Source: an uncultured virus (IMG/VR IMGVR_UViG_3300013110_000406) (lineage: Duplodnaviria; Heunggongvirae; Uroviricota; Caudoviricetes). From it: a stretch of DNA of 20,000 nucleotides. Position 1 is the stretch's first letter. Each line of letters starts with the position of its first letter. This document shows positions 1 to 20,000 of the stretch, in pieces. A program made the position numbers and the translations under genes. The stretch lies in the IMG/VR virus record IMGVR_UViG_3300013110_000406; one strand, given 5' to 3'. The notes under the pieces are model-generated. The model searched no databases, had not been told where the DNA came from, and was given only the letters and a program-made list of their open reading frames with translations.

Positions 1-9
1 GGAGGAACG

Positions 10-300
10 ATGTTAATTAAACTCACGGAAGTGTGCGCCAATGGGGCCGTTACTACGAGCCAGCGTTATACATTGCGAGAAGTATTGGTGAACCCTGAAC
101 ACGTTATTATGATTCGAGAAGAATCTTCTATGCGTCAACTGCACGAAGAGGGCTTGGTGCATGCTGGCTTGGACCGTAACCATAGATTTTCTAAACTTAC
201 AATTAATCGAGGTCATAACGGGACTGACATCGTAGTAATTGGAGCCCCAGAGTTTGTAGAAGAACAATTAAAATCTACCAAGCAATTATTAAGAGGATAA
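10..300 (+). CDS. FlbD-like small protein (hypothetical)
   Basis: GGAGG SD at 1-5; 'MLIKLT...VLVNPEHVIMIRE' resembles the FlbD-family N-terminal pattern. Confidence 0.45.
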   Translation: MLIKLTEVCANGAVTTSQRYTLREVLVNPEHVIMIREESSMRQLHEEGLVHAGLDRNHRFSKLTINRGHNGTDIVVIGAPEFVEEQLKSTKQLLRG

Positions 301-301
301 C

Positions 302-664
302 ATGAGAGTTAATATACAATATTCGATTGACACGGAAGAACTGCCGGAAATAACTGGGACACTGATTAAAAAGGCAATTGAGTCTATAGATATGGACTCT
401 CTAGAGAAATTAAGCCAGCCCTATGAATTGTTAAGTTTAGAAACTGCCGAAACTATTGATGCTTTGCGTCAAGCGTTGGCCACTACTGATGCTTTATTAC
501 AGGATGCTCACAATATTATTATGGGATGGGTAAGATATAAGAGTACCCCTCCCGTTGCCGAGAATGACGCCCCTTCGGTCATCGCACCAGAAGAACTACA
601 GGCCAAATTAGCCGCTTTTAAAACATCTTTAGATGCACAGCAGGCCAATGAAGCCGCTGATTAG
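302..664 (+). CDS. hypothetical protein
   Basis: 120-aa ORF with GAGGA SD, operon-like packing. Confidence 0.7.
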   Translation: MRVNIQYSIDTEELPEITGTLIKKAIESIDMDSLEKLSQPYELLSLETAETIDALRQALATTDALLQDAHNIIMGWVRYKSTPPVAENDAPSVIAPEELQAKLAAFKTSLDAQQANEAAD

Positions 665-1412
665 ATATAAAAATGGCAATTTTAAGTGCATCTCAGTAAT
701 TAAGGATTTAATCCCGCCGGGGAGCATTGTTCACTCCCATTTGTTATACAATGGGCAGATTGAGCTAGCGCTAGCCAGCGAGATGCGTTTTGTATGCGCA
801 CATACTACCCAATACGTTGTATATGAATTTTGGAAATGCGCGATGGACAACCCACAGCGTATGCACGACATTATTACCGCCGGCACACTTAAATTTGATA
901 ATGAAAATATGCTGGCGCTGCTTCAGGAGTCGTGGACTTCTTTTGCCGATCCTTATGTGCGCGCCAGCTTATTTTTTATACTAAGTAAATGCACTGATGA
1001 AGGATTGATCTCTTCGGGGAAACTAACAAACCGGCGACTTAGCCCGCTGAGTCTTGCACATTTAAAAAAATTTCGTCCTACTAATTTTCACGTCTCTTTG
1101 GATTCTTCTTCCGGGCCTTTCGACAAGATACCGCCTGTTGAGGATACAGATTATCTCTTATGTCCGGTGGGACAATTTAATTATAATATGCTCGACGAGG
1201 CAAAAAGCTTGGGCCCCGAGACCACGTTAGTCAAGCATGTACAATTGGCAGAATACTTACAAACTTTAGACCAGCGCTGGGTTGTGGTCTATAAATATCA
1301 CCCTAGCCTTCTTGAGTTATACAAAGGCTCTCACATTATTCAGTGTGATCATTATGGAGAAAAAACAATGAGGCAAAAGAAGACAGCAGAGGTGATCTTT
1401 GCCAACTTTTAA
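648..1412 (+). CDS. Dam/D12-class DNA adenine methyltransferase-like protein, probably catalytically inactive
   Basis: Start MKPLIRYKNGN resembles 'PLRYxGGK'; C-terminus WVVVY..HPSLLELY and EVIFANF resemble Dam termini; FxGxG and DPPY motifs absent; start moved to ATG 648. Confidence 0.6.
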   Translation: MKPLIRYKNGNFKCISVIKDLIPPGSIVHSHLLYNGQIELALASEMRFVCAHTTQYVVYEFWKCAMDNPQRMHDIITAGTLKFDNENMLALLQESWTSFADPYVRASLFFILSKCTDEGLISSGKLTNRRLSPLSLAHLKKFRPTNFHVSLDSSSGPFDKIPPVEDTDYLLCPVGQFNYNMLDEAKSLGPETTLVKHVQLAEYLQTLDQRWVVVYKYHPSLLELYKGSHIIQCDHYGEKTMRQKKTAEVIFANF

Positions 1413-1749
1413 TATAATGGCAGGCATAGGACTCTTCATCCTGGGACATATTTTTGCGTGGTTTCAGCTTAACTCTCAATTTGTGTGGGAGTGGTGGCGC
1501 GACAAGCCCTTAGTAGCTGTAGGGATTTATTCAATGCCCGTGGGAACGTGCTTTTGGTATGCAACCAAATTAATTGTGGACGAAACAGGGGCCGCATGGT
1601 CGTCGCGATTTCTGGGCTTTGCTGCATCTTACTTTGTGTTTCCATTATTAACCTATGCGCTCTTAAACGAAAGCATGTTCACACCGAAGACATTAACGTG
1701 TATCTTCTTGTCATGCCTAATTATAGCAGTCCAACTCTTTTGGAAGTAA
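1399..1749 (+). CDS. small 4-TM membrane protein (SMR/DMT-like topology)
   Basis: Four hydrophobic segments in 116 aa; GAGGTG SD before TTG start. Confidence 0.65.
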   Translation: MPTFNIMAGIGLFILGHIFAWFQLNSQFVWEWWRDKPLVAVGIYSMPVGTCFWYATKLIVDETGAAWSSRFLGFAASYFVFPLLTYALLNESMFTPKTLTCIFLSCLIIAVQLFWK

Positions 1750-1761
1750 TGTAAAATAACC

Positions 1762-1770
1762 AACTATTTA
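1762..1770 (+). promoter_or_regulatory. putative phage late-promoter motif AACTATTTA
   Basis: Intergenic; near-identical AACTACTTA at 8214-8222 precedes another gene with a similar N-terminus. Confidence 0.4.
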
Positions 1771-1791
1771 TAATGTTGAGGTAAAAATTAT

Positions 1792-4700
1792 ATGAGTTAC
1801 GCAACCGATAAATGGTTCAACTATCTACGCAACGACGTATTAACAGAGGGCGTGCGGGACATCGGACTTCCCGAAGTGGTCATCGACCGCATCGAAAGCA
1901 CCCTCCCAGACGTATCCGAGAAAACTAAAACTTGGATGGGACACCAGTGGAAGGACACGTCCGCCAACAACTTAAATCACTTCACAGGAATGGTACGCTT
2001 AACAAATCGAGAAGGCGTTGACCCCGAGGGGCGCGCCGTATCGGACTTCATGGTTCGTCTCCTTAACATCCTTACGGACTATTCTAGTAAGGGTGAACCA
2101 GGGTGGAAAGAACTTTCCCCTGAAGAGGCCGAGGAGAACGCCAAGAAGGTACGTTATGTGCTGACCAACCTAGCAGGGCCCGAAGGGATCGTTGCTAAAA
2201 AGCCTTTCGGCGCATGGAAGCGAGGCTTTGATAAAGCACTTAAAAATCTCAGCAAGTTAGGGGTTCATAGCGAAATAGTAGGAAAGGTTAAAACGCAATT
2301 GTATGCGCTCTTTACTCAAACCTTTGAGATGTTCTATCGTCAATATAGCGACGTGTTCCAACTGCTTAATCTGGATCCCACCAACTTTGAATACATCAAG
2401 AGTGATACTATAGACGAAGCCGGCCGTACTGCTGTAGAATACCTTGAACAGCGCGAAGATCCCGACCAAATCCTTCACACGTTTGACGACGGCTCTTATT
2501 GGTATGATCTTCAAACCTCTAACTGCTCTATAGAAGCGGAGCGCATGGCTCACTGTGGAGACGCAGACTATAATAATACGATGATTTCTCTTCGTAAGAA
2601 AGGGAAAAGACAAAAGCATTCTAAGTCTTATGTGACCGTAGAATACGGAAACCATAGCGACACTATCTATCAGATTAAAGGACGTGCGAACTCTGTGCCC
2701 CCTGAAGAAACATGGCCCCACATCGCATGGCTGGTGGACAATCTCGGCGTGGACAGCATCGCAGAAAGCGGCGAGCATTCCAGCGAATACTTTGACGAAT
2801 TGCTGGATTATCTGCGCAGCCACACTAATGCCACAATCGACGGCGGCTTTGAAGCCCGTCAGGAAGCAATGCAAGAAGAATTAGATGAGATTCTCCGCGC
2901 TCATGACGGCAATGAAGGTTATGACGTCTGGGCCGAGGTCTACGATGAAGACATCGGAGAGGGCCAAGTTTATTATTCGGGCGGCGGTAGCATGTCCCTC
3001 CAGATTAATCTCGGTTGGCCCGCGATGAAAAGCGTCGAGGGCGAATACGTGCCGATGGATCTGGAAGGAAACGAACTTTCAGATATTGAGCGCATCCCCA
3101 CCGATAATAATTGGACCGCCGCCAATGACTTTCTTGCTGAAGCCGGCATTAAAGACTGGGGCTATGAATTGCCCGGAGAAGAAGAAGAATTTGAATACCG
3201 GGTAGAAATGTTAGAGGGGCACGATCCTGCTTGGGAGATGGGTGATGATGACCCCCCGCGCACCGCACACATCACCATTGAAGTGCAGACGCGCCAGGAA
3301 ACTTCTGACGACGCTAGCGCTTTCGATTACTTTGCTAGCGAAATGGAAGGCCATGCTGAAGAGATTAGCGCGACCCAACAGAAGCTACGCACTAAAATGG
3401 TGGAAGAAGGTTTCGCCGTCAAGAATGCTTTTGATGCAGGACGCACCGAGATCGGAGAGCTTGAAGGAGAGCTACAGAACTGGCAGGTTTATAATGAAGG
3501 CGGGGAAATTGAATTCTGGTTTAACCCAGAGGTTAATGATGAGGGTGGGCGCTATACAATTATCCCCTCCGGTGTCGAGTTTCCCGTTGAGGTATTCTAC
3601 TACACCGACCCGAGCTTCCGCGACGTGCGAAAGCAATTTCAATATGTATGGCCGCATGCCCGAGGATCGCACGCAGGAATGGGGAAAGTAAACTTTAGCG
3701 GCGATAAGCTCAACCAAATGATGGCGCAACAGCTTGGTGCCCAAGATGCTATGGGACAACGTGCGCAACAAAAAGGACAAACTCAATTAGATTTTGGCCC
3801 TGAATACGCATGGCAACCGACACCGTTAGAACTTGCTCGCGACATGGAGTTTATAGTTATTCCGCAGGTTAATTATTTCAGCGACAGCCAGGGCATTAGC
3901 GACGTTACCATTTCCTATCGCCTCACCCTTCGCGTCGATCCTAACGACAACGCAGAAGAGATCGGCAAAACAATAAACATGGTCAAGTATCTGAACAAAA
4001 ACCCCGAGCAGGTTCAAGAGGCAGCCCACGAAATTATCCAGTTTTCGGTTGAGCCTACCCTTGAAAAGGCCGAGACGATGAAGAAAGATATGTTGGATGG
4101 CTCGCTAGCCACGACTCTGATAAGAGCCATTAATAGGCGATATGGGCAACAGGCCCACGATGGCAACAACGAAGCAGAGAAGGTGACACTGCTGGCAAGC
4201 TGGGCCCAGAAAAACTGGGGCGACATGACCGCCGTCGAGAGAACCGCTGTCATTAATACCTATCTTTATCCTGCTAGCCAAGGAGCTTTGAACCTTCACA
4301 TTCTGGACCTTACAGATATGGACAATCTTTCTCATATCGATCAGCTTGGCATGCCTGCCGGTTGGGAAAGCGACGTAAGGGAAGAGTTGCGATATCGCGG
4401 CGCGGGCCAAATGGTGCGCAACAACTATAAGTGGGCCGGAGGCGCCATGGCACAAGATGTGGAAATCAACGAGCCCGAAGATCTGTCGGAAGAGTTGGCC
4501 CCTTGGATTGAAACCCCGGAGAGGTATGAAGAGAATCAACTTGGTCGAGTAGAAAAGTTACTAGAGAAATTGCGAGATCCTACCCACGATTTGCGCATCT
4601 ATAATGTACGCGTCGGTTGCAACTTGATTGACCGCGTTGGTGGAACAGATGCCGAAATTGCCGCTGAAATCCGGGGGATTGATGGGGTCACGACAGTGCG

Positions 4701-5421
4701 ACCTATTGCCGACAGCAAGCGTGAGATCACACCAACAGAAACGTATGTGTTGTTCGACATTAAGTTTGAACTGGTGGGAAGCCAGAGTCGCGTTGAATAT
4801 AGAGAAGCGATTTTGATTCCGCAGATGCGCCTTATTGATGGTATAAAAATTATTAACTGGAGCGCTATTCACAAGACCAACATTCAAGGAACGGTGCGCA
4901 CGGTACGAGAGGCAGCACAGAACCTCTCCGAATATGGATTTGGCGCTAATACAGGCGCTAGTTTTGGAGGCGTAGCTAAAAATTTGGGTAGCGTTCGCTT
5001 CAACCCTTCGGCGGCGCGCCCCACTCCGACGCCTACCTTGGATGTTATTGTGCAGGATTGGGCGGAAGGAGGAGTACAGGCATATGACTTTCCTACCAAC
5101 ACTAATGATATGCGTTATCATACTATGATGCCTGTATCAGAACTCTGGCATCATCGTTCCGGCTATAGTCGCCACCCCAAGGATATTTTTGATGTGAAAT
5201 ATGGTCATTTTAATGCGGTATATCAGCGCTTAAAGGATCAATTAGAAGATCCCAAAGCCTACCACGAGTTTATAAAAGATGGGGCCCATGGACCAGTTTA
5301 TGTGGCTATTGGAAAGAATGGGAGAGTAAAGATAACTGGAAATGAGGATCTAGTGTGGTTCGCTAAAAAAGCGGGTCTTGAAGAGCTACCAGTTTTTCTT
5401 AGTTATCAACGACAAGTGTAG
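1792..5421 (+). CDS. large acidic multidomain protein with PcfJ-like domain and degenerate ParB/Srx-like C-terminus; possible virion protein
   Basis: 1209-aa ORF; EAERMAHCG...ISLRK...VTVEY...IYQIKGRANSVP is PcfJ-like; KITGNEDLVWFAKKAGLEELPV resembles the ParB-N pattern. Confidence 0.6.
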   Translation: MSYATDKWFNYLRNDVLTEGVRDIGLPEVVIDRIESTLPDVSEKTKTWMGHQWKDTSANNLNHFTGMVRLTNREGVDPEGRAVSDFMVRLLNILTDYSSKGEPGWKELSPEEAEENAKKVRYVLTNLAGPEGIVAKKPFGAWKRGFDKALKNLSKLGVHSEIVGKVKTQLYALFTQTFEMFYRQYSDVFQLLNLDPTNFEYIKSDTIDEAGRTAVEYLEQREDPDQILHTFDDGSYWYDLQTSNCSIEAERMAHCGDADYNNTMISLRKKGKRQKHSKSYVTVEYGNHSDTIYQIKGRANSVPPEETWPHIAWLVDNLGVDSIAESGEHSSEYFDELLDYLRSHTNATIDGGFEARQEAMQEELDEILRAHDGNEGYDVWAEVYDEDIGEGQVYYSGGGSMSLQINLGWPAMKSVEGEYVPMDLEGNELSDIERIPTDNNWTAANDFLAEAGIKDWGYELPGEEEEFEYRVEMLEGHDPAWEMGDDDPPRTAHITIEVQTRQETSDDASAFDYFASEMEGHAEEISATQQKLRTKMVEEGFAVKNAFDAGRTEIGELEGELQNWQVYNEGGEIEFWFNPEVNDEGGRYTIIPSGVEFPVEVFYYTDPSFRDVRKQFQYVWPHARGSHAGMGKVNFSGDKLNQMMAQQLGAQDAMGQRAQQKGQTQLDFGPEYAWQPTPLELARDMEFIVIPQVNYFSDSQGISDVTISYRLTLRVDPNDNAEEIGKTINMVKYLNKNPEQVQEAAHEIIQFSVEPTLEKAETMKKDMLDGSLATTLIRAINRRYGQQAHDGNNEAEKVTLLASWAQKNWGDMTAVERTAVINTYLYPASQGALNLHILDLTDMDNLSHIDQLGMPAGWESDVREELRYRGAGQMVRNNYKWAGGAMAQDVEINEPEDLSEELAPWIETPERYEENQLGRVEKLLEKLRDPTHDLRIYNVRVGCNLIDRVGGTDAEIAAEIRGIDGVTTVRPIADSKREITPTETYVLFDIKFELVGSQSRVEYREAILIPQMRLIDGIKIINWSAIHKTNIQGTVRTVREAAQNLSEYGFGANTGASFGGVAKNLGSVRFNPSAARPTPTPTLDVIVQDWAEGGVQAYDFPTNTNDMRYHTMMPVSELWHHRSGYSRHPKDIFDVKYGHFNAVYQRLKDQLEDPKAYHEFIKDGAHGPVYVAIGKNGRVKITGNEDLVWFAKKAGLEELPVFLSYQRQV

Positions 5422-5430
5422 GTCTTATTT

Positions 5431-6210
5431 ATGGTGCGTAAAATATTACGACAAACAACAAAATTGATTCTTATAGCAGCCCTCACCATAGCTGCGATTA
5501 TAGGAGCTTACACTAGCGCAACGAAATCTGTACAGTTTCCTACAGAAGAAGAAATTACCAGCCTCACCAATGTAGGCCGCTCACTTTCGGCGGGGGAATC
5601 GCTAGCGGTCGTTCGTTCTCGTCAAAGTGCAGTGCAGGTGATGTCATTAGATTTAAATGACGGTGGCATTTCCGCTTCTAGCGGAACTTATGTTAAATAT
5701 AAAGGAAAATACTTTGTTCTTACCACTTCCCACGGGGTAGGGGAAGCGTGCCCGCTTACCCAAATCATAGCAGACGATGTATTGTATGACTGTGTTGCGT
5801 ATGCTTTGCGCGATCCTCAAACTGACTATATTATTATTCAGATAAATAAGATACCAGGACGTCTCCCGGTAGAGTTACCTGTCCATGCTCCCCATTCTCA
5901 CGAATGGCAACGAGATATATCCACTCAAACTACCACTTTCTATACTGGATATCCCAACGAAGGTGGCCCTTATACTTTTGATGGAAAGATTGTAGGCTAC
6001 AAGGAAGGAGAAGCGCTCTTTGTAGATTCTTATGGATGGAGTGGATCTTCGGGATCAGGAGTTTTTTCGGACAATGGAAAGCTCATCGGATACGTTATGG
6101 CGTTGGAAGTGGGAGAGACTTATTTCGGAAGACAAGTTTTAGAGAACTTTATCTGGGTTGTTCCACTATTTAAAGTAGATTGGATAGCAGCCGGAGCATT
6201 TGCGGATTAA
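5431..6210 (+). CDS. trypsin-like serine protease with N-terminal signal/TM anchor
   Basis: Catalytic triad motifs LTTSHGV (H), TDY (D), GWSGSSGSGVF (S); hydrophobic N-terminus. Confidence 0.85.
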   Translation: MVRKILRQTTKLILIAALTIAAIIGAYTSATKSVQFPTEEEITSLTNVGRSLSAGESLAVVRSRQSAVQVMSLDLNDGGISASSGTYVKYKGKYFVLTTSHGVGEACPLTQIIADDVLYDCVAYALRDPQTDYIIIQINKIPGRLPVELPVHAPHSHEWQRDISTQTTTFYTGYPNEGGPYTFDGKIVGYKEGEALFVDSYGWSGSSGSGVFSDNGKLIGYVMALEVGETYFGRQVLENFIWVVPLFKVDWIAAGAFAD

Positions 6211-6214
6211 ACTT

Positions 6215-6448
6215 ATGACAAAAAAACGACAAGAGTGCTATTTAGGGATTTTTAACAAGATCGATTGTATTGAAGATCGTATTATAGAAATTAAAGAACA
6301 ATTAGCTAATTTAAAAGAGGGTTTTTTAGGCTCTGACAACGCAGAGATATGTGTTGACGAAATAGAAGCAGAAAAAGCATTGCTTGAGATTATGAATGAA
6401 ACAGCTATTGGCGCACTTCTCGATACAGACCCCCAGGGGGACGCTTGA
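6215..6448 (+). CDS. hypothetical protein (coiled-coil like)
   Basis: ATG at 6215 just after the protease stop; TGA overlaps next gene. Confidence 0.6.
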   Translation: MTKKRQECYLGIFNKIDCIEDRIIEIKEQLANLKEGFLGSDNAEICVDEIEAEKALLEIMNETAIGALLDTDPQGDA

Positions 6449-6795
6449 TGCACGAAGACGACAATGAACTTGTCGAATTAGCAACAGAGCCTGAAGATCT
6501 TAAGCCAAAAAAACCGAGCAACAGAGCGCCGGAAGGCATCAGGACTTTTACTGTTTGCCGACAACACGATGAAAGCGGAGTATCAGGTGAAGGTGTCGTC
6601 ATTGAAGGCGCGACGTTTGCTACAGGCCACACGGTTATCCACTGGCTCACCCCCGCACCGCGCGGCAGCATTGCTTTCTTTGATGCTTTCGATGATTTCA
6701 TTAAGATTCATGTCACTTCTCATCCTGGCAACGGCACTATTATTACGTTTGAAGACGGAGAACAGACTATTTATGACGGAGATAAGGACGAATGA
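6445..6795 (+). CDS. conserved phage hypothetical protein
   Basis: R..DESGVSGEGVVIEG..F..G..V..W...IH motif recalled from a widespread phage family of unknown function. Confidence 0.7.
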   Translation: MMHEDDNELVELATEPEDLKPKKPSNRAPEGIRTFTVCRQHDESGVSGEGVVIEGATFATGHTVIHWLTPAPRGSIAFFDAFDDFIKIHVTSHPGNGTIITFEDGEQTIYDGDKDE

Positions 6796-8126
6796 GTTAT
6801 AAATGGACTAGCGGAAGCGTTCGCCGCGGCGATATCTATTTTGAAGATGACGATACCGGCGCTGACACTTATATAGACTTTGGCCAAGACACAATAACCT
6901 TGCGCCCGAGTGGTGCGGCCATCCTCTATGCCGAAGAGGATGCAGTAGGTATTGGAACCACCGATCCTCAAACCACTTTGCATGTGAAAGGAGATCCCGG
7001 ACAATTCCGGGTAGAAGATACTACAGTAGATTATGCTTATACCGTAGACTGTGACGGAGATGGAATCCGCACCCACTTTGGAGACATGACCGGCGTTGGC
7101 GATGAAGATTCATTTATGACCTTCGGCGCATACACTGGTATTAATCGCTTAGACACAGCGGCCCGTGATTTTCACATCTATGGCACCAACACTACCACCG
7201 GGTTCTACTTTGACGAGAGCGCAGGAAAGTTTGGAATTGGTGTGACTGCCCCTGACGAAAAATTGCACGTCTCTGGCAATCTTAAAGTTGGCGGAGATGA
7301 TCCGAGAATTAAGATCGTTGCAGATACCGATGATCATCCCGGTGTTGAATTTTACGAGAACAGCACAAGAAAATGGATCATTTACAATAACTATACGAAC
7401 GATAATCTCACATTTAAAACCGATAGCACTATAAGAATGGTAATCGAACAAGACGGGAATGTGGGTATTGGGGTTGGAAACCCTGCGCAGGCATTAGAAG
7501 TGGCTGGCAACATCCGAGTGTCCGATAACGGGAACATCTATTGCGATGGAACCGGAGAGTTATATTTAGGAAACACAGCGGGGGGAGTAATTCGTGTTGG
7601 AGGAGATGGCGGCACCTCAACGGCGCTGGCCTCGTTTAACCACTTGTCGCTCCAAACCAGCCGAGACGACGACGATATCTTCATTAAGACGGGGGATGCC
7701 ACCACCACGCGGCTGTTTGTGGAAGGGGATACAGGTAACATAGCCATTGGCACCGCTGCCCCTGGTTCCACATTAGACATCAGCGGCTCTGTCTCCTTTA
7801 ATGTTACTTCTTTCGGGGCTTCGGCAAACATTGGGGATACTCACTATACATGCATAGGAAACTGTGGCCCTGGTGGTGCTAATGGATCTGTCACCCTTAC
7901 GTTACCTTCTGCTACTGACGCTATGACTGGTCGCGTATATGTTTTTAAGAGGGCCGACACAGGCGGTTCGGCCCCCGGTGGATCCGCCCTCGTGGTCGCT
8001 CGTAACAGCGCCTATATTGATGGAGGCACGGACAACTTAGAACTCGGCAACGGGGACTGTATCACTATCCAGTGCGTCGGGCAATCATCTGGCTGGATCG
8101 TCTTAGGAAATTATGTGCCTATTTAG
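6792..8126 (+). CDS. tail fibre / virion appendage-like protein
   Basis: Four repeats of G(N/K)VGIGTxxPxxxLHVxG type (AVGIGTTDPQTTLHVKG, KFGIGVTAPDEKLHVSG, NVGIGVGNPAQALEVAG, NIAIGTAAPGSTLDISG); G/T/D rich; C-terminal 'TLTLPSA..GRVYVFK' domain. Confidence 0.75.
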   Translation: MSYKWTSGSVRRGDIYFEDDDTGADTYIDFGQDTITLRPSGAAILYAEEDAVGIGTTDPQTTLHVKGDPGQFRVEDTTVDYAYTVDCDGDGIRTHFGDMTGVGDEDSFMTFGAYTGINRLDTAARDFHIYGTNTTTGFYFDESAGKFGIGVTAPDEKLHVSGNLKVGGDDPRIKIVADTDDHPGVEFYENSTRKWIIYNNYTNDNLTFKTDSTIRMVIEQDGNVGIGVGNPAQALEVAGNIRVSDNGNIYCDGTGELYLGNTAGGVIRVGGDGGTSTALASFNHLSLQTSRDDDDIFIKTGDATTTRLFVEGDTGNIAIGTAAPGSTLDISGSVSFNVTSFGASANIGDTHYTCIGNCGPGGANGSVTLTLPSATDAMTGRVYVFKRADTGGSAPGGSALVVARNSAYIDGGTDNLELGNGDCITIQCVGQSSGWIVLGNYVPI

Positions 8127-8189
8127 GTAAACCATCGGTGCCCCTCTTACGCAGGGTGGATCAGCGCAGGTAGGTTGGGATCTGCGCCA

Positions 8190-8239
8190 AATTATGCCTC
8201 TTCTGTGAGTTAAAACTACTTACTGAAGAGAGGTTAATT
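8190..8239 (+). promoter_or_regulatory. RBS-sequestering hairpin containing putative late promoter AACTACTTA
   Basis: CTCTTC(8198-8203)/GAAGAG(8225-8230), GTGAG/CTTAC and AATTA/TAATT pairings cover the GAGAGG SD. Confidence 0.5.
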
Positions 8240-9211
8240 ATGTCTTTTGATAAGTGGCGTGAGTTTTTAGCGGAAGCTCCCCGGCGCGGTAGTCCTGCCG
8301 GGATACGGCGCTCTCTAAATACCCTGTTAAACACAGGACCACATAGCGATGGAAGTCCGTATAAAGATGAAGATGAGCATCTCAAAGGAAAAAAGAATCG
8401 CAATCAAATATCCGCGCCACCGGGTGCGCCGGGTGGGGGCAGCATTGGTGCATCGGGCCCTGCGTTAGAAGAAGAGGTGGAAGAAGAAACCTTTGAGATG
8501 CAGCCGGAACTTCAGCCGGAGATTTGGATAGATAATCAGATATGGCCTGAAGTACGCAAACGCTTTTTAGAAATCGTGGAAGATTTTCTAGACGGCCTAG
8601 ACCTTAATGTTCCAATTGAAGACGTGCGACTAACGGGATCGCTAGCGAACTATAACTGGTCTAAGTATTCGGATGCCGATCTGCATATCGTTGTAGACTT
8701 TAGCGAAATAGATGAAGATATTGAGCTAGTCAAAGCTTTTTTCGACGCAGCCCGGGCCCGATGGAACGACCACCATCAGATTAATGTTTATGGGTTTGAA
8801 GTGGAACTATACGTAGAAAACGTCGGGGATATTCATCATTCATCTGGTGTGTATTCGGTCGACCAGAACAAATGGATTATTGAGCCTACTCCGCGAGATG
8901 TAGAAATTGATTTTATTACTGCTCGCAAGAAAAGCGATGATATTGAAACGCAAGTGAACTTAGTAGAACGTATATTGCGTAATGGAAACACGCAAAGCGC
9001 CCTCAAGATTATAGAGCGCATTAAACACAAAATCCGTCGTATGCGACAAGCGGGACTGGATAGCCCCCAAAGAGAATTTTCACCAGAGAACATAGCTTTT
9101 AAAATATTGCGTCGTAACGGAACTTTAGAGCGGTTAAGCGGGCTGAAGCGCAATGCATACGACACCCAAATGTCACTCCCCGAGGAAGTCGATGAAGTTT
9201 CAAGCGATTAA
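8240..9211 (+). CDS. Pol-beta superfamily nucleotidyltransferase
   Basis: hGS...DxD signature LTGSLANYNWSKYSDADLHIVVD plus a third acidic strand FEVELYVE; helical C-terminal region. Confidence 0.8.
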   Translation: MSFDKWREFLAEAPRRGSPAGIRRSLNTLLNTGPHSDGSPYKDEDEHLKGKKNRNQISAPPGAPGGGSIGASGPALEEEVEEETFEMQPELQPEIWIDNQIWPEVRKRFLEIVEDFLDGLDLNVPIEDVRLTGSLANYNWSKYSDADLHIVVDFSEIDEDIELVKAFFDAARARWNDHHQINVYGFEVELYVENVGDIHHSSGVYSVDQNKWIIEPTPRDVEIDFITARKKSDDIETQVNLVERILRNGNTQSALKIIERIKHKIRRMRQAGLDSPQREFSPENIAFKILRRNGTLERLSGLKRNAYDTQMSLPEEVDEVSSD

Positions 9212-9434
9212 AAAAACTTCTCGTGTGTCACCTGGAGAGTATCTTTTGCATACTCCATCACAACAAATTGTATTATGTGGCGCGATAAAGCGCGATGAGG
9301 GAATGATTAGGGCTTTAGCCAGCGGGCGCCTGCTGGAAGACAAGATAGAAAATTTCCAGAAGATTTTTCTGCCTCGTGAAGAGTTGAGAAAAAGAAAAGT
9401 GAAACGACCCTGTTCGGGATGCAAAGGCTCATGA
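9192..9434 (+). CDS. hypothetical protein with terminal CxxC
   Basis: GAGGA SD before ATG 9192; ends PCSGCKGS. Confidence 0.65.
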   Translation: MKFQAIKKTSRVSPGEYLLHTPSQQIVLCGAIKRDEGMIRALASGRLLEDKIENFQKIFLPREELRKRKVKRPCSGCKGS

Positions 9435-9640
9435 AAAACCCCATTGAATCAATGCGCCATTTTTGTGTGATTCAATTGGAATTGCTCAAGACGCGGGAAC
9501 ATAAACTAAGGAAAGAAATAGAAGATTGCGAGATCCAACGGGAGTTTTTATCGCAGGTATTAAAAGATATTGGAGACGTAAATCAATTCGAAGGAGATAT
9601 AATCAGTAATCTCCTAGATACTATAAGGAGGAATAGATAA
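9431..9640 (+). CDS. hypothetical coiled-coil protein
   Basis: ATGA overlap with upstream stop. Confidence 0.6.
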   Translation: MKNPIESMRHFCVIQLELLKTREHKLRKEIEDCEIQREFLSQVLKDIGDVNQFEGDIISNLLDTIRRNR

Positions 9641-9915
9641 TGACAAGCAAATATATCCCTAATCCCCGGCGGGTAGAGGGCCCTCTCAACGAGGTAGAAA
9701 AGAGAATCGAAGATTTTGTTTATAACCTTTATTTTTCATATGTGTTTGATGAAACTGTTAAGTCCCATCAACAACTTCAAGATGATTACATTGAGGCATT
9801 CTTAGATCAAGACGACGAAAAGATGCGTGCCATTAATAGAGAGTTAGTTGTTGTGGAGTCGGCATTTGAAGTTACAGCTAATATGATAGACGCTGTTGAG
9901 GAAGTGTATTCTTGA
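9640..9915 (+). CDS. hypothetical protein
   Basis: AGGAGG SD, TAATG overlap. Confidence 0.7.
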   Translation: MTSKYIPNPRRVEGPLNEVEKRIEDFVYNLYFSYVFDETVKSHQQLQDDYIEAFLDQDDEKMRAINRELVVVESAFEVTANMIDAVEEVYS

Positions 9916-10178
9916 CCAAGATTTATTGTTATTGTCTCTTTGATGGACGAGGCAATTTTCACGGGGTCTACTCTTCGGTAACTGCTGTCCATCGAGATGC
10001 GTTAAAGATCTGCAACAAAGGTTCTGGGCATGTCACGATGGAGACTTCTACCGGACCCATTCCTCCTTCTGCCACTCTCCTCCGAAATGCTTTTAAGGGT
10101 GCGTTTGATGTGCAGGTGCATTATTCGGGCGGGCCCGGAAACCAAGCTAAGATTATAAAGACTAAACTAAAGGAGTAA
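9912..10178 (+). CDS. hypothetical protein
   Basis: GAGGA SD, TTGA overlap. Confidence 0.65.
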   Translation: MTKIYCYCLFDGRGNFHGVYSSVTAVHRDALKICNKGSGHVTMETSTGPIPPSATLLRNAFKGAFDVQVHYSGGPGNQAKIIKTKLKE

Positions 10179-10179
10179 G

Positions 10180-10425
10180 ATGACCTATTTTGTATATGGG
10201 ATTACGGACTGTCCGGCCTGTCTCCGAGCGTGTGCAGACTTGATGGAAGCAGATTTAGAATATGTTTTTATAGAAACTGATTTTGCACCCACTTATCGAT
10301 CTCAACTCAAAAAGCAATATCGACGCTCCACATTTCCTATTATTATTAGAGAGAGTGGGCCCGAAACGTTAATAATTGGGGGCCATGACGATTTAACCAT
10401 CCATTTAGCCAAGCGTTCTGGTTGA
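10180..10425 (+). CDS. glutaredoxin
   Basis: CPAC active site, TFPII cis-Pro motif, IGGHDDL motif; AAGGAG SD. Confidence 0.85.
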   Translation: MTYFVYGITDCPACLRACADLMEADLEYVFIETDFAPTYRSQLKKQYRRSTFPIIIRESGPETLIIGGHDDLTIHLAKRSG

Positions 10426-10466
10426 CAAAAACTTTACTTGCAACTGATCCTCACGCGTGCTATATT
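10422..10466 (+). promoter_or_regulatory. sigma70-type promoter cassette (degenerate copy)
   Basis: TTGACA, then TTGCAA-17 bp-TATATT with extended -10 TG. Confidence 0.6.
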
Positions 10467-10489
10467 ATGATCAGACACATACTTACTAT

Positions 10490-10738
10490 GTGGAACTTAA
10501 ACGAGGAGACTTAGTAAGATGGGTAACAGACTGGGGGATTTATGCAGCGAGCGCGGATGGGTACGTCCAACGAGAATACCCACAATATGCTTACGGCGTC
10601 ATAATGGAAGTATCCCATCGAGACCCCGATGCTGTAGTGGTTTATTGCTACGATTCCAAACACGAATTCGCGGAACAAGACACGTGGGTTATCCTGCATC
10701 TGGTTCACGACGAATTCGAGTTAGTAAGCGAGGGTTAA
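10490..10738 (+). CDS. small KOW/SH3-like 'GDLV' family protein
   Basis: MELKRGDLVRW...GVIMEV...FELVSEG; GTG start inferred downstream of promoter. Confidence 0.6.
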   Translation: MELKRGDLVRWVTDWGIYAASADGYVQREYPQYAYGVIMEVSHRDPDAVVVYCYDSKHEFAEQDTWVILHLVHDEFELVSEG

Positions 10739-10741
10739 AAT

Positions 10742-11017
10742 GTGTCTAAGGCGACCGAAGAAGAGGCGCTGGAAGCGCTTAAAAAAGAAATCCGGGTATG
10801 GTGTCACACACCATTTTTGGTTAATACAGGAACAGATGACGGGGGGCGTTATCTGCAAATCTGGATCGAACGCCAGGAACCATCAGCACGTTTGGACGCC
10901 TGGATGGTAGAAATGCTCCCCGGTAGTAAATATATGGGTTGGCGCTTAATTGTAAGCAAGTGCCCACCCGACTATATAAGATTATTTATTTTAAATAAAA
11001 AACAAAAGGATTGGTAA
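10742..11017 (+). CDS. hypothetical protein
   Basis: GAGG SD, packed ORF. Confidence 0.65.
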   Translation: MSKATEEEALEALKKEIRVWCHTPFLVNTGTDDGGRYLQIWIERQEPSARLDAWMVEMLPGSKYMGWRLIVSKCPPDYIRLFILNKKQKDW

Positions 11018-11361
11018 TGGAGGTTGGGGAACTGGTTTGTTTATACCGACGAAAGCATAAAGGGATTGGAATCGTCTTAGAAAAAGAAACGATTAGCGAT
11101 GAAAAAATAAGAATAATAGAGATTGCTCAAAAAGCCGACTGGAAACAAAAAGAAGAACTAAAACGCAAAGCTCTTAGTGGGGCGTCTCAAAAAGGATTAA
11201 TCGAAGCGGCCTTTCTCTATAACTTGTGGCAAGCGAACGCGAAGCTCAAAAAGGATTTTGTTTATATTAAATGGTTTCAGTGTCCCTCGGAGTATGAACA
11301 GACAAAAACTACCACGGATGCTGATTGGTTTCCGGTTGATTGGGTGGGAAGAATAAACTAA
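11017..11361 (+). CDS. 'GDLV'-family-like protein with insertion
   Basis: MEVGELVCL...GIGIVLE; TAATG overlap. Confidence 0.6.
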   Translation: MEVGELVCLYRRKHKGIGIVLEKETISDEKIRIIEIAQKADWKQKEELKRKALSGASQKGLIEAAFLYNLWQANAKLKKDFVYIKWFQCPSEYEQTKTTTDADWFPVDWVGRIN

Positions 11362-11377
11362 CTCTATACTTAGTTAT

Positions 11378-11647
11378 GTGGCAACTACTCACATTCCAGT
11401 CTACAAAATCGGGGATCTTGTAAAGTGTATTTATGATCTATTCGATCACTACCAGTATTTCTGGGATCAAGAGCCCGCAAGTGGCTATCCTTTCCACGGG
11501 ATTATCATAGATATCCAAGACAATATGCTGATGGACGAAGAGGTTCACGAATACGGTTATGAGAAACTTTATATTGTTCGCTGTTTCGATGGACACGTCA
11601 GATTTTTTGCTCACTGGGAAATGCGGCTCGTGTCAACATCTTCTTGA
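11378..11647 (+). CDS. small KOW/SH3-like 'GDLV' family protein
   Basis: YKIGDLVKC...GIIIDI...MRLVS. Confidence 0.65.
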   Translation: MATTHIPVYKIGDLVKCIYDLFDHYQYFWDQEPASGYPFHGIIIDIQDNMLMDEEVHEYGYEKLYIVRCFDGHVRFFAHWEMRLVSTSS

Positions 11648-11687
11648 CAACTTTGTGGTTGACACCGGTATTAGAAGATGCTATATT
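11633..11687 (+). promoter_or_regulatory. triple-box sigma70 promoter cassette
   Basis: TCAACA-5-TTGACA-9-TTGACA-17-TATATT. Confidence 0.8.
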
Positions 11688-11695
11688 AAGAACAT

Positions 11696-11783
11696 GGCCG
11701 AGTGGTGGAATAGGTAGACACACCGGACTTAAAATCCGTTGATCATTATGATCGTGAGGGTTCAAGTCCCTCCTCGGCTACCA
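11696..11783 (+). tRNA. trnL: tRNA-Leu(UAA)
   Basis: Acceptor GGCCGAG/CTCGGCT, anticodon loop CTTAAAA, long variable arm GATCATTATGATC, GGTTCAAG T-loop, encoded CCA. Confidence 0.95.
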
Positions 11784-11784
11784 C

Positions 11785-11839
11785 CTTACATCTTCTTGAC
11801 AACTTTTGGCTTGACCACACAAACTGGGCATGCTATATT
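11785..11839 (+). promoter_or_regulatory. triple-box sigma70 promoter cassette
   Basis: CTTACA-5-TTGACA-9-TTGACC-17-TATATT. Confidence 0.8.
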
Positions 11840-11896
11840 ATGAACACTGACCACATTAACATCTTCACCGACGAAGAAATCAACAAGGAGCTACGG

Positions 11897-12280
11897 ATGG
11901 GCACCCGCTCACACATTTATATTGAAACCGAACCAGGAAGATTTCTGGGAACTTACTGTCAGTTTGACGGCTATCCTTCCCATATGTTTCCACAACTTGA
12001 AAAGCGCAGCCATGACGAAGTATATAGTATTATCGTCAGAGGACAAACACGCGGTGGCTTGGTAGGCATTGCTGCTACGCCGTCTTCTCCTATTGAATAT
12101 CAAGATGGAATGGGGGAAGCATCTTTTCTTTTTAATCCGACAGACTATCTCGAAAGCACCTGCGTTAACTACGTTTATGTAAAGCGACTGGATGGAACGG
12201 TACTATGGCGGGAAACCCGCAACGCTGAACCTGGAATCCCGATGCCCTGGTATAACACAGCACCCGAGGAGGAAGAATAA
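11897..12280 (+). CDS. conserved phage hypothetical protein (MGTRS...YC.FDGYP family)
   Basis: AAGGAG SD before ATG 11897; motif recalled from large-phage early genes. Confidence 0.7.
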   Translation: MGTRSHIYIETEPGRFLGTYCQFDGYPSHMFPQLEKRSHDEVYSIIVRGQTRGGLVGIAATPSSPIEYQDGMGEASFLFNPTDYLESTCVNYVYVKRLDGTVLWRETRNAEPGIPMPWYNTAPEEEE

Positions 12281-12281
12281 A

Positions 12282-12503
12282 ATGATGTTTGAAGCAGGCG
12301 AAAAAGTTATTGTAATGGCAGGCAGTGTTCATTCTCCGTCCTATCTACAGGGCGAGAGCGGAATGATCCTTGAAGTATCGGGATCATCTGATTATGTACC
12401 TGAACATTATACTATTAAGTTTGAGAAAGAGACTCATATTCTTTATGGGTCCGAACTACGGAGAGAAGAAAGTGAACAAGACGTGACGTATGAACTAAAA
12501 TAA
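12282..12503 (+). CDS. small KOW/SH3-like protein
   Basis: MMFEAGEKVIV...GMILEV...YTIKF...ELR; GAGGAGG SD. Confidence 0.6.
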   Translation: MMFEAGEKVIVMAGSVHSPSYLQGESGMILEVSGSSDYVPEHYTIKFEKETHILYGSELRREESEQDVTYELK

Positions 12504-12509
12504 GTGGTT

Positions 12510-12664
12510 GGCCCCTGGAGTAATACTTAAGGACATTCGGGTTCAATGTCTACAATGAACCTTGTACCCATCTGGTGAGGTGAAACCTGCGAGGGTAATG
12601 CAGGAGTGGAAAGTAGGCTAACGAGTGGAAGACGCGGTGAAGACAGCGTTCCTCTCCAGGGGCC
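12510..12664 (+). ncRNA. candidate structured non-coding RNA (unassigned)
   Basis: Intergenic, closed by perfect 11-bp GGCCCCTGGAG/CTCCAGGGGCC with several internal helices. Confidence 0.6.
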
Positions 12665-12709
12665 TTTACATTGATTTGACTTGACAAAGAGAAGAAAATG
12701 AGATATATT
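12665..12709 (+). promoter_or_regulatory. sigma70 promoter cassette (degenerate copy)
   Basis: TTTACA, then TTGACA(12681)-17-TATATT. Confidence 0.75.
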
Positions 12710-12715
12710 ATACAT

Positions 12716-12922
12716 ATGAAAAAGGGTGACGTAGTTAAGTTTGTTTCTCCCCCAGGACTTCACCACTTGGATTCGGTGATGAACTGGAAACAGCAGAGTC
12801 CTGGTTTGGTCGTGGGGAGCAAAGACACTTCTCTCAAGAAGCGGTCTTATGAAGTGCTGTGGAAGAACGGCGAAAGAACTTTTGAATGGGAATCATATTT
12901 GGAGATTATTAGTAAAGCATGA
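12716..12922 (+). CDS. small KOW/SH3-like 'GDLV' family protein (probably leaderless)
   Basis: MKKGDVVKF...GLVVG...YEVLW...LEIISKA. Confidence 0.7.
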   Translation: MKKGDVVKFVSPPGLHHLDSVMNWKQQSPGLVVGSKDTSLKKRSYEVLWKNGERTFEWESYLEIISKA

Positions 12923-13098
12923 TTTATACAGTTATTTATACAGATTACAAAAACGATTTGAAGTCCGAGGTAACGGATGGTCCGATGGACCGACCCGAAG
13001 CCTGGAAGGAAATGAAACGAGAATACGGCACAGTGCTGGCAATGGTGCCTGGGAGTCATCCCGTGTATACCAGCGGCTCAATGGAGCGAAAAGATTAG
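12919..13098 (+). CDS. hypothetical protein (59 aa, not in ORF track)
   Basis: ATGA overlap; MIYTVIYTDYKNDLKSEV...AMVPGSHPVYTSGSMERKD. Confidence 0.55.
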   Translation: MIYTVIYTDYKNDLKSEVTDGPMDRPEAWKEMKREYGTVLAMVPGSHPVYTSGSMERKD

Positions 13099-13158
13099 GA
13101 GACTGCTTACAGAGCATAAACAGTAAAGCTGGACGCTCAAAACATTAACCCCTATCCT

Positions 13159-13234
13159 GCGCCGGTAGCTCAGGGGTTAGAGCGTTGTTCTTATAAAGCA
13201 AATGTCGGTGGTTCAAGTCCACCCCGGCGTACCA
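13159..13234 (+). tRNA. trnI: tRNA-Ile(UAU)
   Basis: Acceptor GCGCCGG/CCGGCGT, anticodon arm TTGTT-CTTATAA-AGCAA, GGTTCAAG, CCA. Confidence 0.92.
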
Positions 13235-13262
13235 TTTTTTTATGACGAGGATATATACTAAT

Positions 13263-13451
13263 ATGAGCCATCACTATGGAGAATACTGGTCAAGCTGGAG
13301 CCACCAGCCTGCCACACCTAAAGAGCCTGAACTGCTTGAAGAGATTAAAACATTTCTTTTGACTCTCCATGAGAGTGATAAAGCTGCGGAGTTACTCCAA
13401 AAAATAGAGGCGGAAGCCGCCAAAGCGAATAAGCCTAAAACTGATTTTTAA
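13263..13451 (+). CDS. hypothetical protein
   Basis: GAGGA upstream; TAATG overlap with next ORF; start uncertain (13242 or 13263). Confidence 0.55.
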   Translation: MSHHYGEYWSSWSHQPATPKEPELLEEIKTFLLTLHESDKAAELLQKIEAEAAKANKPKTDF

Positions 13452-13675
13452 TGTTACCAGAGATTGACTGGCTTGAACACCAAATAGCGCAACTGCGAGA
13501 GCGGTGCGATCAGCTTGAGAAAGAAAACTTTGAGCTTAAGCGATGCATTGGCCGAGCTATCACAAACCTGGAACGAGATAATCAGCAGACCCGAGAATAC
13601 ATTGAGAAAGAAGAAACGAAAATCGTAGCGTTCGCCCCCAACTTCAAGAAGCCGAAGTGGGAAACGCAAGATTAA
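13451..13675 (+). CDS. hypothetical coiled-coil protein
   Basis: Heptad pattern LEHQIAQLRERCDQLEKENFELK. Confidence 0.6.
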   Translation: MLPEIDWLEHQIAQLRERCDQLEKENFELKRCIGRAITNLERDNQQTREYIEKEETKIVAFAPNFKKPKWETQD

Positions 13676-13686
13676 CCTTTCAATTT

Positions 13687-13762
13687 GGGTCCATAGCTCA
13701 ATAGGTAGAGCATCGGACTTTTAATCCGCAGGTCGTGGGTTCGATTCCCACTGGACCCACCA
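13687..13762 (+). tRNA. trnK: tRNA-Lys(UUU)
   Basis: Acceptor GGGTCCA/TGGACCC, anticodon loop CTTTTAA, GGTTCGAT, CCA. Confidence 0.95.
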
Positions 13763-13780
13763 TTTTTTTAAGAGAGAACA

Positions 13781-13957
13781 ATGAAACAAGAACACTATAT
13801 TATTCAAGAATATAATCGCAAGACTCAAAAATATACGACGATAGGTGAAGCTCAAGGGCTCACTGCCGACGCTGCCAAACTCAAGTTTATTGAGCAGACC
13901 AACTGGAAGCCGCGCCGCAACATTATCCTTTTCGTCCAGCACCCCCTCTGTCGTTGA
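13781..13957 (+). CDS. hypothetical protein (58 aa, not in ORF track)
   Basis: GAGAG upstream; MKQEHYIIQEY...HPLCR; stop lies in the first TTGACA box. Confidence 0.6.
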   Translation: MKQEHYIIQEYNRKTQKYTTIGEAQGLTADAAKLKFIEQTNWKPRRNIILFVQHPLCR

Positions 13958-14008
13958 CATTTACTTGACAACTTTGGGGTGGACAAGTGGCTTGCCCTAT
14001 GCTATATT
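13954..14008 (+). promoter_or_regulatory. triple-box sigma70 promoter cassette
   Basis: TTGACA-5-TTGACA-9-TGGACA-17-TATATT. Confidence 0.8.
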
Positions 14009-14014
14009 GTATGT

Positions 14015-14104
14015 ATGATCAGCAAATGGCTATGGATTCCGATTCTTCTGGTATACGGTTTCATCTTTGGAGCCAGCTACCTTCTAACCTCGTGGATGGT
14101 CTAA
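14015..14104 (+). CDS. 29-aa single-TM peptide (probably leaderless)
   Basis: MISKWLWIPILLVYGFIFGASYLLTSWMV; ATG 7 nt after -10; TAATG overlap with next gene. Confidence 0.55.
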   Translation: MISKWLWIPILLVYGFIFGASYLLTSWMV

Positions 14105-14301
14105 TGAGCCCAGGCAACCTTGTAATGATTAAGCGTGCTGCTATCGGCGTGCCTGCTGGCACCCTCGCACTATGCTTGAAGCGCGACGAGAAGCGCGGAG
14201 ATTATGACGAAGGCCATGAGATTTGGACAGTCCAGCTTATGCATGGGCAGCTACGGGGCATTGAGCGCCGGTATCTTGATATTGATTTGGAGATATTGTG
14301 A
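14104..14301 (+). CDS. small KOW/SH3-like 'GDLV' family protein
   Basis: MSPGNLVMIK...WTVQL...DLEIL. Confidence 0.65.
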   Translation: MSPGNLVMIKRAAIGVPAGTLALCLKRDEKRGDYDEGHEIWTVQLMHGQLRGIERRYLDIDLEIL

Positions 14302-14501
14302 AAGTCGGTGACTTGGTAAAGAGCGCAGATCGTTTAGTTGGCAATCGGAATCGCATGCGCCTGGGAGTGATCGTAGAGGTAGACCCCGATAAAGCCGATC
14401 AACCGGGTTGTTTCGGGAGTTGTTTTATCCAGTGGATAGGCGATGCAGATTGGACATTCGTGTACGAAGAAGATATTGAGGTAATCAATGAAGGTCGGTG
14501 A
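14298..14501 (+). CDS. MKVGDLV-family small protein, array unit 1
   Basis: MKVGDLVK...GVIVEV...IQW...IEVINEGR. Confidence 0.8.
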   Translation: MKVGDLVKSADRLVGNRNRMRLGVIVEVDPDKADQPGCFGSCFIQWIGDADWTFVYEEDIEVINEGR

Positions 14502-14676
14502 TTTAGTAAGAAACCTTAACTCGGAAAGCGGTCTGCTTGGCGTTATTGTTTACTGGACAGATACCAAATGGCCCGACAACAATCAATGTACGAACCATCC
14601 AGTCGTACACTGGAACGACGGGCGCACAAGTTGGATTATGGCGCATCGTGTGGAGATTATAAATGCAAATCGGTGA
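14488..14676 (+). CDS. MKVGDLV-family small protein, array unit 2
   Basis: MKVGDLVR...GVIV...VHW...VEIINANR. Confidence 0.8.
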   Translation: MKVGDLVRNLNSESGLLGVIVYWTDTKWPDNNQCTNHPVVHWNDGRTSWIMAHRVEIINANR

Positions 14677-14887
14677 CATTGTAAGGGTACATTGGGGCGC
14701 ATGCGACTGGTCCGGCACGGAAGGTGTTGACTGGGGATATGGCGTTGGCGTTGTGACGGGCGATATTGTGTGGTGGGAGAACACACGGCGTCTTGTGTCT
14801 CCGTGCGGCGACGTAGAGATTCTATTTCGCGGCGAGCGCGTAAACTATAACCTTGGTCGGCTGGAGATTGTAAATGAAAGTCGGTGA
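14663..14887 (+). CDS. MKVGDLV-family small protein, array unit 3
   Basis: MQIGDIVR...GVVTG...LEIVNESR. Confidence 0.8.
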   Translation: MQIGDIVRVHWGACDWSGTEGVDWGYGVGVVTGDIVWWENTRRLVSPCGDVEILFRGERVNYNLGRLEIVNESR

Positions 14888-15056
14888 CTTGGTGAGATAT
14901 AAAGATTCACTCCGCGATGACGTGGGAGTTGTAATGAAAATACAAACCGAGGGATCGTGTTCAATCTTTGGTCACACAGTGATCGTACAGACAACCGATG
15001 GGATTTGCCGTCAATATACCGAAAAGAATCTGGAGATTTTAAATGCAAGTCGGTGA
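14874..15056 (+). CDS. MKVGDLV-family small protein, array unit 4
   Basis: MKVGDLVR...GVVMKI...LEILNASR. Confidence 0.8.
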   Translation: MKVGDLVRYKDSLRDDVGVVMKIQTEGSCSIFGHTVIVQTTDGICRQYTEKNLEILNASR

Positions 15057-15231
15057 CTTGGTAAAGATTGTGCAGTCAGCAATAGATCCGCTCAAGACTC
15101 CATTTTTGGAACAGGTCGGTGTGATTGTTAGAAAGACTACACTTGAATCAGAACAAAACGATTGGTATGATGTATTAACGCGGGATAGGATTCACTCATT
15201 CCGCGCAGACTATTTGGAGAAGATAAAATGA
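15043..15231 (+). CDS. MKVGDLV-family small protein, array unit 5
   Basis: MQVGDLVK...GVIVR...YDVL...LEKIK. Confidence 0.8.
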   Translation: MQVGDLVKIVQSAIDPLKTPFLEQVGVIVRKTTLESEQNDWYDVLTRDRIHSFRADYLEKIK

Positions 15232-15491
15232 AAGCAGGAGATTTAGTAACACTTTCGGCGTATGCGAATGGGCTTCAAGCCCTCCAGCGGTGGTCAGACC
15301 GCTTCCGCCAATACCATAAAAAGCAGCCCCTGGTGGGATTGGTGATTAAAATCTCCCCGTCTCGGTGGGCGTGGGAAGGGATGCAGTATGAAGTACGATG
15401 GATGGAGCCGCATGGGCCGAAAGGTCGGGAGGGTAACTACGGCGTACACACATTCAACCGCAAAGATTTGAAGTTTGTGAGTCGAGGATAG
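15228..15491 (+). CDS. MKVGDLV-family small protein, array unit 6
   Basis: MKAGDLVT...GLVIKI...YEVRW...LKFVSRG. Confidence 0.8.
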   Translation: MKAGDLVTLSAYANGLQALQRWSDRFRQYHKKQPLVGLVIKISPSRWAWEGMQYEVRWMEPHGPKGREGNYGVHTFNRKDLKFVSRG

Positions 15492-15868
15492 TGGAAAATC
15501 TCACTCCAGAAAATTTTTTCCTGGTATTCCAGGTATTTATCAAAGTTTTAGTTATATGGAGTCCCGTATTGTTTGGGACGTGGCTTTATATGTATTACAC
15601 GCGCCCTAAAAAGCGCACAACCCAACGCAACAAAGGAAAGAAGATAATGAGAGCAGGCGAAGTATTTGAATGGCTGGATCAGGGACCAGCGGTATTGTTG
15701 GCACCATGTAAGATTGCCGATCCTATTCCCGTAGAAAAGAAGACCGAGTTTCTAAAAGATCCCGAAGGATTCTTGAAGGCATGGCCCAGCGAACAAGGCT
15801 GGACTATTAAACTTCTGGAAAGCGGCGACATCATCGACGTGCATGAAGACACGTTGACATACTCTTGA
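15491..15868 (+). CDS. hypothetical protein: N-terminal TM segment fused in frame to a MRAGEV... module (alternative start 15647)
   Basis: GAGGA SD; hydrophobic N-terminus; internal MRAGEVFEW resembles the family start. Confidence 0.6.
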   Translation: MENLTPENFFLVFQVFIKVLVIWSPVLFGTWLYMYYTRPKKRTTQRNKGKKIMRAGEVFEWLDQGPAVLLAPCKIADPIPVEKKTEFLKDPEGFLKAWPSEQGWTIKLLESGDIIDVHEDTLTYS

Positions 15869-15908
15869 CAAGATTAACCTTGACTTACCGTCGCTGGCAT
15901 GGTATATT
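15854..15908 (+). promoter_or_regulatory. triple-box sigma70 promoter cassette
   Basis: TTGACA-5-TTGACA-9-TTGACT-17-TATATT. Confidence 0.85.
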
Positions 15909-15914
15909 ATTAGC

Positions 15915-16046
15915 ATGAAAACGAAGAAAGTACCCAAGGCTCGTAACTGGCTCGCTGTCCATGCGTGGAATCGCAAGGGTGGAGCTATCCCTAACAAGAA
16001 GAAAGTTATGAATAAGAAGGCATGCAGGAAGAAGGTGCGAGCATGA
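15915..16046 (+). CDS. 43-aa very basic peptide (probably leaderless; not in ORF track)
   Basis: MKTKKVPKARNWLAVHAWNRKGGAIPNKKKVMNKKACRKKVRA; ATG 7 nt after -10; ATGA overlap. Confidence 0.65.
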   Translation: MKTKKVPKARNWLAVHAWNRKGGAIPNKKKVMNKKACRKKVRA

Positions 16047-16243
16047 GCAAATATGATTATGTTCCGTTTTTTGAGCGCGGCGATCTGGTAGAGATCAGCT
16101 TTGGCTATGGAGCTAAGAGCCTGGGCCTTTTTATGCATTATGAAGGATGGGCTGACGATCTTCGCGCTAAGGTTTTTTGGGATGGTCAAGACCTTTCCAC
16201 TCCGGTCGTGCAACTTACACTAATCAAGAGAGCAGCAGAATGA
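16043..16243 (+). CDS. small KOW/SH3-like 'GDLV' family protein
   Basis: FERGDLVEI...GLFM...AKVFW...LTLIK. Confidence 0.7.
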   Translation: MSKYDYVPFFERGDLVEISFGYGAKSLGLFMHYEGWADDLRAKVFWDGQDLSTPVVQLTLIKRAAE

Positions 16244-16539
16244 ATATCTGGGTATTTATGGGACGCTGCGAAGGGGATCTATTCGCCACCACACACCTAA
16301 CGGAGAAAGGCGCAGTCCTGGCGGCACTGGCGGATATTCTGGAATATCTGGGAATCGACAGCGACGAAGATGCGCGATCTAACCCCGAAGATGCCGATGC
16401 CCTCTTGCCCTGGGATTACGACGAGCTTAAAACATTTCCCACCACGCAGCTATGGGAAGTCTACGCAGGATATCGTGAACATTTGTGGGATGATTTTTCG
16501 TATGAGATTGACATTCATCAGACACAGGTGACAGGATGA
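16240..16539 (+). CDS. hypothetical acidic protein
   Basis: ATGA overlaps on both ends. Confidence 0.65.
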   Translation: MNIWVFMGRCEGDLFATTHLTEKGAVLAALADILEYLGIDSDEDARSNPEDADALLPWDYDELKTFPTTQLWEVYAGYREHLWDDFSYEIDIHQTQVTG

Positions 16540-16823
16540 AACTGGTTAGAGATAACATTCCCAAGATCATTAATGACTCGGGACGCGAATGTAAATATCA
16601 TAAAGCTGACGAAGCTGAACATATAGCACGCCTCAAGGATAAAATGGAGGAGGAGCTAACAGAGTTTATGCTTGAGCCATCTTGTGAAGAAGCAGCCGAC
16701 ATGCTGGAAGTGGTGCGCGGTTTGTGTCACATTCACGGCATTGATTTTATGGATGCGCTGGATGCAGCCAACAATAAACATGCTCGACGTGGTGGCTTCG
16801 ATGGAGGGATCGTATTGTGGTAA
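16536..16823 (+). CDS. MazG-like / PRA-PH-like nucleoside triphosphate pyrophosphohydrolase
   Basis: KLVRDNIPKII...KMEEELTEF...EEAADMLEV...K...RGGF signature. Confidence 0.85.
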   Translation: MKLVRDNIPKIINDSGRECKYHKADEAEHIARLKDKMEEELTEFMLEPSCEEAADMLEVVRGLCHIHGIDFMDALDAANNKHARRGGFDGGIVLW

Positions 16824-17038
16824 AAGATACACTGCTGCAAGTCGGTGACTTGATAAGACATAAAACTTTGGGACACACCGGGTTGATTCTTCAAAGCGAT
16901 CCGCGTTCCCTATGCAGTGAAATGATCCCAAGCTATTTTTTGATTGTGTGGAGCGATTGGCCTCGACTGCCCCAAGCAGATAACCAGACGTGGGCACTTG
17001 CAGATGATATAGAGGTGATTAATGCTGCAAGTAGGTGA
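16817..17038 (+). CDS. MKVGDLV-family small protein
   Basis: LQVGDLIRH...GLIL...IVW...IEVINAASR; GGAGG SD. Confidence 0.75.
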   Translation: MVKDTLLQVGDLIRHKTLGHTGLILQSDPRSLCSEMIPSYFLIVWSDWPRLPQADNQTWALADDIEVINAASR

Positions 17039-17270
17039 TATCGTTAAGTTTTTTGACTATGACTATGCCGCATTTCACCGCGATACGTCTGGTGAATGTT
17101 GGCGCATCGGTGTTGTGTCGGAGATCCGTCACGAGGTGTGGGATGAAGATTGGGATCCCGCATGTCTTCCGCTTGTCGTTGTCGTTCACGACGGACACAG
17201 CCAACCCCTCGTGATGCCAAACGAAAAAAATATCGGAACCTGGGTGGAGCTTATAAGTGCCCGTAAGTGA
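17022..17270 (+). CDS. MKVGDLV-family small protein
   Basis: MLQVGDIVKF...GVVSEI...VELISARK. Confidence 0.75.
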   Translation: MLQVGDIVKFFDYDYAAFHRDTSGECWRIGVVSEIRHEVWDEDWDPACLPLVVVVHDGHSQPLVMPNEKNIGTWVELISARK

Positions 17271-17349
17271 TCGAATGTGGGTTATTGTTTCATTGGCGTT
17301 GGCCGTGACGGTGTGGTATTATGTGCGCTTCGGGGGAGGGGCATTATGA
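17257..17349 (+). CDS. 30-aa single-TM peptide (not in ORF track)
   Basis: GGAG SD, GTG start with 14-nt overlap; MPVSDRMWVIVSLALAVTVWYYVRFGGGAL; ATGA overlap downstream. Confidence 0.5.
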   Translation: MPVSDRMWVIVSLALAVTVWYYVRFGGGAL

Positions 17350-17555
17350 AGGTCGGTGATTTGGTGCGACAGCGCGACGTTGGCATGCCTCGGCAGAATC
17401 GGAGAGTGGGCGTGGTGCGCGAGATCCGAAAGAAGGATCACGCACGCTGGAAGGGTGATGGCTGGGATTCAGTCAGAGTATATTGGGGCGACAACCAGCG
17501 CATGAACGAGCGGTGGACTGTGCGCGGGTCATTAGAAGTTATTGATGGCGCTTGA
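17346..17555 (+). CDS. MKVGDLV-family small protein
   Basis: GGAGG SD; MKVGDLVRQ...GVVREI...VRVYW...LEVIDGA. Confidence 0.8.
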   Translation: MKVGDLVRQRDVGMPRQNRRVGVVREIRKKDHARWKGDGWDSVRVYWGDNQRMNERWTVRGSLEVIDGA

Positions 17556-17606
17556 CATTCTCTTTACAACATTAACCTTGACTACACCCCATTTACATGC
17601 TATATT
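17552..17606 (+). promoter_or_regulatory. triple-box sigma70 promoter cassette
   Basis: TTGACA-5-TTTACA-9-TTGACT-17-TATATT, followed by ATAGGGGCAATCAGGAG leader. Confidence 0.85.
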
Positions 17607-17630
17607 ATAGGGGCAATCAGGAGAAAATAG

Positions 17631-17864
17631 ATGGCAGTTTATGAAGCAACCGTCACCCGTGTGCGCTATGTTCACACAGTTATCGAGGTAGAAGCCGATA
17701 GCCCCGAGGAGGCACGAGAACAGGCACAACAAGTTATTGATGCTGGCGTCTTTGGTCAACCAAATGTGACGCACCCTTATCCAGAACCCGTTTATCAATG
17801 GACAACGCACAACCGCGAAGGTGTGCTGGGTCACGACGAATATGAGATTGTCGACATCGCTTGA
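17631..17864 (+). CDS. hypothetical protein (DpnD/PcfM-like 'VEAxSxEEA' motif)
   Basis: IEVEADSPEEAREQA; AGGAG SD. Confidence 0.65.
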   Translation: MAVYEATVTRVRYVHTVIEVEADSPEEAREQAQQVIDAGVFGQPNVTHPYPEPVYQWTTHNREGVLGHDEYEIVDIA

Positions 17865-17915
17865 CATTTACTTTACAACTTAACGATTGACAAACCCCCT
17901 GAAAAATGGTATATT
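17861..17915 (+). promoter_or_regulatory. triple-box sigma70 promoter cassette
   Basis: TTGACA-5-TTTACA-9-TTGACA-17-TATATT, followed by ATAGGGGTAATCAAGGAG leader. Confidence 0.85.
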
Positions 17916-17942
17916 ATAGGGGTAATCAAGGAGAACACTAAC

Positions 17943-18293
17943 ATGGCCTATCTTCACAAACAAGACATCGTAATCATTCGCCAGGGCGGCAAGACCATCC
18001 AGGCTCGCGTGGTAGACATGCGTTTCCGGCGCTTTAGACGCGCCTGGAAGGACCGCAAGACCGGCGAGAACAAGTCACGCTGGAAGTCGGTGCCCTACGC
18101 AGTGTGCGAGGTATTTGCGGGGCTTCCCGTGGGGACCGAGTTTATTATTGCAGGCTACAAGCTGAAGAACGAAACCAAAGACGGCGAAAAGCTGCTGGTG
18201 CTGCGCGACAAGTATGCAGCCGAGTTTAATGGCGCGTGGGTAAACACCCTATTGGCCGAGAGCAAGAATATCCGTGCAAAGAGGAGTGCATAA
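17943..18293 (+). CDS. hypothetical basic protein
   Basis: AAGGAG SD; R/K-rich beta-type sequence. Confidence 0.7.
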   Translation: MAYLHKQDIVIIRQGGKTIQARVVDMRFRRFRRAWKDRKTGENKSRWKSVPYAVCEVFAGLPVGTEFIIAGYKLKNETKDGEKLLVLRDKYAAEFNGAWVNTLLAESKNIRAKRSA

Positions 18294-18662
18294 ATGGGTT
18301 ATCGATCACAAGTAGTATTGGCTATCGGAGAAGCATTGATTCCACAGTTTATGGTGACAATGGCTAAATGTCCCGAGGCGCGAGCTATGTGCTTTGGGGA
18401 TGCCGATCAGACGCGAGATTTCCAGGGAGAAAAGGGCAGTCTCTTTTTTGAATGGGATCATATTAAATGGTATGCCGGTTATGAAGAGGTCCAAGCCATC
18501 GAGGATTTTCTAAACTGGGCTGAAGATAAGCTGAAGATCGACGGCAAAGAGATTGATGGCGACGAGCATTTTCGTTTCGTTCGCATTGGCGAGGAATATG
18601 ATGATATTGAAACCCGTGGGTGGGGGTTTGACATTCACCCTGTTAGAAGTATTGAGTATTAA
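18294..18662 (+). CDS. conserved phage hypothetical protein (MGYRS...KWY...FVRIGEE.DD family)
   Basis: GAGGAG SD; recalled motif. Confidence 0.7.
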   Translation: MGYRSQVVLAIGEALIPQFMVTMAKCPEARAMCFGDADQTRDFQGEKGSLFFEWDHIKWYAGYEEVQAIEDFLNWAEDKLKIDGKEIDGDEHFRFVRIGEEYDDIETRGWGFDIHPVRSIEY

Positions 18663-18673
18663 GGAAGGATAAC

Positions 18674-18784
18674 ATGACAGGTATGGCAACATTCACATTT
18701 ATTTGTATTGCGACGGGATTTAGCGCGTTTGCAGTTGCAGTAAAACGAGAGATTTGTATTAAAAGAGGAAAAAATGAATACTAA
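18674..18784 (+). CDS. 36-aa hydrophobic peptide (not in ORF track)
   Basis: AAGGA SD; MTGMATFTFICIATGFSAFAVAVKREICIKRGKNEY fills the gap. Confidence 0.45.
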   Translation: MTGMATFTFICIATGFSAFAVAVKREICIKRGKNEY

Positions 18785-19022
18785 AGTATGTAAACACTGC
18801 GATGAGATTTTTAATCTTGATTCGATTGCTAAAAAAGCAGCGGGTGGAAAGATTAACGAGTGCCCCGACTGCGTTGAGGAGTTGGGCACCGAGACTGCTG
18901 TAAAATATACAGGGCTTCAGATTGAAGAAACAGGATCGTTTGCGATCAGTCGGCATGCTACAGAAGCAGACCGGCAGAAACACATGAACGACCGGCTGAA
19001 AATGGATGACTTGTCAAAATGA
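18774..19022 (+). CDS. zinc-ribbon protein
   Basis: CKHC...CPDC; GAGGA SD. Confidence 0.7.
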   Translation: MNTKVCKHCDEIFNLDSIAKKAAGGKINECPDCVEELGTETAVKYTGLQIEETGSFAISRHATEADRQKHMNDRLKMDDLSK

Positions 19023-19270
19023 AAATGACACTTGTTATTGATAGTGAAGATTTGGATGGTATTAAAGATTCATTTAAGATCATCAAGATGATGAACGATA
19101 AATATAACACGCCAGCGCGTCAGTATAATGATCGTTCATTCGGAAAGATTCGCTACATTAAACTTCTGCGTAAATACGCGAAGTTTGCGGCTGATGAAGA
19201 TTTTGACGTTGATTCGCTCAAAGCCGCTAAACGCTTTGCCGATGCGTTGTGGGCAGGCGATTTTGATTGA
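19019..19270 (+). CDS. hypothetical protein with ribosomal L7/L12 C-terminal-like motif
   Basis: KIRYIKLLR...SLKAAKRFAD resembles KIxxIKxVR...GLKEAKxxVE. Confidence 0.5.
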   Translation: MKMTLVIDSEDLDGIKDSFKIIKMMNDKYNTPARQYNDRSFGKIRYIKLLRKYAKFAADEDFDVDSLKAAKRFADALWAGDFD

Positions 19271-19321
19271 CATTTACTTGACATGATAATGATTGACAGC
19301 AACGCCTTTTCATGCTATATT
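19267..19321 (+). promoter_or_regulatory. triple-box sigma70 promoter cassette
   Basis: TTGACA-5-TTGACA-9-TTGACA-17-TATATT, followed by ATAGGGGCAAATAAGGAG leader. Confidence 0.85.
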
Positions 19322-19348
19322 ATAGGGGCAAATAAGGAGAGAACCACA

Positions 19349-19675
19349 ATGAGATTTGAGTTTACAGAAGAAGAAGTCGGCGCTTTGATCGAGGCACTCG
19401 GCGCGTGGATGGAGCAACCGAGCGAATGGGAAGGCGAGGAGTGGTTGCGACGGCAGGACATCGGCGCAGACCTTGACCTTGAGTTGCGCGAGGGGCTGGC
19501 CACTGGTGATGGAAACGTCGTCGATGATGCAGCCGAGGCTTTTATTCAGGCAGGCATCGACGCCCGCGAACAAGCTAAGGCAACATCCCGGGCCGCAACG
19601 CGCCGTGAACAAAGGCTGGCCGAACTGGCGAAAGGCACCACGGCTACCCTCGCCAACGACCCCGCAGACTGGTAG
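19349..19675 (+). CDS. hypothetical protein
   Basis: AAGGAG SD before ATG 19349. Confidence 0.7.
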   Translation: MRFEFTEEEVGALIEALGAWMEQPSEWEGEEWLRRQDIGADLDLELREGLATGDGNVVDDAAEAFIQAGIDAREQAKATSRAATRREQRLAELAKGTTATLANDPADW

Positions 19676-19681
19676 CATAAA

Positions 19682-19891
19682 ATGAAAGTCGGTGATTTGG
19701 TTAAATGGTCCTGGCACCTTGATACAGATTGGGCGACGACGCATTTTATGGGCGTCATCGTGGGCTCCAAGCTATACAAGATGGCGAATGGGCTGGATAA
19801 ATGTATCGTGCTGCAAGTATTGACCAGGAATGGCCAAACCATCCAGGTCCGAGAAGACGAAGCAACCTTAAAGTTGATCGCCGCGTCTTGA
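19682..19891 (+). CDS. MKVGDLV-family small protein
   Basis: MKVGDLVKW...GVIVG...LKLIAAS. Confidence 0.8.
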   Translation: MKVGDLVKWSWHLDTDWATTHFMGVIVGSKLYKMANGLDKCIVLQVLTRNGQTIQVREDEATLKLIAAS

Positions 19892-19942
19892 CATTCTCTT
19901 GACAACTTTCCTATTGACTCTCACCTATCCAGGTGGTATAAT
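19888..19942 (+). promoter_or_regulatory. triple-box sigma70 promoter cassette
   Basis: TTGACA-5-TTGACA-9-TTGACT-17-TATAAT. Confidence 0.85.
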
Positions 19943-19971
19943 GATGGCATATCAAGTAAGGAGATATATCA

Positions 19972-20000
19972 ATGGCTACTAACCTTCCCTATGTAATGAC
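19972..20000 (+). CDS. 5' end of gene running off the window
   Basis: TAAGGAG SD then ATG GCT ACT AAC. Confidence 0.55.

Follow-up and report, generated by a model that had tools for sequence, protein, structure and literature searches.

An uncatalogued double-pseudoknot RNA family in a lineage of uncultured marine T4-like phages

A gap between two tRNA genes, closed at both ends by a perfect stem, raises the question whether it holds a structured RNA, how such an RNA is folded and what it might do for the phage carrying it. The gap lies in the window, the whole stretch of 20,000 nt analysed here, which forms the final 20 kb of a virus record 128 kb long, where a Pfam scan identified T4-like phage genes (Gp23, T4 portal, gp32 and sheath). 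The sequencing runs containing this region are marine wherever a label exists, and no cultured relative was found in the phage collection, the best isolate capsid showing 45-47% identity. The RNA region of a 203-kb record, G049, is identical and the two are colinear at two checked points; as an identical copy it gives no independent support for the RNA, and it supplies the missing part of the phage genome, encoding a tmRNA and tRNA-Asn. This tmRNA (L525:10469-10890) has the tag ANNNNNFESVRLAA, near-identical to the tags of its relatives, and in G041 the tag is ANDNVEVDYALAA; the tags may hint at the host group.

Other genes of the same T4-like phage, located in L015:672-1796, L017:18695-L018:3132 and L018:3084-13221, encode a tubulin/FtsZ-like protein, Pol III alpha, two ClpP, IMPDH/GMP reductase and GroEL. 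G049 also harbours a large cluster of sugar-modifying genes (L526:4537-19215 and L527:220-7069) that includes two NeuB, a cytidylyltransferase and a GT29 sialyltransferase. In the window, positions 8240-9208 encode a 323-aa protein conserved in the clade (phrog_36119), which in many relatives precedes the tRNA region by a few kb and whose Pfam similarity to a nucleotidyltransferase-type domain (SidM_N) is below the cut-off; positions 14285-19711 hold small paralogous ORFs with a common start-codon region (repeats D2/D3). The surroundings of the gap, all on the + strand, are as follows.

11696-11783, +: tRNA-Leu(TAA), 726 nt upstream of the RNA
11811-11839, +: nearest strong sigma70-type promoter upstream, 10/12 consensus, two ORFs upstream of the RNA
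12282-12503, +: small ORF of 73 aa, 6 nt between its stop codon and P1, no Pfam family
12510-12664, +: ncRNA gene of about 155 nt, subtype A (covariance model match, 35-sequence alignment, no Rfam family)
12665-12709, +: downstream promoter cassette, TTGACA-17-TATATT, 11/12, repeat family D1/D4/D19
13159-13234, +: tRNA-Ile(TAT), 494 nt downstream of the RNA

The RNA is thus located between tRNA-Leu and tRNA-Ile, and the TAT anticodon of the latter, which is rare in tRNA-Ile among bacteria, is also present in a close relative. In agreement with a preliminary description made from the letters alone, no + strand ORF of at least 40 aa overlaps 12510-12664 (three short - strand ORFs do), and the cassette follows directly, with TTGACA at 12681 and TATATT ending at 12709. 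All letters quoted in that description occur in the sequence, including GGACATT at 12531, AATGTCT at 12545, GAACC at 12557, the AGG/CCT and GACGC/GCGTT arms and the 11-bp closing stem 12510-12520/12654-12664. This stem alone is not beyond chance, since the 128-kb contig contains 13 perfect inverted repeats of at least 11 bp with 40-400 nt spacing and the - strand also folds well (MFE z = -3.6 against shuffles, and -3.3 for the + strand). The abundance of such repeats is what would favour an element acting as DNA or an inverted repeat that arose by chance, a reading that the homologues described below effectively refute; it is covariation among them, beyond the evidence of a single sequence, that establishes the stem as real. 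That the element could not be matched by eye to tRNA, tmRNA, SRP, RNase P, 6S or a known ribozyme agrees with the Rfam 15 covariance models, which gave no match over 12510-12664 at E <= 5, and ARAGORN called nothing over it.

Relatives were gathered by pattern scans, from loci around two clade marker proteins, and with covariance models and descriptor scans. After removal of identical copies (e.g. L411, L421, L481 and G049) the search revealed 39 distinct full-length relatives and 3 partial ones. The alignment comprises 35 sequences, L502, L540, L551 and L562 having been found or added afterwards, with a median pairwise identity of 48% (range 33-95%, two pairs above 90%). The window copy matches the covariance model with E 3e-35, its sequence being in the training set, and is single in its own contig. 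All relatives whose context could be judged lie in phage or phage-like contigs, and the readable flanks resemble this phage clade. Pattern scans of viral contigs returned mostly chance matches (2/11 and 2/19 real); a metagenome scan gave at least 120 matches, from which 80 loci were kept and 17 were real, and since its counts are lower bounds the family is under-sampled. One narrow pattern run over a genome collection gave one match, cellular homologues beyond that pattern being possible. The match (L504, G099:C19) lies on a 5-kb contig in a Methanosarcinales (archaeal) MAG that carries small paralogous ORFs of the type seen in the window; the contig resembles this phage clade and, to judge from its gene content, looks mis-binned. 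A 27-nt look-alike (G000:32845) was rejected as it sits in coding DNA, and on an unrelated viral contig met by chance (L036:1547-1859) ARAGORN calls a permuted (two-piece) tmRNA.

When 20 homologue loci were run against Rfam, nothing was found over the RNA at E <= 10, the sole exception being an opposite-strand match of 15.6 bits; a Histone3 match in L486 scored 18.5 bits against a gathering threshold of 34. A blastn search of 50,697 phage records gave three short chance matches for the window copy and none for a minimal member. No description of the RNA family was found in the literature searched, including the available parts of PMC10690425 and of 2026 preprints, where an unnamed entry in the alignments or supplements is possible.

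The covariation check on the homologues supported a folded core, which in the window copy consists of the following parts.

12510-12520, +: P1 5' strand, pairs with 12654-12664
12521-12538, +: J1/2, variable AU-rich linker, 11-27 nt, sequence unconserved
12539-12562, +: P2 hairpin, stem 12539-12544/12557-12562, 97.6% of cells paired
12563-12604, +: variable domain, probable P3 12565-12568/12574-12577 and P4 hairpin 12586-12591/12599-12604, in a putative register
12605-12612, +: conserved junction A-R-U-N-R-A-A-R, ARUNRA in 30/31, A12612 pairing with U12556
12613-12618, +: PK1 3' strand, pairs with 12548-12553
12619-12622, +: U-R linker and PK2 5' strand (12621-12622), A12620 covarying with A12641
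12623-12653, +: P5 (12627-12629/12650-12652) and P6 (12633-12635/12646-12648), 86% and 90.5% of cells paired
12636-12645, +: L6, conserved loop carrying the PK2 3' strand 12637-12638, PK2 being 95.7% paired
12654-12664, +: P1 3' strand, pairs with 12510-12520

The refined model of 21 pairs is 92.8% paired on 35 rows (score 0.495 versus 0.206); none of 500 shuffles reaches any of five measures, and slid controls are 32-42% paired. P1 closes the RNA in 32/32 members reached by the script, with 6-23 bp and sequences that differ among lineages, and two-sided changes are found in 4 of the 6 pairs of P2, whose loop carries both the PK1 5' strand (12548-12553) and U12556. In PK1 this loop pairs with 12613-12618, just downstream of the conserved junction; at two of the PK1 pairs 5 and 6 different pair types occur, with 34/35 members paired at each, and one C-G pair is invariant. 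P1, P2, P5, P6 and PK1 are firm. The pairs are those of an RNA of the + strand, since G-U outnumbers A-C by 33:3, and this strand asymmetry, together with covarying pseudoknots and conservation down to 33% pairwise identity, leaves next to no room for a chance repeat or an element acting as DNA.

To a large extent the inner fold first proposed gave way to this model. A hairpin of GGACAUU with AAUGUCU is paired in 26.7% and 35.2% of cells over the 35 sequences, and the AGG/CCU hairpin loses one pair in two of three close relatives. GGUUC/GAACC, read at first as a pseudoknot, is a real helix (98.9% paired) but forms the plain hairpin stem P2. The letters of GAGTGGAA do occur twice, at 12604 and 12623, but the repeat is not kept across the family. 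A pseudoknot does exist, and a second one besides, but its true partners are the P2 loop and 12613-12618. What stood of the proposed discrete functional phage ncRNA is thus a conserved and pseudoknotted RNA without an Rfam family, and what fell is its inner fold.

Further contacts came from an unguided mutual-information ranking of 31 rows (L487 and three subtype-D rows, with poor 3' alignment, were left out). Four known helix pairs ranked first, followed by columns 188/211 and 74/180, with 191/207 tenth. Columns 188/211, in the window copy A12620 and A12641, are A-A in 15 rows, G-G in 14 and A-G in 2; columns 74/180, in the window copy U12556 and A12612, are U-A in 23, C-G in 6 and G-A in 2; and columns 191/207 are canonical in 31/31 (C-G 23, U-G 3, U-A 3, G-C 2) and form with their neighbours 190/208 the 2-bp PK2, which runs from L6 back to the strand just after PK1. 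As these contacts were discovered on the alignment used for scoring, they were checked in 11 sequences outside the ranking, where PK2 is canonical in 11/11 (the loop motif used for placing it favours a match), 188/211 agrees in 8/11 with A-G in the rest, and 74/180 holds in 6/9. On a tree built without the contact columns the pair changes number 6, 8 and 6, near the larger single-column count as also for PK1; the tree is poorly resolved, with too few supported branches for independent-pair tests of the three contacts to become significant. PK2 is well supported as a second pseudoknot, and the single contacts 74/180 and 188/211 are likely. A G207-C214 pair within L6 was dropped (27/35, never compensated), and no clean GNRA-loop/receptor covariation was seen to link L6 with PK1.

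These results show that one strand, 12605-12622, zips two pseudoknots together, with a single U-A/C-G pair and an A-A/G-G contact as braces, and that the peripheral arms are free to vary around a core closed by P1. The region from P2 to the junction measures about 15 to more than 100 nt, usually with a short hairpin at its end: by a strict test (3-bp stem, 4-nt loop) in 19/35 members against 2.0 in shuffles (maximum 6), and by a looser one, which is weak, in 30/35 against a mean of 21. The P4 loop is the site of the indels of close relatives, and in L366 a partial duplicate of the P1 arms lies directly 3' of the RNA.

When comparing the members, three subtypes sharing P2, PK1 and PK2 could be described: A, the window copy and most others with variants; B (L486 and L490); and D, with a simpler 3' hairpin (L491, L493, L496, L540, L551 and L562). 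Two subtypes co-occur in some genomes (A and D in G006 and G047, A and B in G035). Subtype D lies between a Fis-like HTH gene, so labelled from sequence inspection with no Pfam match, and the tmRNA gene in 6 of 12 such loci examined; the phage of the window has the Fis-like gene/tmRNA pair without subtype D. Among the clade genomes that are at least 90% complete and have the Fis-like gene, 8/9 carry an RNA copy. The sole near-complete clade genome without an RNA match (G019) also gave no tmRNA over the cut-off, G046 has the RNA and no tmRNA match, and two more distant complete genomes (G063 and G068) have a tmRNA and no RNA match. Such absences are soft, since model R2, which found no member beyond its training set, missed two subtype-D copies that were recovered by other routes. 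A tRNA is found within the available flanking DNA for 13/32 members (many loci are short), at distances from the RNA to the nearest tRNA varying from 28 to 1227 nt.

As for expression, the promoter-like site 12473-12501, from which transcription would start at P1, matches 9/12 positions, which is chance level. The promoter 11811-11839 probably drives the RNA through two ORFs. The cassette, with its extra TTGACA-like boxes, is repeated at 11620-11690, 11782-11852, 12665-12709, 15851-15921, 17549-17619, 17858-17928, 19264-19334 and 19885-19955. Expression data consisted of the contigs of four runs. A close variant is represented in RNA library X20 by a 151-nt contig whose ends lie 1 nt upstream of P1 and at 12660, so that the last 4 nt of the RNA are missing. 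As a sign of a discrete transcript this contig remains a hint only, since X20 contigs also cover the downstream 12639-12750 and 12848-12992 and those of X19, likewise an RNA run, gave no cover over the RNA; 151 nt is moreover a common record length in X20, whose cover cannot separate RNA from DNA.

The position of the RNA could suggest a cis-acting 3'-end element, either guarding the mRNA upstream of it against 3'-5' decay or insulating this mRNA from the cassette that follows. In most copies no more than 50 nt separate the start of the RNA from a stop codon, and in many the 3' end meets a TTGAC cassette, as that of tRNA-Leu does in the window, the P1 3' strand overlapping the first TTGACA box in several relatives, and in the window a terminator-like match overlaps the 3' end. 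This role is nevertheless improbable. No conserved U run follows P1, about half of 32 flanks having fewer than four T in 8 nt, and terminator-like matches are about as frequent as chance predicts (2 against 1.4 expected), for which reasons an intrinsic terminator was rejected. Furthermore, genomes hold one or two RNA copies against many cassette repeats, subtype D precedes tmRNA, and a 3' hairpin would need less tertiary conservation. The upstream genes of the members belong to many unrelated families, their identity not being fixed, which also argues against a cis role for one gene.

A riboswitch-like aptamer binding a metabolite or ion can be judged on the same ground. Aptamers resemble such RNAs in size, pseudoknots and conserved junction purines, but the RNA usually ends at the next promoter and so lies outside the 5' leader of the downstream gene, both upstream and downstream genes are unrelated between members, and no expression platform was seen, making this reading highly improbable. 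A T-box leader, which lies 5' of amino-acid genes and has the sequence UGGN in its antiterminator bulge, was rejected with UGGN after PK1 in only 14/31 and no fixed downstream gene.

The changing neighbours, the few copies per genome, the stem that closes the RNA and the conservation of its tertiary contacts suggest a discrete trans-acting molecule working by its shape, and its conservation suggests that it is functional. The company of tRNA and tmRNA genes leads us to propose a role on the translation side, the gene neighbourhood being the whole basis of this putative link. The lack of both an RNA and a tmRNA match in G019 speaks for it, whereas G046, G063 and G068, each with one of the two, and the unfixed distance to the nearest tRNA speak against it. 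As a tentative best explanation, to which we would give a little less than an even chance, we put forward a stable structured RNA that would bind a translation-side partner from the host or the phage. Such an RNA would form the last part of a unit transcribed from a host-type promoter, or share a transcript with tmRNA; processing in the AU-rich sequences flanking P1 would release it, and it would build up as phage tRNAs and tmRNA do. Invariant purines left unpaired in the junction and in L6 could then offer a rigid binding surface for a translation-side factor, with the RNA acting as a decoy or scaffold that helps translation to continue during infection.

One specific form of binding, to the tRNA elbow via a double T-loop module, has AGNN(Y)A in L6 of 32/35 members, an invariant U and near-invariant A's in the junction and the tRNA gene setting in its favour. 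According to the available passages of PMC3664808 the module requires AGNNA...UGNNA. Membership was rejected on UGNNA, present in only 19/35; both loops vary at the G of the second position and PK2 takes up part of L6, so that an elbow binder has only a slim chance of being correct. CsrA/RsmA sponge RNAs carry several GGA motifs in hairpin loops, and a sponge was rejected with GGA in L6 of 13/31, the window copy lacking it, and with the GAGTGGAA pair not being a conserved repeat. A Pfam scan of 77 + 82 ORFs of this phage, in which small ORFs were partly covered, revealed no gene for Ro60, SmpB, RtcB or reverse transcriptase as a partner, and a Y RNA (YrlA) or retron-type ncRNA was set aside for want of Ro60 and reverse transcriptase among them.

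RNAs with comparable tertiary conservation are often ribozymes, riboswitches or core parts of RNPs. A new ribozyme, with a catalytic double-pseudoknot core cutting itself or the phage transcripts that contain tRNA or tmRNA, would fit the compact fold, the invariant unpaired A/U residues and the 2-bp second knot, since a compact double-pseudoknot design with a small second knot is common to small ribozymes. The RNA also lies near tRNA and tmRNA genes, the setting of the theta (HDV-like) ribozymes of gut phages, which reportedly occur near phage tRNA genes. We regard a ribozyme as unlikely all the same: no ribozyme family in Rfam matches the window or the 20 homologue loci, and a long P1 closing both ends better fits a stable product than a self-cleaver. 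The likeness to theta ribozymes, a double pseudoknot with a 2-bp knot in a phage tRNA neighbourhood, ends at the strand order, which is unlike HDV-type folds, at the missing Rfam HDV-type match and at the fixed position at a tRNA end, which was rejected on the distances of 28-1227 nt. It is likewise doubtful, though worth stating, that the family may be a new RNA class, either a double-pseudoknot ribozyme or a ribosome/tmRNA-side effector, that has stood beside tmRNA in this T4-like lineage since early on and later, through duplication and divergence, gave rise to at least four subtypes.

Returning to the favoured stable trans-acting RNA, other orphan RNAs of phages can be compared. To our knowledge the orphan stable RNAs rnaC and rnaD of T4 (species 1 and 2) have been without an assigned function for decades. 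They are annotated as small stable RNAs of 139 and 119 nt (NC_000866) and are, like the RNA here, small non-coding RNAs in the tRNA region of a T4-like phage. Homology was rejected, as model R1 of the family gave no match at E <= 0.01 on the T4 tRNA region L313 and no tRNA-like 3' end is found: rnaC has a T-arm-like hairpin near its 3' end that the RNA here lacks, and the family has no consistent CCA end and unrelated 3' flanks. Whereas rnaC and rnaD abut tRNA-Arg, the marine family lies at a variable tRNA distance. GOLLD and ROOL are orphan, highly structured RNAs associated with phages and tRNAs but several times larger, and neither gave an Rfam match, even a local one, at E <= 5-10.

No Rfam match to raiA RNA, a family presumably contained in the library used, was found over the window or the 20 homologue loci. 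In the passages available from PMC12968392, raiA is described as a P1-closed orphan with variable arms in which a linker strand makes two adjacent pseudoknots, one of 2 canonical pairs. The RNA here has the same P1 closure, the same variable arms and one strand making two pseudoknots, a 2-bp one included, but in the raiA linker PK2 precedes PK1 and the pairing is with the P1c-P4 linker, while here PK1 comes first and PK2 reaches the terminal loop. raiA is bacterial, the word "phage" occurring 0 times in those passages, and the resemblance is one of design and not of homology.

Taken together, the broad kind, an orphan structured RNA of phages, is known, and the RNA family that this lineage of uncultured marine T4-like phages has retained is, like its fold, uncatalogued. 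With minimal members of about 125-140 nt, a covariation-backed double-pseudoknot model with named contacts and natural subtypes, the family makes structural and biochemical work possible without a cultured phage.
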